Positions 1-64,000 of a DNA stretch of 64,000 nt are shown here, one piece after another (position 1 is the stretch's first letter; the number at the start of each line of letters is the position of its first letter). The stretch is from a virus (Duplodnaviria > Caudoviricetes). Location: the IMG/VR virus record IMGVR_UViG_2684623128_000006, positions 1 through 64,000 of that record; one strand, given 5' to 3'. The notes under the pieces were generated by a model, which made no database searches, was not told where the DNA came from, and saw only the letters and a program-made list of their open reading frames with translations. Made by a program: the position numbers and the translations under genes.

Positions 1-837
1 GTGGGGTCTTACAAAAAATACGTTGGAATTTTATTCGTTTTATCAATGTGTAGCTTTAACAGTTACGCCGGAGCAGACGCTTTTAATAATGAGCTTTGTA
101 ATTTATCTCATGCCGGCTGGAAGAACGATAAGAACTTGAGTGCGGCTGGGTATGAGTATTGTGTAACCGGGACTGTATTTGACCAAGTTATTAACCTAAC
201 TCAATCCCCTATTTACGTTTCCACACAAAAGGGGAAGGTGAAAAAGGTACAGGGCGAAAGCAAATTTAAATTAGCCTTCTCTCGCCGTGTACATTTCCTT
301 TCACAAGAGAACGTCCGGTTCTATAGAATATTCACAAAGCTGGTGATCGCTGACGATAATTCTGCAAACTCAGCAAAAGAAAGGTATAAATCCTTGATGC
401 AGAACATTTCATTTGACTCTGGTGAGGCAGTGCTGCCATTTCGAGTAAAAACCATCGGCTACGAAGCTCCAATTTTTATTGGATCGTTCAATGAGAAATT
501 TTCACAAAAAGGTTTGCAGTTAGCGAGCTCATCCCCAATGGCAGTGGGACCAGGAGTAATCATAGGAACTGGAGCAGCAACAGGGTCTGGCAACGCATGG
601 GATAGCGATAAAGCATGTGGCGGTGACATTGTAAGAGGTGGCATTGTTGGGGGATTAACGGCAGCTACTGGCTTGGCTTTAGCATTACCAGGAGGCGTGG
701 GATTCATTGTTGCAGCTGCGGCTACATGGGCTGTAAATCGCTCATTAACAGGCATATGCGCTTCATGCCACGTTTCGTACTGTGACAATACTGAAGAAAG
801 CAAACACGGTATAGGAGGAGGTAGTGGGAGATTTTAA
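1..837 (+). CDS. Secreted protein with C-terminal Gly/Ala-rich microcin-like domain and CxxCH motif (start may lie outside the window)
   Basis: Signal-peptide-like N-terminus (KKYVGILFVLSMCSFNSYA); C-terminal GGIVGGLTAATGLALALPGGVG hydrophobic glycine-rich stretch, CASCH, ends GGGSGRF. Confidence 0.6.
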   Translation: MGSYKKYVGILFVLSMCSFNSYAGADAFNNELCNLSHAGWKNDKNLSAAGYEYCVTGTVFDQVINLTQSPIYVSTQKGKVKKVQGESKFKLAFSRRVHFLSQENVRFYRIFTKLVIADDNSANSAKERYKSLMQNISFDSGEAVLPFRVKTIGYEAPIFIGSFNEKFSQKGLQLASSSPMAVGPGVIIGTGAATGSGNAWDSDKACGGDIVRGGIVGGLTAATGLALALPGGVGFIVAAAATWAVNRSLTGICASCHVSYCDNTEESKHGIGGGSGRF

Positions 838-1126
838 CTTAACGAGTGTGACTCTTATCACTATCATTTTGTTCGTTAACTTCTTCTTAACAAGAAAGCA
901 AAAGCACCTTGATGGGTTCTATTTGAATACCTACATACTGGTGATGGCAATAGCGCTAGCAAATTTCGACATTATCACTATCGCACAACTGCTTGGTGCA
1001 AGTTTGGTATTTTTGATTGCTAGTTACGAACCGATAAGAACGAAACTCCCACTGCAGGGAAAGCCGTTATTCATAACGCAAAATGGTATATACATAGCGC
1101 TACTCTTAAGTAGTTGCATCGGTTGA
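824..1126 (+). CDS. Small multi-pass membrane protein, candidate immunity protein
   Basis: 100 aa with 3-4 hydrophobic segments; strong GGAGGAGG RBS; overlaps the upstream stop. Confidence 0.65.
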   Translation: MGDFNLTSVTLITIILFVNFFLTRKQKHLDGFYLNTYILVMAIALANFDIITIAQLLGASLVFLIASYEPIRTKLPLQGKPLFITQNGIYIALLLSSCIG

Positions 1127-1155
1127 TGTCGAGTATGTGTTCTGTAAAAACAACT

Positions 1156-1180
1156 AGCCTCGCCAAGTGCGAGGCTTTTT
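1156..1180 (+). terminator. Rho-independent terminator
   Basis: agcctcgc-caagt-gcgaggct followed by a T-run. Confidence 0.75.
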
Positions 1181-1716
1181 ATTGCGGCTTTCGAAGTTGG
1201 CAGAATGGCTCTAATTGTGGGTCATGCATTAGCCTCAACGTATAAACTCTACGCACCATATTAGAATAGAGCTTTTTCCTGAAAATGAACGACTTTTCCT
1301 TCTTTGATGTTCAGCAACTACTTACTTTTCAACAAGTCGCCCTCTCTAAAGTAAAATTCTTCCCTATTATGGTCAATACAAGCAAAGCTCTTCCCCTTTT
1401 TGAATTAACTTTTAAGTGATGCGAATTGGTAGTTTCTTGAGTCAAAAGCACTATCTAGTTGTTGGGCTTTTCGTTGAAACGGGCGCCCCCTCCAAAAAAC
1501 CGCCGCTCGCTTGCTGTTGAGCAACGATATTGAGCTGGTGGCCATGTTCCACCAGCCGTTTGAACTCACATAATTTAATCGGTGTAATCATGTGCCATGA
1601 TGCAAACTCGTCGTTTTGGTATGTTTAAAACGTCACGTTTTACATTAGGAGTAGATTATAACCATATAGTTTATATTTATAATGTGTGTTCGGAATATAT
1701 ATAGACAACAGCAAAA

Positions 1717-2238
1717 CTATTTAAGTTGTACGCTGCTGACCTTTTCAATGTGTAACAATACGTCCATCACATCGCTGTGAGCTTTGAGTAACTTTCTCTT
1801 AGCAAGAGTCCATGCCGCCAATTTCCCATGAGCGCTCACGCTTACCTTAATGAAATGCTCGCGCTTCTGGTCGTTCTCATCGTACTTGGTGTACCGCGCC
1901 ACATAGTATTGCTTACCATCAATGGTAGTTAACCGTGGTTCGAGACTTTTCGGCAATCGCGCCAGTAAGTTGAATTGCTTGCGAACGCGATCCCAACAAC
2001 GCCCCCATAGTTCCTTGCCGATTTGGTTGCGTATTTTGGTTGCCTTGCGTAGTCCTTTCTTTTCACCAATGCGAACAAACCCGACAGAACGACGAATATA
2101 ACCACCCTCCGGCTTAGGTACACTAACGGCGTAGCAAGTCTTTTTCTTGGTGATAAATCGATAGCCTGTGTTAGATACGAAATAAGCATAAGCGTTACGA
2201 CACTCTGACACTCTATAACCCTCAAAAAAACAAAACAT
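1717..2238 (-). CDS. Basic AP2-like DNA-binding hypothetical protein
   Basis: SNTGYRFI...RSVGFVRIGEKKGLRKATKIRN and a second AAWTLAKRK unit resemble AP2-type beta-sheet/helix domains. Confidence 0.5.
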   Translation of the reverse strand: MFCFFEGYRVSECRNAYAYFVSNTGYRFITKKKTCYAVSVPKPEGGYIRRSVGFVRIGEKKGLRKATKIRNQIGKELWGRCWDRVRKQFNLLARLPKSLEPRLTTIDGKQYYVARYTKYDENDQKREHFIKVSVSAHGKLAAWTLAKRKLLKAHSDVMDVLLHIEKVSSVQLK

Positions 2239-2332
2239 GCGATTCCTTTCGGTTGGATTTAACTGGCCATTGCTGCCCTTTCTTGTCCAAATGAATAACG
2301 TTACAGTGTAACTATGCTTTTTATATTCCTAA

Positions 2333-2533
2333 TTAATGCGACAGATTGGTAGTCTTTAGGTCATCATAGCTGCAACCAAGCACTAGCTTGATTGCCTTTT
2401 TACTGAATCCTTGCTTCATTAATTCTCTTACCTTTGGCTTGAGTTCATTCGGAATCGGGGTTCGGGAAAGTTCCTGTTGTCGAAGCTTAAATTCGTTCAC
2501 TCGCAAGTTCGAATTCATCAGAGCTTTACACAT
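2333..2533 (-). CDS. Small HTH-like protein
   Basis: 66 aa, VRELMKQGFSKKAIKLVLGCS; GGAGGGG RBS; co-oriented downstream of the recombinase. Confidence 0.55.
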   Translation of the reverse strand: MCKALMNSNLRVNEFKLRQQELSRTPIPNELKPKVRELMKQGFSKKAIKLVLGCSYDDLKTTNLSH

Positions 2534-2547
2534 AATTTCCCCTCCCT

Positions 2548-3177
2548 TTATTCTGCCTTTGGTTTTAATGAAATGCCTGTTGTGTACTCTTTCGCTTCAT
2601 CGTGGAACGTTCTTAAGTAGTGGTCAGTCACGGCAACACTAGAATGACCAAGCGCGTCCTTAATCACTTTCAAAGAGGCTTTCTTTTCAAGCAGTAGCAT
2701 GGCGTACATTTTTCGCATCGAGTGTGTTGATAGCTGGTATGGCAACCTCAACTCCATTGCTATGCGCTTATACGCTCGGTTGATGTACTGGATGCTGATC
2801 GCATTGCCCTTTTTGGCCAAGTGGTGATTGGATTGAAACATCAACTCATTATGGCCATTGTGTAGGTAGATACGCTTAATCAGTTCTTCCAGTTCGGCGT
2901 TAACGTGGATGGTGATTCGGGCGGCTTCTTTAGCGGCCTTTTCACTCTTACCTCGGGTCATACGACCTTTAAAGCCTTTTGACTGCACAATGGTAAATGA
3001 CGACCTAATCACGCCATTTATCATCACATCGCTGAATTTTAGCTTCGAAATGTCGCAATAACGTAAACCTGTACGCACCTCCATTTCAATCATCATCGAG
3101 ATAAGCGGGTTTATGTCATCCATTAAACGGATGATTTTTTCCAATTCGTCTAAGTCACGCGCAGGGAAAGCAGCCAT
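2548..3177 (-). CDS. Tyrosine recombinase/resolvase (catalytic domain only), functional analogue of P1 Cre
   Basis: RTGLRYCDI, THSMRK, LGHSS and TDHY give the R-K-HxxR-H-Y catalytic set. Confidence 0.9.
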   Translation of the reverse strand: MAAFPARDLDELEKIIRLMDDINPLISMMIEMEVRTGLRYCDISKLKFSDVMINGVIRSSFTIVQSKGFKGRMTRGKSEKAAKEAARITIHVNAELEELIKRIYLHNGHNELMFQSNHHLAKKGNAISIQYINRAYKRIAMELRLPYQLSTHSMRKMYAMLLLEKKASLKVIKDALGHSSVAVTDHYLRTFHDEAKEYTTGISLKPKAE

Positions 3178-3635
3178 TAGATCAACTCCACTTCATTAGC
3201 ATTAACCGTCTTAAACTCACCACCAACGAATACCTGAATTTGCAGGGTTCGAGATAGCAAGCCAAAGCCCAAGAACAAGCCGAGCTCCCCATCGACACAC
3301 ACAAAATCGTGGTGAACAGGTAGGCGGCCAAAGTGGTTAATCATCTTGGTTTGTGCTTGAACACTTTGAGGCTCTTTAATGGTATTGATAGCAAAGCGAA
3401 GCTGAGAGCGAATCTTTAGGGCATTGGCACCTTTTCGCGCCTTGCTGATCGTGCCTTGCACACAAGGCAAGCCGTAGAAGTTGCGAATGACAGCGGCGGC
3501 TTGCTCTTGCCCTCCACACTCATTAATTAGCTCATCCAGAGAGATAAGAATAAGGTCATGATGACGCTCTTGGATGGCACTGCGTTTGCTCGCCCATTCA
3601 TCCGAAAGCGACACCAATTCATTTTTTTTAAACAT
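3177..3635 (-). CDS. Hypothetical DNA-binding protein translationally coupled to the recombinase
   Basis: ATG at 3635 with AAGGA RBS; stop overlaps the recombinase start; HTH-like core resembling ORF 37066-37305. Confidence 0.6.
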   Translation of the reverse strand: MFKKNELVSLSDEWASKRSAIQERHHDLILISLDELINECGGQEQAAAVIRNFYGLPCVQGTISKARKGANALKIRSQLRFAINTIKEPQSVQAQTKMINHFGRLPVHHDFVCVDGELGLFLGFGLLSRTLQIQVFVGGEFKTVNANEVELI

Positions 3636-3684
3636 TTTTGCTGATCCTTTTTTGGCAAAATGCCAGTGTTTGCTCGGAACATAA

Positions 3685-3849
3685 TATATTCCACCGGAAT
3701 ATTTTTTGCAACCCTGTTCGGAATTCTTATATTGAAAGTACAAAGAGTTCCAAAAGCGGGCGATTAATCAACTTTTGACAAATAACGCAACAGTGCTCAA
3801 AACACCACCAGCAAGAAGCCATTTTTTATCAATATTCCTATGGAATATT
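3685..3849. promoter_or_regulatory. Two copies of palindrome WATATTCC-N3-GGAATATT (3685-3703, 3831-3849), candidate operators of the recombinase operon
   Basis: tatattcc-acc-ggaatatt and aatattcc-tat-ggaatatt upstream of 3635. Confidence 0.55.
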
Positions 3850-3969
3850 TAGGTTCATTCACACAAAATGCCAGGATTAGAAAGCAATCTTAGATATTTG
3901 ATAAGTTATTGTTTTTATTGGATTTTATGTCTTTTTGTGTCGATGAACAGCGCCAAAACATTGGATAAG

Positions 3970-4001
3970 TTAGTTTCAGTTCTGTCTAGAACTGAAACTA
4001 A
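3970..4001. other. lox-like recombination site
   Basis: TTAGTTTCAGTTC-TGTCTA-GAACTGAAACTAA: perfect 13-bp arms with asymmetric spacer, between the divergent recombinase and c1 genes as loxP is in P1. Confidence 0.65.
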
Positions 4002-4680
4002 AAGGGTTTTTTTTGAAACTCACCACGACAATCACCCGTCTGTGGCAATATAATGACGGTGTTACGCGGTCACGCGACACGAACAAACATGCATATCCTC
4101 AATTATTATGCGGTATAGGTCACGTTCTCAAAACCTACCTGCTAGTAACGATATGTTTGCATTATTTTGCATATCTAGACAATCAAAGATCACAGTCTCA
4201 TAATACTCCGCGAACATCAGCTCGGTTGGCGAGAATCCCCTAAACTCTTTCCAAATCAGAGCTATATACGTATTGGCTATCCAGTCAATTGGCTTAAGAG
4301 ATATAGATATGCACTGCACGTTGAATCAATTAATTCCAGTCGAAATACTAGATAAATGTGACCTGTCCCTAGATGTATTTAGCAGCTCGTTCCTCGATGA
4401 CGCGACCGACATTTGCATGATGCATCTTATCCAATCGCATCCGAACGCACTATGCAATTCATCCATTAATCGTGATGATGTATTAAACTTCGTTAGAGAT
4501 CACTTCTCCGCTTAAAAAGCAACACTTATAACGTTCTTCTGTTCGTTTTTTATTTAATTCCGAACACAAAAACGGTATGCTACGCATCAAGGATAAAGGT
4601 AGGGTTTTTCGTTACTCGCATACGCTCAGGGATGGAGTGTAACCTTTATCCTCCAATGTAATTTGGAGCAACCGTTCACC

Positions 4681-5568
4681 ATGATTAATAAAAAAAATAC
4701 TGAAATTAAAGATTTAAAAGCTATTGATATAGAAACACTTAATCAATTACTTGCAAACAAACAAACGGCAGATGCGCGCCTAAAACGTGCCTTGAAGCAC
4801 CGCGCGACTTTTTCCGAACAAATAGATGGCAAGGAAGATAGTGGACTATTCAATGATCGCATCGTAGCTGTAGTAAAACGTGGTAATCCGACCACTCGTT
4901 TACTTGAGTATATTGAGGCCGCGAAATCAGCCAATAAAGAGCTTTTAGAGCGCGCACCTCAATACTTCAACAGCTCATCTAACTCATTTAAAGAGACGAC
5001 CGTAATTGAGAACGTCCGTCGCGTTAACATCACAATTAATAAAGCAGCTAGCAGCCAGAAAGTCACTGGTGCACGTCTAGCCAAAAGACTTGAAGCATAC
5101 CTACGCGACCTCGACCGTAAACTCTCCTACGATCTTCCAGAAGATGAGAAAGAACAGCTCACTAACAATAAAAACACTGCATTGAATGAATTGAAATACT
5201 TCAAAGACAATGCAGACGTTGAGTTTAGAAAGCGCGGTCAAGAACACAATGACATTGTCGCTATTATCCATACCTATGATGGTAACAATGGCGGCAGTTC
5301 TCGCGTAGCTAAAAAGGTTCACGTTAACGCTGGTGGCCTTGTTCTAATTAGGCATCGCTCTTGTAAAGATCACGATGTGCTAATCACAAACAACACCACT
5401 GAGGGACGTTCGATATTCGATGAAGCGAATGCTTTTAAGTCGGTACTGTACCCTAACGCTAATATGTATATAGAAAGCGAAGTTGACGCTATTCGTGAAG
5501 CCAGAAAAGAGCTTAGAAGCAAGAACGAAAGCAAAGCACGTTCGCAGTTCGATGGATTAGTGAACTAA
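4681..5568 (+). CDS. c1: P1 C1-like primary repressor
   Basis: Blocks ENVRRVNITINKAASSQKVTGARL, EFRKR, HVNAGGLV, SIFDE..YPNANMY align with recalled P1 C1; convergent with pacB as in P1; operator at its own promoter (4557-4567). Confidence 0.75.
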   Translation: MINKKNTEIKDLKAIDIETLNQLLANKQTADARLKRALKHRATFSEQIDGKEDSGLFNDRIVAVVKRGNPTTRLLEYIEAAKSANKELLERAPQYFNSSSNSFKETTVIENVRRVNITINKAASSQKVTGARLAKRLEAYLRDLDRKLSYDLPEDEKEQLTNNKNTALNELKYFKDNADVEFRKRGQEHNDIVAIIHTYDGNNGGSSRVAKKVHVNAGGLVLIRHRSCKDHDVLITNNTTEGRSIFDEANAFKSVLYPNANMYIESEVDAIREARKELRSKNESKARSQFDGLVN

Positions 5569-5676
5569 GGTTTTAAGCTAAATTATTGTTGTTCCGCTTT
5601 GATTGGTGATTTGGTGGCGATATTTAGCGGTATCGCCACCTTTTCATATTACTTTTATATGTTGGCACCAACGGAA

Positions 5677-7176
5677 TTAAACATCGTCCGATTCAAGCGC
5701 TTCTAGTACCCATTGTTCTACGGAACTGCGAGACTCTAGCATGCTCTCTGTTACTTCCATTTCGTGCGGCACATAATCTACCAATTGAGAAAAACAGTAT
5801 GTATCCCAACGGTCAGGTGATGGGATGTTCATTTTCTCTTTCATCATCGGTTTTGGCATCATTACCCATTGGCCTGACTCGTTGATTGCACAAGGTATTT
5901 TACTGCCTTGTTCTGCCGTCTTGACGTTCTTATCTATCTGCATGCGGCCTTGGTTTATCGCATCCCGAGCCATAACATTGGCATACGCACGCTGGTTAAA
6001 GAAACGCTGCTTATCGCTGGTGGAGTGCATCTTCTTACCCCAACGAATGCGCTGTACGCGCCGTCCGTAACGTTCTAAGCAAGTCGCCGTGTCATAACCT
6101 ACACCGTCACTATCCACTGCTATCGTGATGTTTGGGTACAAGTCCTCACTACACTCTGCATGGATAATGTCAGCGAACCGAACCGGATCGACCGTGCTTG
6201 GTTGTTCAAGCAATTTCACACTCTTAACGATGCGCTCCATGCGTTGACCCCAAACCTTGCAGATATTGAGTATCGAGCGGTCACGACCATTACCCACGTC
6301 CACCAGCGCAGCCCAACCCCAACCATCGGGCATATCGAGGTTAAGCCTTGCGCTTTTGTCCAGTGCATCCCGACTAAGCAGCATGCCAGCAATAGAACTT
6401 GGGAACTCCCCACGTACTTTAATCAGGTATTCCGGTGCCTCTCGACCGCCATACTCCAATCGCTTATCAAGGATAAATTCCACGGTTACGAACGGAGATT
6501 CCTCGGAGTTAAGCCGGATGGCTCGCCATCGACCACTAGGCTCGGCTAATCGGTGATGCGTATCGTAGAAATAGCCGCTAGGGCGCGTTGGCTGGCTCAA
6601 TAACAGCATTCGGTTATCTTTCTCGGTCAATGCCCCCGCTAACACACCAAAAGCCTTGTCAGAGACGCCTGACGCCTCATCGACAATAACAAACAAGTGT
6701 TTAGCGTGTTCACCCGCTAGCGCTTCCTCGTTACCAATACGGCACGATTTAGCACTGGTTTGCCAGATACCTTTTGCTGAGTTTTCAAAAAAGGCTGTCT
6801 CGGTAATGGTGAAGTATTGCTGCAACCAACCATGCTTTTGTAAGAGCGTGTTCCAGTTGGATTTTAGGTACTTCCATACACCGATTTGTACCTGTCTCGC
6901 GTTGTTCGCCACTAGCACAACACGCGCATTGGGGAAGCAGAGCATGAAAGCAATGATCATGATACTGGTCATGTCTGACTTGCCTGTACCGTGGCCAGAG
7001 CTGACAGTCGTTCGCGCACCAATACGCTGAGCACTATCAATGATTTTGCGCTGCTGCCAGCTCGGCTTCTTACCGACTAGCTCAACAGCGAGGCGTTTCC
7101 AGTCATAGCGATACCGCTTAACTAGGGCAGGGTAACGGGGATCTTGTGTTACGCTCTTTATTCGTCTAGCCACCAA
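5677..7176 (-). CDS. pacB: Terminase large subunit (PacB-like)
   Basis: Walker A SGHGTGKS, Walker B VIVDEASG, RNase H-like DVGNGRD and SPDRWD. Confidence 0.92.
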   Translation of the reverse strand: MVARRIKSVTQDPRYPALVKRYRYDWKRLAVELVGKKPSWQQRKIIDSAQRIGARTTVSSGHGTGKSDMTSIMIIAFMLCFPNARVVLVANNARQVQIGVWKYLKSNWNTLLQKHGWLQQYFTITETAFFENSAKGIWQTSAKSCRIGNEEALAGEHAKHLFVIVDEASGVSDKAFGVLAGALTEKDNRMLLLSQPTRPSGYFYDTHHRLAEPSGRWRAIRLNSEESPFVTVEFILDKRLEYGGREAPEYLIKVRGEFPSSIAGMLLSRDALDKSARLNLDMPDGWGWAALVDVGNGRDRSILNICKVWGQRMERIVKSVKLLEQPSTVDPVRFADIIHAECSEDLYPNITIAVDSDGVGYDTATCLERYGRRVQRIRWGKKMHSTSDKQRFFNQRAYANVMARDAINQGRMQIDKNVKTAEQGSKIPCAINESGQWVMMPKPMMKEKMNIPSPDRWDTYCFSQLVDYVPHEMEVTESMLESRSSVEQWVLEALESDDV

Positions 7177-8560
7177 GTACCTCGAAGCTGTCTACATCGT
7201 CAAACCCCGACACTCCCTCGTTATCGAGGTCATCATAGGCTTGCTCTTTAGCGGCTTCGTTTTGTATTTGGGATGGGGATAGGGTAGGTTCTACGCCGTT
7301 CTCTAGGTCTTCGGCTTCTTTGATTCGTCGGTTTACTTCTTCTTTGCGCGCAGGTAGCCAGTTATCTTGCTGCTCAATCTGCTCTAACGTGTAGTCATCA
7401 AACAGCTCATCCAGCTCTTGCTCACTGATACCAGTGTCGTCTACTTCTGGCTCTAGGTTCGCTAGTTCTACCTTAGCTTCATGCAATAGCGTTGCTGGTG
7501 GACGTGCGCCTAACTTCTCGATTTGCTGACACGTCTCTAAGGCTGTCCAGTTGTTCTTAGTGCGCAGAGAAAGCATTTCTATTACTAGGCTGGTTTCTTC
7601 CGCTGGCAGTAAATGTGGCATCATCAATTCAGCGTATTCCTGTTTACGCAAATCGATATAGCGCTTGGCCTCTTGTTTGGCCATCGTGGAAATACTTAAT
7701 TCCAGTTCACGCAATCTGGTGCCATAGCCAAAGATGAGACGGTCACGCATGGCGTTTATGTCTACTGGCTGGTTTTCGTCATCGAGCGGAATGTCTCCGC
7801 TTTCTTCCATTTCATCGATCTCTTTAAGGCGTTTAGCTAACGTCTCATTCATTCGGTAATACTGCGAACGGGCAATAATCAGTTCGTTGCAAACCGAAAG
7901 CGGATCGGTATCCATGAGAATATCCATGATTTCGCCAGTAATACCCGCACTACGGGCATAACCACCATGCACAACAGGGCGGCCCACTTGAGCACTGGAA
8001 TACTGCGAAAGTCCCTCAACTGATCGCGGCTTGCGCAGTGATCCAATACCCCATGTTTTCGCGCGATCGCCTTGCGCACTTTGCGCTTGCGCAGTTGCCC
8101 CAGCTTCTTTGGACTTTGATTTATCAGCCCTTTTTTTCTTCTTGTCGTTTTTCGCTTCTTGAAATTTCGCTAATTGCTCATCGTAAAGATCAAATAATCG
8201 ATCAAACTCGGGCAGCGATCGCATGGAATTAAACTGGCGGCGCAATGTCGCACCGTTCACCCCTTTATCTTTCGCAAAAGCGGCCATCGTGAGCGTTGGG
8301 TTTTGAGCGCCACGCACGAGAAATTCTTTCAAAAGGGAATGCCAGTCATTGCCTTGACTGGTCTTTTTCGCTTTGATTTTTGGCATAACGGACGGTTGGA
8401 ACTTGCCGCCCGTTTTGGCTGGCCGTTTTATATATCGCTTAGCGGTGCCGTACTTCAATCCGTTGGCTTCGCAATACTCGGCCAGCGTCAAAGTCGGCTG
8501 CTTCTCTAACTGCTCCCAAAACTGCTGTTGGAGAGCCTGATAGTCAATCTTGCCGGACAC
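7166..8560 (-). CDS. pacA: Terminase small subunit (PacA-like)
   Basis: N-terminal HTH repeats (TLAEYCEANGLKYGTAKRY), HGGYA motif, overlaps pacB. Confidence 0.8.
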   Translation of the reverse strand: MSGKIDYQALQQQFWEQLEKQPTLTLAEYCEANGLKYGTAKRYIKRPAKTGGKFQPSVMPKIKAKKTSQGNDWHSLLKEFLVRGAQNPTLTMAAFAKDKGVNGATLRRQFNSMRSLPEFDRLFDLYDEQLAKFQEAKNDKKKKRADKSKSKEAGATAQAQSAQGDRAKTWGIGSLRKPRSVEGLSQYSSAQVGRPVVHGGYARSAGITGEIMDILMDTDPLSVCNELIIARSQYYRMNETLAKRLKEIDEMEESGDIPLDDENQPVDINAMRDRLIFGYGTRLRELELSISTMAKQEAKRYIDLRKQEYAELMMPHLLPAEETSLVIEMLSLRTKNNWTALETCQQIEKLGARPPATLLHEAKVELANLEPEVDDTGISEQELDELFDDYTLEQIEQQDNWLPARKEEVNRRIKEAEDLENGVEPTLSPSQIQNEAAKEQAYDDLDNEGVSGFDDVDSFEVLGG

Positions 8561-8745
8561 GGTTAAACCCCATTCATTTTGTCACATTCGGAATAATACA
8601 TAGTTTAAACAGGTGACAACAACACGAACGAGGCCAGTTAAAACAATCACTTTATTGTCAACAAGGTTTTAAATACAAAATTTAATAACGCGACATTAAA
8701 TAGTATTTACAGTAACGATTTTCTGCATATAATCATGGCCAGCTA

Positions 8746-9264
8746 GTGAGTAACGCTACTCATGTACAATTGATTCTGCGGCACGATATAGTAATTGACT
8801 GCGTTACCTCACTAGCCACCTTCCCCCATACCCAAGACAACGCGCTACGTGACGAAAGGAATACCCCCTTGAAAGCACCCGAGCGCATCAAATTCAGACA
8901 CAAAGCCAAAACCAAAGCACGACAAGCCATGTTTAGAACCCGCCAACGGGAAAAGGGATTAGCGCTACTTCAAGTGCGAATTTCACGCCTTGCTCACGCA
9001 AAAGCATGCGAACAATGCGAACAGAGCGGGATTACCCTGACCGAGCTGTATCAGTTGGCCATCAACAACACCGATCCAAACCAACTACCAGAAAAGCACC
9101 CCGAAGTAATCGAGGGCGACCTAGTAGGGACACGCCAAATCAGTCCTTGGATTGACCCCGAAGTTGCAAAGACGTTTGAGAAATTGGCCACCAACTACCG
9201 CAATCGAACCATAGCGATGAGTGCTATCGTCTATGCCTATTGCGCTCGATGCGAAGCTGAATGA
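8746..9264 (+). CDS. Hypothetical protein, possible RHH-type DNA-binding protein
   Basis: 172-aa ORF, RQAMFRTRQREKGLALLQVRIS; coupled to the next gene. Confidence 0.5.
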   Translation: MSNATHVQLILRHDIVIDCVTSLATFPHTQDNALRDERNTPLKAPERIKFRHKAKTKARQAMFRTRQREKGLALLQVRISRLAHAKACEQCEQSGITLTELYQLAINNTDPNQLPEKHPEVIEGDLVGTRQISPWIDPEVAKTFEKLATNYRNRTIAMSAIVYAYCARCEAE

Positions 9265-9776
9265 ACCGAACTGGACACGCTTGGGGCGCACTGTGCTTTG
9301 CGCCCGTTCCTCTCGCCTTAATGGCAGACACAACACCACTGCATTCAATCCTGGCATTTCTTGGTTGCTTAAGCGGTTCGAGCGCACCGGACTGGCTTGA
9401 ATTTGACAGAATCCCGCACCGAACTTACACCCACATCCTTTCGATATGGCTCGCTGTAATGGCTTATGGCTATCATTTGGCAATAGGGGATACATTCGTA
9501 CTCATTGAGGCGTTAAAAGCCACCAGCACGATTCTAGGTGCGATTCTGTGTGGATTTGGATGCGGTTGTGTGTCGCATTGGCTTGGGGATGTGTTAAACC
9601 GCCAGCCTGTGCCGATTTTTACCCCATTTGATAGGTACAGTTTGAATCTATTCGCTTCGGGGAACCACCAGCGAATCACATGCGTATTCATTTTCTCGGT
9701 AGCATGTATTTTAGTTGGCTTTTTACGGCCTTTGTCATTCCGAATAGACTTGTTAAAAATGGCGTTTCTTACATAA
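9261..9776 (+). CDS. YdjM-like inner-membrane metal-dependent hydrolase
   Basis: GH, APD, HRTYTH and SHWLGD motifs with TM helices. Confidence 0.8.
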   Translation: MNRTGHAWGALCFAPVPLALMADTTPLHSILAFLGCLSGSSAPDWLEFDRIPHRTYTHILSIWLAVMAYGYHLAIGDTFVLIEALKATSTILGAILCGFGCGCVSHWLGDVLNRQPVPIFTPFDRYSLNLFASGNHQRITCVFIFSVACILVGFLRPLSFRIDLLKMAFLT

Positions 9777-9805
9777 AAAAGGCCACGTTTTACCGTGGCC
9801 TTTTG
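9776..9805. terminator. Bidirectional terminator
   Basis: aaaaaggccacg-ttttac-cgtggcctttt. Confidence 0.7.
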
Positions 9806-10236
9806 ATTTTGAGGAGTTGTCAATAACAGGTAATTCAATAACCAATCAATTGGCCATCTATATTTTGGAGTATCCACGTCCATTTTCTTGCGAGCGAGGT
9901 AAATATAGGACACTCAAAACGCCTTTTCAATAGACTGAAATGCGACACATAAAAAAGAGCCAGTATTTCTACCAGCTCTTTAACTCTCTTTTGCAAACCT
10001 TCTTTGAATCACTCGCCGAAGCTGTACGCTTCACACGAAAACAAGGCAATTATATTGATACTTACCTCGAAAAATCAAGAAAAAGAGCCAATGCAATAAC
10101 CAAAGGCGCTTGAGAACAGTTGTCTAAGATTTTTAAAGGAAAACACAGCCGCCACCATGAAAACCATGTAATCTACCCAAATATAAAATTATACGTTCGG
10201 AATAATAACTTAACACACCCCAAACTCTAGGCATTA

Positions 10237-11550
10237 CTACAGCACTCGGTTGAACTGCTCCACCGCATCAACAACCTGTCTCGCTCCATTTTGTATCTCA
10301 TTCATAACTACACCCGCACTTTCTGATAATTCGAGTGTGTCGAGCGCTTCCTGTTGGCATTTTGCAATCAGCTTAACTGCGTTGTCCGTTCGCTGTAAGT
10401 TTTCACTTACCATTGTGACAATTTCATCGGTGGTTACATTGGTTCTTGTAGCAAGCTGTCTGACTTCATCAGCAACAACGGCAAAGCCTCTACCATGATC
10501 GCCTGCGCGTGCTGCTTCTATCGCCGCATTCAACGCAAGTAGGTTAGTCTGGTCAGCTATACTACTAATACTATTTACTAGCTCGCTGATACGTGCTGAA
10601 TGAGCTTTTAATTCATCAATTGCAGTGTTTGCTTCGCGCATTTGTTCCGACAGTATTTTCATCTTATCGAGTGTGGATCTTATCACTTGCTGCCCTTGCT
10701 GTGTTTGTATCCCCGTCTCTTGGGAAACATCATTAGCCAACTGTGCAGCCTGCGCCATTTTCTGTTCTTGCATTACCTGTTGAGTAATCTCCGTAGCGAA
10801 CTTAACGACCTTATACAACTCACCTCTATCATTATGGATAGGGTTATATGAAGCTTCCAACCATACGGGGTCACCGTAACGATTGAGCCGCTTGAATCGC
10901 TCAGAAACGAAGTGACCAGCAGCTAACCGCTGCCAAAATTGGCGGTAAGACTCAGAGTCAGCTTCCTCTTGTTCACAGAACATACGATGGTGCTTTCCTA
11001 CTACCTGCTCAAGAGAGTAGCCCATTGTTTTTAGGAAATTCTCGTTCGCCTTTAAGACATGACCATCTAATGTGAACTCAATCACTGCCATAGAGCGACT
11101 TATGGCGTTCAGCATATCTACTTGCTCATGAGATGACTTAATTGTTCGTGTAAGTTCTGTCGCAAATACAAAAAAACTCTCCACATTTTCATGCTCATCC
11201 CAAATAGGTTGGATCACCGTTCTCAGCCACGACTCCTCACCATTACCTTTAAGAACCTGTAATGCGCCATTCCAAAACGCTTTATCTTGAACAGCTCGTC
11301 TCATCCTATGAAAGTGCTCTGTACCTCGCGCGTTAGGTGGCACTAATTCTGAAATGCACTTATTTAAAACATCAGCATCATTTAACAGCATTTGTTGCTG
11401 TAAATTAGTATTTATTGAAGTAATACAACCTTTGCCATCGAGTGTTAAACAAAGCATTTCCTCATTTAAGCTGCTATGGATCTGTTGCAGGCTATGTAAA
11501 TCCTGCTTTAATCTTTGGTTTTCTTTCTGAAGCGATTTGTTGAAAAACAT
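10237..11550 (-). CDS. Cytoplasmic PAS-PAS methyl-accepting chemotaxis protein (BdlA-like)
   Basis: Two PAS/PAC domains ([20 protein letters not shown]), MCP signature [20 protein letters not shown], no TM segment. Confidence 0.9.
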
Positions 11551-11913
11551 GACTCTCTCGTTTAATTAGCTTCAACGCTAATTCACATTTTATTCTTTGT
11601 ATTTTCATTACCTTAATAAGCACGAACATATTCAAAATTCCATTGCATACCAGCCCACATCTAGTTAATAGCGTGAGCTTATCAGGTTATTTTTTTACGG
11701 CACTCATTGTGGGCAGTATACTTAATTATCCTAATGACCCAAGCGATTTTGCTTCCAGGCTGACCTTTACAAACAAGCTTGTTGCTGAAATTGGCACCTC
11801 TCTACTTTTCATGCTTTGAGTAACATTATGTATTCTCTGCACTTCGATTGGGGCAACAATAGATAAGTGATAGCATTGCCTAATATCTCAACCGAAACAA
11901 TTAAGGATTTAGC

Positions 11914-12234
11914 ATGGACGACGCACAGTTTGAGCTAGGGAAAAAGGATGGTTACTCAGCTGGAACGCTTGTATCAGGGCTTGCTATGAGCGAAAAACCT
12001 CAGAGTTATGCTGTAGGTTATATTGCTGGATATGCATCGTACGTAGCTAGCATGGAGCATGGAATAAAGAGAGCAGCATACGAGTCAGGAAAGCTTGCTT
12101 TTAGATACCGTGTTGATAGGGATGTTATCAAGGCCATTGTCCTCGATGACATTCTAAAGACTACAGATAATGCCACTTATGAATGGTTCGAGAATGGTGT
12201 AGAGGCAGAGCTCGAAGACTTCGATAAAGATTAA
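11914..12234 (+). CDS. DUF2623/YghW-like small protein
   Basis: YAVGYIAGY...AAYESGKLAFRYRVD pattern; AAGGA RBS. Confidence 0.5.
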   Translation: MDDAQFELGKKDGYSAGTLVSGLAMSEKPQSYAVGYIAGYASYVASMEHGIKRAAYESGKLAFRYRVDRDVIKAIVLDDILKTTDNATYEWFENGVEAELEDFDKD

Positions 12235-12244
12235 CCCTATACCG

Positions 12245-12382
12245 AAGACCAAAGGGCTGACCCTCTTTCGAAGATCAACCCTTTGCCCTCTTTGGGAGCC
12301 TGTAGGTTTTACCCTACAACGCTTGCACAACCTTATTAAACAAGCGCACCGTATAGGAAGTCGTATCCGTCACTGTCCTATG
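12245..12382 (-). ncRNA. Candidate structured small RNA under a C1-type operator
   Basis: Promoter TTGTGC(12417-12412)-17 bp-TAGTAT(12394-12389) with the operator in its spacer; about 5 consecutive hairpins. Confidence 0.4.
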
Positions 12383-12455
12383 GAAATAATACTAAACGCA
12401 TTCCGAACACAGCACAATATTAGTTTGTAATTTTATCATTCAATTTCATCACACA

Positions 12456-12946
12456 CTAATTCATATTTGTTTGATGGTTTGCTGGTGGCTTTTCTCTCTA
12501 ACTGGTATCGAAGCGGAGCAGTAAGCCATCCCCAACGTTTATGTCGCCAAATATCGCTAATCGTAGACTGGTGTACGCCGTATTCGTCGGCTAGCGTGTG
12601 TTGGCATACCTGTTTAGTGAATAACAGCTCGTAGATGCGTAGAACTTCACTAGGGGATAACTTGGATGCGCAGTTCTTTCCTCGCCGGTCTACGTTGTCC
12701 TTTACGGCCTTTTCAGCGGGTACGCCAGCCTTAAGGCGGGTAGCTGGTATCGGTGGCGGCGCATAGCTGTCTTGCGGTCATTACCTTGCCTTGGTAGGTC
12801 ACAAGGTGCTTGGTAGCCTCGGCCAGTAGTTCCTCTCCGGTTCGTAGTCCTTTGTGATACGCGCGATAAAGGGAAGTCAATGGATAGCCAGTTAACTGAG
12901 CGAGACGGTACACGCTCATTGGTTGACCCTGATATTGAATACTCAT
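12456..12946 (-). pseudogene. Frameshifted HTH DNA-binding protein gene
   Basis: N-terminal ORF ends TSYPP* at 12731; another frame continues RLKAGVPAEKAV..SKLSPSEVLRIY..LADEYGVHQSTISDIWRHKRW to a stop at 12456. Confidence 0.65.
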
Positions 12947-12960
12947 GGTGGCTCACTCCC

Positions 12961-13599
12961 TTAAGCCACTTTAGCGATTTGCTCATAGATACCAGTAAGG
13001 TGCGTTCTGCCTACCTTACGGTTAAAGCGCATGGATGGTGTTTGTAGACCTTTCTCAGTAAAGAGCACTAAGGCACTGCCGAAGTTCACGCCTTGCTTTT
13101 TGGTGTGTCCATCTGTCTCATAGAACGGGTAACGGCCATCCGGCTTGTAAATCATCGTGGCGTAGCCCTCAACCAAGTCCAGCCACCACGTTGTGAGTTC
13201 TTCATGTGGTAACAGCATCATGCCGTCACGGCCTTTTCTGGCTTGTTCTAGTGCCTTTTCCAGAAACTCAAACTTAAGGTCGAACGGAGGATTGCACCAC
13301 CAGCCATCTTCCCATTCGCCTTGTAGGCCATCGAACCCAACACAAACAGGGTTTAGAAGCTGAGCAGCCTTGTGTTTTGGCTTAAGGCTTGGGAATCCAC
13401 TCGGCTGTTCGTTAATCCAGTCAGGAGCCACGTAGAATCGGTTTACCTTGGCGGTTTGCGGCTCGGCGGCCACGTCTAAAACAAACTCTTTTCCGGTATC
13501 ACGTCGAAAGAGGAATTGAGCATCAAAGAAACAGTCCCAACGAGTCGCCCATTTGTTCTTTGCGCCCTCGACGGTCTTACTTTTGACTAGGTGCGCCAT
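12961..13599 (-). CDS. Phage N6-adenine DNA methyltransferase (phage Dam family)
   Basis: KWATRW, FVLDVAAE, WWCNPPF. Confidence 0.85.
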   Translation of the reverse strand: MAHLVKSKTVEGAKNKWATRWDCFFDAQFLFRRDTGKEFVLDVAAEPQTAKVNRFYVAPDWINEQPSGFPSLKPKHKAAQLLNPVCVGFDGLQGEWEDGWWCNPPFDLKFEFLEKALEQARKGRDGMMLLPHEELTTWWLDLVEGYATMIYKPDGRYPFYETDGHTKKQGVNFGSALVLFTEKGLQTPSMRFNRKVGRTHLTGIYEQIAKVA

Positions 13600-13819
13600 T
13601 CTCTGACTTCTCCCCACTCTTGGCCGCTACCGTAATGCGCTCGATACGTTCTGCGTCCAAATCAATCTTCACTCGCTCTATCTTTGGATAGACCACCAAT
13701 CCATAAAAGCTGTATGTGCCAATACCGACAACAGCCACCAGCGCTAACACAATGGTTATGGCCAGTAGCCGAACGGAGCCGATAAAGACACGTAGCCCTA
13801 TCGCTTTGCTATCACTCAT
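13577..13819 (-). CDS. Small single-TM hypothetical protein
   Basis: Long hydrophobic stretch; overlaps neighbours within the operon. Confidence 0.6.
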   Translation of the reverse strand: MSDSKAIGLRVFIGSVRLLAITIVLALVAVVGIGTYSFYGLVVYPKIERVKIDLDAERIERITVAAKSGEKSENGAPSQK

Positions 13820-14108
13820 GGATGCGTACCATGTCCTTGTAAGCTGAGAACACTACGCTATGCTCGGTTTTTACGCCTAAGCGTTCTTTCGTGGCCGGAT
13901 TGATGGTAGTGCGATCGCGTTCAACGTGACGTAAGCGGCCAAAGCCACGGATTTGAACCTCTCGACCTTTCGCCAGCTCCACCAGCATGTGATTGATCAT
14001 TGCGTCCAGACAATCGCCAATTAGCTCTGCATCATGACCAGTGAGTTTTAAGCCAAGGCGTTTTGAAATGTTTCTCTCGATGTCAGTACGGTTTAGGCGT
14101 GTTGTCAT
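13812..14108 (-). CDS. HU/IHF family DNA-binding protein
   Basis: VQIRGFGRL...INPATKE. Confidence 0.85.
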   Translation of the reverse strand: MTTRLNRTDIERNISKRLGLKLTGHDAELIGDCLDAMINHMLVELAKGREVQIRGFGRLRHVERDRTTINPATKERLGVKTEHSVVFSAYKDMVRIHE

Positions 14109-14431
14109 TAGTTCGCTTCCTTAATCTCGTTTACCATGTTTGCTAGTGCTTCACGGAATACATCCGATGCACTAAAGGTCAGCTTGTCACGCGCAGCTAC
14201 AATCGCTGGTGCTCCCGTTTTTGGATTACGGCCAGCTCGCGCTTTTTTAAGGCGAGGTGCGAACGTACCGAAACCACTAAGCAATACAGCATTGCCCTCA
14301 ATCATGGTTTGAGTTGAGATTTCTTCGATAAAGGCATCAAAAACCAGCTCGCATTCTTCACGTAATGCGCCCGTTTCTTTTTTCATTGCTGAGATCAGTT
14401 CGTGCTTACCTACGGCTTTTTGTTTAGACAC
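14108..14431 (-). CDS. HU/IHF family DNA-binding protein
   Basis: LSGFGTF...RAGRNPKTG...LTFSAS. Confidence 0.9.
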   Translation of the reverse strand: MSKQKAVGKHELISAMKKETGALREECELVFDAFIEEISTQTMIEGNAVLLSGFGTFAPRLKKARAGRNPKTGAPAIVAARDKLTFSASDVFREALANMVNEIKEAN

Positions 14432-14679
14432 GCTAAGTCCTCTTGAATATCTTTCAGATAAATTCCGTGCTGTTGGCCTAGAAGATTAATGGCGTAAAGA
14501 ACCAGTTCTTCTCGACTGCTACAGCCAAGTTCTATTTGGAGTCGCCTAATTTGCTCTCTTTGTGTCGCGCTGGCGCGGTAGTATTGACGTTTGATGTCAA
14601 ACCTAGCCATTTTGGCCAGATGACGACTCCAGCGCTGTTGAGGCGTCAAGGCGTCTTTCTTGGGTTTACGTCCTGCCAT
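14410..14679 (-). CDS. Small basic hypothetical protein (RHH-like), first gene of an operator-controlled early operon
   Basis: GRKPKKDALTPQQR; preceded by TATAAT and tandem operators at 14695/14715. Confidence 0.6.
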   Translation of the reverse strand: MAGRKPKKDALTPQQRWSRHLAKMARFDIKRQYYRASATQREQIRRLQIELGCSSREELVLYAINLLGQQHGIYLKDIQEDLACLNKKP

Positions 14680-14798
14680 GCGACGATTATAACCATTCCG
14701 AACACGCCGTAAACATTCCGAACATGATTTCTGTTTTTAATACAAAAAAATACCGCCTAGATAGGCGGCATTTGTGGAAAGATGTTCAAGGATTGGCG

Positions 14799-15497
14799 TT
14801 AAGCTCGTTTGAACTCCGAAAAGTGGCTGCGCATGCCATCACGAACTTTGAGAGGCGTTTTGCGCAGCTTGGCGCGTGTCGCTGTGTCGTATAAGTATTG
14901 TTCCCATTCCCAATAGGACATATCACGTAGTCGGCCTACTGGCTCACCAACACTATTCATGAATATGTAAGTGTTCTTGGCTTGGCCGTTCGGGATTGAG
15001 TTGCCATTACCATCCAATATCTCAAAGACCCCTCTCGCACCGACAAACGTCACGGTCAGACCATATTGTGCCGCTGTAGCATCAATCATTGCGCTAGTGA
15101 GGTAAACATTCTCGCCAAAGATTTTAGTACGGAGGATTTCACGACGATATTTCTTAATGTCTCGAACCCATTCAAAGATAACGCAGCGAGTATGTGGCGT
15201 TCGGATGTTGGTTTTTACTTTGATTAGACCAGCATCGAATAGCATTCTAATGACTCGATAGTTGATCTTCTCTCTTGGTGCAATTGTGTCGCCAGTAGCA
15301 TCGTAGTCACAAATATGACCACCAGTAAGCCAACGATACGCTTGAGCGCTACCAAATTCCCCTGCGGGAGCATAGCTTAGCAACAACTTGTCATAGTAAA
15401 GGTAATCGCATAGGAAGTTACGGACTACCTTTGTTGCTTCTAACACGTCTAAATCAACTGGCTTTTGGCCAATGCTGTGATATTCACTCGCTAACAT
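14799..15497 (-). CDS. Hypothetical phage protein
   Basis: 232-aa ORF in operon, followed by a terminator at about 14745-14773. Confidence 0.65.
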   Translation of the reverse strand: MLASEYHSIGQKPVDLDVLEATKVVRNFLCDYLYYDKLLLSYAPAGEFGSAQAYRWLTGGHICDYDATGDTIAPREKINYRVIRMLFDAGLIKVKTNIRTPHTRCVIFEWVRDIKKYRREILRTKIFGENVYLTSAMIDATAAQYGLTVTFVGARGVFEILDGNGNSIPNGQAKNTYIFMNSVGEPVGRLRDMSYWEWEQYLYDTATRAKLRKTPLKVRDGMRSHFSEFKRA

Positions 15498-15523
15498 GAG
15501 ATAACTAAGCCCTTTTTATATAC

Positions 15524-16252
15524 TTATGCGGCTAGTCTAGTTTTGTTATCAAATGTTGGCAATTGGAGATAGCTATTAATTTGACAAATGCACTCATCAA
15601 ACCCCTTGGCCACAACCACGTAATACCCTAGATTTTGGAACATTTTTATCTTTTCCTGTTGTTCCTTACTTGGGCGACCTTTTTCCGTTTTCACCTCCAA
15701 AAAGAACCCGTGATACACCCCTCTCGGGATAGGAAAAAATATATCTGGCACACCTTTCTTTTGTCCCTCATAGCTCATCATCGAAGCCGCTTTAGGTGTT
15801 CGGTAGCCACCATTAGGGATTGAGAAAACCAGCGGGTAAATGTCCTTGTACTGCGTCTCTAACGTGTAGAACAAACGCACCTGTAACCAGTGTTCGGCCA
15901 GCTTCGTGTCGTTAAACTCTTTCGGGCGCTTAATCCCTTGTGCAAGGCGCGTTTTGTGTGGTGAATCCAGTTCCACTTTCTTCTGTGTCGCAGCGCGCGC
16001 AACGTCAATGTCTTTCTCAAGAATACGAATGAGCCAGGCTGGTAGCTCTGACTTGTCCACCAGCGCAGTATTTGGGACGTTTATCGATACCGGATTGATG
16101 ATGTGATTAACAGAACGGTTAATCTCGTTAAGTGCTGCATCAATATTGAAGTCGCCGCCGTGGCCAGCTTTCACGCCTTTGCTTTTCCACTTCTTGCGCT
16201 TAGCAACTTGGTTTGCGAGAAAAGAGTGATCGAATCGTGATGCTCTGACCAT
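15524..16252 (-). CDS. VRR-NUC domain nuclease
   Basis: SIPNGG, GVPDIFF, FLEVKTEKGRPSKEQ. Confidence 0.88.
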   Translation of the reverse strand: MVRASRFDHSFLANQVAKRKKWKSKGVKAGHGGDFNIDAALNEINRSVNHIINPVSINVPNTALVDKSELPAWLIRILEKDIDVARAATQKKVELDSPHKTRLAQGIKRPKEFNDTKLAEHWLQVRLFYTLETQYKDIYPLVFSIPNGGYRTPKAASMMSYEGQKKGVPDIFFPIPRGVYHGFFLEVKTEKGRPSKEQQEKIKMFQNLGYYVVVAKGFDECICQINSYLQLPTFDNKTRLAA

Positions 16253-16254
16253 AA

Positions 16255-16657
16255 CTAGATAAGCCCTTGTACAACTAAAATCTCTTGCTCCTTACGGCGG
16301 TTGAAGTAGGCAAACACCTCGTCCTTGGTGAATTGCTTAGATACCACTTTGCGGCGGCCACCTTGCGAGAAAACACGCTTAGCAATGTCCTCAGATAGCG
16401 TCCAACAAAGTGCGGTTTCGATTTCGGATTCGTCATTGATAGCTCGGTAGGCCGTGATCACCTTGGGTAGCTTGGCGAACGCCTTGCGCTCTGACGATTT
16501 CATCAAGCTTGCGCGTCATCGATTCACGAACATTTCTTAAATGGTCAAAATAAAAACTTGGACTTAAGTAGACACGCTTGTTTTCCTCGTCAAATTTAAA
16601 AGACATCCCTTTAACAAGTCTTGTTCCGCAATGTTGCTCAGTCATTGTTTTACTCAC
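16255..16657 (-). pseudogene. Probable frameshifted or split hypothetical gene
   Basis: ORF 16433-16657 and ORF 16255-16506 (ERKAFAKLPKVITAYRA..CWTLS..VFAYFNRRKEQEI) overlap in different frames. Confidence 0.45.
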
Positions 16658-17108
16658 TCTTAAAAAATACGTGTTTATACTCAGGTTTGATTGGTTGTAA
16701 GCCCTCTACAGACTCCACTCGGTCGCACTCTCGAAAGAACGACAACATAGGGCAATACGATGAATTGATACCTCTCATTACCTTGCACACCTCTTGGAAT
16801 ACCAAGGCGCTCTCATACTGCTCTGTCGAGCAAGCCGTAAAGAACATCGGATTGACCACCAGCGAGCCGCTAGAATCGGTTTGTGCCGCAGAACTGTTAG
16901 CAACAATCATTGGCACGGTCATCATTAAAGCAGCATTCGCCGCCGTGCTTGTTGTGCTGGTGGATGCTTTGATTGGCGTTGCCGGACGAACAGGCGCAGG
17001 AGCAACACGAACTGGCATAGGTGCAACTCGAACAGGGGTTACTACTGGCGCTGAATGCGCTTGAAAAGCGGCCAGCAAGGCCGCCGCTAGTGTAAATTTT
17101 CTCAGCAT
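16650..17108 (-). CDS. Secreted protein with Pro/Val-rich repeats and Cys-containing C-terminus
   Basis: Signal peptide (AAFQAHS); PVRVAP repeats. Confidence 0.65.
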   Translation of the reverse strand: MLRKFTLAAALLAAFQAHSAPVVTPVRVAPMPVRVAPAPVRPATPIKASTSTTSTAANAALMMTVPMIVANSSAAQTDSSGSLVVNPMFFTACSTEQYESALVFQEVCKVMRGINSSYCPMLSFFRECDRVESVEGLQPIKPEYKHVFFKSE

Positions 17109-17695
17109 CAGTGAATAGTCTCCCCGTTAGCTACAACTCGTTGAACGTTCTTAACTTCTAAGGTTGAATCCGGCTTGGTTTCCACTTTCAGCATGTCAAG
17201 CATATCCATAACAAGGCTAAGCATCTGCTTAGTTTCTTCTGACGTACCACCAAGGCGATCATCTGCCGATTTAATGTTGTCTTTGAGCTCATTCGTCAGG
17301 TAATCGCAAGCTTGTTGAGATAGGTTCGTTAACACCAAAGGCAAGTGCATTTCGGGATCAAATTCTTCCTCCCCCTTGTACACATATTCCAATTCATTAG
17401 CGGCACTCATCGCCAATTGGAATAGCTTGCTGTCCATCAGTAGCGTTTCAGCAATCTTGGTAGCTACTCCCACGACTACTTGAGGCGGTACTGCATCTTT
17501 GTCGTTCTCGTCATACTCGTACACCTTGCTTACGTGCATTGGAATTGCTTGAAGAACCACATCACGCACAGCGCGGTAATGGTCGTAATAATAGGGAGCC
17601 ATCAAAACCACTCCGCCTGTTTCGGGATTAAAACCGACCATCATTGTGTTAACTTCGCAGGATGTTTCGAACTGTGCTTGAGTGTTCATGCTCAT
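17108..17695 (-). CDS. Acidic hypothetical protein
   Basis: ATG at 17695 with GAGG RBS. Confidence 0.65.
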   Translation of the reverse strand: MSMNTQAQFETSCEVNTMMVGFNPETGGVVLMAPYYYDHYRAVRDVVLQAIPMHVSKVYEYDENDKDAVPPQVVVGVATKIAETLLMDSKLFQLAMSAANELEYVYKGEEEFDPEMHLPLVLTNLSQQACDYLTNELKDNIKSADDRLGGTSEETKQMLSLVMDMLDMLKVETKPDSTLEVKNVQRVVANGETIH

Positions 17696-17775
17696 GCCTC
17701 TCGCTTTCTGGCTTAAACAATTTATTAAGGGTAGGAAAAGCAAGGGAGCGTATCCCTTGCGGGTTTAAATTTTTC

Positions 17776-17973
17776 TCAGTATTTGTGGCTTTGGTGCGCC
17801 AAGTGTGTGTATTCCTTTTCCAGCATGTACCCTTTGCTGCATTTCTCGCATCGATGCGCAAACTCATTATCGACGCGCACCTTACCTAATCGAACTACAT
17901 TGCCTTTACACTGCTCGTCATCGCATTGGTACGTCACTAACACGGCTGAAAATGGCTTGTATGTCTCGCTCAC
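17776..17973 (-). CDS. Small zinc-ribbon protein
   Basis: CDDEQC...HRCEKC; ATGA coupling to the upstream gene. Confidence 0.65.
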   Translation of the reverse strand: MSETYKPFSAVLVTYQCDDEQCKGNVVRLGKVRVDNEFAHRCEKCSKGYMLEKEYTHLAHQSHKY

Positions 17974-19373
17974 TTACGCTTGCCTCGTTTCTGGTTACGT
18001 TTAGGCTTGCTTGGTTTCTTTGGTGTGTCAGGAATACGGCCACCAGCGGAATGCAGCGCGTACTCTGTATTGAATCGTTTGTTGATGCGCTTAATTAGGC
18101 TTACGCTGCGTGGAGCAAGCTCTTTCGCACGTTCAATGTGTGTTAGCGCTCGGTTTAGCTCATGTTGAGGCACGTAATCACTTAAGCGCTGCGCAATCTC
18201 TACTAGGTTCACTTGGGTACACCAATCCAAATCGAGGACTTTGGCCACACTCACGACTTTCTTTGTGCGCTTAACTGCACGGTCTAAAGCTCGCTCAATT
18301 TGGTCTACTGGTACTTGCTTAGCGGCCTCGGTAAATTCTTCCCAATACTCCTGTGGAAGTAGGCACGATTCGTGTAGCAGCTTAGACATACATAGGGAAC
18401 CATCTTCACCAATGTAAGCCGTGTGGCCAGCTCCGGTATGCGTGTTCATTAGGTAAATCAGACCAAAACGCTGATCCGGTTTGCCTAGACCCTCTTGAGG
18501 CTGAATCGCTGTCGCCTTGCAAAGCATGTAGGCTTGCCAGTTACCGCCTTTCCAAACGGATTTAAGATCGTGGTATTGAACCGCTTCACCTAGATATAGG
18601 TTGTCGTTGCGCAGTTCTTCGTTTTCGTGAGCAATGATCGCTGCGTAGGCCAACACCTCATCAATGTTGTGCATCACGTAGTGATAGTTCTCGTCAGCGT
18701 TCTTCAATCCCTCGCTCATGCTGTTGATTTGCTCGGTTTGAGTCGCCACCAGCTCACTTAGCATTTCGATGTGCTCTTTGCTCTTGGTGAGCTCTGATTC
18801 AGTGGCCTTGTATGCCTCATCCAGTGTCACGTTCTTAGCGGCGGTTGCTTTGCGTTTGTCCTCGGCAATGCGTAGTTGCTCTTGAACACTCTCAAGTTGC
18901 TGATTAAGCGATTCCAGTTCATCAGATGATGCCACTTGGTTAGCCAATGCAGCGGCTACCTTGTTCTCCACCAGCTTAGGAATGCCGTCCAATTCTTGTT
19001 GAGCGTGACGCAACTCAGTGGTAAGGCGTTTGATCTCTGCTTCTAGGCGTTGGTTGTCCTTACCTAGACGCTCGTTTTTTTTGTGTAGCTCGGCTGCGAT
19101 CTGCTCGGCCTCATTACGTTTTTTACGCATCACCTCAGTACCAGCCATTGCGCGGTCACGCGCTGCAAGGATTTCGGTACGTTCATCAAGCATTGCCTGA
19201 TATTTTTGCTTTAGCGCCTCGTCGGCCTTGGCCGTGCGTTGGGATAGTTTGAATTGCAAGTCATCGATGATGTGCTGCATCAAACCAACAAGCGGGATCT
19301 CAAATTCTTTGATTTCAATTGGCGAATTTTCAGGAAGCCCCCACGGAAGCTCTACAGTAAAAACATCGCTCAT
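17970..19373 (-). CDS. Coiled-coil hypothetical phage protein
   Basis: 467 aa with long heptad-rich N-terminal half and basic tail. Confidence 0.7.
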   Translation of the reverse strand: MSDVFTVELPWGLPENSPIEIKEFEIPLVGLMQHIIDDLQFKLSQRTAKADEALKQKYQAMLDERTEILAARDRAMAGTEVMRKKRNEAEQIAAELHKKNERLGKDNQRLEAEIKRLTTELRHAQQELDGIPKLVENKVAAALANQVASSDELESLNQQLESVQEQLRIAEDKRKATAAKNVTLDEAYKATESELTKSKEHIEMLSELVATQTEQINSMSEGLKNADENYHYVMHNIDEVLAYAAIIAHENEELRNDNLYLGEAVQYHDLKSVWKGGNWQAYMLCKATAIQPQEGLGKPDQRFGLIYLMNTHTGAGHTAYIGEDGSLCMSKLLHESCLLPQEYWEEFTEAAKQVPVDQIERALDRAVKRTKKVVSVAKVLDLDWCTQVNLVEIAQRLSDYVPQHELNRALTHIERAKELAPRSVSLIKRINKRFNTEYALHSAGGRIPDTPKKPSKPKRNQKRGKRK

Positions 19374-19429
19374 AGGAAAATTTCTCTACTACTCAAAAAT
19401 TGGGATAAGGGAATAGGGTTAAAGTTTTC

Positions 19430-19729
19430 TTATTCTTGGTTAGCAAAGAGCTCAAGGCGTTCTTCTAAGTCATCCAGCCAAACCAGTATTTCGCTACCTT
19501 TGTGAACGTAGTCGAGGTCGCTGTCTTGGATTAGTTCGGCCACATGACGCGAACACCCGTTTACTTCTGCCGCGATCGCACGGTTACTGAAATAAAAAGC
19601 ACTTAGTGTGTCAGTAAAATCCGTTTCGCCTGTCGCCTCGCGCATTTCCATAAGCGCTTTAATGGTCATTCGACGCAACACAATCAGTAAGTCGCCTTGA
19701 GTTGCTAAAGCTAAATTTTGTTTACTCAT
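19430..19729 (-). CDS. Hypothetical protein
   Basis: 99-aa ORF directly downstream of ssb. Confidence 0.6.
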   Translation of the reverse strand: MSKQNLALATQGDLLIVLRRMTIKALMEMREATGETDFTDTLSAFYFSNRAIAAEVNGCSRHVAELIQDSDLDYVHKGSEILVWLDDLEERLELFANQE

Positions 19730-19732
19730 CGT

Positions 19733-20272
19733 TTAAGCCGCCACGTAACTCAGCATCTTGTAATGACGGAACTCGTTCTGGAACGGTATTTCATCGTCAA
19801 AGTCCATTGGTGGCTCGCCGTATTGCTGTTGAGATTGATCCCAACCACCCTGTTGCTGTGGTGAATGCTGTGGTTGTTGAGGTTGACCCCAACCGCCTTG
19901 TTGTTGCTGGCCACCAGCTCGGTTATTGCCAAGCATTTGCATCACGCCATTAAAGCCTTGAACTACTACCTCTGTGCTGTAACGGTCTTGGCCTTGCTGG
20001 TCTTTCCATTTGCGAGTCTGCAATTGCCCCTCGATGTAAACTTGTGACCCTTTGCGTAGGAACTCCCCCGCCACTTCGGCCAACTTGCCGAACAACACCA
20101 CTCGATGCCACTCGGTTTTTTCTCGGTTCTCCCCTGTCGCTTTATCGCGCCAAGTTTCGGATGTAGCGATCGTGATATTCGCTACTGCACCGCCATTTGG
20201 TAGGTATCGGATTTCGGGATCTGACCCCAAGTTACCAACCAGAATGACCTTGTTAATGCCTCTTGAAGCCAT
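19733..20272 (-). CDS. ssb: Single-stranded DNA-binding protein
   Basis: [23 protein letters not shown]; DFDDEIPF near the C-terminus. Confidence 0.97.
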
Positions 20273-20275
20273 TCG

Positions 20276-20578
20276 TTATTCTCCGGTATCTCTCTTTACC
20301 GCTTTGTCTCTGTTAGAAATCGCATCACCAAAGAACAAATAACCCACGTCTGTACTTGTGTAGACCGCTATCAGTTCTAGGTTTTGCACCCTTGGGTTCA
20401 CTTCGCCATTCTCGATTTTTCGATAAGTGTCTGGTGATAACCCGATTAACCTGCTCATTTCGAGTATGGTTAAATCTGCATGCCGTCTCGCTCGCTTGAT
20501 TCGCGCTGCACGTTGCTGTCGATACTCAAGCGATTGGATTCGAGCGGCCTGTTTAATCTTTGCGTCTCGCATTTTCAT
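20276..20578 (-). CDS. XRE-family HTH protein
   Basis: RIKRARRHADLTILEMSRLIGLSPDTYRKIENG. Confidence 0.85.
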   Translation of the reverse strand: MKMRDAKIKQAARIQSLEYRQQRAARIKRARRHADLTILEMSRLIGLSPDTYRKIENGEVNPRVQNLELIAVYTSTDVGYLFFGDAISNRDKAVKRDTGE

Positions 20579-20984
20579 AGAAGCTCTCCACTTCACTTGC
20601 TAGTCGTTCTTCCTCGGTTGTTGTCGCCTTAATCAAGGCAACGCGATATTCATGTAACCGATTCTTTGACCAATCTAGGCAGAGCTTTTGCCACTTGATA
20701 ACGGCAACCGGATCGGAAAGGTCGTAACCCGTCCCAAAACAGCTACAGCACTCCCACTTGCTAAATAACGACTTGGTGTAACCAGTGCCATTGCAAGTCG
20801 GGCAGCGATCCGGCTTGTCATCCAATGTCACATCGGCATCTTGTAACCGGTTCGCCAGAGCTTCGCGTTCGTCCGTAAGCTCTATGCCCTCGAATGTATC
20901 CAGGATTGATGGTGAGCTTTTGTCTCGCTCTCTTTGCCGTTGTTCCAGTTGAGATCGCTTAATTTCAGAAATTTTCCCACTCAC
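20553..20984 (-). CDS. Hypothetical protein with DnaJ-type Zn finger
   Basis: CPTCNGTG...CCSCFGTG; preceded by a TTGCAT/TATACT promoter and the operator at 20990. Confidence 0.7.
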   Translation of the reverse strand: MSGKISEIKRSQLEQRQRERDKSSPSILDTFEGIELTDEREALANRLQDADVTLDDKPDRCPTCNGTGYTKSLFSKWECCSCFGTGYDLSDPVAVIKWQKLCLDWSKNRLHEYRVALIKATTTEEERLASEVESFYENARRKD

Positions 20985-21038
20985 CCTTAATTCCGAACAC
21001 ATCAATTTTATTTGTAGTATAAACCCGCTTAAAAAACA

Positions 21039-21356
21039 ATGCAAAAAGTATTGATACAAAAACTGAAACGATGTATTTTTGTCTCAACAAACAGGCAAAC
21101 AGACTCATATGAGGAATCAGAAAATGTCAGAGAACAACAGAAAAAAGTTCACGACCAAATCCAAGCAGGCGTTAAAGAGTACATGACCAACACCTCGAAC
21201 AGCGTCTTAGACTTCGCTTTGGCCAATGCAATTAAGAGCGGTCAGAACAACCTAAATGAAATGTGTAAAATGTGGAGAACCCCAGTAGACAAGCTACTTA
21301 GCAAGTTAAACACTTCTCTTTTCAAAGTGGATGATGATAAAATCCACCTCGCATAG
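21039..21356 (+). CDS. Hypothetical protein
   Basis: 105-aa ORF, start uncertain; followed by a terminator-like hairpin at about 21392-21422. Confidence 0.4.
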   Translation: MQKVLIQKLKRCIFVSTNRQTDSYEESENVREQQKKVHDQIQAGVKEYMTNTSNSVLDFALANAIKSGQNNLNEMCKMWRTPVDKLLSKLNTSLFKVDDDKIHLA

Positions 21357-22226
21357 ACGGATACGTTTAGCTATCGGGATAAGAGTAATGGAAAGCTTCG
21401 GGGAAACTCGAAGCTTTTTTTTGCCTCGAAACTTAATCCGAACGTTTAAGAGTTTAAGGCACAAAAAAGCGCCCACTAATAGATAGAACTCTCTACATTC
21501 GGAATTAATAACAACACCAACCAGCAAAAATAAACAAACAAAAACCAACCATACCAAACAAAAATACTGTCGCTTTATAAAAAAATAAAAATTAGAAAGC
21601 ATCAATCGCGAAAGCTAGTTTGAACTGATTAATCAAAAACCTCGTCCTGTTAGTTCCGAAATCACGCATTCAATTTAAAATAGCGGTATAGTGAAAAACA
21701 GATGCCATACGTGATACCGGATCGTTTAGCATCTTATCGACGTCAAATAGTTGAGTTTAATACTGTCAACACTCAGGCTAATTGGAAATAGGTGGGCAAA
21801 AACTAGCCAAAATGATAGGAAGCTTAACCACTTAAGTTGTACGGGGAAGCATTTTTGTTTTTAACAGGATAAGATGAGTTAACAGCAATATATTGAATGC
21901 GCTAACCCATCTGCTGGAAGCGGCAACTTTCTTTTGAGGTTGGCATCAAGCAGAAAGGAAAAATGAACATGAATTATTGGATAAAAATCTTGCTCATATC
22001 CCGATTCATGTAGAGAAATGAATATTTTTCAAAGCGTTTCTTTATGAGAAGGGAATTATCTGATAACAATGGGACATAAGGACTTGGGAGTTTTCATGCG
22101 CCTAAACCTGAAAGAGATAACCAACTCGTTTGGGCGTTTGCAAAATTAGCAAAAAGTCTGGAATACTAGGCACAACAAGACTTGGAACAAAACGTTCCCT
22201 AATAACCTTGATTGTGTGAAGAATAT

Positions 22227-22523
22227 AAAAAAAGGCTGGATTCGAAGAACCCAACCTTTAATTAATTAGGAGGTAATTATGTAATCACCAACCAAGCTCG
22301 AAGCAGCTAGAAAGCTTCACTTCGTGCATACGGGCAATCAATGGTGGCCGCCATTAAAAAACCCTTGTGCGTTGTCTTTAACCATAAGCCTTTGGAGAGG
22401 TAGATATGGTCAAGTTAGTTGATCTCTTGATTGCTTTAATCAAGTTAGTCACAGCCATAGTGCAAGCACTATTCGGCTAGACAACGTTGTCGCTCTAGAA
22501 GTACATTGTTGCTTCTAGGGCAC
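22227..22523 (-). ncRNA. Candidate antisense antitoxin RNA
   Basis: TTGACA(22559-22554)-17 bp-GATAGT promoter on the minus strand; hairpin plus U-run terminator at 22227-22259. Confidence 0.4.
22406..22480 (+). CDS. 24-aa hydrophobic peptide, TisB/DinQ-like type I toxin candidate
   Basis: GGAGAGG RBS then MVKLVDLLIALIKLVTAIVQALFG*; downstream hairpin. Confidence 0.7.
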   Translation: MVKLVDLLIALIKLVTAIVQALFG

Positions 22524-22740
22524 ACTTACAACTATCCAATAATTAATATTTCCTGTCAATTCGTGTTTTTGTCAAGAACTCACACAAATGCGATCGCAAT
22601 TCGGTTCTGCCTGCCAAATTTACCTTTCATCGTCCATCTATCAGTTAGATTGAAAATTGACCTACCACTATTAGTTATAACACGCAGTTGTCTATAGCCA
22701 GGATCATTCACTCATCTAAACAACAAAAACTTGTTGTGTA

Positions 22741-23190
22741 TGTGGGAAACTGTGTAAATCTTTGATTTTCCAGTTATCCACATACGCTATAAAGATCTAT
22801 ATTTAACTATATCAATCTATGAGAACTATAGAACTATAAGATCTATAGTAACCGTAACGTATTGATTTTAATTGGTTTTAACTCGTTTAAAGATCTTTTT
22901 TTAGGTCTTTAAGTAACAAGATCTAGGTTTAATTGATCATTTATTAGGTGTTTGTGATCTTCTTACAGGCTTTAGTGCTACATAATCTAGGTGAAAGTGA
23001 TCATATATCAGGTGATTGGATAACAGATTTTAGGTGTGTGAGATGGTTGTATAGGAGTCTTGTCCGGTTTTTTCTACTTTCGAGTCAATGATCACGTCGA
23101 GTTCACTCCCATATACCTAAAATGTGTCACATAGCTCATTTCAACCTAGAAAATGTCATCTATCGAGCCCTTGACCTAAAACTTGTTAGC
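22741..23190. other. Iteron-type plasmid replication origin
   Basis: DnaA box TTATCCACA at 22774-22782; AT-rich aactatag repeats; 8 YAGG-core iterons at 22902, 22924, 22945, 22966, 22988, 23009, 23031 and 23052 (21-22 bp period); 3 inverted copies at 23115, 23144 and 23174; many GATC. Confidence 0.85.
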
Positions 23191-23192
23191 TA

Positions 23193-24281
23193 TCAGTAAT
23201 CGTGTGTATCGGTTAGTTCTGAAAGGGTATCTATCTTTTCCATTAACGACTCTAATTCATGCATTCCATCATCATGCTTTTGTTGCTCTTTTTCTGAGTG
23301 TCGCTTTGACAAGCTAGCTTCAACTTTAAGAGCGTGGTCTTCTTTACCCACATAGCGGTACGCGATGGCAAGTGATTCTAGTTCAGACTCGGTGAGTCTG
23401 ACTTGGTTTTGAAGCCTTTTCAATTCAAGTTGTCTAATTGTCTTAAGAGCATCGTGTTGATTTAACTCATCAATTGAACCTAGTTTAACCCACCGGAAGA
23501 GAAACTTGATTCCAGTAATGGTTCTACCTTTCTTTACAACCTCAAACCCCTTATCACCTTGGCTACTTTCTAAAAATAAAAGTTCTTTGCTAATCTGAGG
23601 GTGTTCAGAAAGTTCTTTAATACTTTCCCTGATACAACGTTTCATAAATACGCTGTTGTTTTTGAAGGAACTTTTATCTTTCTTCAGCTTCCCTGATTCG
23701 TCCAAAAGCCCAAATATTCCTTTCAGTTCACTAAGCTTTTGCGCATGCATTTCAAAGCCCTTGTCTTTGAAGCGACTAAGCAGTTCGTACAAGCGCTTAG
23801 AATACTCCTTTTTTACCTCAAAGAAATTGCGAGTATTAATCAGAGCAAATCCTTGATTATATTCAATATACTCAGGTTTGAGCATATCGTTAGGAACCAT
23901 CGTAAGTATGCCGTGTTTATAAGCGATATGTTTAAAAAGAGGTCTATAGTCGAATTCAATATCACCTTTCGGGGTTTCCACCTTTATCCCGATTTTTCGA
24001 CTAGCTAGGCGGTTCGCTACTGGACTTAAGTTGCTACCGATATGTTTAGACTCAACACCTAACCACTCTGATAATTGATGTGAAGTAAACTCATAGTGTG
24101 GTGTTTTCTGCTCCCAATCACTTGGTTTCATATGTGCAATCATCAACGCAAACATATCTGCTTCCCTAGCGGATAGATCTTGACGACTAAAGACCAGTTG
24201 ATGGCCTTTTTTGATATGTTTCGGGAGGTTATCGCTTACCGCAGGGTAGAAATATTCTTCATCACTCATGCAAATGCACAT
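23193..24281 (-). CDS. repA: Rep_3-family plasmid replication initiator
   Basis: QDLSAREADMF, KKEYSKRLYELL, FEVVKKGRTITGIKF; adjacent iterons. Confidence 0.9.
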   Translation of the reverse strand: MCICMSDEEYFYPAVSDNLPKHIKKGHQLVFSRQDLSAREADMFALMIAHMKPSDWEQKTPHYEFTSHQLSEWLGVESKHIGSNLSPVANRLASRKIGIKVETPKGDIEFDYRPLFKHIAYKHGILTMVPNDMLKPEYIEYNQGFALINTRNFFEVKKEYSKRLYELLSRFKDKGFEMHAQKLSELKGIFGLLDESGKLKKDKSSFKNNSVFMKRCIRESIKELSEHPQISKELLFLESSQGDKGFEVVKKGRTITGIKFLFRWVKLGSIDELNQHDALKTIRQLELKRLQNQVRLTESELESLAIAYRYVGKEDHALKVEASLSKRHSEKEQQKHDDGMHELESLMEKIDTLSELTDTHDY

Positions 24282-24289
24282 CCATAAAT

Positions 24290-24325
24290 AACAAGATTTA
24301 GGTAATTATGACACATTTTAGGTCA
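24290..24325. promoter_or_regulatory. Iteron copies upstream of rep (autoregulation)
   Basis: atgacacattttaggt is a near-exact reverse complement of the origin repeat acctaaaatgtgtcac at 23115. Confidence 0.65.
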
Positions 24326-24358
24326 CGCATGTATAGAAATACTCACATCAAGCAGTGA

Positions 24359-25276
24359 TTACAGATACCTGACTTGTACTCGCCCGACTGCGTCACGATA
24401 GTATTCAACTAAGCCTTGAGACTCTTTCTCGGAAATGGTGTTCATGTACTCTGCTAACATGGTGGCTGTATCACGAACCTTGTTCACGCTAGCTTTCACG
24501 GCGCTTGCAGCCTTGTTGTGCCAGCTAGCAATCACAAACTTAAGGTATGACACGAACTTAGGCGCTAAAGGCTGTTGGTGCTTGTTGTACAGCTTGATAA
24601 CACGACGAGCTCCTCTAGCTGATAGGCGGCCTTGCTTAGCTGCTAGTTGAAGTTGTTTTACTTCGTCAGCGTCACGTTTGAAGATCTTCAAAAACCAAGA
24701 ATCAGACGGGACACCGTTATTAATTTTATTTTTACTCTCTGTAGAGAGATCTTTTGTATTTATAGTGCCATTTTTGTTTTTGTCTGATTGCTCGCAAGCC
24801 TTGTCAGCACTGGCCTCAAGAGGTTTTTCCACAGAAGTCCCCCCTGAGTGCCGTTTTTGTCTATTAAAACGCTTTTGTGCAGCTTGTAGCGCGTACTTGT
24901 ATGCGCCAGCGAACATTTCTTGGATGGCGTCTACGCATAGAGTGATGTGACGTAGATTCTGACCTGTTGCATTGTTTGGCTTCTGTTCTCGGACAATTAA
25001 GTTCAAGTCTTCTGCTGTTTTCAGTTGTTTTTTGAGAGTGTCAAAAGTGGTTGGACGACAATCATAGCGATCGCAGTTCTCGTTGTAGACCTGTACCAAT
25101 CGAGTAGTTGATGCAAAGCAGGTATGGCCATGCTTAAGAATATGGCTTGAGATAGTTTCTAGTAGGCAAGCAAGTTTACGTTGTGCCGACGGTTTATTGG
25201 TTTTGATATTGGAGGCTTGGGTTCTGAATCCTGACTTCCAGTAGCAAGGATGCAGTAAAAGCGGTGTGTTTTGCAT
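24359..25276 (-). CDS. Second replication-initiator-like wHTH protein (candidate lytic replicon)
   Basis: TCFASTTRL..TLKKQLKTAEDLNLIVREQ phage replisome-organiser-like HTH; operators upstream at 25708 and 25790. Confidence 0.5.
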   Translation of the reverse strand: MQNTPLLLHPCYWKSGFRTQASNIKTNKPSAQRKLACLLETISSHILKHGHTCFASTTRLVQVYNENCDRYDCRPTTFDTLKKQLKTAEDLNLIVREQKPNNATGQNLRHITLCVDAIQEMFAGAYKYALQAAQKRFNRQKRHSGGTSVEKPLEASADKACEQSDKNKNGTINTKDLSTESKNKINNGVPSDSWFLKIFKRDADEVKQLQLAAKQGRLSARGARRVIKLYNKHQQPLAPKFVSYLKFVIASWHNKAASAVKASVNKVRDTATMLAEYMNTISEKESQGLVEYYRDAVGRVQVRYL

Positions 25277-25341
25277 AAAATTTGATCAAAAAAAAGGCGT
25301 AAAAATTTGCCACCGATCTCTTTGAACGTTATACTTACACC

Positions 25342-25583
25342 TGCTTTAGTGTGGTGTAATTTGTGTTAACGTTCGCTGAGATTGATGCTCAATCTAAACT
25401 GTTAAACTAATTACTAACCATTTGAGGCATTAGTCGCCAACTAAATGTCTCGCCTGATTAGGCTTCGGTCTAATTCATTACGGCATAATGACTTTCCTTA
25501 AGTTCGTCTGTCGTGATGCTTTAAGTTAGCCGCTTAAAGCTCGATTTCAGTAAAAAAGCCCGCTCGCCAAAGCGGGCTTTTTT
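25342..25583 (+). ncRNA. Counter-transcribed structured RNA in the leader of the second rep gene
   Basis: TTGCCA(25307)-17 bp-TATACT(25330) promoter; several hairpins including two CGCCAA loops and a UUCG loop; terminator at 25552-25583. Confidence 0.6.
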
Positions 25584-25810
25584 ATTTTCTGTTGCCCGAA
25601 ATCGAATCACTTTCTCTCTATCACGGTATCGCCATGATCTAATTACAGAAAAACTCCCCTATTATTGATCGTAAATGGTTGATCAAACAAGTCCCTGTAT
25701 CAAAGCGATTCCGAACAAGGTGCGTTACCATCTGGCGCTAGAGTTTACCAAAAATTTTATCTATTTAAACTCCTTTTGGACGTGTTAATATTCCGAACAC
25801 GCCGAATTTT

Positions 25811-26179
25811 GTGGATAACTCTGTGATGAAATTTACTCCCCCACCAAGTGCTGAACAGCAATTAGAAACTCAAGTTAACCAATTAAAACAACAATTTAAG
25901 CGCCGACAGTTCCCGAAAAAGAACGCCCCAGCGCTACCGTTGGATTTGTTAGTAACAATCTCAGGTTGCACCTTTGGTTTGCATAGCCAAAAAGACGGTA
26001 GACTCGTTCTAAAGGCCGATAAGGCGATTAACTTTGATAAGGGTGTCAATGTGTTGCGCTCAGTGTCGTATATTGCTGGCGCGCGAGATAGCGTATCTAT
26101 CGCTGGTTGGGACTGGCGACCAACGCACTTCAAGAAAGATAAACTCTACTTGCGTCCTGTCGCGCCTAGTGATTTATAA
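25811..26179 (+). CDS. Hypothetical protein
   Basis: 122-aa ORF flanked by operators. Confidence 0.55.
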   Translation: MDNSVMKFTPPPSAEQQLETQVNQLKQQFKRRQFPKKNAPALPLDLLVTISGCTFGLHSQKDGRLVLKADKAINFDKGVNVLRSVSYIAGARDSVSIAGWDWRPTHFKKDKLYLRPVAPSDL

Positions 26180-26270
26180 AATTCCGAATTGGCCACCAGC
26201 ATTTTCGATTTAATTGAGTGTTTTTTGTACTTAATTACTAATCGCTGGTGGCGCTTTTTAATTGATCAAC

Positions 26271-27224
26271 TTATTGGAATTTTCGTGATGAAGATCCGAA
26301 GTTGACGAATTGCTGTTTAATTTGAGGGGCAACACTCACTTTTTGCTCTACTGGAACGTAGCTATTTGTCGGTAAAGTTGCCATTTTTCGGGAACCTAGC
26401 GACTCAAACATGGCTCGCACCACTTGATGATCTTCTTTGGTGGCCATGTTGGCGATCGCTTTGCGCTGCGCATCGGTTACATAGATAGGTAAAGAGTCCA
26501 CAACATCAAGCAGCATCGAGGTTGCCTTAGCGTTTTGCTCTACCTTTTCACGCAACTCTGCATTCACGCTTTCTAGGTACATAAGCTGGTTAGTAAGATC
26601 ACCGACAAGCTCAACATTGGTCTGTTGAGTCATGTTCGCGTAGATATTACGCGCGGATTCCTCATCAAAACCTTGTTCCTGTAGCGATTCGAGGATCATT
26701 TGCTTGCTGTTCGCACTTTCCATCATCATGGCCGGATGGTCTAGGCTGATATAGTTCGGCTGCAACACGTAGTCCATACCGTGATATGAAGTCGTGATCG
26801 ATGCCTCGCGTGTATCTTGGCCACCAGTCGCCCAACTCCAACCACCAGCACGGCTATTGTGCAAACCTAAAGCGATACGGCCTGTATCGGTATCTAAAAA
26901 CTCTTGAGTGTGTTCAACAATACCGTCATCTGAACAGGTGATAGAGACTGTGCGGTTAGATGGCACGTTTTCTACCACAACCGGACGACCATTAATCATG
27001 ATCACCTCAGTTTCACCGATTGAGAGCTTATTAGCGCGTTGGCGGGATTGATGGCCATAGTAACCATACGCTTCGCCTAGTCGTAATAGCTCTTGAGTTC
27101 GTGGGCTGTTGATCATCGCTTGCACGGCTTTGATGATGTAATTGCGCTTGTTGGCGCTAAGTTTTCGACCGTCATTGAATAGGCTGAAACGGTCGGATAC
27201 TTGTTTAAGTGCTTTTGCTGTCAC
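26271..27224 (-). CDS. pro: P1 Pro-like head-processing protein
   Basis: GEAYGYYGH, GIVEHTQEFL, RAGGWSWATGG, GMDYVLQPNY; downstream of the portal gene. Confidence 0.8.
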   Translation of the reverse strand: MTAKALKQVSDRFSLFNDGRKLSANKRNYIIKAVQAMINSPRTQELLRLGEAYGYYGHQSRQRANKLSIGETEVIMINGRPVVVENVPSNRTVSITCSDDGIVEHTQEFLDTDTGRIALGLHNSRAGGWSWATGGQDTREASITTSYHGMDYVLQPNYISLDHPAMMMESANSKQMILESLQEQGFDEESARNIYANMTQQTNVELVGDLTNQLMYLESVNAELREKVEQNAKATSMLLDVVDSLPIYVTDAQRKAIANMATKEDHQVVRAMFESLGSRKMATLPTNSYVPVEQKVSVAPQIKQQFVNFGSSSRKFQ

Positions 27225-27237
27225 TTTCTTTTCTCCA

Positions 27238-28911
27238 TTAATGGCTTTGGATTTCGGTTAGTAGGTCGAGAACTACGTCTCTAACGAATCGTTCCGCTTC
27301 GCTTTGGTCAGTCATGCCAATGGATTCCATCATTTTGTCGTTCTTGGCCACTTGAGCCGCGAGCTCGGAAATGACTTCATTGGCCAGCTCGGAATCGAGG
27401 CCAACAACGGACGTGTAAAGATGGTTTTTAAGTTTCGGAGACTTGCCGATTGGGGATTGCTCGATAAGGTCAAGCACGGTAGTCAGGATGGTTGCGTAGT
27501 TCGCTTGCGACTCCATTGCTGCCGACTTCTCTTGCTCGATAGCAGTGTTGAGTGAGTTAAATCGGATCTCGAATGGCATATCGTTGTCATTCCACACCTT
27601 GCCGTCTCGGTAGATGGTGTGAATGTCGATAGCGCGCTTAACGAACGCCACCACGGCTGCGCGGATTTGGTTGGCGCGTAGTGCAGATTGAATCGATGTG
27701 CGGAAGAAGCCGCCCTCGCCTAGTCCACCAGAAAGAAGATCACCAAACCCAAGCATGGATGGGTCTACGCCAAGCGTTCCGGCTAAGCGTTTAAGGTGAA
27801 ACATAATGTCTTCGATGTGGGAGATATTCGGGTCAGTGGTAAAGGTATCGATCTGCAAGCCACCTTTAGCGCCGCCCATAAATGGCAATAGCGTGTTGAT
27901 GACGGTTGGAATGAAACCTAGCTTGCGGGAACGGTCTACCACCTCTTGACGGTCTTGCTTCATCTGGTCAGCGACCATGTTGATGTATTCCGCAGCTCCG
28001 GCCGCATCTAAGCCGTCAGTGTTTACCGCTACCATGCGATCGATAAGTGAAGCATTCACACGACTTGCGCCGAGCGCTGCAATGGACTGGCGAAGCATCG
28101 ACCAAGCCTCAAAACAGGTAAGAAGAATGGATGTGCCGTAGTTCTGCGTCTCGATTGGCATGCGTGAATACGCATCGTCATAAAGTGAGTAGCGCTGGCC
28201 AGTGTAGTTAACTGGCGGTATATCCATATCTGGTCGCCAGATTGGCATTTTTAGTGGGATAAGCGCCCAAGGCTCGGCAAGGCGTACCTGTTCGCCGTTC
28301 GCTCGGGTTTGTAGATATTCCGCAGTAAATCCCGCTAGCTCGCCCGAACGTTCGTACTCACGAATTTGGTTTGGCAACGTGTAGTAGTTGGCCTCAAAGT
28401 GAGTAATACCCACGCCCTCTTTCGTGTATGGGCGAACATAGTTAACCCCATAAACCAGCGTTGAATACGTCCAGTTCATTAGGTTTTCGTTGATTGGAGT
28501 TAGCAGCTCTCGGTTAAGACGGCCTACGTACTCGGCGTACTTCTCATCGGTTGGATGAAGATACACAGCCATGCCATTGTCGTTTGATACCGAAAGAGCG
28601 TGACCAAGGTGCAGATTGAGCGCGGCATCAATCGTGCTGTCCTCGGCCATTTCCTTGAGTATCGGATATAGCATGAAGCGATCTTTCGGCAGCTTGTGCA
28701 GAAAAAAGCGGTCTGAGCTTTTTCGACCGTCATTGGTCAGAGCGCCGTTGCTTTCATCTAATTGGTGTTCGCGATCGTGGAATGGCGATCCCGTGTATCC
28801 AGCGCCAGATTCAAAACTGATCCCACTCTCTTTATCGTCATTCTCGTTAAAGAAAGGGAACGCTTGTTTTAAAGCTGCCGCTAGCCCAATTGATGCCTTG
28901 TTTTGCGACAT
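27238..28911 (-). CDS. prt: P1 Prt-like portal protein
   Basis: LGVDPSMLGFGDLLSGGLGEGGFFRTSIQ; synteny with pro and divergent darB. Confidence 0.82.
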   Translation of the reverse strand: MSQNKASIGLAAALKQAFPFFNENDDKESGISFESGAGYTGSPFHDREHQLDESNGALTNDGRKSSDRFFLHKLPKDRFMLYPILKEMAEDSTIDAALNLHLGHALSVSNDNGMAVYLHPTDEKYAEYVGRLNRELLTPINENLMNWTYSTLVYGVNYVRPYTKEGVGITHFEANYYTLPNQIREYERSGELAGFTAEYLQTRANGEQVRLAEPWALIPLKMPIWRPDMDIPPVNYTGQRYSLYDDAYSRMPIETQNYGTSILLTCFEAWSMLRQSIAALGASRVNASLIDRMVAVNTDGLDAAGAAEYINMVADQMKQDRQEVVDRSRKLGFIPTVINTLLPFMGGAKGGLQIDTFTTDPNISHIEDIMFHLKRLAGTLGVDPSMLGFGDLLSGGLGEGGFFRTSIQSALRANQIRAAVVAFVKRAIDIHTIYRDGKVWNDNDMPFEIRFNSLNTAIEQEKSAAMESQANYATILTTVLDLIEQSPIGKSPKLKNHLYTSVVGLDSELANEVISELAAQVAKNDKMMESIGMTDQSEAERFVRDVVLDLLTEIQSH

Positions 28912-29292
28912 GTGCGACCTCGGTAATTTGAGGCGCTTTTTACAGGGATGGGGATGATCTTGGATGATAGCGCATCGCGTCAATGTGACCAATACGATAA
29001 TAAATCATTGATTTTATACGCGTAAATTTTTTTCAGTCAAAGTTCAATTGCTTGCCTTTGAATCTTGGTTACTCACCAAAAACACTAATTTTTATTCTTG
29101 ATGATAACAACTGTGTTCGGAATAATTTTCTCGTCCCTAAAAATCTACTTCCTTAGATATTTTAGATTATTCATTAACTTAAATTGATATTGATAGTGGC
29201 GTTTTTTTGGGATGGGGAATAGGAAAGGAAAAAGTCGGGCGAAAGCTCGACTTTTTTTTTGGCTTTTATCTAAAGAATAAAAGGCACGTTCA

Positions 29293-32200
29293 ATGAACAC
29301 TGACTTAACCCGCAGTATTGAACAGGCGACAACAATCGATGAACTGGTACGCCAGTTTGAAGCCTTGCTCGCTGTCGATATTAGCGACACTCCAAAAGGC
29401 CACCAGCGCCTTAAGGCTAACCAACTAGCCAAAGATATTCTCGCCAAGTACAACGGCGACTACTCCAACGTTTCACCCGAAGATAAAGCAGCTCTGCGCG
29501 ACTACACAGGTTTTGGCGGTATCGGTGGCTCCACCAACGAATACTACACGCCTAAATGGCTGGCGAGCGCGACTTGGGATGCAGTTCGTTCCTATGACTT
29601 TACTGGCGGTAGCGTACTTGAACCAAGTTCGGGCGTGGGCGTATTTAGCGAAACCAAACCTAAAGGCACCCTGACTACATCGGTAGAAATGGATCAGACC
29701 TCAGCGGCCATCAACCAAATTCTTCACCCCGAAGACCATGTAATCCAATCGGCATTCGAAGCGGTAGCAACTAATCCTGGCATTGGCGACTTTGACCTAG
29801 TGATCGGCAACCCGCCTTATGGTGTTCGAGACGCTAGCGCGATGAAAGACAAAGCGTACAAAGACATTAAGTACGCTGATCAGTATTTCGTTTCTCGTTC
29901 TATCGATAAAGCGAAAGCTGGTGGCTTGATTGCCCTAGTGCTGCCAACTCGTATTTGTGATGCGAAAAACCTTGAGAAGTGGCGTACACAACTCGCGCTT
30001 AAAGCGGAGTTTTTGGGCGCGCACCGACTACCAACGGGCACGTTCGCTGATACGGGCGTAGTAACTGACCTTGTTATCTGGCGCAAACACAGCGACCAAG
30101 CGAAAGCACTGATTGATAGCGCCGACCGTGACACGCTGATTGAATCTAACGTACTTTGGGACACTTGGCTCAAAGGTAAGTGGTTCGAGCGCGAGGGTAA
30201 GAAATTCATCAACGGCGAACAGACTGTTGAGGGCGTAGGTAAGTTTGCGCGCAAAGTCGTGAAGCGTGGCAACCGTTCTAACGATGATATTAAAGAGTCG
30301 TTAATGCGCCGCTTTGACAGTCGCATTGATTGGATGTTACTCGATGAAGCGGTTAGCGAGCCAGTGAGCGCGAAATACTCCGATGGAGACACGATGTTCC
30401 GCAATGGCCAGCAGTACGAAATGATTTATGGCGAATGGGAGCTATCTGAAAGCAATGCGAAAACAGGCGTTATCAGTAAGGCGACCTATGGCGTAGATAA
30501 CACCGATGAGATCGGTTCTATCACCTACTCTACTGAATCGATGCTTAAGCTATCGGCCAGCCAAGCGCTCAAGCTTTTCGAAGATTACGGTTACTTGTGT
30601 CATGACGACTTTAAAGCCCTAATGCGCGAGATTGCCAAGCTGCCAAAAGCAAGCCAAGAACACGCTTACAAAGGCATTCTACTTGGCATGAAAGTTCAAA
30701 CACTTGCAACGCTGGTTGCTGGTAGCCGAACGACATCCAATAGCGACTTGGCCAACATGGCAATGGGCGCGGAGGACTTCCAGACCGAACAATATCGCGT
30801 GAAGTTAAGCGGCGAAGTGTTAGAGCTGAACGCACTAATGGGCGGCTCTAAGGTATCGAAGAAAGCGCTAAGCAACTTAAGCGAGAAGTACGTCTCTGCA
30901 TGGAATTACTACCACTCATCGATCGATTCTAAGGGCAAACTGTCTGACCTACTCAAAGGCGACCTTAAGCGTGAGCTGACCGTTCAATACAGTTCGTCTC
31001 GCATTGGTGACGTGTTCCATCTATGTGACCGTGAACTAGGCATAACCACACTGACACTGCATGACGTTCGCACGTATTACACCGCAAGCGGTATCGATGC
31101 GATGAGCGATGAGCAGTTGCTTGATTACCTAGCGAACATGGATGAGGTAGCGGTAAATCCTGACGGCACGGTGACGGCATTCCACAAAGCGACGACTGGC
31201 CTAGTCGGTAAGCGCATGGATCAGCTAACCACACAATTAGTATCGGCCACCAGCGATACCGTGAAAGCTAACATCATGCGCCAAATCCAAGCCATTGAAT
31301 CTAAGCGAAACAAGATCTCGATTGCCGATGTGAAGATGAAGCTTACCGATAAGTGGATTCCTAAAAACATCATGCTTGAGTTCCTGCATGACCGTGGCTA
31401 CACGGAATTTATCTTGGGCGACTTTACCGAGGATAAGGACGGCTTTGAAGATTTCGTGCAAAGCGAATCCGGCCAATACCTTACTGGCTACCGTTGGCGT
31501 GATGGCGAATGGATTGATGGCCTAACTCGTAATGGCGTGAAAGGTAAAGCAGCGAACAGCGATGAGCGATTTGAGCGTCAAATTGAATCGTACATCAACT
31601 ATGGTGCGGTTCGTGGCGGTAGTAAGAACGAAGATAAATCACTTATCCGTGAACAAATGCGCCGCCTCGATGATGAGTTTTCCACATGGATTGCATCATC
31701 TGACCATTCAGAATACTTGGAACAGGTTTACAACAATACGTTTAACGGTTGGATTAAGCCGGAGTTTGATGACTCACCACTAACGCTAAATGGCGTATCT
31801 GGTGCGATTGAGTTCCTACCTTACCAAAACTCAACGATTCGCCGTCACAGTGCAGACGGTAACGGCATTATTGCCTTTGGTACTGGCTTGGGTAAAACGC
31901 TCACTGGCCTTGGCCTCGTGCAGCACAACCTAGAAACCAAACGCGCCAACCGTGTGGCCATCGTTGTTCCTAAATCCGTGTTAGAGAACTGGTTCTATGA
32001 GTCCGACCTGTTCTTTGGTGAAAGCAATCTATCTGACAAGGTATTTATCGGCCTTGAAGTTCACAAAGACGATGACGGAAAAATCATTCGGGAACCGGTA
32101 TTAGATGAAACGGGCGAACCGAAGTTAGACAAGAAAGGCGGCCCTATCTTGCGCGCCAAACTGACCGTAGACACAAACGGCAAGCGCGTAGCAGAACAGC

Positions 32201-35200
32201 TCCACCAGCTTACACAGTCAACCGCTCGCATCGTGGTAATGACAAAAGACGTGTACAACCGCATTCCATTGAAGCCGGACACCATTACGGCCAACGTGCT
32301 TGAAATGCGCGATGCTGGTTTGATTGCTGGTTCAAGCAAGCTAGTTAAGGAAGCGGAAAGCCACACAGAGCAAGCGAAGAACGCGCGCTTTGAAGCGAAA
32401 TATGCTGACGATGGTACGGCCAAAAACGAAGAACTACCGTACTTTGAGGACTTGCTGTTCGATTCGGTTATGGTCGATGAGGCGCATGATTTCCGCAACT
32501 CGTACAAGGGCGGCTCATACCGAAACAATCTGGCATTCTTGCCTAGCCAAGCGCAAGCCGATCGCGCTATCGATATGCAGCTTAAGAACAACGTCATTAA
32601 GGCTCGCAATGACGGTCGAGGCGTTTACTTCCTAACAGCTACGCCAACCGTAAACAGCCCTGTTGATATGTTCAATATGCTGTCCCACATCATTCCGGCA
32701 GACACGTTTGCCAAGATGGGGATCTTTGACAGCGACGACTTTATCCGCATGTTTGGTAAGACTGGCGAAGCGCTGGTTACTAAGATTTCGGGCGAAGTTG
32801 AACAGCGTGAAGCCCTACTCGGATTCCAAAACCTAGACGCACTTCGAAACATCGTTAACCGCTACATGACGATCGAGGATGCTAAATCCGTTGGTGCCAA
32901 CGTTCACATTCCTGACCTGATTAGCCAGCAAAGCGTTGTCCAAATGAATGGCGAACAGGAAGCGCTATATGAGGAACTACGCCAGCGCGCTGACGCAATC
33001 AGTAATCCAGACAAAGACGAAAACCAAGAGATTGTAGAGCAATACCCTAACGACACGGTTTTCGGCCTAATCCGTAAAATGGACAAGGTAAGTACAGACC
33101 TTGATTTGTACTATGAGCGTGTTACCTACCGATTCGCCAAGGACAACAAAAAAGAGGTTGAGGCGGCAGTAGCTAAGCTACCAAATACCGTCACGGTCGC
33201 TTTTGAGGATGTGGCACCAGACGGCACGGTTAAGCTAAGCAAAATCCAAGTTAAGGTTGATAAGAGCGTTAAGGTCGAGGGCGATCACTGCGTGGTTCAG
33301 CTCCACCAGCAACTTGATGACCGATTCACAAACATTTGTGACAAGGCCAAGTTGAAATTTACGCACCCTGTCTCCCCTAAGTACGCCAAGTTCCTTGAGA
33401 ACGCGCGCGAGATTTATCTGGCTGGCGGTAAGCAGCTTGTCTTTACCGAAGAAAAAACACAGCACAAGAAAGTCGCACGAATCATTGCGGATTTTGTTGG
33501 TTGTAAGCTGTCTGAAATCGGCATTTTGAACAGCGATACCGTTGCGGGTAAGAAAGGCTCTAAAGCGACTGAGGACGATGAGGAAGCGGGTTTGGAAGCA
33601 ATGGCCAATGCTTACAACACCTCGAAATACAAATTCATGATCCTCAATAAAAAAGGCGAAGTCGGCATCAACTTGCATCATGGCACAACCGATATTCACC
33701 ACTTAACGCTACCTTGGACTCCAATGAGTATCACACAGCGTAATGGCCGTGGCGCGCGTGTTGGCTCTAAACAAAACAGCGTGAACGTTCACTACTACAC
33801 GTCGAAAGGCTCATTCGATGATTTCCGCTTGGCCACAATCCAACGCAAAGCCACTTGGATTGAGACAATGTTCAAAGGTGATGAAAAGTACATTGCGAAC
33901 GCCGATGCAGACGCAGCCGACGAAACTGCAATCATGCTGGCAGCAAATCCAGAAGAAGCGAAAGCCCGTATCGAAGCGGCTAAGCGTCAAGCTGAGCGCA
34001 AGCGCAAATTAGAGGAACGCCGACTAGCAAGTATTAACGTCAGCAAGTACATCAAAGCCACCCAAATGCTTGCTTTGGATGTGAGTGCGGTTGAGGGCGA
34101 GTTGGCCGAACTACGCGAGAAGTTAGAGCCACTACGCAAAGAGGTGGAAGAAGATCGCCTACGTGCAGAGGGCGAGAAGCGCGGCAGTTGGCAGCACAAA
34201 AACTACCAACGCACCAAAGGCAGACTGTTTGCGCTAGAAAGCCAAATCAAAACCTATGAGGCAGCGATCAAAAACCGCGACAAAGCGAGCGATACCATCA
34301 AGAAATTGAAACCAGCAATGGAGCTGGCCATCAATGACGGTGTGTTAAAGGATTACCCTGACTTCCTAACTCATCCAGAGTTGTACATTGTTCGCAACGG
34401 TGTGATTGTGCGTAATGGCTACACCTACAAAGCCGAAGTTAAGAGCCGTTCTTGGAGCGCCGAGTACGATTCAAAAGCAACAATTATGATAACCAACTTC
34501 GACCGTAAATCTGGCACGGTGGACGGCTTTATTACTGAAATGGACGGCGAACCAGCGTCACGCAACTATGTCGATCTACCTGTTGAGCGCATCATTGAAA
34601 TTGCGCCAGTGAATCAGGATAGAGCTGCGCTAGAAGCAAAAGCGCTCCAAGGTATACCACTAAGTGAAGTCGCTCATACGTTTGACCGTGAGACGTTCTT
34701 TGAACTGGTCGCAGAAAAGAAAATGAAAGCCTACGGTAACAGCCGCCGTTGTTTGGTGCGCAATGCTGACGGCTCATTCTCTACGCCGTGGGGACTGGAT
34801 GTTGAACCAGACCAAACGCTGATTTATCCAGATGCGAGCGATAAAGCGATCGTGAAAGCCCTACTCGACCAAGTAACCAAGCAATTGGAAGATAAAGGTC
34901 GCGTGATGTTGGAACTCGACATTCTAAGTTTCTTTATCGGTAGCGATTGGGACAAACAGGCGATGGAAAACGGCAACCAAGTGAGCGAACAGGAAGTTGT
35001 TGAACTGGTGACACTTGAGATCAAAGCATTCGAGGAAAAATACCCTGAGCTTTATCAAGAAGCGTTACTGAAAGCAGAGACGACTTACAAAACGTCTATC
35101 ACTTTCCTTAAAGAGCTAGATAACCATCTAAGCAATTTGAAATGGACAGGTTACACCAACGCACACGAAGCGCGCCGCCTATCGGCTCGTGAGTTCACTC

Positions 35201-36012
35201 GTTACACCGATATTCTGACCGAACGCTCTAGCGAATACCGCACAGAGCTGGAAGATAAGCTATTCGCTGACTTCACTAAGCTGGTGGCTAACGACCCTGA
35301 CCGTGCGAAACGTCTATCACAGATCGCGTACTGGATGACGCAATACAAACCAACGACCGATACTCACCTACTGAAAAAGGTCGATGCGATTTACGGCGAA
35401 AACTCACAAGAAACCATGCTTAAGGTATGTGCCGACCTACACGCTATTGGCGAACGTGAGTTCCTATCCGGTGATGGCCTAATCTTCTCGGATGACTGGT
35501 CATTGAATCGCATGAAAGGTGCGTATGGTTCGCTATTCACTTATCGCAGCGCACAGCGTGAGGAATTTATCGAGAAGTACCTAAATGCGGATAAGCCGGA
35601 AAAGGCCGAGGTTAAAGTGACCGAAACGCAGAAAGTGAAAATCGATAATATCTCTGCCATTAACGTAGAGAGCATCGAGAAGTTTAGCGAACTAATGTCA
35701 GGCATTGGCATCGACGTTAAAATGGTGACTTCACCAATTAGCTGGAAGCCTAAGCGCGGTCGCAACCGAAAAGAGATTGTTGTAGAGCCATACGAGCGCA
35801 TTGGTTTGATGGACAACAATGGCCTTAAAGGTTCGCTTAAAGTGATGTTCGCTGGTGACAAGGAAGCTAAGGCCGAGTACGGCGCTGACTTCGCATCAAA
35901 CGCAAGCAGTGAATTTAATGGCGGCTGGTGGTTTATCTCTGCGAAAGCGGATTTGGAATTGCTAGCGAAATCGCTATTAACCATTCATAACACAATGGCC
36001 GAAGCTGCCTAA
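29293..36012 (+). CDS. darB: DarB-like antirestriction protein (N6-MTase plus SNF2 helicase)
   Basis: EYYTP, VLEPSSGVG, IGNPPYG; GTGLGKT, VDEAH, TATP, QRNGRGAR; 2239 aa. Confidence 0.92.
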   Translation: MNTDLTRSIEQATTIDELVRQFEALLAVDISDTPKGHQRLKANQLAKDILAKYNGDYSNVSPEDKAALRDYTGFGGIGGSTNEYYTPKWLASATWDAVRSYDFTGGSVLEPSSGVGVFSETKPKGTLTTSVEMDQTSAAINQILHPEDHVIQSAFEAVATNPGIGDFDLVIGNPPYGVRDASAMKDKAYKDIKYADQYFVSRSIDKAKAGGLIALVLPTRICDAKNLEKWRTQLALKAEFLGAHRLPTGTFADTGVVTDLVIWRKHSDQAKALIDSADRDTLIESNVLWDTWLKGKWFEREGKKFINGEQTVEGVGKFARKVVKRGNRSNDDIKESLMRRFDSRIDWMLLDEAVSEPVSAKYSDGDTMFRNGQQYEMIYGEWELSESNAKTGVISKATYGVDNTDEIGSITYSTESMLKLSASQALKLFEDYGYLCHDDFKALMREIAKLPKASQEHAYKGILLGMKVQTLATLVAGSRTTSNSDLANMAMGAEDFQTEQYRVKLSGEVLELNALMGGSKVSKKALSNLSEKYVSAWNYYHSSIDSKGKLSDLLKGDLKRELTVQYSSSRIGDVFHLCDRELGITTLTLHDVRTYYTASGIDAMSDEQLLDYLANMDEVAVNPDGTVTAFHKATTGLVGKRMDQLTTQLVSATSDTVKANIMRQIQAIESKRNKISIADVKMKLTDKWIPKNIMLEFLHDRGYTEFILGDFTEDKDGFEDFVQSESGQYLTGYRWRDGEWIDGLTRNGVKGKAANSDERFERQIESYINYGAVRGGSKNEDKSLIREQMRRLDDEFSTWIASSDHSEYLEQVYNNTFNGWIKPEFDDSPLTLNGVSGAIEFLPYQNSTIRRHSADGNGIIAFGTGLGKTLTGLGLVQHNLETKRANRVAIVVPKSVLENWFYESDLFFGESNLSDKVFIGLEVHKDDDGKIIREPVLDETGEPKLDKKGGPILRAKLTVDTNGKRVAEQLHQLTQSTARIVVMTKDVYNRIPLKPDTITANVLEMRDAGLIAGSSKLVKEAESHTEQAKNARFEAKYADDGTAKNEELPYFEDLLFDSVMVDEAHDFRNSYKGGSYRNNLAFLPSQAQADRAIDMQLKNNVIKARNDGRGVYFLTATPTVNSPVDMFNMLSHIIPADTFAKMGIFDSDDFIRMFGKTGEALVTKISGEVEQREALLGFQNLDALRNIVNRYMTIEDAKSVGANVHIPDLISQQSVVQMNGEQEALYEELRQRADAISNPDKDENQEIVEQYPNDTVFGLIRKMDKVSTDLDLYYERVTYRFAKDNKKEVEAAVAKLPNTVTVAFEDVAPDGTVKLSKIQVKVDKSVKVEGDHCVVQLHQQLDDRFTNICDKAKLKFTHPVSPKYAKFLENAREIYLAGGKQLVFTEEKTQHKKVARIIADFVGCKLSEIGILNSDTVAGKKGSKATEDDEEAGLEAMANAYNTSKYKFMILNKKGEVGINLHHGTTDIHHLTLPWTPMSITQRNGRGARVGSKQNSVNVHYYTSKGSFDDFRLATIQRKATWIETMFKGDEKYIANADADAADETAIMLAANPEEAKARIEAAKRQAERKRKLEERRLASINVSKYIKATQMLALDVSAVEGELAELREKLEPLRKEVEEDRLRAEGEKRGSWQHKNYQRTKGRLFALESQIKTYEAAIKNRDKASDTIKKLKPAMELAINDGVLKDYPDFLTHPELYIVRNGVIVRNGYTYKAEVKSRSWSAEYDSKATIMITNFDRKSGTVDGFITEMDGEPASRNYVDLPVERIIEIAPVNQDRAALEAKALQGIPLSEVAHTFDRETFFELVAEKKMKAYGNSRRCLVRNADGSFSTPWGLDVEPDQTLIYPDASDKAIVKALLDQVTKQLEDKGRVMLELDILSFFIGSDWDKQAMENGNQVSEQEVVELVTLEIKAFEEKYPELYQEALLKAETTYKTSITFLKELDNHLSNLKWTGYTNAHEARRLSAREFTRYTDILTERSSEYRTELEDKLFADFTKLVANDPDRAKRLSQIAYWMTQYKPTTDTHLLKKVDAIYGENSQETMLKVCADLHAIGEREFLSGDGLIFSDDWSLNRMKGAYGSLFTYRSAQREEFIEKYLNADKPEKAEVKVTETQKVKIDNISAINVESIEKFSELMSGIGIDVKMVTSPISWKPKRGRNRKEIVVEPYERIGLMDNNGLKGSLKVMFAGDKEAKAEYGADFASNASSEFNGGWWFISAKADLELLAKSLLTIHNTMAEAA

Positions 36013-36067
36013 CTCAAATTTTCGCATGCGAAAAGTTCTCGCATGCGAAAACTTTTTGGAGACAACA

Positions 36068-36493
36068 ATGATTACCCAAGTGAAATTGCCTACCGTTGAA
36101 GATCTACAGCCCTTACTCGATGAGGCGCTAGAAACAGCGCAAAGCAAAGAAGCATTTATCCAAGCTCAAGTAGATGGCATTTACAAAACACTTAAAGCCA
36201 ATCCGCTCATGTACCGTCACTATGGCGCTTATTGGTGGGCGGTTAAATCGCTCATGGCCAAGCATGGTTATGACCTTGGCAGCGATTCAGAAGTGATCAC
36301 AGAGCAACACTTCAATTTCGAAGACCCTGCGATTTTGTTGTGTGCTGCGTGGGCGTACCAGCAAGAGCAAGTTGATAAAGGCTACTGGCAAGCAAACCTA
36401 CATACCTACTACGTCGATGATGAAGAATTTGAATATTCTATCGAGGACGTAAATCTCGAAGCGTGGAGTGTTAACAGCAAATCGATGCGTTAA
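36068..36493 (+). CDS. ulx: Ulx-like protein (Dar incorporation factor)
   Basis: NPLMYRHYGAYWWAVKSLM matches recalled P1 Ulx; directly follows darB. Confidence 0.78.
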   Translation: MITQVKLPTVEDLQPLLDEALETAQSKEAFIQAQVDGIYKTLKANPLMYRHYGAYWWAVKSLMAKHGYDLGSDSEVITEQHFNFEDPAILLCAAWAYQQEQVDKGYWQANLHTYYVDDEEFEYSIEDVNLEAWSVNSKSMR

Positions 36494-36996
36494 GTTTTCG
36501 CATGCGAAAACTTTTTCTCATATGCCCGTCATTTTTGGCGGGTATTTTTTTGCATGGAATTTGGTAAGAAGTTCTCGCATGCGAAAACTATACGGAATGG
36601 GATGTTTTAAAGTTCTCGCATGCGAAAACTTTTGAGATAGAAAAAATAAACCCCGCCACTGAACAAATGGCGGGGATTGCACGTTGAACAGATAAGCTTT
36701 GATGCAATCAATCCTACCCCTAATAGTTTTGTTGCCGCCTATCTGTAATTTAATGTATATGAAATAATTTTCATATTCAACAGGTTTTTCAATATTTTTT
36801 ATTAAAAACAATGAATTATGCAACTGGGTGCTGTTCCCTTCTTATGCCTGTTGACGCTGCTCTTTGTAACCTAGTTAAGTAATAGAATTGTCAAAAAGTT
36901 TTCGCATGCGAAAACACATGGAATCAATCTCACAATTTATCTGATGTTCTCGCATGCGAAAACTTGTGCAATTGGTTCTGTTTGTTACTTTTTTTC

Positions 36997-37049
36997 TTGT
37001 ACTGTTGCTACTGGCAACGTATAGTGTGTACATGTTGCCAGTGACAACA
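36997..37049 (+). promoter_or_regulatory. par operon promoter with inverted-repeat operator
   Basis: TTGTAC-17 bp-TATAGT; IR TGTTGCTACTGGCAAC (37003-37018) / GTTGCCAGTGACAACA (37034-37049). Confidence 0.65.
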
Positions 37050-37065
37050 ATCGAGAGGCATTGAT

Positions 37066-37305
37066 ATGGCATCCAAGGAACGATGCGAAAGATTAAATCA
37101 ATTAGTCCAAAAGGCAGGAAGTACCAGAAAAGCCAAGCAGCTCATTGATGGCGTTAAGGGTGTAAGCCCTTGCCACACTGCTATTTACAAAGCAATGCAC
37201 GGCGGCGGTACAACTGATTACGTAGTTCAGTGCTATATCGAGGATCTTGAGGTAGCACTGAGCAAACCAAAACAGCAAACAAATTCCACCAGCAAAGGAA
37301 ATTAA
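37066..37305 (+). CDS. Small HTH-like protein, probable par-operon regulator
   Basis: 79 aa, first gene of the operon, GAGAGG RBS. Confidence 0.65.
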   Translation: MASKERCERLNQLVQKAGSTRKAKQLIDGVKGVSPCHTAIYKAMHGGGTTDYVVQCYIEDLEVALSKPKQQTNSTSKGN

Positions 37306-37308
37306 TTA

Positions 37309-38082
37309 ATGAGCATTATCATGGCGATTGCCAACCAAAAAGGCGGCGTTGGTAAAACAACTTGTACTTACAACTTTGGCATTAGCATCGCTAGCCAAGG
37401 CAACAAATGTCTATTCCTGGACTTTGACCCACAAAACAACTTAGGCGGCTCAATCGCACCGGAAATGGTCGAGAATCCAGAGTACACATCTGCGAGCTGC
37501 CTACACAACGCTTACAACCTTTTTGAAAATCCAGTAAAGGCTAAACCTTTCGAAGTCAGCGAAAACGTACACGTTATTGGCGGCGATAAGCGCATGGGTA
37601 ACATTACTCAATCACAAATCTTAAACGTGGCTGAGTCTATCGACCTTATCAAAGACGACTACGACTATATCTTTATCGACTGTCCACCAGCGGCGAACGC
37701 GCTACAGCATGCAGCGCTACTTGTGGCCAGCAAGCTACTTATCATTAGCCAAGCACAAAAAATGTCGATCAAAGGCGTTAATGAGCTGGTTAAGACCTCG
37801 CGCCAAATCCGTCGAATGAACCCTGACTTGGAAGTATTAGGCATTGTCCTAAACCTTATCGAAGCCAACATTACAAACGACCAGCGCGAACAGGAAGCGG
37901 AACTTCGTAAAGAGTACGGCAACCTAGTTTTTGAAAACAAACTGATTAAAACAACGCGCGTAAGTGAAGCTCTAAACCAAGGCAAAGCACTGATTGAAAC
38001 CAACCCTAAAGCGGCTGATAAATTCGGCTTTACAGCGGTTTGTGATGAGCTTTGCAAGCGCATGGTAGAGGTGACAGCATGA
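37309..38082 (+). CDS. parA: ParA Walker-type partition ATPase
   Basis: NQKGGVGKTT, DFDPQ, YIFIDCPP. Confidence 0.96.
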   Translation: MSIIMAIANQKGGVGKTTCTYNFGISIASQGNKCLFLDFDPQNNLGGSIAPEMVENPEYTSASCLHNAYNLFENPVKAKPFEVSENVHVIGGDKRMGNITQSQILNVAESIDLIKDDYDYIFIDCPPAANALQHAALLVASKLLIISQAQKMSIKGVNELVKTSRQIRRMNPDLEVLGIVLNLIEANITNDQREQEAELRKEYGNLVFENKLIKTTRVSEALNQGKALIETNPKAADKFGFTAVCDELCKRMVEVTA

Positions 38083-38996
38083 CCAAAAGCTTAAGAGATC
38101 GAATCAAGCTTAGCGACCTAGATAATCTCTTGGATGAATCAGCGGTAGAAATCCGCGATGCAGCGAAAGTGCTGGCTATCCCTAAAGACTCTTTGTATTC
38201 AGTTGAGCAAGTTCGTGAAGAATTTAACGATGAATCACTACTTGAGTTATGCGAAAGCCTAGAAGAAAACGGCCAAATTCAACCTGTCGTTGTTTACCCG
38301 TTCGATGGCAAGGGATACAAAATCCAAGAGGGTGAACGACGTTGGCGCGCCGCTATGTTGAGCGACAAGCTGACTCACGTTGAATGTATTGTCCGTGAAA
38401 AGGGCGATATTTTTGGCCAGCTTATTGAAAACATCCAACGTGAAGATTTAACGGCAATCGAGTTGGGTAAGGCGTTTGACCAAGCTAAGAAAAAGCACAA
38501 TCTTGATAACCGTGGCTTAGCTAAGCGCCTTGGCAAATCAGACGGCTACATTTCGAAATACCTAAATGTGCTTAAAGCCCCTGACTTTGTTTTGGAAGCA
38601 TTCCAAAAAGGGATTATTGGTGATGTAGAGTCCATCAACGAACTACGCAAAGCAACCGTCGATAACTCTGAGCGCGTTCGTGAAGCGCTGGAAAGCGGCG
38701 AGAAGCTAACACGCCAAGATTGTGTAAAACTGCGCACTGGCGAGCTAGATAGCAAGGTGGAAGTTGCACCTCAACCTAGCAAACCAGAGAAAGCAGAAAA
38801 GACCGATAAGACACCAGTAAGCAAAAAGCCTACGGCAAACCAAAAGCCTACCAGCATTTGTGTGATGGTTAATGACCGTCATGGTTTGGTGTTCGCATCT
38901 GGTAAGCATAGCGACAAGCTAACGGTACTGTTTGATGATGGCGAACTTGAGCAAGTGCCAGTTGGTGAAGCTCAATTAGTTGGGTATCGTGTGTAA
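38079..38996 (+). CDS. parB: ParB CTPase/centromere-binding protein
   Basis: GERRWRA, ENIQREDL, HTH LAKRLGKSDGYISKYL. Confidence 0.95.
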   Translation: MTKSLRDRIKLSDLDNLLDESAVEIRDAAKVLAIPKDSLYSVEQVREEFNDESLLELCESLEENGQIQPVVVYPFDGKGYKIQEGERRWRAAMLSDKLTHVECIVREKGDIFGQLIENIQREDLTAIELGKAFDQAKKKHNLDNRGLAKRLGKSDGYISKYLNVLKAPDFVLEAFQKGIIGDVESINELRKATVDNSERVREALESGEKLTRQDCVKLRTGELDSKVEVAPQPSKPEKAEKTDKTPVSKKPTANQKPTSICVMVNDRHGLVFASGKHSDKLTVLFDDGELEQVPVGEAQLVGYRV

Positions 38997-39017
38997 AGTT
39001 CTCGCATGCGAAAACTT

Positions 39018-39350
39018 TTAAAGCGGGTGGCTAATTAGCTGCCCGTTTTTCGTTAGGACGTAATACCCGCCGTCACGGTAGACACCAACCACATAGTGAT
39101 CGAGCGGCACGTCTTGCCAGCCAAATAGCCCTAGTTCGTCATCGCAATAAGCGACGATATTCACCAGCTTTACCTTTTGGATATGCAGTAGATAGATATT
39201 ATCTAGCGCCCCTTTAAATGGCCTGTAGATATACTCGCCATCTTTCCTTAAAGCGGGGATCTCATTCCCTGCGACTGAATGGCCATCGGCAACGCCGTCT
39301 TCGTTTATGTCGATTAGCCCGTAGTGATAACGATGCCTGATAGTAAACAT
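39018..39350 (-). CDS. Hypothetical protein
   Basis: 110-aa ORF with GGGAGTAGGGG RBS. Confidence 0.6.
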   Translation of the reverse strand: MFTIRHRYHYGLIDINEDGVADGHSVAGNEIPALRKDGEYIYRPFKGALDNIYLLHIQKVKLVNIVAYCDDELGLFGWQDVPLDHYVVGVYRDGGYYVLTKNGQLISHPL

Positions 39351-39442
39351 CCCCTACTCCCAAATGCAAAAACGCCAGATTTGACAATTAAATCTGGCGT
39401 TTTTGTGTCTATAAAGGTTGTATAGGCAATATATGCCAAGAA

Positions 39443-39695
39443 CTATTTTATAGCATGCCTCGAAGCGTTTGCAAGTTCGTCCAGTTGCACACTAGACTCG
39501 AACATAAAGCCTGTTTGTACCCCCTCGTTTTCTAGCTCTTGATTTACACGCCCAAGAATATCAATAAGCGATGCACCGCCGCCGCCAAACATATCCCCGA
39601 GCGCTTGGCCTTGGTGAAGCAGCTCACTATTGATTGCCTCGGCCATTGCCTTAAATGCCAGTGTCATGCGTTTTGCGCTTCGGTTGTTCGCAGCA
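39443..39695 (-). pseudogene. ddrB: 3' remnant of a ddrB-like gene truncated by the IS
   Basis: AANNRSAKRMTLAFKAMAE..GDMFGGG resembles the DdrB C-terminus; expected position after darA-ddrA; frame starts exactly at the IS right end. Confidence 0.65.
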
Positions 39696-39830
39696 TTGAC
39701 ATACTCCCCTAGCTAATTCGCTAGGGGATTCTTAGTTCAACACGCTTTCACTAGATAGCCTCTTTTGAGGCTATCCCCGATCCAGTCGCTCCCTAAGCTA
39801 ACCCCGCCAGTCCAGCGGTTTTTATATTCT
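39676..39830 (-). ncRNA. TnpB omega/reRNA scaffold plus guide (guide about 39676-39695; 5' end approximate)
   Basis: Hairpins downstream of tnpB ending in TCAA at 39696; flanking TGCTGCGAACAACCGAAGCG would form the guide. Confidence 0.7.
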
Positions 39831-40887
39831 TCGCTGCGTTAATATCACGATCATGGTGCGTATTGCATTCTGGACAAGTCCAGTTTCGGATATTAAGCGG
39901 CATTGATTCGTGTACGAATCCACAACAGCTACAACGCTTTGAGCTAGGGAAGAAGCGCTCTATCTCAACGATAGTTCGTCCAGCCCATTCTGCTTTGTAT
40001 TTGAGTTGGCGAACGAACTCACCCCAACTCGCATCAGCGATGTGTTTTGCTAGTTTTGGATTGCGGAGCATGTTCTTCACTTGTAGCGATTCAACACAAA
40101 CAACTTGGTTTTCGTTTATCAGTTTGCGAGACAACTTGTGTAAGTTGTCTAATCGACTATCAGCAATTTTCGCGTGTAGACGGGCTACTTTCTGGCGCAC
40201 CTTAGCGCGATTATTACTGCCTTTCTTTTTCTTGGCGAGTTGACGCTGTAGGTATGCCAGTTTGTTTTGGTAGTGTTTGAAGTGGCGAGGATTATCGACT
40301 TTCTCACCGCTATCTGTGATGAACAGGTTATTTAAACCCAAATCAATACCAACCGTTTTAGCGGTTACAGGCATTGGTTTAGGCTCAAAACGGCATAGCA
40401 TAGACACAAAGTATCGGCCTGTGGTGTCTTTTGAGATTGTGACTGTGGTTGGTTCGCTAGGTAGTTCACGACTCCAACGGATATTAAGTGGCTGCTTGGA
40501 CTTGGCAATGAATAGCTGTCCATCGCGGAACTTAAATGCAGATTTGGTGAACTCAGCAGACTGTTTGTGACGTTTCTTTTTTTCGACAGGGTATTTTGCT
40601 CGACCCTCAAAGAAGTTCTTAAAAGCAGCTTGCTGGTGACGTAGTGATTGTTGCAAAGGCACACAAGAAACATCATTAAGCCAGCTTAACTCCGGATCTT
40701 TCTTAAACTCGGTCAATCGGCTTGATGCTGCGTTGTAGTTCACCTTAATTTTGTCATTACGGTAAGCGTCAATTCTCCAACGTAGGATTCTGTTGTAAAC
40801 AGTTCGCACACAACCGAACGTTCTTGCTAGAAGTTCAGCTTGATCATCAGTTGGATAAAACCGTTGTTTGATTACGATCTCTTTCAT
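39793..40887 (-). CDS. tnpB: TnpB RNA-guided endonuclease
   Basis: N-terminal HTH; RuvC VGIDLG, VCVESL and HDRDINAAKNI; Zn finger CSCC..CPEC; D-E-D triad intact. Confidence 0.97.
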   Translation of the reverse strand: MKEIVIKQRFYPTDDQAELLARTFGCVRTVYNRILRWRIDAYRNDKIKVNYNAASSRLTEFKKDPELSWLNDVSCVPLQQSLRHQQAAFKNFFEGRAKYPVEKKKRHKQSAEFTKSAFKFRDGQLFIAKSKQPLNIRWSRELPSEPTTVTISKDTTGRYFVSMLCRFEPKPMPVTAKTVGIDLGLNNLFITDSGEKVDNPRHFKHYQNKLAYLQRQLAKKKKGSNNRAKVRQKVARLHAKIADSRLDNLHKLSRKLINENQVVCVESLQVKNMLRNPKLAKHIADASWGEFVRQLKYKAEWAGRTIVEIERFFPSSKRCSCCGFVHESMPLNIRNWTCPECNTHHDRDINAAKNIKTAGLAGLA

Positions 40888-40955
40888 GTCTTACAAACGC
40901 TTTTGACTTAACTCATTGAGTTAGCCCCGCAATAAACGGGGCTTTCTCTCCTGAT

Positions 40956-41225
40956 TTAACTTGTCTGGAAGTCCATTTTTTCTAGGGCAAGTTCAAACCC
41001 CGAGCAAAACAGATATTGAGCGTCCAGAATTGAATCAACGCGAAGATCACCACCACAAAGCAGCCAATCTTGAAAATGCTGTTCTGGCGAATCGTTCCAA
41101 TCGACAGGTTGTAAGGCGTTGTAGACCTGACAAAGAAGCTCTACAGGCGCGTTTAGATCTTGGGAGAGGTAGTCTTGCGCAGCTTGAAGTGCGGCGCGCA
41201 TGTTGATTGTAGAAGTGCCAATCAT
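40956..41225 (-). CDS. Small acidic hypothetical protein under C4 antisense control
   Basis: RBS (CAGGA) overlaps the C4 target CTTAACAGG. Confidence 0.65.
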   Translation of the reverse strand: MIGTSTINMRAALQAAQDYLSQDLNAPVELLCQVYNALQPVDWNDSPEQHFQDWLLCGGDLRVDSILDAQYLFCSGFELALEKMDFQTS

Positions 41226-41278
41226 GATTTCAGTCCTGTTAAGTTATTGTTTAACTCACCAAAACCGAGGCTAACCAG

Positions 41279-41358
41279 TGGTGGTGAGCTGATTCGGGAT
41301 TAGCCTTACCGCTTAACAGGAAACGGCGCACCGAAGTGCTCCCAAAACAGCCCACCAT
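41279..41358 (-). ncRNA. C4-type antisense RNA (P1/P7 C4, P4 CI-like)
   Basis: ATGGTGGGCTG...GCACTTCGGTGC...CCTGTTAAG...AGGCTAA...CAGCTCACCACCA cloverleaf; loops complementary to targets at 41416-41438 and 41235-41274. Confidence 0.85.
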
Positions 41359-41382
41359 AATTAGGATGTGCAGATTTCACGC

Positions 41383-41499
41383 AATAAAAAACCAGCAGGG
41401 TGCTGGCGACTTGCGCCTGTTAAGTTTCGAGAGGCTAATCTCGACACTGGATTTTGCCAGTGCCCAAATAGATTAACTCCAAAAAAATAGGTTTTGCAA
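41383..41499 (-). promoter_or_regulatory. C4 upstream target (a1/b1) leader with terminator and promoter
   Basis: TTGCAA..TAATCT promoter; CACTGGCAAAATCCAGTG hairpin; TTAGCCT and CTTAACAGG targets; CCAGCAccCTGCTGGTTTTTT terminator. Confidence 0.75.
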
Positions 41500-41900
41500 G
41501 TCGTTTTTTAATATAATTTTTTATATGCAATCTGGCAAGTGTAAAAGCGTTGATTTTAATGCTGTGTTCGGAATTTATAGTGAGCAAGCTTTGTCGTATA
41601 ATCCCTAATCACCACAATAGAATTAACTAGAAAGGGCAGCGCTCCTCTCCTCCCTCTTTCGGGAGGGGTATCCACGCTGAAACATTTAGGTGGCGAGTTT
41701 TCGCATGCGAGAACTTTTGGGATAGGGAAAAGGATTAAAGGCTCTTAAGCAATGCGAAAAGCGCCTTGGCGTAGTTATGACGTTCGCTGGCTGCTAGTGC
41801 AAGGTTTAAAGATTGCTTGTAGTAATAGTCTGCTCGGATTTTAGTGAAAACATTCATCGTTTTTTCTCAAGTTCTCTGAAAAGTTTTCGCATGCGAAAAC

Positions 41901-42605
41901 TTAAGCGGCCAGTTTGTCAGGATTGTGCTCGAACCATTCAATCGCTTTTTGCTTGATGCTATCTAGCTCCAAGCCCTCTGAGTGAACGTCTCGCATTACA
42001 TCAACAAACAACGATGGCTTGGCTGTATTAAACTCCCCTGCAAGGAATCTCGCAACCAGTTCGCTTTGTTCAACTGGACGTTCGCCATTGTCGCGCTCAT
42101 TCTGCTCAATGTGCTTAGTGATGATCTTGATAGCCTTGCTACGGTCAGCGCGCGACCAGCTACCAAAACCACCATTTTTCTTGGCTGAGCCCGCATCGTT
42201 TTTCCAGTAGTCCAAACCGCGCGCAACATGCCCCTTGTAGCCAAACTGGAAGTTTTCGCCATCCTTGTAAACAACGTAGTTATCCCCCTTTTCAACCATT
42301 TGGTAGTTAGGGAAAAACGCCATTTCGTATTCGTACCAGTTAGGCAGAAGTAGCACTTCATTGAGCTTTTCAATCTTATCGGAGCGGCCTAACTTGGAAA
42401 ATTCTTCTACCGATATTGGCTCATCCGAACTTGATACCGGTTCCTGCTCAACCTTTTGGTTAGCGCCTGTCAGTTTATTAAGAATTTCCACCAGCTCACG
42501 GTTCTTTTTGATGCGTTCACCAATCGATAGCTGGCCACTCTTAAGCTCTTTCAACAAACCCGCAGCATCGCGGTTGAGCGTCATTTTTTCTCTTAAGCTT
42601 AACAC
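41901..42605 (-). CDS. ddrA: DdrA-like protein with an internal insertion
   Basis: C-terminal ELVARFLAGEF..LDSIKQKAIEWF resembles recalled P1 DdrA; follows darA. Confidence 0.6.
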   Translation of the reverse strand: MLSLREKMTLNRDAAGLLKELKSGQLSIGERIKKNRELVEILNKLTGANQKVEQEPVSSSDEPISVEEFSKLGRSDKIEKLNEVLLLPNWYEYEMAFFPNYQMVEKGDNYVVYKDGENFQFGYKGHVARGLDYWKNDAGSAKKNGGFGSWSRADRSKAIKIITKHIEQNERDNGERPVEQSELVARFLAGEFNTAKPSLFVDVMRDVHSEGLELDSIKQKAIEWFEHNPDKLAA

Positions 42606-42652
42606 TTGATTCTCTCCGGTTTAGGCCGCCGAAGTGGCGGCCTTGGTTGTGA

Positions 42653-45600
42653 TTAGATTTGCGCTTGGATCATGCTGGTGATGTTGCTTAGAGCAGCATC
42701 CATCAACGCTTCGTTCTCTGCTATTTGGTCGTTAGCTTCGAAGTGGGCGTAAGCCTGTTCTAGTGCGGTTTGGAACTCATCAACCAATTCCGGCGTAGGT
42801 TCACCAGTGAAATCTCGGATTTCCTTTAGTTTCTCTACATGTTCCATTTCTTCGTTATTGCCCTCTGTTTCAGATTGAGGCGCCTCACTACTTAGATTGA
42901 ACGCTTTCACTAATAGCGCTTCCATTTCCGCTGTATCGTCAAATTCACCGATCAAGTCGTTGCCTTGGTATAGCGCGAACTTGTACTCGCCATCTTTAGC
43001 GATCGGATAAATGTCAGCGTGGCTTTCATTTAACCATGAACGGGCGATTAGCGGAGCGTACACGTTCGCTGGCACTGAGCCATTTACTGAGTGGATACCT
43101 GCCGCAACACTTGGTTGTACCAATGCGCCTATTTCGTTGTAGTAGGTATCCGCAGATTGCCAGTCCTTAATCGTCTCAAGCTGAGCTTTCGCTTTTTCGC
43201 TTAAGTCGGTCGCTAGAATGTCGAATAGAACGTCTAGGCTGTAAGTGAGTCCGTCCTCATCTTTCGCATTAATCGACTTCACTCGGCCTGTTGGGAAAGT
43301 CACTTCCTGCTTACCAAGTTTTAGCTCTAGGTTGGTAAAGGCTTCTAGCTGCTCAAGCGCTTTCGCTTCTTCTTCATCTAGGCTTTCACGGAATGAGGTA
43401 ACGTCTAATACGTCATCCTCTGCCTGTTCGCCTTGCTGGTGCATTTCAGTTAGAGACGCGAGCTCTACCACTTTGCGCTCTTTACCAAAATCAAAGTCCA
43501 CGGTTAGGCGGCCACCAAAGAAATTGCGATCGTGGTAATCGGTCATCGTGTCGCTGTTGTTGTAGTCGTATTGGCCTACATAAGCGTTAACGAACTCGAT
43601 CAGCTGATCTACTGCTTCGGTATAACGGCTCATACCGTGTGGCGCTGGCGAGTTAGGGTTATCAATCTCGAACTGTAGGTAAGCTGGATTGTAGAGCATG
43701 ACGTTTCTTGGCAAGTCAGTCAGCGTTAGGTCTAGTGTGCCGTAGCGAGGCTTGCGTACTGAGATTTTAACGTCATTACTGATCTTGCCAGCTTTCTTAA
43801 GCTGAGCGATAAAGGCGCGGATTCGCTTAGCGATTTCACCCGTATCTCGAATGCCCTCGCTCTCATAGATTGAGCCAAATGAATATTGAGTTGGGTCTAG
43901 TGCGAGAAGTTGTTTTTCTTCCTCGGATGCACCCTTGCTCACTTCATCTGCTGTGTCAGATTCTACGGCGTTCTTAGCACCCAATAGCTCAAGCAGTTTG
44001 TTCGCACCGTCAACCGTTAGGTAGCTGCGAGAATTGGTGTTAGCGATAAAGCGTAGCTCTTTACCCTTGTTCGACTTCGCAGAGAAGAAACTGTAGCCAA
44101 ATGTATTTTCCATTTGGTTCTCTTGTTCTTCGGTTAGCGCAATGCCGTTAATCTTGCCGTCATCGTCCACCTTGGCCAGTAGCTTGTCGGCGTTCTCGCG
44201 TAGTGTTGGGCGCGAGTGAAGCGAACCCGAGCCGTTAATGGCCAACGTTGAATACAATGATTCAAAGCCGTTGATTGTGGTGAACATAGCCGGACTGACA
44301 GGCTCTAGTGGTGCGCTGTATTCCGTCTCTGCAATTTGCTCAAGCGTTTTGCCGTCCTTAAGCATGTTAAAGATTGCAATAGTGCTTTCTTTCACTGCTT
44401 GGTCGTTTAGTTGAGTCGCTTTTTGCTGCGCTGCTGCGCCCTCTAGGCCAGTTTCTAGCACCTTGCCTGTGTACGTATCGATAACGCTAAAATCAGATTG
44501 GCCAATAGTGCCAACTGGTGCGTAGCGTTTCTCGCGTGTCGCCTTGAATTGACCTTTATGGTTCAAGTCAGGCAACGCAGCAAGGCTAGGGAAGCCACGG
44601 CTTTCGTATTCCGCTTCGATAGCTTTTGTGTACCACAATGGCATGACCGAGTTATGGATAGCGCGCACCATCTGTTCATTGTCGATCTGCTCATCGTTAT
44701 CCAAGTATCTAAAACCATGAATTGCCAGGATGTCTTGGTTGGTAACACTTGCCATTGCATAGTGCTGAGCAAAGAGCTCATCTGAACTTAGTTCGGATAG
44801 GTCAGGGTAGATACCGTCATCAATCGCCTTAATGAAGCGCTCAACTTTTTGGTAGTCCTCGCCTTGGTCTGCCATTGCTGGAATGACGGTTTCACCTTTT
44901 GCCTTGGTGTAAGCTACGTCTCCCTCATGGTAAACCGTAGTCGCGCTAAACGCTTTTTCTACGTCATCCAGTGCTAACGCTTCGCCGTTCTCAAACTTCT
45001 CGTATAGGTCGCCACGTAGCGCGCGTAGGTCGAACATTTTCGCCGTTGCACTAAAGAATCCGTCACGGTAGTTCAAGATAGCTTGCAGTAGGTCAGCGCG
45101 TTTCGCACGGCGGTTAAATGGAATGCGATGAGCCGTTAGGAAATCAGTGATCTCTTTGCGGTTCTTAAATTGCGCTTCCAGTGACGCTAGGGTTTCACCT
45201 TGTAGTGATTCCACTAGGTGCGCTTGTTCTGAAATACGCTTAGCTTGGTCATCCACTTTCTCGCCACGTTTTAGTGTTTTACCAGTACCTAGCGTTAGGT
45301 CAGCTAGCATAACAAGACGTTTGCGATCGCTTGGGTTTACTGACTGCATATCCTTAAGTTGGGATAGGGCTGCTTCTTGGAAGCGCATGCGGCCTTGCGT
45401 GTGTTCTGCTTGGCGCTGTAATTCAGCATCGCTTTGAACCAGCATTAGGTCTTCGGCAATCTCTTGAATCATGTCCGGCGTCACAAGGTCAATCGATGCG
45501 CTCCATAGCTTGTACGCGTTTGGATTTTCCTTGCGGTTCTTCATTTCTGGTTGCTGGCGTAGCTGCTTAGCGAACGCTGCTTTGAAGCCCACTTGTTTTA

Positions 45601-47446
45601 GGGTATCGAGCGTAGACTGAGGAATTTCATCAACGCCTTTGTCCTCAACCCATTGGTCTAGCGCTTCGGTTGCGATGCGCTCCGCTTCTTCTAGGTCGCC
45701 CTCAACCATGCCAAATAGCGGCTCTAGGTCAAAGTTACTTACTAATTCTGGTGGCAGTTTTTGGTCATAAGCGATCGCACCGTGGCGAATGCCATTACCA
45801 GCGTCAGCGAATTGCTCTTTAGCCGATTCTGGATCGAGGTACTTAACCACTTGATGTTGTGGCGGCGTCGTACCCAAGCCATAAGGGCGTAGACGTAGGC
45901 CATACCAGAATAGGTTATCCGTGGTTTCGTCTTTGTCTTGGTCGTTCGCGTTTGGCTCGTCGTTCTCAATTGATTGTGGTTCTTCGTTGCTGTCATCGGT
46001 ATCTTGAAGCAACTTAGATTCGCGATCGTAGTCAGCCAGAATAAGTGATTTAGCAGCTTCCCAACCTTGTAGATCGTCGCCACCAGCAAGCGGTGAACCC
46101 TCGCCGTAAGTGACAGCCAAGGTTTGGTTATCGCGCGCGTGGATCATGTACTGGCCAAAGCTATCATCGTCGTTCGCGTCAGGCGATTCGAAGTAGACAA
46201 ACGGCTCGCTATCTTCGCCTTTATCCATCTTCCAGCCCTTAGCAATGGTCTTGCGACCAATAAGAGCCAATAGCCATTCTTTGCGCTCGATATTTGCTTT
46301 TCGTTCCCGTTCTTTGTCTGACAACTGAGGAAAATCGTTTTCAATTGAATCACGGATGTATTCTTTAGCCTCGGCAAGCTCTGATACCGTCATAGCACCT
46401 TTATCGAGGTCATAAATCACATCATTGATATACGACTCTGAATAAGTGCTAGGAACGTTTTGATTTGCTGCACCTGCAAACTCTAATGAGTCTTTAAACT
46501 CTTGGCTTAGCTGTTTAACAAAGGCATCAAGATCGCCATTGAAGGCACGGTTAATGATGAAGTCGCGTTTCTCTTGCTTAGTCCATGAAGCGTCCCATTG
46601 CTCGATCACTTGAGACGAGCTACCACCAGCGTTTACATTTTTCGTTGCTGTATTTGCTGCTGGCTTGATAGCAGCAAGCTGTTTGCGTAGTTCTTCTTGG
46701 ATTTCGTTCTGCGTAGCAATCTGAGTTTCCAAGCGCTTCTCTTTCTTGGCCAGCTCATCGAGCTTTTGTTCCAAGTCGGTAGCTTCTTCGCCTAGTTGCG
46801 CAGCTTGTTCATCAAGTTCTTGTGCCTTTTGTTGCGCTTCTTCCAATGCTTTCTTGTCAGCGTCTTTCTTGGCCTTAGCAGCGACAAATTTCTCGCTGTT
46901 GTTTTCAAGCAACTGCGCTAGCTTGTTGGTCACTTCCTTAAGGGATAAATCCATGTTGCCCTTTGGCGCGACTACGTGAGTAATATCGCGCGAGTTCATT
47001 AGAAAGCGGAACGCGATTAACGTGTCATCTGGATTGATTTTTAGCGGATCGTTATCCGGCGCATGGAACGCAATAGAAATGCTCTGGCCATCTGAAAACG
47101 GGATTTTCACCATTTGGACAGCAACCGCACCAGACTTGCGCGGTTTGCCTACTTCAACGGCTTCTACCGATAAAGTAGGGGTTTTACGCTCCAAGTGCTT
47201 ACCGAATTGCTGAGCACGAAATTCAAGCCTTGAGGCTTTCGATTTGAACGCCTCTAGCATCATTTGTGGCACAGGTTTGCACTGATACAAGTAGGTGTTC
47301 TCCAAATCCTCAAGTGACAATGCTTCTAGGATTTGATCGGCGTTTTTACCTTGCAGCACCGCTTCAATCTGCTCCGGCGAGAGTTTCTTGGCCAGATGGT
47401 CGATGCGATCCACAATCTTGATTTGATTTTGACTGGTAAACATCAT
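42653..47446 (-). CDS. darA: Enlarged DarA-like antirestriction/polyvalent head protein
   Basis: DarA N-domain (FSDGQSISIAFHAP..DITHVVAP), DarA C-like YGLRLRPYGLG..RHGAIAY, LPD-like NNSDTMTDYHDRNFFG; 1597 aa. Confidence 0.82.
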   Translation of the reverse strand: MMFTSQNQIKIVDRIDHLAKKLSPEQIEAVLQGKNADQILEALSLEDLENTYLYQCKPVPQMMLEAFKSKASRLEFRAQQFGKHLERKTPTLSVEAVEVGKPRKSGAVAVQMVKIPFSDGQSISIAFHAPDNDPLKINPDDTLIAFRFLMNSRDITHVVAPKGNMDLSLKEVTNKLAQLLENNSEKFVAAKAKKDADKKALEEAQQKAQELDEQAAQLGEEATDLEQKLDELAKKEKRLETQIATQNEIQEELRKQLAAIKPAANTATKNVNAGGSSSQVIEQWDASWTKQEKRDFIINRAFNGDLDAFVKQLSQEFKDSLEFAGAANQNVPSTYSESYINDVIYDLDKGAMTVSELAEAKEYIRDSIENDFPQLSDKERERKANIERKEWLLALIGRKTIAKGWKMDKGEDSEPFVYFESPDANDDDSFGQYMIHARDNQTLAVTYGEGSPLAGGDDLQGWEAAKSLILADYDRESKLLQDTDDSNEEPQSIENDEPNANDQDKDETTDNLFWYGLRLRPYGLGTTPPQHQVVKYLDPESAKEQFADAGNGIRHGAIAYDQKLPPELVSNFDLEPLFGMVEGDLEEAERIATEALDQWVEDKGVDEIPQSTLDTLKQVGFKAAFAKQLRQQPEMKNRKENPNAYKLWSASIDLVTPDMIQEIAEDLMLVQSDAELQRQAEHTQGRMRFQEAALSQLKDMQSVNPSDRKRLVMLADLTLGTGKTLKRGEKVDDQAKRISEQAHLVESLQGETLASLEAQFKNRKEITDFLTAHRIPFNRRAKRADLLQAILNYRDGFFSATAKMFDLRALRGDLYEKFENGEALALDDVEKAFSATTVYHEGDVAYTKAKGETVIPAMADQGEDYQKVERFIKAIDDGIYPDLSELSSDELFAQHYAMASVTNQDILAIHGFRYLDNDEQIDNEQMVRAIHNSVMPLWYTKAIEAEYESRGFPSLAALPDLNHKGQFKATREKRYAPVGTIGQSDFSVIDTYTGKVLETGLEGAAAQQKATQLNDQAVKESTIAIFNMLKDGKTLEQIAETEYSAPLEPVSPAMFTTINGFESLYSTLAINGSGSLHSRPTLRENADKLLAKVDDDGKINGIALTEEQENQMENTFGYSFFSAKSNKGKELRFIANTNSRSYLTVDGANKLLELLGAKNAVESDTADEVSKGASEEEKQLLALDPTQYSFGSIYESEGIRDTGEIAKRIRAFIAQLKKAGKISNDVKISVRKPRYGTLDLTLTDLPRNVMLYNPAYLQFEIDNPNSPAPHGMSRYTEAVDQLIEFVNAYVGQYDYNNSDTMTDYHDRNFFGGRLTVDFDFGKERKVVELASLTEMHQQGEQAEDDVLDVTSFRESLDEEEAKALEQLEAFTNLELKLGKQEVTFPTGRVKSINAKDEDGLTYSLDVLFDILATDLSEKAKAQLETIKDWQSADTYYNEIGALVQPSVAAGIHSVNGSVPANVYAPLIARSWLNESHADIYPIAKDGEYKFALYQGNDLIGEFDDTAEMEALLVKAFNLSSEAPQSETEGNNEEMEHVEKLKEIRDFTGEPTPELVDEFQTALEQAYAHFEANDQIAENEALMDAALSNITSMIQAQI

Positions 47447-48075
47447 GACTTTGCCGCCTCTAATTGTGCTTCAAGTTCTTTGGTTTCTTGCTTCTCTTGC
47501 TCTAATGCAGTTTCGAGATCTGCTATGCGGCGTTGTTCTTCTTCCAACTTAGTGCGAACGCTATCCCGAGCGGCTAGGGCATTGGTGTAATTGGACTGAG
47601 CGACTTGTTCAGCCGCTTTGGCTTCTTCAAGTCGCTTAGCAATAGAACGTGTAGCTGGTTGAATGTCTGAGGTGTCTTTAACGGCTTTAGCCGCTTTACG
47701 TGCAACTTGCTTGTCAAACTTGCTTTGGTTGCGCTTCATTAGGCGAACCATTTCACGCGCAAGCTCGCGCTCGTTCTTCACGCTAGGGATAGGCTGTTTA
47801 GTGCTGTTGAGTGTCATTTGGAAAATATCACCCTCATCACCAATAAACAGCGTCATTGACTGGCCATTATCAAAGAATAACTTGGCGCGTTTAACTGTCT
47901 CGCCGTCTCGTCTCGTTCTCTTGTTCGAGGCTTCTACGTCTGTAACAGTCGCACCAGCTTGTTTTAACGCAGTGATCAGACTCTTAAGGCCGCGTTCGGT
48001 CACGTTGTCAAAATCGACCACCACATAGTTATGTGACTGGTCTAGTGCAAACTTACTGTTGTTACGCAATTTCAA
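47443..48075 (-). CDS. hdf: Hdf-like protein
   Basis: VDFDNVTERGLKSL..FDNGQSMTL..GDIFQMTLN; lies between lydB and darA. Confidence 0.8.
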   Translation of the reverse strand: MKLRNNSKFALDQSHNYVVVDFDNVTERGLKSLITALKQAGATVTDVEASNKRTRRDGETVKRAKLFFDNGQSMTLFIGDEGDIFQMTLNSTKQPIPSVKNERELAREMVRLMKRNQSKFDKQVARKAAKAVKDTSDIQPATRSIAKRLEEAKAAEQVAQSNYTNALAARDSVRTKLEEEQRRIADLETALEQEKQETKELEAQLEAAKS

Positions 48076-48475
48076 ATTCCTCTGAATATGTCGTACAGGT
48101 AGGAAAGATTTTGTACAGCGGATTGATTAGGGAACAGGAGCGCTCAATCTTAACGTCCAGAATCCACTCGCCATGCAGCTTTTCCCCCGCTTCGAGTTCG
48201 AGTAACTTGCGATCGAACGTCAGGTATTCGCTGTTATGTCCGGCGTGTGAAAAGTCGAGCTTACGTGTGCGAGTAATGACGGCTTTTGGTCGTTTTTTAC
48301 TGCGCAACGAATAGGTTAAAGTCCCACTCGTTATGGCTCGCTGAGATTGATAACCAAGAACGAATCGAATCACATCGGGATCGTCCATCTGGTTTGCATG
48401 CAGTATTTTTACTGCGTTTCGTTTAAGCAAAAATCGGTCAGCAATGGCTAGGCCAATTACTGCAAATTCCATCAT
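48062..48475 (-). CDS. lydB: LydB-like antiholin
   Basis: LAIADRFLLKR..SLINPLYKIFP. Confidence 0.78.
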   Translation of the reverse strand: MMEFAVIGLAIADRFLLKRNAVKILHANQMDDPDVIRFVLGYQSQRAITSGTLTYSLRSKKRPKAVITRTRKLDFSHAGHNSEYLTFDRKLLELEAGEKLHGEWILDVKIERSCSLINPLYKIFPTCTTYSEEFEIA

Positions 48476-48795
48476 TTGCCTTGCCCTCCGGTATTAAAAA
48501 ATCTCGCTAACATTTGGCTAGCCAGCTTGCGGATAAAGTTGATCGAGTCTGCTCCGTTGTTCGACGCAATGAGGACAAGCGCGCTGGTATAACCAGCCTC
48601 CACACCCTCGCTTTCACACAAGTAAGCGACTATCAAACCGACCACCAACGCCAGCGTTAGCTCGGTTAAAAAATCAAGGAATCCACCAGCTAGACGTTGC
48701 TCGCGTATGCCTTGGAGATATGACCCAACACCACTGAGGACAGATAGAGCCAGTACGCTAATCGCAAAGCTCTCACCAACAACTGACACTGGCAT
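48472..48795 (-). CDS. lydA: LydA-like holin
   Basis: LSVLSGVGSYL..LIASNNG; TM helices. Confidence 0.8.
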   Translation of the reverse strand: MPVSVVGESFAISVLALSVLSGVGSYLQGIREQRLAGGFLDFLTELTLALVVGLIVAYLCESEGVEAGYTSALVLIASNNGADSINFIRKLASQMLARFFNTGGQGK

Positions 48796-49196
48796 TAAAT
48801 CCCCCTTTAGTATATTACCTAGCGAGTGTATTCGGAATGGTGGCTTTTGCTCAATAGACGGGCGTTACTTACTTTTGAATGGGTATTAAATAGGGCTGTT
48901 TTGCGGAAAAAAGTTAGATTTCAAGAGCCTATATAAAAAAGAAGCCTCTCACCCAAAAGGCTGGTGAGAGGCTAATCCAAGCGTTTTGTTGCGCGGCAAC
49001 GCATACAAAACTTCCAATGAGGATAGTCGAGTCGAATCGATATTTGACGAGGAAGATTATATAAATATTGGTTTTCGCATCAATATGCGCCCATGTTTTC
49101 GCATGCGAAAACTTTAGGGGATGCCATGTTTTAAAGTTCTCGCATGCGAAAACTTTTGCAAAAAAAGGGACAGCATCGTGTCCCTTTGGTTGATGG

Positions 49197-51824
49197 TTAT
49201 GGCTTGATGTAGCGGATCGAGAAATGCGAACCCTGAATAGGCGTGGATGCACCTCTGTCTAAGAATTGAATAAGCTCACCGTAGTATAATTTTCCTACCC
49301 ATCGACAAGTCGTTGGCACGGCATCGAAGTCGTTGGAATCACTTTGAGCCTCCGCTATAATTTTATTGCTTTTGGCGATTGCAGAGTACACAGTCGATGA
49401 GTTTGAAGCATTGCGGCGTCGTATCGCAGTCCATTCAATTTCGTAATACCCCTCAACACGAACATCAAAACCAGCAACCGGAGCGTTGTAGTTAATCAAA
49501 TCAAACGGATCGAGGAAGCATCCTATCCAATTCTTGAACTCCCATGTAATGCCATCTATCGTAAGATTGCCCTCTCTTAGCCCCGCATTACAGCCCAAGG
49601 CAACCTCTCCAGCGCGTGATGAAACACCCGCTAGTTTACTATCAACGTAGTCTTTACGTGCGAGAGAGTTACCAGCCGAGCTCTGAGGCGAACCTGCATA
49701 TACATTGCCGTCCTTAATGTCTACATACTTACTGCGGCGGTTAGTGTAGAAGCGCATCCGACCCTCTGAGTTAGATAGGATCTGAATACCAGAACGGATA
49801 TTGGTGCCATCATAGTAAGAGGCTAACGCCCAATGCGCACTTGAACTATCTTTACAGTTGATACTGAATCCCGCACGGCCATTCGTCGCCCATGACGAAT
49901 CCATAAAACTATTATCCATACGAACGGCATCATTCGAACCACTCCAAGAACCCGCCGTAAACTCACCATCAGTACGAACCAGTGAGCTACCGAAAAAGAT
50001 ACCAGAAGTAAACTTTCCTAAATCATTGATGCGAAGCCAGTTGCCGTCTGTATTACGAAATGCAGCTCGCCCACCTAATGAAATGCTCTGATTGAGCATT
50101 ACATCAATCCCTTTAGCAAAGGTGAACGAGGAGTAAGAGTAAAAGCCGCTGGTGGCCTCTGTCTCCATGTGGCACCAAGATGAATTACGAGAACCAATCC
50201 AAGTTTTCTTTGTAGAGTAATCAAGCTCTAAACCCTTTCCATCAACAGAGTTAATTGCCCCTAAGTCTTTATTGTAAGACGTATAGCTAGTGACCATTCG
50301 CCCTTTGACAATACCCGCTGGCTGGCTTGCCCCCTTATTGCTAACGTATGGCGTTATGGTGTGACTACACATGTATCGAATAAGAATGTTCGTACTGTAG
50401 GCACTACGTGTTTTTACATAGATGGCGTAATTGTCACCGCTAGTATTTACCCAACCAAACTCACTAAAGGGTAAGCCGCTAGGATGGTCTGTAATAACCT
50501 GACCATTTAGACCTTTAGGGTTTCCGTTACTGGCTCTCAGAATCATTTGATGTCGTGACGACTGATAGTGCAAGTCAGTGTTAAAGCCAGCACCACCAAA
50601 GAACTCAATAACCGCAGTAGAGCTTGATTGAGGCATCGTTACATTGGCAACCAAACACCAAGAGTTGTCACTACCTAAAGAGGTGCGCACAACCTCTGTA
50701 CGGTTAAACGCCTCTGTAACGACTTTATTCCCTTGTACTTCGATAGGGACACTGGAACTAAGCTTTGATCGAGTCAGGTCTAACTTGGCGTCCCCTCCAT
50801 TATGAGCACCACCCACCGCGATTTGAACGTAAGCATCCGACGAATTAGAACCGTTCGTTAAGTAAACCGCCCGACGATTACCAATCAACCCGTACCCGTC
50901 CAGCTTAACTTGCTCGCTCGATGGAACGTTATTACCAGCGCGAGTGCCTTGCACTTCAACACTACGATTCGAAGATACCGACTCTGTAGCGTTTAGGGAG
51001 CCGTATAGTGTTGATTCACCACCTTTGCGGATCTTTAATCGACTTGAAACGTCACTTTCTACAACCTCAAAGGTGCCATCGGTTTTCGTTTCAACATGAA
51101 AGCGCTTACCTGCATGACCTATGTGCAATTGAGAAACATCGGAACTGCCCTCATCAATGAGTAGGCCACCAGTCAATGTACCGCCTGACAGTTTTAGGTA
51201 GCGGCCATCGGCTTGCGCTTGAGTCATCTTTGAGGCTGCAAGGTCATACGCTTTCTTAACGGCACCTGCCGCCGCAAATTTCACATCGCTAGCATCATTA
51301 ACCGCTGCTGTGAATGCGTAGTTCGGCACGTTTGATAGACCAACTTGAGCTTTCGTAACCTTGTGTGGGTTCGAGTTGTCTGATTTGTGTTGAGCAATGT
51401 TGGTTGTAATGGCCGCTACCGCATCTTCTTGATCCATGAGCGCGTCACCAAGCTCTTTGATTGTATCGAGCGCTTCTGCTGGCGCACCACCAATCAAAGT
51501 ACTAATACGGTTGTCAGTGTGGGTATTTGCGTTCGTCTCTGCTTGTTCTGCGCGGTCATAAGCTGCGTTACCGCGATTTAAACCCTCGATGCCTTTGTCG
51601 TATGCCTGTTTAACAGCACCAGCGGTCGCAAGTTTGCTGTTGGACGCATCTGTTACCGAGCTGGTGGCCGGATAGTTTGGTACGTTACCTAAGCCTACTT
51701 GTGCCTTTGTGACTCCGTGCGGGTTCGTTTTATTGCTAGCGTGTTCATCCACTTTTGTTGTGATTTCTTCACGCAATTTTCGAGCTGGACTACCACCAAC
51801 TTGAGTCAATTTTTTTAATGCCAT
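49197..51824 (-). CDS. Tail fibre / receptor-binding protein
   Basis: NPHGVTKAQVGLGNV repeats, LDTIKELGDAL, YLKLSGGTLTG. Confidence 0.85.
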   Translation of the reverse strand: MALKKLTQVGGSPARKLREEITTKVDEHASNKTNPHGVTKAQVGLGNVPNYPATSSVTDASNSKLATAGAVKQAYDKGIEGLNRGNAAYDRAEQAETNANTHTDNRISTLIGGAPAEALDTIKELGDALMDQEDAVAAITTNIAQHKSDNSNPHKVTKAQVGLSNVPNYAFTAAVNDASDVKFAAAGAVKKAYDLAASKMTQAQADGRYLKLSGGTLTGGLLIDEGSSDVSQLHIGHAGKRFHVETKTDGTFEVVESDVSSRLKIRKGGESTLYGSLNATESVSSNRSVEVQGTRAGNNVPSSEQVKLDGYGLIGNRRAVYLTNGSNSSDAYVQIAVGGAHNGGDAKLDLTRSKLSSSVPIEVQGNKVVTEAFNRTEVVRTSLGSDNSWCLVANVTMPQSSSTAVIEFFGGAGFNTDLHYQSSRHQMILRASNGNPKGLNGQVITDHPSGLPFSEFGWVNTSGDNYAIYVKTRSAYSTNILIRYMCSHTITPYVSNKGASQPAGIVKGRMVTSYTSYNKDLGAINSVDGKGLELDYSTKKTWIGSRNSSWCHMETEATSGFYSYSSFTFAKGIDVMLNQSISLGGRAAFRNTDGNWLRINDLGKFTSGIFFGSSLVRTDGEFTAGSWSGSNDAVRMDNSFMDSSWATNGRAGFSINCKDSSSAHWALASYYDGTNIRSGIQILSNSEGRMRFYTNRRSKYVDIKDGNVYAGSPQSSAGNSLARKDYVDSKLAGVSSRAGEVALGCNAGLREGNLTIDGITWEFKNWIGCFLDPFDLINYNAPVAGFDVRVEGYYEIEWTAIRRRNASNSSTVYSAIAKSNKIIAEAQSDSNDFDAVPTTCRWVGKLYYGELIQFLDRGASTPIQGSHFSIRYIKP

Positions 51825-51918
51825 TCAGAAATATGCCTTTCTCAATTCAATGACCAGCAACTCCGACAAAGCGCCGGAGCACATCGTTAATGGGGAAGTA
51901 GGAAAGGAAAGGTCATGT

Positions 51919-53037
51919 TTACTTGAAGCCGATAACCGTCACGATGTCGCCAGCTTGTAGCTGTTCACCGAACGTGATTGTGTTACCAGATAGACTCCAT
52001 ACACCTGCGTTCTGCATTACGCCGCAAACGCTTAGAACAAGGATTGCTGAGACTGTACCCGCAGGCAGAGCCACCGTAGTTGATGCAGATTCGACAGTAA
52101 TATCCACCGTTCGGATCGCGTCTTTGATTGAGGCGCCTAGACTATCCTTGGTGGCATACTTACCGTCAGATTCCGCTTTGGTGTATGACGCGCCGCTAGC
52201 TGCTAGACCGCTACGCGCTTGTGAAATGATTTGCGATTTAGTGGTGTTCTCAAGCTTCGCTGCGTTAACGGCAGTTGCGCCAGCGTCTAGTGCGCCCACG
52301 TCTTCTGCGGTTAGCTCGACGTTTGCGCTTAGCGCGTGACCGTTGATGGTGCGAGTCTTTGGCACTGCATTCACAACGCGAGAGTCGTTACCCTGCATCA
52401 CTGTGTTAGCGCTAGTGCCGAAGTTTTTGTTGAATGCTGTTTTTTTCTCAAACGCTGGTTCCGCGCCAACGTCAGTCGCTTCAAGCACTACGTTACCGCG
52501 CTGACCATTAACCGACGAAACGGCGTCAGTCGGTGTTAATAGTTCTTGCCAGTTCGCTAGTGTGCTCGCTGGTTGGCGCATAAGAACGAATGATATACGC
52601 AGATCCGAACGGATTGCCATATCACCCTCTTGCGCTGTAAGAGCAAGCATTTCCGCTTCTGACTTAACAGGGAACGTTTCTTTGATAGCGATAGCTGGCA
52701 ATTGGCCTTGTGGGATCTTACCAGTGCTATCTAGTGTAGCCACACCCTCTGCAACGCCTTTCTTGTTGTTAGGGATGTAGTCGTGCGTGTGGCTTGCTGG
52801 CGCTGCGCCCACATCTGAGTGAGTCAGAGTCACATCGCCCGTTAGTGGTTTGTTATTGATAGTGCGAGAAGTTGGGACAAGATTGGAGCGCGCTTCACTG
52901 ACAACTTGTGCCTTGGTTTTCCCCTCTAGTTTTGATGAGTCTGTTGCGCGAGCGCCCGCTGGTAATGCACCAACGTCTTGCGCTGAAAGATCAGAAACAA
53001 GACGGTTGATGCGAGTTAATTTGTTTTGTGTAGCCAT
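51919..53037 (-). CDS. Tail-fibre-associated protein
   Basis: RTINNKPLTGDVTL repeats, GVATLDSTGKIP, VSSVNGQRGNVVL. Confidence 0.8.
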   Translation of the reverse strand: MATQNKLTRINRLVSDLSAQDVGALPAGARATDSSKLEGKTKAQVVSEARSNLVPTSRTINNKPLTGDVTLTHSDVGAAPASHTHDYIPNNKKGVAEGVATLDSTGKIPQGQLPAIAIKETFPVKSEAEMLALTAQEGDMAIRSDLRISFVLMRQPASTLANWQELLTPTDAVSSVNGQRGNVVLEATDVGAEPAFEKKTAFNKNFGTSANTVMQGNDSRVVNAVPKTRTINGHALSANVELTAEDVGALDAGATAVNAAKLENTTKSQIISQARSGLAASGASYTKAESDGKYATKDSLGASIKDAIRTVDITVESASTTVALPAGTVSAILVLSVCGVMQNAGVWSLSGNTITFGEQLQAGDIVTVIGFK

Positions 53038-53108
53038 AAAAAATCCAATTTCGTTGTTAGTAAAAAGGGCATTTATGGGGAATAGGGCTAGGGGAATTTG
53101 AAAACTGA

Positions 53109-54368
53109 TTAGCCGACCAAGGTGATCTCCGTTCCTGCTGCAATTTCGTCAACAAACTGGATAACATCACCGTCCGGTGAGATGGTGTAAGCAATATCTT
53201 TTGATTGCTGCACACCCTGTAGGAACACCAGCTTAATCGCGCGTTCTTCAAAGACTGGTGGAACAGTGAAAGTATTCGACGTACTAGCGAAGTGGCTATG
53301 GAATACTTCCATAGGCGCGCCAGCGATACCGCTGTTTATGATGGCTTCAAGGTTATCGATATGCTCTTGAAGCTCGGCAATGATAGAGCTTGAGCTTAGT
53401 GATGGGACACCTAGAGTAATCACCACTTCATCACCCGTTTCAAGTGGTTCGGCTACTTCAACCTCATTAGTGTCTTTCAAGAATTGCCAAGCACTGTCTT
53501 TGGTCTGCACGATACCTTGGATAGACAATGAATCTACTTCCGGCACTTCGTAAGGCAATGCGATTTTTGTTTCGCCACCAGACGCAATGTACGGCCAATG
53601 TTCAACCGACTTGTTGTATGCAGCAGCAGCTTTGTCGTGAACCAACTTGATGGCTCTCGCAGTGGCGTAAAGCTGATCGTTATCTACGTTTATCTGACTG
53701 GTTGCGTCCCAGTTGTTTACCAAGCTAAGGCCAACTTGCGCTTTGGTTACATGGTGCGGGTTTTCACGGTCTGCGTAGTGCGCATTGGCTTCGGCGCGCA
53801 TCGCATATTGCTTATGTGGATCGGGATGTGAAACGTGACCTTGTAGGTCATAACCGCCTTGTTCACGATCATCAAAGTTAAGGTGTTCACTTTTGAGTTG
53901 GGTAGCGCCATCTGGCACGGTAGCGCGACACAATATCAAATGATGTTCTTCAACCGCTTCCTGCGGAAGCACCTTAATTTCGGACGCTTCAATGTCTGAC
54001 GCTAAATCGACTTGTTTTGTCTTTACGCCAAACTTATAGAACGCTTCGAGCACCACATAAGAAGTGGCACCAGCCGGAATCTCCACATCAACATCGTGTT
54101 GTTGTCGAACGGTTAACACATAGTCGTCGCGCTCAACTAACGCCACGCCAAATTGTTCACCACTGCTCACACGCAGTTTCATTCCACCAGCCGGAGCACA
54201 TTCAAAACCACGGAAAATACCAGCGCGAACGATGCCGTAAAACTTACGGTTTAGGCTGTTACTGGCCAGTGGTTCTAGGTACTGCGTATCGGTGATAAGC
54301 GGTAGCGCTTGCCAGTCCGTTAGCAGTGGCGGGATGATGATCGTTTCTTCGAAGTTTGGGCGACTCAT
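53109..54368 (-). CDS. Proximal tail fibre (P1 gpS constant-region-like N-terminus)
   Basis: QYLEPLASNSLNRKFYGIVRAGIFRGF; HPDPHKQY; NPHHVTKAQVGL. Confidence 0.8.
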   Translation of the reverse strand: MSRPNFEETIIIPPLLTDWQALPLITDTQYLEPLASNSLNRKFYGIVRAGIFRGFECAPAGGMKLRVSSGEQFGVALVERDDYVLTVRQQHDVDVEIPAGATSYVVLEAFYKFGVKTKQVDLASDIEASEIKVLPQEAVEEHHLILCRATVPDGATQLKSEHLNFDDREQGGYDLQGHVSHPDPHKQYAMRAEANAHYADRENPHHVTKAQVGLSLVNNWDATSQINVDNDQLYATARAIKLVHDKAAAAYNKSVEHWPYIASGGETKIALPYEVPEVDSLSIQGIVQTKDSAWQFLKDTNEVEVAEPLETGDEVVITLGVPSLSSSSIIAELQEHIDNLEAIINSGIAGAPMEVFHSHFASTSNTFTVPPVFEERAIKLVFLQGVQQSKDIAYTISPDGDVIQFVDEIAAGTEITLVG

Positions 54369-54829
54369 TAGGCACCTACCTGCGCCAATTGAGCGCTATC
54401 CGTGCGAGCCGTGTTAATCACGATTTCTATCGATAGACCACGGTCAGAGTAGATCCAAACTGGTTGAGTGACAGCCACTAGAATCAGACCGCCGCTCGCA
54501 TCTTTCACGCCGACGCAAGAGAACTGGTATTGTTCATCTTCTGCTAGCGTACCCGCTGGCAAGTTTGCCGTTATTACGATATTGCCGTTCACATAGGCGT
54601 AGTTCGCCTTAGAACGGTAAAACACGTTTTCAACGGTTGTCTTATCCAGTGGGATAGGCATGCAGCTAGGCTTGCCCTCAATTTCTTGGATAAGGTCAAA
54701 GCCCCATTCAAGATCGCCAAATTGGAAATAAGGCTCAGTACCATTGGTAGGCAACGACGACAAGGCGCGTTCGTCGTAATAACGGTTAAGCAGTTCACAC
54801 TGCGATAGGACTACTTTTTGTGTAAGCAC
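54368..54829 (-). CDS. P1 gpR-like tail fibre/baseplate protein
   Basis: ELLNRYYDERALSS; synteny. Confidence 0.65.
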   Translation of the reverse strand: MLTQKVVLSQCELLNRYYDERALSSLPTNGTEPYFQFGDLEWGFDLIQEIEGKPSCMPIPLDKTTVENVFYRSKANYAYVNGNIVITANLPAGTLAEDEQYQFSCVGVKDASGGLILVAVTQPVWIYSDRGLSIEIVINTARTDSAQLAQVGA

Positions 54830-54885
54830 CTTTACGACCTCGTATAAGTCGTGGCGCTTTAATGGGACGGGGAATAGGAATAGGG

Positions 54886-55725
54886 TTAATAGTACCGTCT
54901 ATCAATGGAGATCGCATCTAAGGGGATCGCATCCATTCTAGGTGTACCATACATAGGGCTAACAGGGCGTTCTTCCTGTGTCGTCGTTCCAGTCTGAACG
55001 AAATCCTGTTTATAGCTTGGTGTTGATTCTATATCGGTCGTGGTCTGTTTTCCAACCGTAACATGGTCAGAATAGTTAGGTATTTCCACCATATCCATGA
55101 CTTCAAATTCAATAGAATACAATTGGCCATCTAAAACAATTCGTAATGGGATAAGAGGATGCACCACTCGCTTAATCTTCGCTTCGAATGCTCGAATGGC
55201 TTCCTCGGTAATGCCGTCCTCACCTGCAATGTCGTTCAAAGGGATGCGAATAGCACCGCGACTGGTCAGGAAAAAGTCGCTCGGGTTTAGTCCGTTTTGC
55301 AGCTCCAACTCTGACTCGGGAACTAAGAACGTGCCGTATGGAAATCGCTCTTGGTCTACTGGCGCGTAGATTCGTTCCCACTTAACACGTAACCCTTTAA
55401 ATTCACGCGCGAGCGTTGAGATAAGTGGATAAATGGTCTTTTTAAAGTGAATTTCGTCCTTACGCTGCATCACAACGTGTGGCAAGTCCTCATCGGCCAC
55501 TTCGCCTAGTGGGAAGATTTTTCGCAGCTCTTTAATGTCTTCTAGCAGCGATTCTTTGTCCATTTCGTACAGTGAAGAACGCGCTTTAAGCTTTTCAATG
55601 TATGACTCTACGTGAGTTTCAATTGACTCTGCGATCGCGCTTGCTAAATCTACCCAAGCGGTTTCCTTTTGACGCGCCTTGGTTAGCTGGCCAGATAGCC
55701 ATTTTCTGAAGTCTCCAAATGCCAT
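54886..55725 (-). CDS. P1 gp16-like baseplate protein
   Basis: QRKDEIHFKKTIYPL, WERIYAPVDQERFPYGT; synteny. Confidence 0.7.
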   Translation of the reverse strand: MAFGDFRKWLSGQLTKARQKETAWVDLASAIAESIETHVESYIEKLKARSSLYEMDKESLLEDIKELRKIFPLGEVADEDLPHVVMQRKDEIHFKKTIYPLISTLAREFKGLRVKWERIYAPVDQERFPYGTFLVPESELELQNGLNPSDFFLTSRGAIRIPLNDIAGEDGITEEAIRAFEAKIKRVVHPLIPLRIVLDGQLYSIEFEVMDMVEIPNYSDHVTVGKQTTTDIESTPSYKQDFVQTGTTTQEERPVSPMYGTPRMDAIPLDAISIDRRYY

Positions 55726-55840
55726 GTTTTTCGCCTTATTGGTGTAAAAGTTTTCGCATGCGAAAACTATACGGGATGATGTTTCTTAAAGTTCTCGCAT
55801 GCGAAAACATCCGTGTCTTTCTTGCTCCGTGCGAAAACTT

Positions 55841-57238
55841 CTATGAGTAATCGAAGTTCAGTTGAATGGTTGACGCATTCACATCTAAATAGTGGTAAGT
55901 ATCAATCGGGATGCGGTCAAGAATCCCAATAACTTCGACCTCAAACTCTTTAATGCCCAAAGTCACGTTGAGCTCTTGGATGACATCCCAAATTTGGTTT
56001 TTGGTAATGCGCTCATTGCGACTTGTCTGTTTGCCAAATTTCTCATCTAACGCATCGGCCAGTACCTTTGTCGCCCATTCTGGATTTGAACTTGGGTAAA
56101 GCTTACCTTTGACCGTCACGGTAAATGGCACGTCCTTACGCTCCACCAGCTTATAGCGCTCGTTATAGCCCTCTCGGCCAGCGAATAGAACTTGGATTTC
56201 CTGATTCAAAATCTCGTCGGTTTTATCGGCAGAGTAAGCACAAATAAAGATCGTATTGATGTTGCGAACGTCCGGCGTTCCTGTGAGTTTTTCCTGCTCC
56301 GCTTCACCCCAAATCGACAACCAAGTAACACCAGAAATATTGCGCTTAACAAAGGTCATGTAATCCGAGTCCCACGCTATCTGCTCGTCATAGATTGGCG
56401 AGTAAAGGGCGTTGTTTCGGATTGATTCAATGTCTTCCGGCTCTGCACCGCCGATGACGCTGGTGGACGTTTTGATTGAGAGTTGGTCTTTATAGGCGCT
56501 TTGAATCCCCATATCGATAAGCTCTAAAGGCTGCGCATCGAGTAGGGTAGTCACACCATTAGTCAGCCATAGCTCAAACTCAATTACATCACCTGTCGCT
56601 GGCGCGCGACCGTTATTGTTGTTACCAAAACGAACGCCTAGCTGGTCGGTTGGCTTGTAATACTCCATGTAGGCTTTGGATTTGCCGTCCGTATTACGAA
56701 ACTTAAAGACGTGCGTCCATTCTTCTCCGTTCACGCGCACGATGATGTTATGAATACGCTTAGTCAGCTCTTGAGGGAACGCCACGGCCAACCAGTTTTT
56801 TCCTTCATCGACCGTGTAGGTCATCTTGGACACTTCGAACTGTTGCACCTCTACTGCGGCGCTTTCTTGCGGCATAAGATCAATGGCTTCCATTAGCGTA
56901 TAGCGCAATTGATTGTCAGCCACGCATTGGCTGTGTTTCGGCAAGGTAACGCGCTTTGTTCCAGTATTGGTCACTAGCGCACGGCCTTTCGATGGCGCTG
57001 CTTTTCGCCCTACATAGCCCTCAGTTTCAGCACCCGCCAAAATGGAGGTGCGTTTAGTGGCTAGCGTTAGGTAGGATTCTTGCAATGCACGGCTACTGAT
57101 TGCTGCCATGCGTTCAACAATCTTGGCCACAAATAAGCAAAGGTAGTCAACGAACTGCGAACCAATATGACGCGACCACCAGCTTGAACCAGCAATCGCC
57201 TCGTTAAAGGTCTTTTTGACTTCTTCTAACTTGCTCAA
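55841..57238 (-). CDS. bplA: BplA-like baseplate wedge protein
   Basis: WWSRHIGSQFV, QLGVRFG, GGAEPEDIESIR. Confidence 0.78.
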   Translation of the reverse strand: MSKLEEVKKTFNEAIAGSSWWSRHIGSQFVDYLCLFVAKIVERMAAISSRALQESYLTLATKRTSILAGAETEGYVGRKAAPSKGRALVTNTGTKRVTLPKHSQCVADNQLRYTLMEAIDLMPQESAAVEVQQFEVSKMTYTVDEGKNWLAVAFPQELTKRIHNIIVRVNGEEWTHVFKFRNTDGKSKAYMEYYKPTDQLGVRFGNNNNGRAPATGDVIEFELWLTNGVTTLLDAQPLELIDMGIQSAYKDQLSIKTSTSVIGGAEPEDIESIRNNALYSPIYDEQIAWDSDYMTFVKRNISGVTWLSIWGEAEQEKLTGTPDVRNINTIFICAYSADKTDEILNQEIQVLFAGREGYNERYKLVERKDVPFTVTVKGKLYPSSNPEWATKVLADALDEKFGKQTSRNERITKNQIWDVIQELNVTLGIKEFEVEVIGILDRIPIDTYHYLDVNASTIQLNFDYS

Positions 57239-57582
57239 AACGTAATACCTCTCTCCAACGTTTGACCGTTCACAACGATCGTCAATTTGTAGGCATCGAT
57301 ACCGTTCACGCTTGGTTCTACGGCAATGCCTTGAACCACCGCGTCTTTCACGTCAATTGGGAGGGTTAATAGGATTGAGTTTTCGATAGCTGCTGCTGTG
57401 GTTTCGTTTATTGGTTCATGTTTGTATGCCCCTAATCTGTTGCCCCATTTTGGAGCGCCCCAAACTTGGCCTTGAGGTGTATCGAGCCATTCAGAGACGC
57501 GCGCAACGATCGCGTGTTTCTCATCGGCAACCTTTACACCGTCAATATCGACCCGTAGTAAGTAATCAATTTCTTGGCTCAT
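57235..57582 (-). CDS. pmgA: PmgA-like (gp25/gpW-type) baseplate protein
   Basis: EWLDTPQGQVWGAPKWGN; synteny. Confidence 0.7.
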   Translation of the reverse strand: MSQEIDYLLRVDIDGVKVADEKHAIVARVSEWLDTPQGQVWGAPKWGNRLGAYKHEPINETTAAAIENSILLTLPIDVKDAVVQGIAVEPSVNGIDAYKLTIVVNGQTLERGITF

Positions 57583-57585
57583 CTA

Positions 57586-60258
57586 TTACTCCATATCAGC
57601 GCTTTGACGCTGTAACGAACGGTCATCAAAGTTGAGAGGAATAGAGCCGCTAGCCTTAGTGGCTGACGCTGGCTTGTCTTTGCTTGAGCTGCCGCTAGGC
57701 GCTGCAAAGATAGTGGTCGGTTTGTTGTTATCACTGCCGCTAACCGCGCGCCCAATGGCATCCAGTGAATGTTTGCTAAGTTCCACGGTTTGAGGCTTGC
57801 CGCTCTCTTTGAGGTCTTTCATTGCTGCCTGTGCTTGCAGCTCGCTAACTCTCTCATTGCGTTGAATGGATGATTGAGTCGCAACCGTCTTATTCGAGGT
57901 GTTTTCGGTGTCCACTTTCACCACGGATTGAGTGTCCGTTTTCTGGTTACTTAGCTCGGTATTGATGGATGATTCATGGCTGGCTGTGGTCACGCTGTTG
58001 GTTTGCGTGTTGTTTGCAGCCTTGGTTAGTGCGGCTACGGCCTCAGCCTCTTTACGGCGTTTGATCTCCGCATCGACGGCGGCCACTTGTTCAGCTTTCT
58101 TATCTGGCGAGTAAACTTGGCCAAGCTCGGGATGCTCGACCATGCCGGACATATCCATGCCTGTTTCATTAGCCACTTGCACACGTTTGTCCTGGCTAAT
58201 ACGTTTTTCTCTTTCTACAGCTAAGTAAGCTTCTTTGTAGCTAATCCCTTGCTCGCTGGCCTTTTGCGATGCCTCTTGAGAGGTCACTTGAATTGAGTTT
58301 TTCGCATCAAGTTCGCGCATGGCTTGGCTATCATTGGATGTTTTAGCCGTGTGGTAGGCTTCGGCGTTCTTAAGGTGTTCTTCTTTCTCCGGTTGAGCTT
58401 TCTCAGCCTTAGAATCCTTAGCCTCTTTGTCGTCCTCAATCTCACCGCCAAATAGCTTGTAAATGCCTTTGGCCATATCGCCAGAATCAAAGGTCAACGC
58501 TTCCTTAGCGCCATCAAAACCGAACACCCCAAGCGCCGAACCAAGCAAACCAGCACCGCCACTGACTAGGCCACCCAAATCGAGCGCGTTTGCCAATGCC
58601 ATTGAGCTTTTCTGGCCAGTTGTCGCTTCTTGGCCATCTTTGAGATTGAACGTCTCTTTTTGTTTGTCTTGGTCAGTGAATCCGCTAAACGCATCGTAGG
58701 CCATTAAGGCCGGAGCAAGGAAAGGGATCGCCTTGCCAGCAACAGAGCCGATTTTAGACATACCTTTAAAGGCGGCACCCGCCATCGATACGCCCTTGTT
58801 GGCCACGTTTGAGGCTTTGCTGCCAATGCCTGACATTACCGATTTAACTCGGCCACGCTTACCGTCAGCTTTACGACCACGGCGGCGTTCAAACATATCG
58901 CCAACTAGGTCTAATAGGCCACCTTGGCCATCGTTCGCCACTGCTTTGGTTGCCGAAATCAGATCGTCGAGCTTATCTAGTACATCATCGAATTGGCGTT
59001 CACGATCAGCACTCGATTCATGGAGCACTTCAAGCATGTTTGCTCGGTAGCTCTGTTCTTTGGTGCTTTTGATCTCACTAGCTGTGCTTATCCGGCTAGG
59101 TTCACTCCCAACAAGATTGACAGGCACGTTACCCCTAGCACCATCACGGTTAGGTCGATCACTAGACGTAATTTGCGTTGAATGGCTTGTCTCGAACGAA
59201 TCTTTTGTCGCTGATAATTGTTCATGGCTAACTGTCTCTATGGCTGTGACGGCCTGACTGTCTGCCTCTGGCGCTTGCTTGCCTCGGGTAAAGAGTCGGC
59301 CTAGTTTCGATTCTTTTAGCTTGTCCTTGGTTGAGGTGGCCTTTTCGGTCACATCATCCAATGCTTCTTTAGCGTCTTGCCCTAAGTGATAAAGCTCTTT
59401 AGCGGAGTAGAAGAACGAACCACCAGCCGCAGCGCCAGCCGCATCGGTCGCGTCGTTTTCTTCCTGTAGGAACTCTTTCACGTTATTGATGGCCAGTTGC
59501 TTAAGGCTGGTGGCCACCTTGGCAAAAACGTTCTGGCTTTCCTTTTCCGTGTCGGTTTGCTTTTCAATTTGGCGCTCTAATGCGGTTTGCTGTGCGTTCT
59601 TGTAAGCCGATTGCTCTTGTTTACTCGCATAGCGACCATCGGAGCGTCGAAGCTTGCCGTTAGCGTCTTCCCAATAGCCCTCAAACTCTGCCAGTGCGTC
59701 AGAGACAGCCTTTTCTAACTTCTCTGGCACATCATCAAGGATTGAGGCATCCAAACCTTCAGAATTGAATTCTGGCGCTTCTACATTCACGACAACGGGC
59801 GCTTGTTTTACTGGCTCGCGCGCGTCCTCGCTTTTCAGCGTGTCAGCAATCGACTTTACGCCACTTACAGAGCTGCTTTGCTCGATCGCTTTGGCGTCCG
59901 GCTTGGCTTGTGTTTCTGCTGGCTGACTAGGCGCAAATGACAACTCAATTTCGCCTGTACGCTTGGTCTTGGTTGCACTTGGTTTAGGTGTGCCGCTTGA
60001 TTGTTGTTTTAATCCTTTTTGTAGATTAATGCTCGGAATGGTAGAGACGTTAAGAGAGGCATTGGAAACGCCCTTAGTTACCGCCTTTTCGATGCCCTTT
60101 GTATCCACTGCAAGGACGGCCTTTTGTTGGCTCGTTGGTAGAGTCTTGCCATCGAGTTTGCGACTAATCTCAGATAGCACGGTCAGCTCTTTGTCACTGG
60201 CTCGCTTCACTGCATCAACAACCAGTGAAAGATCAACCTCTTGTTGGTTTCTGTCCAT
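57586..60258 (-). CDS. sit: Sit-like tape-measure protein
   Basis: 890 aa, low-complexity/helical, ANALDLGGLVSGGAGLLGS; lies between pmgB and pmgA. Confidence 0.65.
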   Translation of the reverse strand: MDRNQQEVDLSLVVDAVKRASDKELTVLSEISRKLDGKTLPTSQQKAVLAVDTKGIEKAVTKGVSNASLNVSTIPSINLQKGLKQQSSGTPKPSATKTKRTGEIELSFAPSQPAETQAKPDAKAIEQSSSVSGVKSIADTLKSEDAREPVKQAPVVVNVEAPEFNSEGLDASILDDVPEKLEKAVSDALAEFEGYWEDANGKLRRSDGRYASKQEQSAYKNAQQTALERQIEKQTDTEKESQNVFAKVATSLKQLAINNVKEFLQEENDATDAAGAAAGGSFFYSAKELYHLGQDAKEALDDVTEKATSTKDKLKESKLGRLFTRGKQAPEADSQAVTAIETVSHEQLSATKDSFETSHSTQITSSDRPNRDGARGNVPVNLVGSEPSRISTASEIKSTKEQSYRANMLEVLHESSADRERQFDDVLDKLDDLISATKAVANDGQGGLLDLVGDMFERRRGRKADGKRGRVKSVMSGIGSKASNVANKGVSMAGAAFKGMSKIGSVAGKAIPFLAPALMAYDAFSGFTDQDKQKETFNLKDGQEATTGQKSSMALANALDLGGLVSGGAGLLGSALGVFGFDGAKEALTFDSGDMAKGIYKLFGGEIEDDKEAKDSKAEKAQPEKEEHLKNAEAYHTAKTSNDSQAMRELDAKNSIQVTSQEASQKASEQGISYKEAYLAVEREKRISQDKRVQVANETGMDMSGMVEHPELGQVYSPDKKAEQVAAVDAEIKRRKEAEAVAALTKAANNTQTNSVTTASHESSINTELSNQKTDTQSVVKVDTENTSNKTVATQSSIQRNERVSELQAQAAMKDLKESGKPQTVELSKHSLDAIGRAVSGSDNNKPTTIFAAPSGSSSKDKPASATKASGSIPLNFDDRSLQRQSADME

Positions 60259-60392
60259 TTTTCACCTTGTCTTGGAGCGCTTTATCTAGGCTTATGGCCA
60301 TCGTTTGAGGTGTTTTGAATACCGCATCGATAGGCTGGCCACCGTAGATCGTTAAGTTCTCAATCAGTACGTTCCAACCAACGTAATCAAAA
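60233..60392 (-). CDS. Start-less ORF, candidate frameshift extension of PmgB
   Basis: FDYVGWNVLIENLTIYGGQP.. in the +1 frame at TTT-TGA; overlaps the sit start. Confidence 0.5.
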
Positions 60393-61199
60393 CGTTGTAA
60401 TGAAGTCGTTATGCCGAAAGGGTAAGAGCAACGTTCGAGTTGCTTCACCTCCTTGCTCGATAACTTTCTGGCACTGCGGAATGGTGGCGACTAGGTAGTA
60501 ACGCCCCTCGTCGTACTTGGTGAGCAATCCGTGACGCGCATTGCGTAGGCACTTTTCAACCTTGGCAAAGGCCACACGAAATTCCGTGTTGAGGTACATC
60601 GATTTCAATAGGTCGATTTTCCACACTAGGGCATCGTCTTGGTCTTTGGGTTGATCTTCGAACGTTAGGCAGTAGGCCAGCTCAGTGAGCGCCATGTGAT
60701 TAGCTTGCTGCTTCCATTCAGCGCTGTCCGGTTCGTACTGGTCGCGCTCATTGCGAATGTTCTCAAGTTGCTCCGCTTCGTAACCGGTTAGTGGTTTCAC
60801 GTTCGCTAGGTATGACTTGCCTTTCACGCTTAAGGTGATCTCTTGTTTTGGCAATCCATTGAGCGCTTTGGCCGATTCCATTAGCTCGCCCATATTGAGA
60901 TCGAGATAGTGAGTTTCTTTGCAGTGCTCGCACTCATAGCTAAAGGGAATAGTGCCTAGCTCGCTGGTGGACATAAAAATCCACCACAATGCTGCGCGGC
61001 GATCTTCACCAGTCCATAGGCCGCTATCACTCATAGGGCGCTTACTGGTGTCTTGCATGTGGTTCAGATAGCGAGTTGTATTGGCTTCCTCTTGGTACTC
61101 GTTGAGGTCGCAGAACAATAGAGCGTCTTCCACGGTTGGGACTCGAAACTCAATCACTTCTGAAATGTTACTTGGTAGTGGAAATGATGGAATGTGCAT
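60387..61199 (-). CDS. pmgB: PmgB-like tail/baseplate assembly protein
   Basis: FPLPS..WTGEDRRAALWWIF..YECEHC. Confidence 0.7.
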   Translation of the reverse strand: MHIPSFPLPSNISEVIEFRVPTVEDALLFCDLNEYQEEANTTRYLNHMQDTSKRPMSDSGLWTGEDRRAALWWIFMSTSELGTIPFSYECEHCKETHYLDLNMGELMESAKALNGLPKQEITLSVKGKSYLANVKPLTGYEAEQLENIRNERDQYEPDSAEWKQQANHMALTELAYCLTFEDQPKDQDDALVWKIDLLKSMYLNTEFRVAFAKVEKCLRNARHGLLTKYDEGRYYLVATIPQCQKVIEQGGEATRTLLLPFRHNDFITTF

Positions 61200-61714
61200 T
61201 ACAGTACCTTGTTACCTACAGACATAAATTTTTGGAGAATGAGCGGGAATGACTGGATCTGGTTGCCGTTTTCGCGTGAAAACATCACGTTGCCAATCTT
61301 GGTAGGAAAGACTTGATAGCTCTTATAGAGTGACTTTTTTCCGTCCTCATTGAGCGTAAATATGTTGATTTTGAACACGTACTCTTTGGGGATGTTGAGT
61401 GTGCCGTCTTGGTTTCTGACTTTCTTGATTCGGCTTTCAAACCATTTAGAAACAGTCAGGTTTTGGTCATCACGAACCGTTAGCGTGATTTCGCCAACAC
61501 TGCTGTATGTAGGCAGCGCAATAGAGCCCGAACCGACTTGGAATGAATCCGCATCGATAGAGCCTGCACCAAAATCAATATCCTTTACGTAAATATCAAA
61601 GTCCGTTGGCGCGTCCGGCGAGTCGATTTCTACCGCCCATTGCCAGCCTTGCAGCCACGGCTTATTCATAAAGTTATTGGTCGCGCGTTTGGCGAGCTGC
61701 ATGTATGGATTCAT
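61199..61714 (-). CDS. Tail tube-like protein (P1 Tub-like)
   Basis: QGWQWAVEID, GEITLTVRDD, DGTLNIPKEY. Confidence 0.65.
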   Translation of the reverse strand: MNPYMQLAKRATNNFMNKPWLQGWQWAVEIDSPDAPTDFDIYVKDIDFGAGSIDADSFQVGSGSIALPTYSSVGEITLTVRDDQNLTVSKWFESRIKKVRNQDGTLNIPKEYVFKINIFTLNEDGKKSLYKSYQVFPTKIGNVMFSRENGNQIQSFPLILQKFMSVGNKVL

Positions 61715-61725
61715 GGCCACCTCGC

Positions 61726-62286
61726 TTAGAGCAACGATACTGGTGGAACAATGGCACGGTTCGCGCGCATTGAGTTTTCAATCTCGGCTTTACGTGCGGT
61801 TAGATCAGGTTCGGCAGCAATATCGGTCACATCCAACTTGCCAGCGATGGCAATACGGCGTTGACGCTCTGCGTTCGGGATAGTGATCAGCAATTCCAGA
61901 TAATCGCCAAGCAAGCTAATGCACGGCGTTGGAAGCTGGAATGAATCAAACGGCTCATTGAGTACGTTTTGCATGTACATCAATGTCAGTGGGAATGTTT
62001 CTGCGCCCGTTAATTTCAGTTCAAGAACGTCGCCCCAAACCTCACTACGCACATAACGGCCACGGTCATCTTTGACCACCAGCCTTGCAGCAAAGTCGGA
62101 CGGTAATTCAAACTGATTGTTATCGGCTAAGTCGCTTTGTTGGATGCGGGTTTTAGTGGTAAATCCGGCAATCTCTTGGTACTTGGCCAGCGCTTTACGC
62201 AATAGGCTTAACAGCGCCTTTTCGTCGTCGTGCAGCAAGATAGGGAATCTCGCTTTCACGTCTTCGAGTAGTTCAATCGGTGTCAT
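61726..62286 (-). CDS. pmgC: PmgC-like head-tail adaptor protein
   Basis: MTPIELLEDVKARF..LLRKALAKYQ..IPNAERQRR. Confidence 0.65.
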   Translation of the reverse strand: MTPIELLEDVKARFPILLHDDEKALLSLLRKALAKYQEIAGFTTKTRIQQSDLADNNQFELPSDFAARLVVKDDRGRYVRSEVWGDVLELKLTGAETFPLTLMYMQNVLNEPFDSFQLPTPCISLLGDYLELLITIPNAERQRRIAIAGKLDVTDIAAEPDLTARKAEIENSMRANRAIVPPVSLL

Positions 62287-62608
62287 GGCCGCTCCGGTAG
62301 TGGCGGCGCATTTTGAGATAGGGGATAGGCTTGGTGAATCTTAACTCAAACCAATAAGACGCGCGATTTAAACTTCGTTATTGTCGATGGACAGCAGAGA
62401 TTAAAACTTTTCTATCGTTTAGGTATTATTTCTACGTAACACGGTAGACTAGAAAGTGACACTAAAGATATGAAACTAACTTTTTGATATAAACGTGTTA
62501 GAACTGACTTAAATACGGTAGTGGGAGAAATAGTCGTGATCAGAGGCATGTAATGACAACCCGCCTGATTTCTGCATCAACTGGGCTGTCCATACTTTAA
62601 ACGATCAT

Positions 62609-63304
62609 CTATTGGTTTAGGAATGTACTCTTGATTGAAGGCAGGATATAACCGAGGTGATCATCCCGAACCCTTAAGCTACATGTTTTGGAAAGTTCAA
62701 AATCAACGGTATGTCCATCAACGTAAACTGAACTACTAAGTTTGTCTAGCTTATACTCCTTGCCTGCTATCAGCTTTTCCAGTGACTCAAATGCATCTTT
62801 TATGCTCGTTATTTCAATACTAGCTTTCGCTGTTTTATCTATAACTATGCGACTGACTTTTACTTTCCCAGTACCTTCGAGTTCAGCGTTGAGGTCACGT
62901 TCAAGTACGTCTTTGAAGGTTTTTAAGTTTAGTTCTGGATTACTAAAGCCAACCTGAAAATCAAATAGTCTTGTAAAGCAATCCAAAAAAGTCCTCGTTG
63001 ACTTAGGTGAATTGTAAATCACCATCAGTAGCTTATTTGTATCAAGAACCTCTATATGAAAACTAATATTCCTATAGGTAACGTATGATATCTCATCGAT
63101 GATATTACCAAATTGGTCATAAGTTTCATCGTTGAGCTCTACTCTTTCAGAGTATGTAGCGTGAAGAGCTTCCGATTCACTCAGTGACACGCCGTGAAAT
63201 GTAAAGCCATGCTGTTCATCAGACTGCTGCCTTAATTTCGACAGTATTTCTGAAACACTCTTTTTACTGTTTATCAGTAGTAACTTCAGCCTCTGACGAC
63301 TCAT
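62609..63304 (-). CDS. Hypothetical cargo protein
   Basis: 231 aa, AT-rich, overlaps the upstream gene. Confidence 0.65.
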   Translation of the reverse strand: MSRQRLKLLLINSKKSVSEILSKLRQQSDEQHGFTFHGVSLSESEALHATYSERVELNDETYDQFGNIIDEISYVTYRNISFHIEVLDTNKLLMVIYNSPKSTRTFLDCFTRLFDFQVGFSNPELNLKTFKDVLERDLNAELEGTGKVKVSRIVIDKTAKASIEITSIKDAFESLEKLIAGKEYKLDKLSSSVYVDGHTVDFELSKTCSLRVRDDHLGYILPSIKSTFLNQ

Positions 63305-63998
63305 TTTCGTCCTCCCCTAGAGTTTCTGCTACAATTTTATCAACTATTACACGTGCAGTGTCTTCGATGAGCCTAGATATCCGTAGCTCTTCTTCCATGT
63401 CCAATTTGGATGGGTTTTTGTTGTATTCGCCCTTGGCTTTATACTTAAATTTCCCCCTGGTTATGTAAGAGAAGTCCTCAAACGTTTCTGGTTTATCGAA
63501 CATCGCTTCCATTACATAGATATCTGAACCTACAAGCTCCTCTTCAAATTTCCATCTAATTTTGGAAATGTAAAAACCGCGATTATAGAATTCTTGAAGC
63601 TCATCGGACCGCAGTACGCCTTCACCCTTTAGTGAAGCTCTACTTATATGTATACCAAAGTCCCCGGATTGATCTTTCTCATCATCTGTTGACTTAGGGT
63701 GGAACACATAGACGTCCGTAACATCTATTGGTTTAAACCCGTCCATTGTATAAAGTAGATTTTGAAAGAACCTAGTACGAGCGATAGGGTCTTCTACAGA
63801 AGCTAGATTTATACGAGTTGAATCAAACCCCTGACCAGTCTCTTCTGCTGTCAATGAAACAGATTCTCGAATCGTTTTCTCGTATCCTTTTACTTTTGGA
63901 TTGTCTGGATATCTTACTGTGTAACCAGAATCCGTTTTCTCAATAGTAATTGTCGCTTCTTTCTTAACGATCTGCTTGAACTCAGACTTGGTATAGTC
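63264..63998 (-). CDS. Hypothetical cargo protein (5' truncated by the window edge)
   Basis: Frame is open to the window end (DYTKSEFKQIVKK...), AT-rich. Confidence 0.65.
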   Translation of the reverse strand, partial: DYTKSEFKQIVKKEATITIEKTDSGYTVRYPDNPKVKGYEKTIRESVSLTAEETGQGFDSTRINLASVEDPIARTRFFQNLLYTMDGFKPIDVTDVYVFHPKSTDDEKDQSGDFGIHISRASLKGEGVLRSDELQEFYNRGFYISKIRWKFEEELVGSDIYVMEAMFDKPETFEDFSYITRGKFKYKAKGEYNKNPSKLDMEEELRISRLIEDTARVIVDKIVAETLGEDENESSEAEVTTDKQ

Positions 63999-64000
63999 AG

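What the first reader, a model, noticed from the sequence alone, without database searches (positions are those of the whole stretch)
39676..41693. TnpB placed behind a phage C4 antisense-RNA switch: candidate domesticated RNA-guided nuclease
Seen: between IS200/IS605-type ends there is no tnpA. Instead, co-oriented on the minus strand, lie a C1-type operator (41564), a promoter, a1/b1 targets with a terminator, a complete C4-like RNA (41279-41358), a2/b2 targets overlapping the RBS of an 89-aa ORF, and then a catalytically intact tnpB with an intact right-end RNA. Known: in P1/P7 this C4 architecture silences icd-ant in lysogens and permits transient expression on entry, and TnpB uses right-end RNA plus flanking DNA as its guide. 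Inference: nuclease expression may be wired into the phage immunity circuit. Caveat: a hairpin at 40924-40943 between the ORF and tnpB may limit read-through, and a chance nested insertion is possible.
Basis: partly seen in the sequence, partly recalled or inferred. Interest (0 to 1): 0.85.

Follow-up and report, generated by a model that had tools for sequence, protein, structure and literature searches.

The report
Transposon carrying a phage antisense-RNA switch
A small jumping gene on Vibrio phage-plasmids carries a phage-type antisense-RNA switch in front of an unknown small gene and its RNA-guided nuclease gene, so the nuclease may be kept quiet except just after the element enters a new cell.

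Summary
The sequence features are real, except the "C1 operator". Window 39696-41689 (minus strand) is a 1994-bp IS200/IS605-type element without tnpA. From left end to right end it holds:
- promoter-like sites
- an isrK-type leader (Rfam 67.4 bits) with a1/b1 sites and a terminator
- a C4 RNA (58.7 bits)
- a2/b2 sites over the ribosome-binding site of an orphan 89-aa ORF
- an intact tnpB and a conserved right-end guide-RNA scaffold

This is not a chance nested insertion in place, and it is not a domesticated nuclease. The whole block lies at five different sites in Vibrio phage-plasmid DNA, four of them 3' of TCAT. The C4 loops and their four target sites change together between copies, giving three specificity types.

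The phage-immunity link is not supported. The plasmid backbone has no C4 of its own, no P1 C1 homologue was found, and the proposed operator scores below background. None of 83 related tnpB loci shares the cassette.

Best reading: a trans-mobilised transposon captured an immI-type RNA switch that gates ORF89 and, probably by polarity, tnpB. The gating of tnpB is inferred, not shown. This is a new variant of known kinds. No paper in the library I searched links C4 or isrK with TnpB.

The parts
39696..41689 (-). Whole mobile unit (1994 bp): a non-autonomous IS200/IS605-type element with an immI-type RNA cassette, ORF89 and tnpB
   Evidence: The same block, 94-97% identical, has different flanks in L001, L002, L009 and L102.
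41647..41689 (-). Left end. The terminus is at 41689. The subterminal hairpin CCCCTCCC/GAAAGA/GGGAGG(A)G lies at 41668-41647, 21 nt from the end.
   Evidence: Base 41690 is C here, where the other four copies have the last T of TCAT.
41560..41600 (-).
   Evidence: Two unrelated sequence types among the 4 copies. No operator support.
41471..41538 (-). Promoter-like sites: TTGCCA-17-TATATT (41538-41510). By eye, also a proximal TTGCAA (41499-41494) placed like the promoter of L090.
   Evidence: (10 of 12 matches). RNA-library contig ends at 41501 and 41452 are compatible (weak evidence).
41386..41463 (-). isrK-type leader RNA with a1 (41440-41432), b1 (41424-41416) and an intrinsic terminator (41407-41386)
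   Evidence: Rfam RF01394, 67.4 bits; terminator scan; a1/b1 change together with the C4 loops.
41277..41362 (-). C4-type antisense RNA, with loop b' at 41320-41312 and single-stranded a' at 41306-41298
   Evidence: Rfam RF01695, 58.7 bits; compensatory hairpin-1 variants; covariation with targets.
41235..41276 (-). a2 (41276-41268) and b2 (41243-41235). With the next base (41234), b2 spells the AGGA ribosome-binding site of ORF89.
   Evidence: 89.5% of cells are paired, and 0 of 500 shuffles reach that.
40956..41225 (-). ORF89: an orphan acidic protein (pI 4.05), function unknown
   Evidence: The frame is kept in 4 copies, including a saturated recombinant patch. dN/dS is 0.18-0.27 in the five informative pairs of six. 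Only 6 relatives in 5.8 billion proteins, the named ones from Vibrio. No family match.
40924..40942 (-). Conserved hairpin between ORF89 and tnpB, part of a longer fold over 40880-40960. It has no U tract.
   Evidence: dG -22.4, z -3.94. The spacer has 1 variable position in 68 across 4 copies.
39793..40887 (-). tnpB, 364 aa, with RuvC D/E/D and zinc-finger motifs present
   Evidence: dN/dS 0.08-0.22.
39696..39931 (-). Right-end guide-RNA (omega RNA) scaffold, with the right-end hairpin (39727-39706) and the terminus ...GTCAA
   Evidence: Conserved with 11 relatives; 13 of 40 pairs compensatory. 18 of 83 relatives' loci match the first 52-70 nt after the stop codon.
39676..39695 (-). The 20 nt next to the right end, the expected guide portion of the omega RNA
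   Evidence: Sibling plasmids carry TCAT plus this sequence as an unoccupied site: W01 exact, W02 and W03 one difference, G001 two.

Best explanation
Window 39696-41689 is a non-autonomous IS200/IS605-family transposon. It has tnpB and guide RNA but no tnpA. In its history it captured a phage immI-type RNA switch of the isrK/C4 kind together with an orphan 89-aa gene, and it now moves with them as one unit among Vibrio phage-plasmids.

Shown:
- the anatomy of the element
- its mobility as a unit, with a TCAT target
- a C4 RNA whose two recognition sites co-evolve with both target pairs
- intact tnpB and ORF89, both under purifying selection

Inferred, by analogy with P1 c4-icd-ant and Gifsy-1 isrK:
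- Transcripts start at the cassette promoter.
- Most stop at the isrK terminator. Read-through RNA yields C4.
- C4 pairs with a2/b2 and blocks translation of ORF89.
- Untranslated ORF89 RNA is prematurely terminated, so little tnpB mRNA (and guide RNA made from it) is produced.
- The short isrK-type RNA, which carries a1/b1, can titrate C4.

The net effect would be that ORF89 and TnpB are held low in established cells. They would be made in a burst when the element arrives in a cell that has no matching C4. Transposition itself would need a TnpA supplied in trans. A candidate is a tnpA-tnpB IS on sibling plasmids, whose right-end hairpin and terminus are nearly identical to this element's.
For: Unit mobility:
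- The same ~2-kb block has different flanks in the window, L001, L002, L009 and L102.
- The left flank is TCAT in 4 of 5 copies. The unoccupied sites read TCAT|flank.

Switch:
- Rfam isrK and C4 hits. They recur in the four full copies scanned (window, L001, L002, L009); the partial fifth copy, L102, was not scanned.
- The geometry is close to annotated P1. The gap from b2 to the ATG is 10 nt here and 11 nt in P1; a2 to b2 is 33 against 29.
- a'/a2 and b'/b2 are 89.5% paired; a1/a' and b1/b' are 94.4% paired. There are 8 and 9 pairs with changes on both sides. 0 of 500 shuffles reach the percentage paired or the covariation score, and slid controls give 14-53%.
- Cognate duplex energies are -19.0 to -22.8 kcal/mol, against -5.7 to -16.0 for non-cognate pairs.

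Link to tnpB:
- No promoter-like site at the scan threshold lies on the minus strand between 41206 (early in ORF89) and the tnpB start (40887).
- No canonical terminator lies there either.
- The spacer is nearly invariant.
- In RNA-library contigs one contig runs from 41171 to 40401, across the ORF89-tnpB junction, at unchanged depth. One run has a gap exactly over the promoter region, 41453-41530.

Genes alive: dN/dS is 0.08-0.22 for tnpB and 0.18-0.27 for ORF89. The RuvC motifs align.

Trans helper: sibling plasmids W02 and W03 carry a 1.8-kb tnpA-tnpB IS. Its right-end terminal 36 nt match ours at 34 and 33 positions, including ...TGTCAA. Its left-end hairpin is similar.
Against: - No experiment and no stranded read data show that tnpB is co-transcribed with ORF89 or responds to C4. 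Contigs cannot show single transcripts, and they may include DNA carry-over. The raw-read run that I laid had no reads.
- A structured hairpin lies between ORF89 and tnpB and could stop read-through.
- Promoter-like sites exist inside tnpB (40799-40210) and could make guide RNA independently. Depth over the tnpB 3' part is about twice that of the 5' part in 2 of 3 runs.
- None of 83 related tnpB loci has the cassette. TnpB elements clearly do not need such control.
- The element is rare: 5 full or partial copies and a few decayed ones.
- The proposed helper IS has different left flanks (not TCAT) in its two copies. No tnpA element with this exact left end was found.
Confidence: 0.6

Rival explanations
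1. Cargo reading. The isrK/C4 switch controls only ORF89. ORF89 would be a small acidic protein meant to be made briefly on entry into a new cell, for example an anti-repressor-like or anti-restriction-like factor. tnpB with its guide RNA would merely be the vehicle, expressed independently at a low level.
For: - b2 overlaps the ORF89 ribosome-binding site, not that of tnpB.
- There is a 68-nt structured spacer and no translational coupling.
- In native loci the same switch precedes antirepressor genes.
- ORF89 is under purifying selection and has a divergent allele patch.
- Its pI is 4.05 and its charge about -10.
- Depth over the tnpB 3' part is higher than over ORF89 in 2 of 3 runs.
Against: - No promoter-like site was found between early ORF89 and the tnpB start.
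- The spacer is almost invariant.
- In P1 the same switch silences the downstream gene through polarity (recalled from the literature).
- ORF89 matches no family. Its model is of low confidence, pLDDT 55.7, so no function can be assigned.
Confidence: 0.28
2. Passenger relic. A tnpB-only IS landed downstream of an immI-type cassette, as is seen today in L090. A new left end was later recruited upstream, and the cassette is now carried along without any role for the element.
For: - L090 shows exactly such an adjacency, with the IS boundary between the cassette and tnpB.
- The tnpB relatives lack the cassette.
- A hairpin at 40942-40924 lies where relatives have their left-end hairpin.
- A decayed copy exists, L005.
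Against: - A relic should decay. Instead, three specificity types keep a1, a', a2 and b1, b', b2 mutually complementary.
- ORF89 keeps its frame and has a low dN/dS.
- All five copies keep the outer left end.
Confidence: 0.08
3. TnpB is a domesticated nuclease whose expression is tied to the phage-plasmid's C1/C4 immunity circuit through a C1 operator.
For: The architecture mirrors P1 Oc4-P51-a1b1-c4-a2b2-icd-ant. The host replicon has P1-like dar genes: a DdrA-like PHROG hit and DdrB similarity.
Against: - The element is mobile, with five sites.
- The backbone without the element has no C4.
- No C1 homologue was found in 5 records; that search had no positive control.
- The operator is not supported and is absent from 2 of 4 copies.
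- There are no other C4 targets in the window.
Confidence: 0.04

Closest known systems
Phage P1/P7 immI region (Oc4, P51a/b, a1/b1, c4, a2/b2, icd, ant1/2)
   Same: Same order and near-identical spacing of the a1/b1, C4 RNA, a2/b2 and first-ORF start. C4 matches the same Rfam model: P1 68.8 bits, here 58.7. Specificity variants with matched changes recall P1/P7 heteroimmunity (recalled).
   Different: The leader is the isrK type (RF01394) with a terminator, not P1's c4-a1b1 family RF03163. There is no C1 operator. ORF89 is unrelated to Icd: no alignment at E up to 100. There is no ant gene; tnpB is in its place, separated by 68 nt rather than overlapping. The whole thing lies inside a transposon.
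isrK-C4-antirepressor loci of Gifsy-1 (isrK-orf45-anrP), phiV10/TL-2011b/Tyrion and Vibrio phage 10N.286.54.F9_PE001
   Same: About 72% DNA identity over leader plus C4. Both Rfam families are present in the same order. A short terminated RNA and a read-through mRNA are described for Gifsy-1 (PMC4825925; abstract and sections 12 and 21 read). The a-site alleles are shared: the window has that of L090, and L001/L009 have that of L092.
   Different: Those loci are fixed parts of prophages and control antirepressors (Bro-N, YoqD-like, AnrP). Here the module is transposon cargo and is followed by an orphan ORF and tnpB.
tnpB-only IS200/IS605 elements (IS1341-like) and ISDra2 TnpB
   Same: TnpB domains; ISDra2 TnpB chains hit at E 2e-72. 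The guide-RNA scaffold is conserved. Subterminal hairpins, insertion 3' of a short motif without duplication, and a right end in ...TCAA as in relatives L007 and L070. The hairpin-to-end distances (21 and 10 nt) resemble IS608 as I recall it.
   Different: About 750 bp of regulatory cargo plus an extra gene lie between the left end and tnpB. Relatives have only 60-300 nt there, and 0 of 83 share any of it. The terminal right-end hairpin resembles that of an unrelated local tnpA-tnpB IS rather than that of its closest tnpB relatives.
Antisense and 5'-UTR control of IS200 tnpA (art200)
   Same: RNA-level repression of a transposon gene in the IS200/IS605 family (recalled; PMC5435999 seen only in a search listing).
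   Different: That control is a cis-encoded antisense RNA and a hairpin acting on tnpA. Here it is a captured phage two-RNA switch, acting in trans through loop-target kissing sites, upstream of tnpB.
TldR, TnpB-derived nuclease-dead repressors (domesticated TnpB)
   Same: A TnpB-family protein in a non-canonical gene context (recalled).
   Different: Here the RuvC motifs are present, both transposon ends are intact, and the element moves. It is not domesticated.

Membership tests
IS200/IS605-family transposon (non-autonomous, tnpB-only type) | TnpB (OrfB_IS605 with zinc-ribbon/TNB domain) | tested here: met
   Pfam E 3e-29, 4e-26 and 1e-14. NCBIfam guided_TnpB 371 bits against a cut-off of 100.
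IS200/IS605-family transposon (non-autonomous, tnpB-only type) | Subterminal hairpins at both ends instead of terminal inverted repeats | tested here: met
   Left-end hairpin 41668-41647 and right-end hairpin 39727-39706, both with an 8-bp stem and a 6-nt loop of the form CCCCT...AGGGG.
IS200/IS605-family transposon (non-autonomous, tnpB-only type) | Insertion 3' of a short conserved motif, no target duplication, several insertion sites | tested here: met
   Five sites, with a TCAT left flank in 4 of 5. The window copy has a 1173-bp deletion next to the left end. Unoccupied sites read TCAT|flank.
IS200/IS605-family transposon (non-autonomous, tnpB-only type) | Y1 transposase TnpA in the element | tested here: not met
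   0 PF01797 matches in the 83-kb record, hence non-autonomous. A candidate helper IS lies on sibling plasmids.
IS200/IS605-family transposon (non-autonomous, tnpB-only type) | Actual excision or transposition by TnpA | not testable with these tools
   Inferred only, from the different insertion sites.
immI-type C4 antisense switch (P1/P7, isrK-type variant) | C4 RNA sequence and structure | tested here: met
   RF01695, 58.7 bits against 45. Compensatory hairpin-1 variants.
immI-type C4 antisense switch (P1/P7, isrK-type variant) | C4 sites a' and b' complementary to a2/b2 over the ribosome-binding site of the next ORF, and to a1/b1 upstream | tested here: met
   9 of 9 pairs at each site in the window. 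Covariation across 7 loci.
immI-type C4 antisense switch (P1/P7, isrK-type variant) | Controlled genes are icd-like and antirepressor genes | tested here: not met
   ORF89 against P1 Icd gives no alignment. ORF89 has no Pfam, PHROG, NCBIfam or PADLOC family. The next gene is tnpB.
immI-type C4 antisense switch (P1/P7, isrK-type variant) | Promoter under a C1 operator (P1 Oc4/Op51) | tested here: not met
   Operator matrix 7.4 or less; unique 20-mer; no C1 homologue in 5 records, without a positive control.
immI-type C4 antisense switch (P1/P7, isrK-type variant) | C4 processed from the leader transcript, and repression of downstream genes in vivo | not testable with these tools
   The contig-level RNA data are uninformative for an 86-nt RNA.
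Domesticated TnpB (TldR-like) | Loss of RuvC catalytic residues and of the transposon ends; a fixed genomic position | tested here: not met
   D/E/D motifs present; both ends intact; five positions.

The most novel reading that the evidence does not exclude
The C4 specificity types may act as 'immunity groups' for an RNA-guided homing nuclease carried by competing phage-plasmids.

Each copy's guide matches, next to a TCAT motif, the unoccupied allele on sibling plasmids of the same replicon group (shown). The proposed sequence of events is:
- A plasmid enters a cell that holds a sibling plasmid.
- If no matching C4 is present, a burst of TnpB (and ORF89) follows.
- TnpB cuts the sibling's empty site. 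This drives copy-in of the transposon or loss of the rival plasmid.
- A resident element of the same C4 type would veto this in trans.

This would explain why the element's C4 loops and targets diversify in step, as with P1/P7 heteroimmunity.
Probability: 0.18. Interest if true: 0.85.

Novelty: new variant of a known kind. Interest (0 to 1): 0.66.

Why it matters
TnpB is the ancestor of Cas12 and is one of the most abundant prokaryotic genes, yet little is known about how its expression is controlled. Here a transposon has taken over a complete phage 'entry-versus-residence' RNA switch and keeps it working.

If the switch gates tnpB, it would be a natural example of an RNA-guided nuclease that senses whether a copy of its own kind is already present. 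That would mean copy-number or self-recognition control acting in trans, with exchangeable specificities.

The finding also shows that immI-type modules are not confined to phage immunity regions. And it offers a compact, programmable RNA switch already coupled to a small nuclease.

Tried and rejected
Function of ORF89:
- Pfam, PHROGs (best E 0.039), NCBIfam and PADLOC gave nothing.
- The protein atlas gave scores of 0.78 or less, below the lead level.
- The AlphaFold model from 4 near-identical sequences had mean pLDDT 55.7. It is too poor for a fold search, so I ran none.
- No similarity to P1 Icd or to L090 ORF76 (E 0.29).

A second, independent C4-tnpB transposon:
- L090 (a V. alfacsensis plasmid) has isrK-C4-ORF76-ORF51 followed by an unrelated tnpB.
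- Comparison with pVP157-3 shows that the IS there is a separate insertion downstream of the cassette.
- I therefore count it as adjacency only, not as conservation.

Conservation among TnpB relatives:
- 154 relatives were found and 80 kept.
- I scanned only 40 of the 80 with Rfam: 0 had C4 or isrK.
- All 83 relatives' loci were checked by blastn with six parts of the element: 0 hits, except for the right end.

An autonomous element with the same left end: an exact 27-mer search found only further copies of this element, in IMG/VR and in one metagenome contig.

C1 repressor: the P1 C1 protein found nothing in 5 records. The tool warns that without a positive control this shows little.

Expression:
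- The raw-read RNA run X21 had no reads on the stretch, so it is no test.
- Contig runs X3, X4 and X10 cover the element at word depth 9-20, against 276-390 for a neighbouring contig. They cannot separate RNA from DNA carry-over, nor show single transcripts.

Literature:
- 'C4 antisense RNA' with TnpB: 0 papers.
- isrK with TnpB: 1 paper, incidental, seen as a listing only.
- TnpB with phage-plasmid: 8 papers held, 7 listed; none is on this topic by title or abstract start.
- Supplements are closed and subscription journals are not covered, so 'not in print' holds only for this library.

Full report
WHAT THE WINDOW IS

The 3.7 kb around the finding is 100% identical to a 128-kb Vibrio alginolyticus plasmid, NZ_CP013486.1. 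The source record is classed as a provirus of 83 kb. The neighbouring genes resemble P1 dar genes: a DdrA-like PHROG hit for 41901-42605, and a DdrB match of 39522-39691 to P1 and P1-like plasmids. A ParA/ParB pair lies at 37309-38996. The replicon is therefore a phage-plasmid.

THE OBSERVATION

Reading the minus strand and running the family scans gives this order:
- Left end at 41689, with a hairpin at 41668-41647.
- A promoter-like TTGCCA-17-TATATT at 41538-41510.
- An isrK-type leader, RF01394, 67.4 bits, 41463-41386. It carries a1, b1 and a terminator.
- A C4 RNA, RF01695, 58.7 bits, 41362-41277.
- a2 at 41276-41268, and b2 at 41243-41235. With the next base, b2 spells the AGGA ribosome-binding site.
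- ORF89 at 41225-40956.
- A hairpin at 40942-40924 without a U tract.
- tnpB at 40887-39793. Its RuvC D, E and D motifs align with the best PDB hit, an AI-designed TnpB-type nuclease (E 7e-79). ISDra2 TnpB chains follow at E 2e-72.
- A right-end RNA scaffold shared with relatives, with 13 of 40 predicted pairs compensatory.
- The right-end hairpin at 39727-39706 and the terminus at 39696.

No Y1 transposase is present in the record. The spacing of the RNA elements is almost that of the annotated P1 immI region. Only the 'C1-type operator' fails.

IT IS ONE MOBILE UNIT

- The block 39696-41689 recurs at 94-97% identity with unrelated flanks. It is found in two other Vibrio phage-plasmids (L001 and L002), in an IMG/VR contig (L009) and in a metagenome contig (L102, cut inside tnpB).
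- Placed on the window's backbone, L001 sits between about 16501 and 17006, and L002 sits exactly between 47446 and 47447. L009 and L102 have flanks that are absent from the window.
- Four of the five left flanks end in TCAT. The right end always ends in ...GTCAA. There is no target duplication.
- Sibling plasmids without the element at the window's site have an intact 481-aa DdrB-like gene that reads ...TCAT|TGCTGC... at the insertion point. The window copy has also lost 1173 bp of that gene next to the left end.
- A decayed copy, with part of C4, part of ORF89 and the right end, lies on a V. parahaemolyticus plasmid (L005).

THE SWITCH IS MAINTAINED BY SELECTION

- The alignment of four copies shows three specificity types. 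a1, a' and a2 change together, as do b1, b' and b2. C4 hairpin 1 is replaced by a compensatory variant.
- I added three native loci: L090, phiV10 and Vibrio phage PE001. For a'/a2 with b'/b2, 89.5% of cells are paired and 8 pairs changed on both sides. For a1/a' with b1/b', 94.4% are paired and 9 pairs changed on both sides.
- 0 of 500 shuffles reach the percentage paired or the covariation score, and slid registers give 14-53%.
- Cognate a+b duplex energies are -19.0 to -22.8 kcal/mol. Non-cognate pairs give -5.7 to -16.0.
- Some a-site alleles are shared with phage-borne loci. This points to exchange of specificity cassettes by recombination.
- ORF89 keeps its frame through a saturated recombinant patch in L002, and its dN/dS is 0.18-0.27 in the five informative pairs. 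For tnpB the value is 0.08-0.22.

WHERE THE PARTS CAME FROM

- The leader plus C4 is about 72% identical to loci in phiV10, TL-2011b, Tyrion and others. It is 77% identical over part of the leader to a Vibrio phage locus. In the two loci I looked at (phiV10 and the Vibrio phage), it precedes an antirepressor gene.
- tnpB and its RNA scaffold are 82-83% identical to tnpB-only elements on Photobacterium and V. gigantis plasmids. Those lack the cassette.
- Of 80 further relatives, at 63-74% protein identity, I scanned 40 with Rfam: 0 hits.
- None of the 83 relatives' loci matches the left end, promoter, leader, C4, ORF89 or spacer by blastn.
- ORF89 has 6 relatives in 5.8 billion proteins, the named ones from Vibrio. 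It occurs in 4 plasmid records and in no phage record.
- The terminal 36 nt of the right end are 34 of 36 identical to the right end of a 1.8-kb tnpA-tnpB IS on sibling plasmids W02 and W03. That IS also has a similar left-end hairpin. It is my candidate for the transposase supplied in trans; this is inference.
- The element is thus a mosaic.

NOT PART OF THE PHAGE'S IMMUNITY

- Each of four records with the element has exactly one C4, the one inside the element. The sibling plasmid without the element (142 kb) has none.
- No P1 C1 homologue was found in 5 records; that search had no positive control.
- C4 has no further a/b target pair in the window.
- P1's own leader belongs to another Rfam family, c4-a1b1.

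HOW IT PROBABLY WORKS

For Gifsy-1, a short terminated IsrK RNA and a read-through mRNA are documented. There the short RNA acts in trans on the long one and switches on translation of the first ORF and, by coupling, the antirepressor. A processed stable RNA downstream of IsrK (STnc1160) was also detected (PMC4825925; abstract and sections 12 and 21). For P1, I recall from the literature that C4 is cut out of the leader, binds a2/b2, blocks icd translation, and thereby prevents ant transcription by premature termination.

Transferred to this element:
- C4 would occlude the ORF89 ribosome-binding site.
- The untranslated RNA would terminate before tnpB.
- The isrK-type RNA would act as a decoy for C4.

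Evidence for a link to tnpB:
- No promoter-like site on the minus strand between 41206 and the tnpB start, and no canonical terminator there.
- A near-invariant spacer.
- RNA-library contigs that run across the ORF89-tnpB junction at constant depth, with a gap over the promoter in one run.

All of this is circumstantial. The hairpin and internal promoter-like sites in tnpB leave room for independent expression.

A FURTHER OBSERVATION

The 20 nt next to each right end, the expected guide, match the unoccupied allele of sibling plasmids directly 3' of TCAT.
- The window's guide matches W01 exactly, W02 and W03 with one difference, and G001 with two.
- The window itself holds the empty site of the L002 copy at 47443-47466.

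This is what TnpB biology predicts for transposon retention and homing (recalled). Together with the diversifying C4 types, it prompts the bolder reading given under the novel case.

VERDICT

The anatomy is confirmed except for the operator. It is a new variant of two known kinds, an IS200/IS605 element and an immI-type switch. I found no paper linking them (this library only, supplements closed).

Noticed in passing
window 36018-36963 (7 sites), 38998-39015, 41697-41714, 41883-41900, 49095-49153 (2 sites), 55750-55808 (2 sites): An 18-bp palindrome, GTT(T/C)TCGCATGCGA(A/G)AAC, occurs at 14 sites where 0 are expected. Seven sites cluster upstream of parA, and one lies 8 nt outside the element's left end. 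It looks like parS-type or operator sites of the plasmid. A highly expressed RNA-library contig also carries a copy.
   Followed up: partly
window 41690 / locus L003 2558-3733: The window copy is flanked on its left-end side by a 1173-bp deletion. The deletion removes almost the whole 481-aa DdrB-like gene, leaving about 5 codons at the start and 74-84 codons at the end. It also removes the TCAT motif. The mechanism is unknown.
   Followed up: partly
window 47443-47466 (+): This is the unoccupied target of the L002 copy: TCAT followed by a 20 of 20 match to L002's right flank. The TCAT overlaps the start codon, on the opposite strand, of the 1597-aa gene 42653-47446. The L102 copy also sits against a start codon.
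   Followed up: yes
L103 139-1947 (NZ_CP014093.1) and L104 (NZ_CP046807.1): A 1.8-kb IS200/IS605 element with divergent tnpA and a 392-aa tnpB lies on sibling plasmids. Its right-end hairpin and terminus are nearly identical to those of the element studied, although its tnpB is unrelated.
   Followed up: partly
L090 3004-5257 (NZ_CP140106.1, V. alfacsensis): An isrK-C4 cassette controls two small ORFs (76 and 51 aa) instead of an antirepressor. A co-oriented but unrelated tnpB IS is inserted about 180 nt downstream, inside a 21-bp inverted repeat. A tandem repeat of its right-end region lies at 4910-5190.
   Followed up: partly
L005 3001-3457 (pFORC14, V. parahaemolyticus): A decayed copy of the element, with part of C4, part of ORF89 and the right end but no tnpB, lies next to a ParDE toxin-antitoxin pair. 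An extra inverted copy of the right-end terminus is at 2754-2790.
   Followed up: no
L002 about 4640-4710 (corresponds to window 41051-40983): The C-terminal third of ORF89 in the V. diabolicus copy is a highly divergent patch: synonymous sites are saturated and dN is 0.48. Its borders are sharp and the frame is kept. This implies that a distant ORF89 allele exists somewhere and recombines in.
   Followed up: partly
L092 1047-2317 (Vibrio phage 10N.286.54.F9_PE001): A three-gene PD-T4-9 defence system is annotated directly upstream of that phage's isrK-C4-antirepressor locus.
   Followed up: no

Follow-up and report, generated by a model that had tools for sequence, protein, structure and literature searches.

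The 1994-bp unit at positions 39696-41689 (minus strand) of the 64-kb window, by which we mean the whole stretch of 64,000 nucleotides that was analysed, is a non-autonomous IS200/IS605-family element lodged in what remains of a P1 ddrB-like gene. As judged from its sequence, this is probably a stranded element whose guide recognises the intact ddrB gene of sibling plasmids, and its TnpB, if expressed, would be expected to cut these siblings, leading to their exclusion or to homing of the element. The concept of homing and exclusion as such was already known; the new aspects are that the case is a natural one, that the copy is stranded and that an RNA switch stands in the place of tnpA.

A transposable element without a transposase gene

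The window belongs to a P1-like phage-plasmid of Vibrio, and the 3.8 kb around the element are 100% identical to NZ_CP013486.1. Replicon cluster 803, to which it belongs, is common to about ten sibling plasmids. Genes in the neighbourhood of the element include those for ParA/ParB, a 2239-aa DarB-like protein, a DdrA-like gene recognised by a PHROG match, and a 1597-aa gene. Full copies of the element were found in four genomes, namely in the window, in two sibling plasmids (L002 and L003) and in an IMG/VR contig from the same phage-plasmid family (L123). They occupy four different sites and are 94-96% identical over 1994 bp. The boundaries at 39696 and 41689 were fixed by the three other full copies, similarity to which ends exactly at these positions, and the 83-kb record to which the window belongs has no second copy. 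The order of features is left end, promoter-like site, isrK-like leader, C4 antisense RNA, ORF89, tnpB with a putative omegaRNA, and right end. When searched with PF01797, which did give matches in the control genomes, the 83-kb record proved to be free of a Y1 transposase, and for this reason we regard the element as non-autonomous. One sibling plasmid has an IS605-type tnpA, in an element that is 92% identical to ours over the 36 nt of the right end.

Both ends of the unit carry a subterminal hairpin with a 4-nt guide located 5′ of the hairpin foot. At the left end (41647-41689, minus strand), 17 nt counted from the boundary are followed by the guide GATA (G_L, 41669-41672) and the hairpin (41647-41668); the other copies combine this GATA with TCAT as the flank. 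In the right end (39696-39731, minus strand), the guide GAAT (G_R, 39728-39731) precedes a hairpin of 22 nt (39706-39727), after which come the spacer AGTATG and, as cleavage site, TCAA (39696-39699). The right end of IS608 has such a layout, and the same GAAT/TCAA arrangement is also present in relatives. A left end close to tnpB, as might be read from a GC-rich hairpin between ORF89 and tnpB (40923-40943, minus strand), was considered and ruled out, since the three other copies share sequence up to 41689. This hairpin lacks a T-run; it may have been left behind by an earlier left end located further inside, or it may act as an attenuator.

The interrupted ddrB gene and the guide

At the place where the element is located in the window, sibling plasmids carry an intact gene of 481 aa, represented by the allele of L001. 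The intact allele matched PHROG 2299 (phrog_2299) with E=1e-198, the 481-aa Vibrio protein covering positions 22-443 of the 995-position profile, and the remnant in the window still matched it with E=1.7e-25. Furthermore, the ddrB genes of P1 and RCS47 showed 75-77% nucleotide identity to the remnant, and the gene is annotated as DdrB in RCS47. We therefore consider the label ddrB to be fair for this shorter Vibrio homologue. The 3′ remnant (39443-39695, minus strand) consists of 84 codons and a stop, and the sequence on its side of the element is 99.5% identical to the intact allele (L001 3001-3800). Its first 20 nt, located directly 3′ of the right end, constitute the guide (TGCTGCGAACAACCGAAGCG; 39676-39695, minus strand, thus the reverse complement of the window). 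An earlier reading of the sequence alone had identified this guide as the in-frame AANNRS part of a ddrB remnant, and indeed the frame runs on to the stop at 39443. The same reading had taken the rest of ddrB to be absent on the other side of the element. This was correct for the 1173 bp that correspond to L001 3801-4973, which are missing flush with the left end, but the gene has kept its initial 16 nt (ATG plus five codons) at 41691-41706. As had also been read, the left flank is CCAC (41690-41693), at the position where TCAT was expected, and the deletion junction (41690-41706, minus strand) shows CGCCA and one C before the left end begins. Three possible causes of the deletion were considered, namely that two copies had recombined, that TnpA had cleaved at an alternative site or that self-cutting by TnpB had occurred, and all were rejected, as the junction does not fit any of them.

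In IS608, according to PMC3201880, the tetranucleotide of the cleavage and target site base-pairs with the 4 nt that lie on the 5′ side of the hairpin foot. When this rule had been applied to the left-end GATA, it predicted a TCNT target motif, and the three other full copies proved to be flanked by GTCAT, ATCAT and TTCAT. The intact ddrB alleles gave the same answer: the guide match is preceded by TTCAT in all 11 Vibrio-type alleles and in one E. coli allele, and the Phe-Ile pair that had been anticipated at this position (TTC ATT, divided after AT) is present in all 12. These alleles came from nine Vibrio plasmids, two IMG/VR contigs and one E. coli P1-like plasmid; because L011 and L012 among the nine plasmids are near-identical records, the 11 alleles are not all independent. 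A random 4-mer would conform to TCNT in 1 of 64 cases, and 12 of the 12 alleles conformed. By the evidence of these sequences, the match between guide and ddrB is one of homology, not chance. In the window itself, the guide is preceded by TCAA (39696-39699, minus strand), another point on which the sequence-only reading held.

The extent of the match differed between alleles. All 20 positions are identical in one of the 11 Vibrio-type alleles (NZ_CP054704.1, which has its own element copy elsewhere), 19 of 20 in nine alleles, which have a synonymous G-to-T change at position 7, and 18 of 20 in one; the E. coli allele matches at 15 of 20. The mismatched position 7 falls inside the TAM-proximal 12 nt, the stretch in which double mismatches abolish cleavage by ISDra2 TnpB, as reported in PMC10097598.

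The relation between guide and flank was also seen beyond the four copies. From species-representative genomes, 80 TnpB relatives were fetched, 29 of which could be classified by a hairpin scan; for 50 others, which stayed unclassified, the scan chose another hairpin or none. All 29 classifiable relatives obey the IS608-type pairing of G_L and flank. A TCAT flank goes with GAAA, GAGA or GATA at 18 loci, TTAC with AAAG or AAGG at 7 loci, and TTAT with AAAA or AAGA at 4 loci; since guide and flank were read together, these counts describe a pattern and are no blind test. At L060, which lies on a 1.5-kb contig, GATA is accompanied by a TCAA flank, and this locus may be a joined right-left junction.

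Conservation of TnpB and of the putative omegaRNA

The tnpB gene (39793-40887, minus strand) encodes a protein of 364 aa with HTH, OrfB_IS605 and Cas12f-like TNB domains, and the Pfam families PF01385, PF07282 and PF12323 were all matched above their cut-offs. The protein could be aligned to ISDra2 TnpB over residues 8-361 (E=2e-72), and in this alignment the D-E-D residues of RuvC and the zinc-finger motif CxxC..CxxC are in register. The tnpB gene is intact in all four copies and, with dN/dS values of 0.08-0.22, under purifying selection.

For ISDra2 TnpB, the residues that contact the TAM are given as Y52, S56, K76, F77, Q80, T123 and N124 (PMC10097598). The TnpB of the window has Y, S, C, V, Q, T and K at the aligned positions. 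Four truncated ORFs were dropped from the comparison with relatives, and the first three contacts were then Y, S/N and C/S in all 18 TCAT-type relatives of at least 300 aa. TTAC-type relatives have H, E and S at these positions in 10 of 12 cases and Y, D and A in two. In addition, the protein turned out to be a mosaic. Over residues 141-364 it most resembles Vibrionaceae relatives (85-88%), one with a TTAC flank being L098; its best matches over residues 8-75 are TCAT-type relatives (up to 69%). Compared with TTAC-type relatives, residues 8-75 reach 44-50% in 10 of 13 cases and 59-62% for L042 and L091, the pair with Y, D and A. These data support the view that the TAM-reading part of TnpB matches the element's own TCAT target.

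The putative omegaRNA scaffold (39696-39930, minus strand) overlaps both the 3′ end of tnpB and the right end. With only 1-3 differences between copies, this region of scaffold and right end (235 nt) is the least diverged part of the element. A consensus fold built from 15 sequences, 12 of them relatives, contained 11 pairs with compensatory changes among its 37 pairs. No Rfam family matched the region, and one stem-loop, which in most relatives precedes the right-end hairpin, is missing from the scaffold of the window type. Contigs from two RNA-seq runs (X3 and X4) covered positions 39400-41800 at a depth of 10-20, compared with 276-390 for the neighbouring contig, but such contigs cannot reveal transcription, strand or ends, and DNA carry-over is possible. 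Two further runs labelled with the same species (X23 and X24), available as raw reads, yielded no reads for this region and are thus uninformative.

Predicted targeting of sibling plasmids

The course of events that we propose starts with insertion of the element 3′ of TTCAT inside the P1 DdrB-like gene of a Vibrio phage-plasmid. The 1173-bp deletion flush with the left end would have followed later, taking with it the TCAT flank and most of ddrB. As this flank is lost, precise excision of the window copy should no longer be possible. For further transposition, IS608 needs its C_L flank (PMC3201880), the place of which is taken by CCAC in the window copy, and since no tnpA is present it is reasonable to regard the element as immobilised. 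Its guide, being 20 nt of ddrB from behind the TAM, would now find the intact ddrB of siblings as the sole DNA to recognise, and the resident copy would be spared because TCAA replaces TCAT. Once expressed, TnpB would cut a co-resident or an incoming sibling. One possible outcome would be loss of this sibling, and thus exclusion; the other would be its repair from the resident copy, which would carry element and deletion across, and thus homing in the manner of a gene drive. Homing was first put forward as a model by Karvelis et al. (PMC8612924), and experiments with engineered F plasmids that carried an IS605 element have demonstrated both homing and exclusion (bioRxiv 10.1101/2025.02.20.638934). 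Within this scheme, it is the expression of TnpB, cleavage, immobilisation and control of tnpB by C4 that we infer.

Guides of the other copies meet targets in sibling plasmids as well. For three of the four copies, siblings without the respective insertion contain both TAM and protospacer, the match being perfect for two guides; for the fourth (L002), there are TCAT alleles with at most one TAM-distal mismatch. The guide of the L003 copy has 20/20 matches behind ATCAT in seven other records and in the window, where the empty site of this copy is located at 47442-47466 (plus strand). At the same site, L111 reads ATCAA. The two flanks of L111 differ from those of L003 at 3 and 0 of 300 positions, and those of the ATCAT alleles at 30-41 of 300. 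For the L002 copy, five element-free alleles have GTCAT and five have GTCAA. The window is among the latter, as its 20/20 match to the L002 guide (16004-16028, plus strand) is preceded by GTCAA, not GTCAT. At the ddrB site, none of the 11 intact alleles was of the TCAA type.

A change from T to A at the last base of the TAM is the trace to be expected if the flank and the right end, which both contain TCA, were joined at this trinucleotide by a deletion. An escape mutation is also a plausible origin of the same change. By either route, deletion or escape, the resulting allele would no longer carry a TAM. The TCAA alleles, which were encountered at two sites only, are suggestive of past targeting or of element loss. 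A last TAM base changed to the base with which the element ends is the form that drive-resistant alleles would be expected to take, and it was seen at these two insertion sites.

The guide of any TnpB insertion fits its own empty allele, and the match to ddrB as such therefore reflects the history of the insertion and not selection for exclusion. One alternative is that the element is an inert relic. The relation between guide and target would then be the footprint of an old insertion, and the stranded copy would have a TnpB without effect on other plasmids: encounters between siblings may be too rare, the mismatch in the seed may prevent cutting, or the gene may not be expressed. A relic would be in keeping with the fact that every guide of an IS200/IS605 TnpB matches its own empty site by construction (PMC8612924), with the position-7 mismatch in 9 of 11 alleles, with the loss of the TAM-bearing flank in the window copy, and with a record that has no tnpA. 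It is harder to reconcile with tnpB and ORF89 being intact in four of four copies with dN/dS of at most 0.27, with an omegaRNA region that has diverged less than any other part of the element, with the co-variation of C4 loops and targets described below, and with the T-to-A TAM alleles at two other sites, which suggest past targeting or element loss. We consider an inert relic to be rather unlikely, and favour a stranded element with a TnpB that would be able to act on ddrB-positive siblings.

An isrK/C4 module in the tnpA slot

In the place of tnpA, the approximately 800 bp that separate the left end from tnpB comprise an antisense-RNA module of the isrK/C4 type together with an ORF of 89 aa, all on the minus strand. 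A promoter-like site (TTGCCA, 17 nt, TATATT; 41510-41538), which is a match to the consensus only, lies inside the element upstream of isrK. The isrK-like leader RNA (41386-41463) matched Rfam RF01394 with 67.4 bits against a gathering score of 50, and it includes a terminator-like site (41391-41407) as well as the upstream C4 target pair (a1, 41416-41424; b1, 41431-41440). It is followed by the C4-type antisense RNA (41277-41362), which matched RF01695 with 58.7 bits against a gathering score of 45 and presents loop a at 41312-41320 and loop b at 41298-41307. These two matches to RF01394 and RF01695 were the sole ones in the 64-kb window. In the downstream target pair (41234-41276), b2 occupies 41267-41276, and a2 (41234-41243) overlaps the ribosome-binding site of ORF89. 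The latter (40956-41225) sits where icd of P1 or orf45 of Gifsy-1 would be. ORF89 is intact in the four copies, with dN/dS of 0.18-0.27; it had no match in Pfam or PHROG, and its homologues were six near-identical Vibrio sequences only.

The hairpin loop of C4 and the single-stranded stretch that follows it have exact complements of 9-10 nt at a1/b1 and at a2/b2. Among the four copies and a remnant in pFORC14, loop b occurs in three variants and loop a in two, and both target pairs change accordingly. From this co-variation we conclude that the module is being maintained. C4 loops that co-vary with their targets represent the logic of heteroimmunity in the immI regions of P1 and P7. We relied on the explicit complementary segments because duplex energies were uninformative, as the energies of cognate and non-cognate C4-target pairs overlapped when calculated for the whole sequence.

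In the five sibling plasmids searched, C4 was present only in the two that have the element, and there inside it, as is the case in the window's own record. The idea that C4/isrK represents the core immI of the plasmid, hit by an insertion sequence, was thereby ruled out, C4 being absent from three of three element-free siblings. Neither C4 nor isrK was found within 3 kb of any of the 80 TnpB relatives, and by BLAST none of the 80 shared the upstream 800 bp.

By analogy with phage systems, tnpB would probably be placed under the control of the C4/isrK switch. In phiV10, what comes after the homologous RNA region is a Bro-N antirepressor, and the isrK promoter of Gifsy-1 is described as driving orf45-anrP (PMC4825925). 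An antirepressor gene is absent downstream of the module in our element, where tnpB comes after ORF89. A second Vibrio plasmid (L129) likewise has isrK/C4 and two small ORFs, and then an unrelated TnpB. The gap of 68 nt between ORF89 and tnpB shows 0-1 differences between copies, and no promoter-like site was found in it. Should C4 act on this operon as a repressor, in the way known from P1, an established phage-plasmid may have its TnpB switched off.

Conceivably, tnpB has been exapted in the antirepressor's place, as a switch-controlled nuclease that would be produced in a burst on entry without cognate C4 and be silenced afterwards. TnpB would in that case be a dedicated weapon or drive between phage-plasmids, and not a maintenance factor of a transposon. 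The scores of C4 and isrK above the Rfam gathering thresholds would fit this proposal, as would the co-variation of loops and targets in four copies, the overlap of a2 with the ribosome-binding site of ORF89, the restriction of C4 to the element in two of the five siblings searched, and the gene orders in phiV10, in L129 and, according to PMC4825925, in Gifsy-1. However, co-transcription of tnpB with ORF89 is presumed, the two genes are separated by the 68-nt gap with its hairpin, the 3 kb around tnpB are free of C4 and isrK in all 80 relatives, and the module could be captured cargo with no regulatory meaning. We consider such an exaptation to be unlikely. A wider proposal, which we also put forward tentatively and regard as rather unlikely, is that of a TnpB gene drive with a phage immunity switch, in which the isrK/C4/ORF89 module has taken the place of tnpA, a burst of TnpB and guide on entry without cognate C4, when an element-free sibling would be met, is followed by silencing, the copies with their different C4 specificities and different guides target each other's empty sites, and the TCAA alleles are resistant scars or escapes. 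A search of the full-text literature found no paper in which 'C4 antisense RNA' occurs together with 'TnpB'.

Mobility of the whole unit

Two of the copies (L003 and L123) represent clean insertions without target duplication, and their empty sites are uninterrupted across the junction. At the L003 empty site in the window, ATCAT is followed directly by the 20/20 match to that copy's guide, and the flanks of the L123 copy are neighbouring bases in L126. This shows that the whole 2-kb unit is mobile. The flanks of the L002 copy are rearranged, with a 57-nt right flank duplicated 2.7 kb away and 265 nt of the left flank unmatched in the window. The remnant in pFORC14 has kept C4, part of ORF89 and the right end, and has lost tnpB and the left end. 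That the 2-kb block is no transposon but a cassette moved between phage-plasmids by homologous or illegitimate recombination, as could be suspected from the rearranged flanks of the L002 copy and the deleted left flank of the window copy, is already disfavoured and in our judgement highly improbable, since two copies are inserted exactly between bases that adjoin each other in uninterrupted sequences elsewhere, every intact left flank has TCAT at its end, as would be predicted from the GATA of the element, and both ends have the hairpin and guide layout of IS200/IS605.

Discussion

The element has much in common with ISDra2 and IS608: its TnpB has a zinc finger besides the RuvC D-E-D residues, the cleavage sites are set by 4-nt guides at subterminal hairpins, insertion takes place 3′ of a motif of 4-5 nt without duplication, and the guide is taken from the DNA past the right end. 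As in these elements, the right end (TCAA) is unlike the TAM, so that the occupied site would be spared. Unlike them, it has no tnpA, the slot of which holds an RNA regulatory module and an ORF of 89 aa, and the window copy has lost its TAM flank. The target motif also differs, being TCAT here, TTAC in IS608 and TTGAT in ISDra2.

With immI of P1/P7 (c4-icd-ant) and isrK-orf45-anrP of Gifsy-1, the module shares the succession of a leader RNA, C4 and a small ORF, which has its ribosome-binding site within a C4 target. As in P1/P7 immI, there are two target pairs, and specificity variants co-vary in loop and target. In contrast to these systems, tnpB and not an antirepressor is located downstream, and the module lies inside transposon ends and moves with them. 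Moreover, ORF89 has no detectable similarity to Icd or ORF45. The swap of a transposase gene for a C4-type switch of several co-varying specificities suggests that an RNA-guided nuclease could be controlled at the RNA level and timed to entry. If the reading as a gene drive with an immunity switch is true, the TCAA alleles and mutual targets would be traces of RNA-guided conflict among sibling phage-plasmids.

Mears et al. reported that IS-borne TnpB on a low-copy plasmid cuts element-free variants, which results in advantages in invasion and defence (bioRxiv 10.1101/2025.02.20.638934). Their work concerns engineered F plasmids, and according to the authors natural guides were not identified, whereas the guide-target pairs described here are natural ones between sibling phage-plasmids, read directly from the sequences. 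The roles of TnpB in homing, in plasmid gene drive and against plasmids rest on engineered constructs, and natural pairs can be read in the present family. An accessory regulator that lies inside the element and restrains its genes has likewise been described for Arc-carrying IS605 (bioRxiv 10.64898/2026.09.24.754181). According to the same preprint, Arc is a protein repressor encoded beside tnpA, while in our element the candidate regulator is an antisense RNA and tnpA is absent (bioRxiv 10.64898/2026.09.24.754181). Finally, there is a likeness to TldR proteins, the nuclease-dead TnpB-like repressors, in that a relative of TnpB appears fixed in place with a guide that would serve a function of host or element. 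The TnpB of this element is, however, not a TldR, because its catalytic residues are retained.

Apparent mosaic ancestry of TnpB and a candidate helper transposase

The TnpB protein encoded in the window (39793-40887) looks like a recombinant when its parts are compared with their relatives. For the N-terminal 75 residues, the grouping is with TCAT-type relatives; for the C-terminal 220 residues, it is with two relatives from Vibrionaceae, of which one (L098) has TTAC as its flank. This pattern suggests that the TAM specificity of this TnpB was swapped through exchange of the N-terminal part. A conserved GC-rich hairpin (window 40923-40943), preceded by GAAA, lies 53 nt ahead of the tnpB start. 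In tnpB-only relatives, the hairpins at the left end are similar to it, and it may mark where a shorter ancestral element had its left end.

An IS605-type element, in which tnpA and tnpB are divergent, is present on a sibling plasmid (L096; NZ_CP046807.1, 133049-134702). The right-end 36 nt of this element are 92% identical to the right end of the window element, and a GAAAGA loop is common to the left-end hairpins of both. The TnpA of the L096 element is thus a candidate trans-acting transposase for the window-type element. The target of the L096 element itself would be CCNC according to the pairing rule.

Other associations of TnpB with C4 and ddrB

On a phage-like plasmid of Vibrio alfacsensis (NZ_CP140106.1, 2501-4411), an isrK/C4 region 80% identical to that of the window is followed by two small ORFs and then by a TnpB-family gene on the same strand. 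The protein encoded by this gene shares only 35% identity with the window TnpB, and the locus is a second, apparently independent pairing of a C4 module with a TnpB. On an unrelated replicon, pFORC14 (NZ_CP011408.1, 2501-2957), we observed a 457-bp remnant that comprises C4, part of ORF89 and the right end, and lacks both tnpB and the left end; it is adjoined by a parDE toxin-antitoxin pair. In a P1-like IncY plasmid of E. coli (NZ_CP021729.1, 1-388), a TnpB-family gene and ddrB are divergently oriented, with the former located ∼100 nt upstream of the latter.

Alleles and flanks at other insertion sites

At two other insertion sites, the last base of the TAM is changed from T to A (TCAA) in element-free alleles, namely window 16004-16028, L111, L114, L118, L121 and L122. 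The insertion site of the sibling plasmid L003 is represented by one such allele only (L111), the flanks of which are nearly identical to those of the element-bearing plasmid. Next to the right end of the copy in the sibling plasmid L002 is a 57-nt stretch with 100% identity to window 16009-16065. This flank is duplicated 2.7 kb away on the same plasmid with 91% identity (3946-4002 and 6710-6766), and we therefore conclude that the L002 copy took part of its former flank along when it moved.

A repeated palindrome in the window

The 16-nt palindrome TTTTCGCATGCGAAAA occurs at 14 intergenic places in the window when up to two mismatches are allowed, corresponding to 28 strand-matches versus 0.34 expected. 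These places lie within 36019-36962, 38999-39014, 41698-41713, 41884-41899, 49096-49152 and 55751-55807. Half of them (7 of the 14) are clustered upstream of parA, and one overlaps the ddrB-like gene at its start codon. The palindromes could serve as centromere sites or operators.
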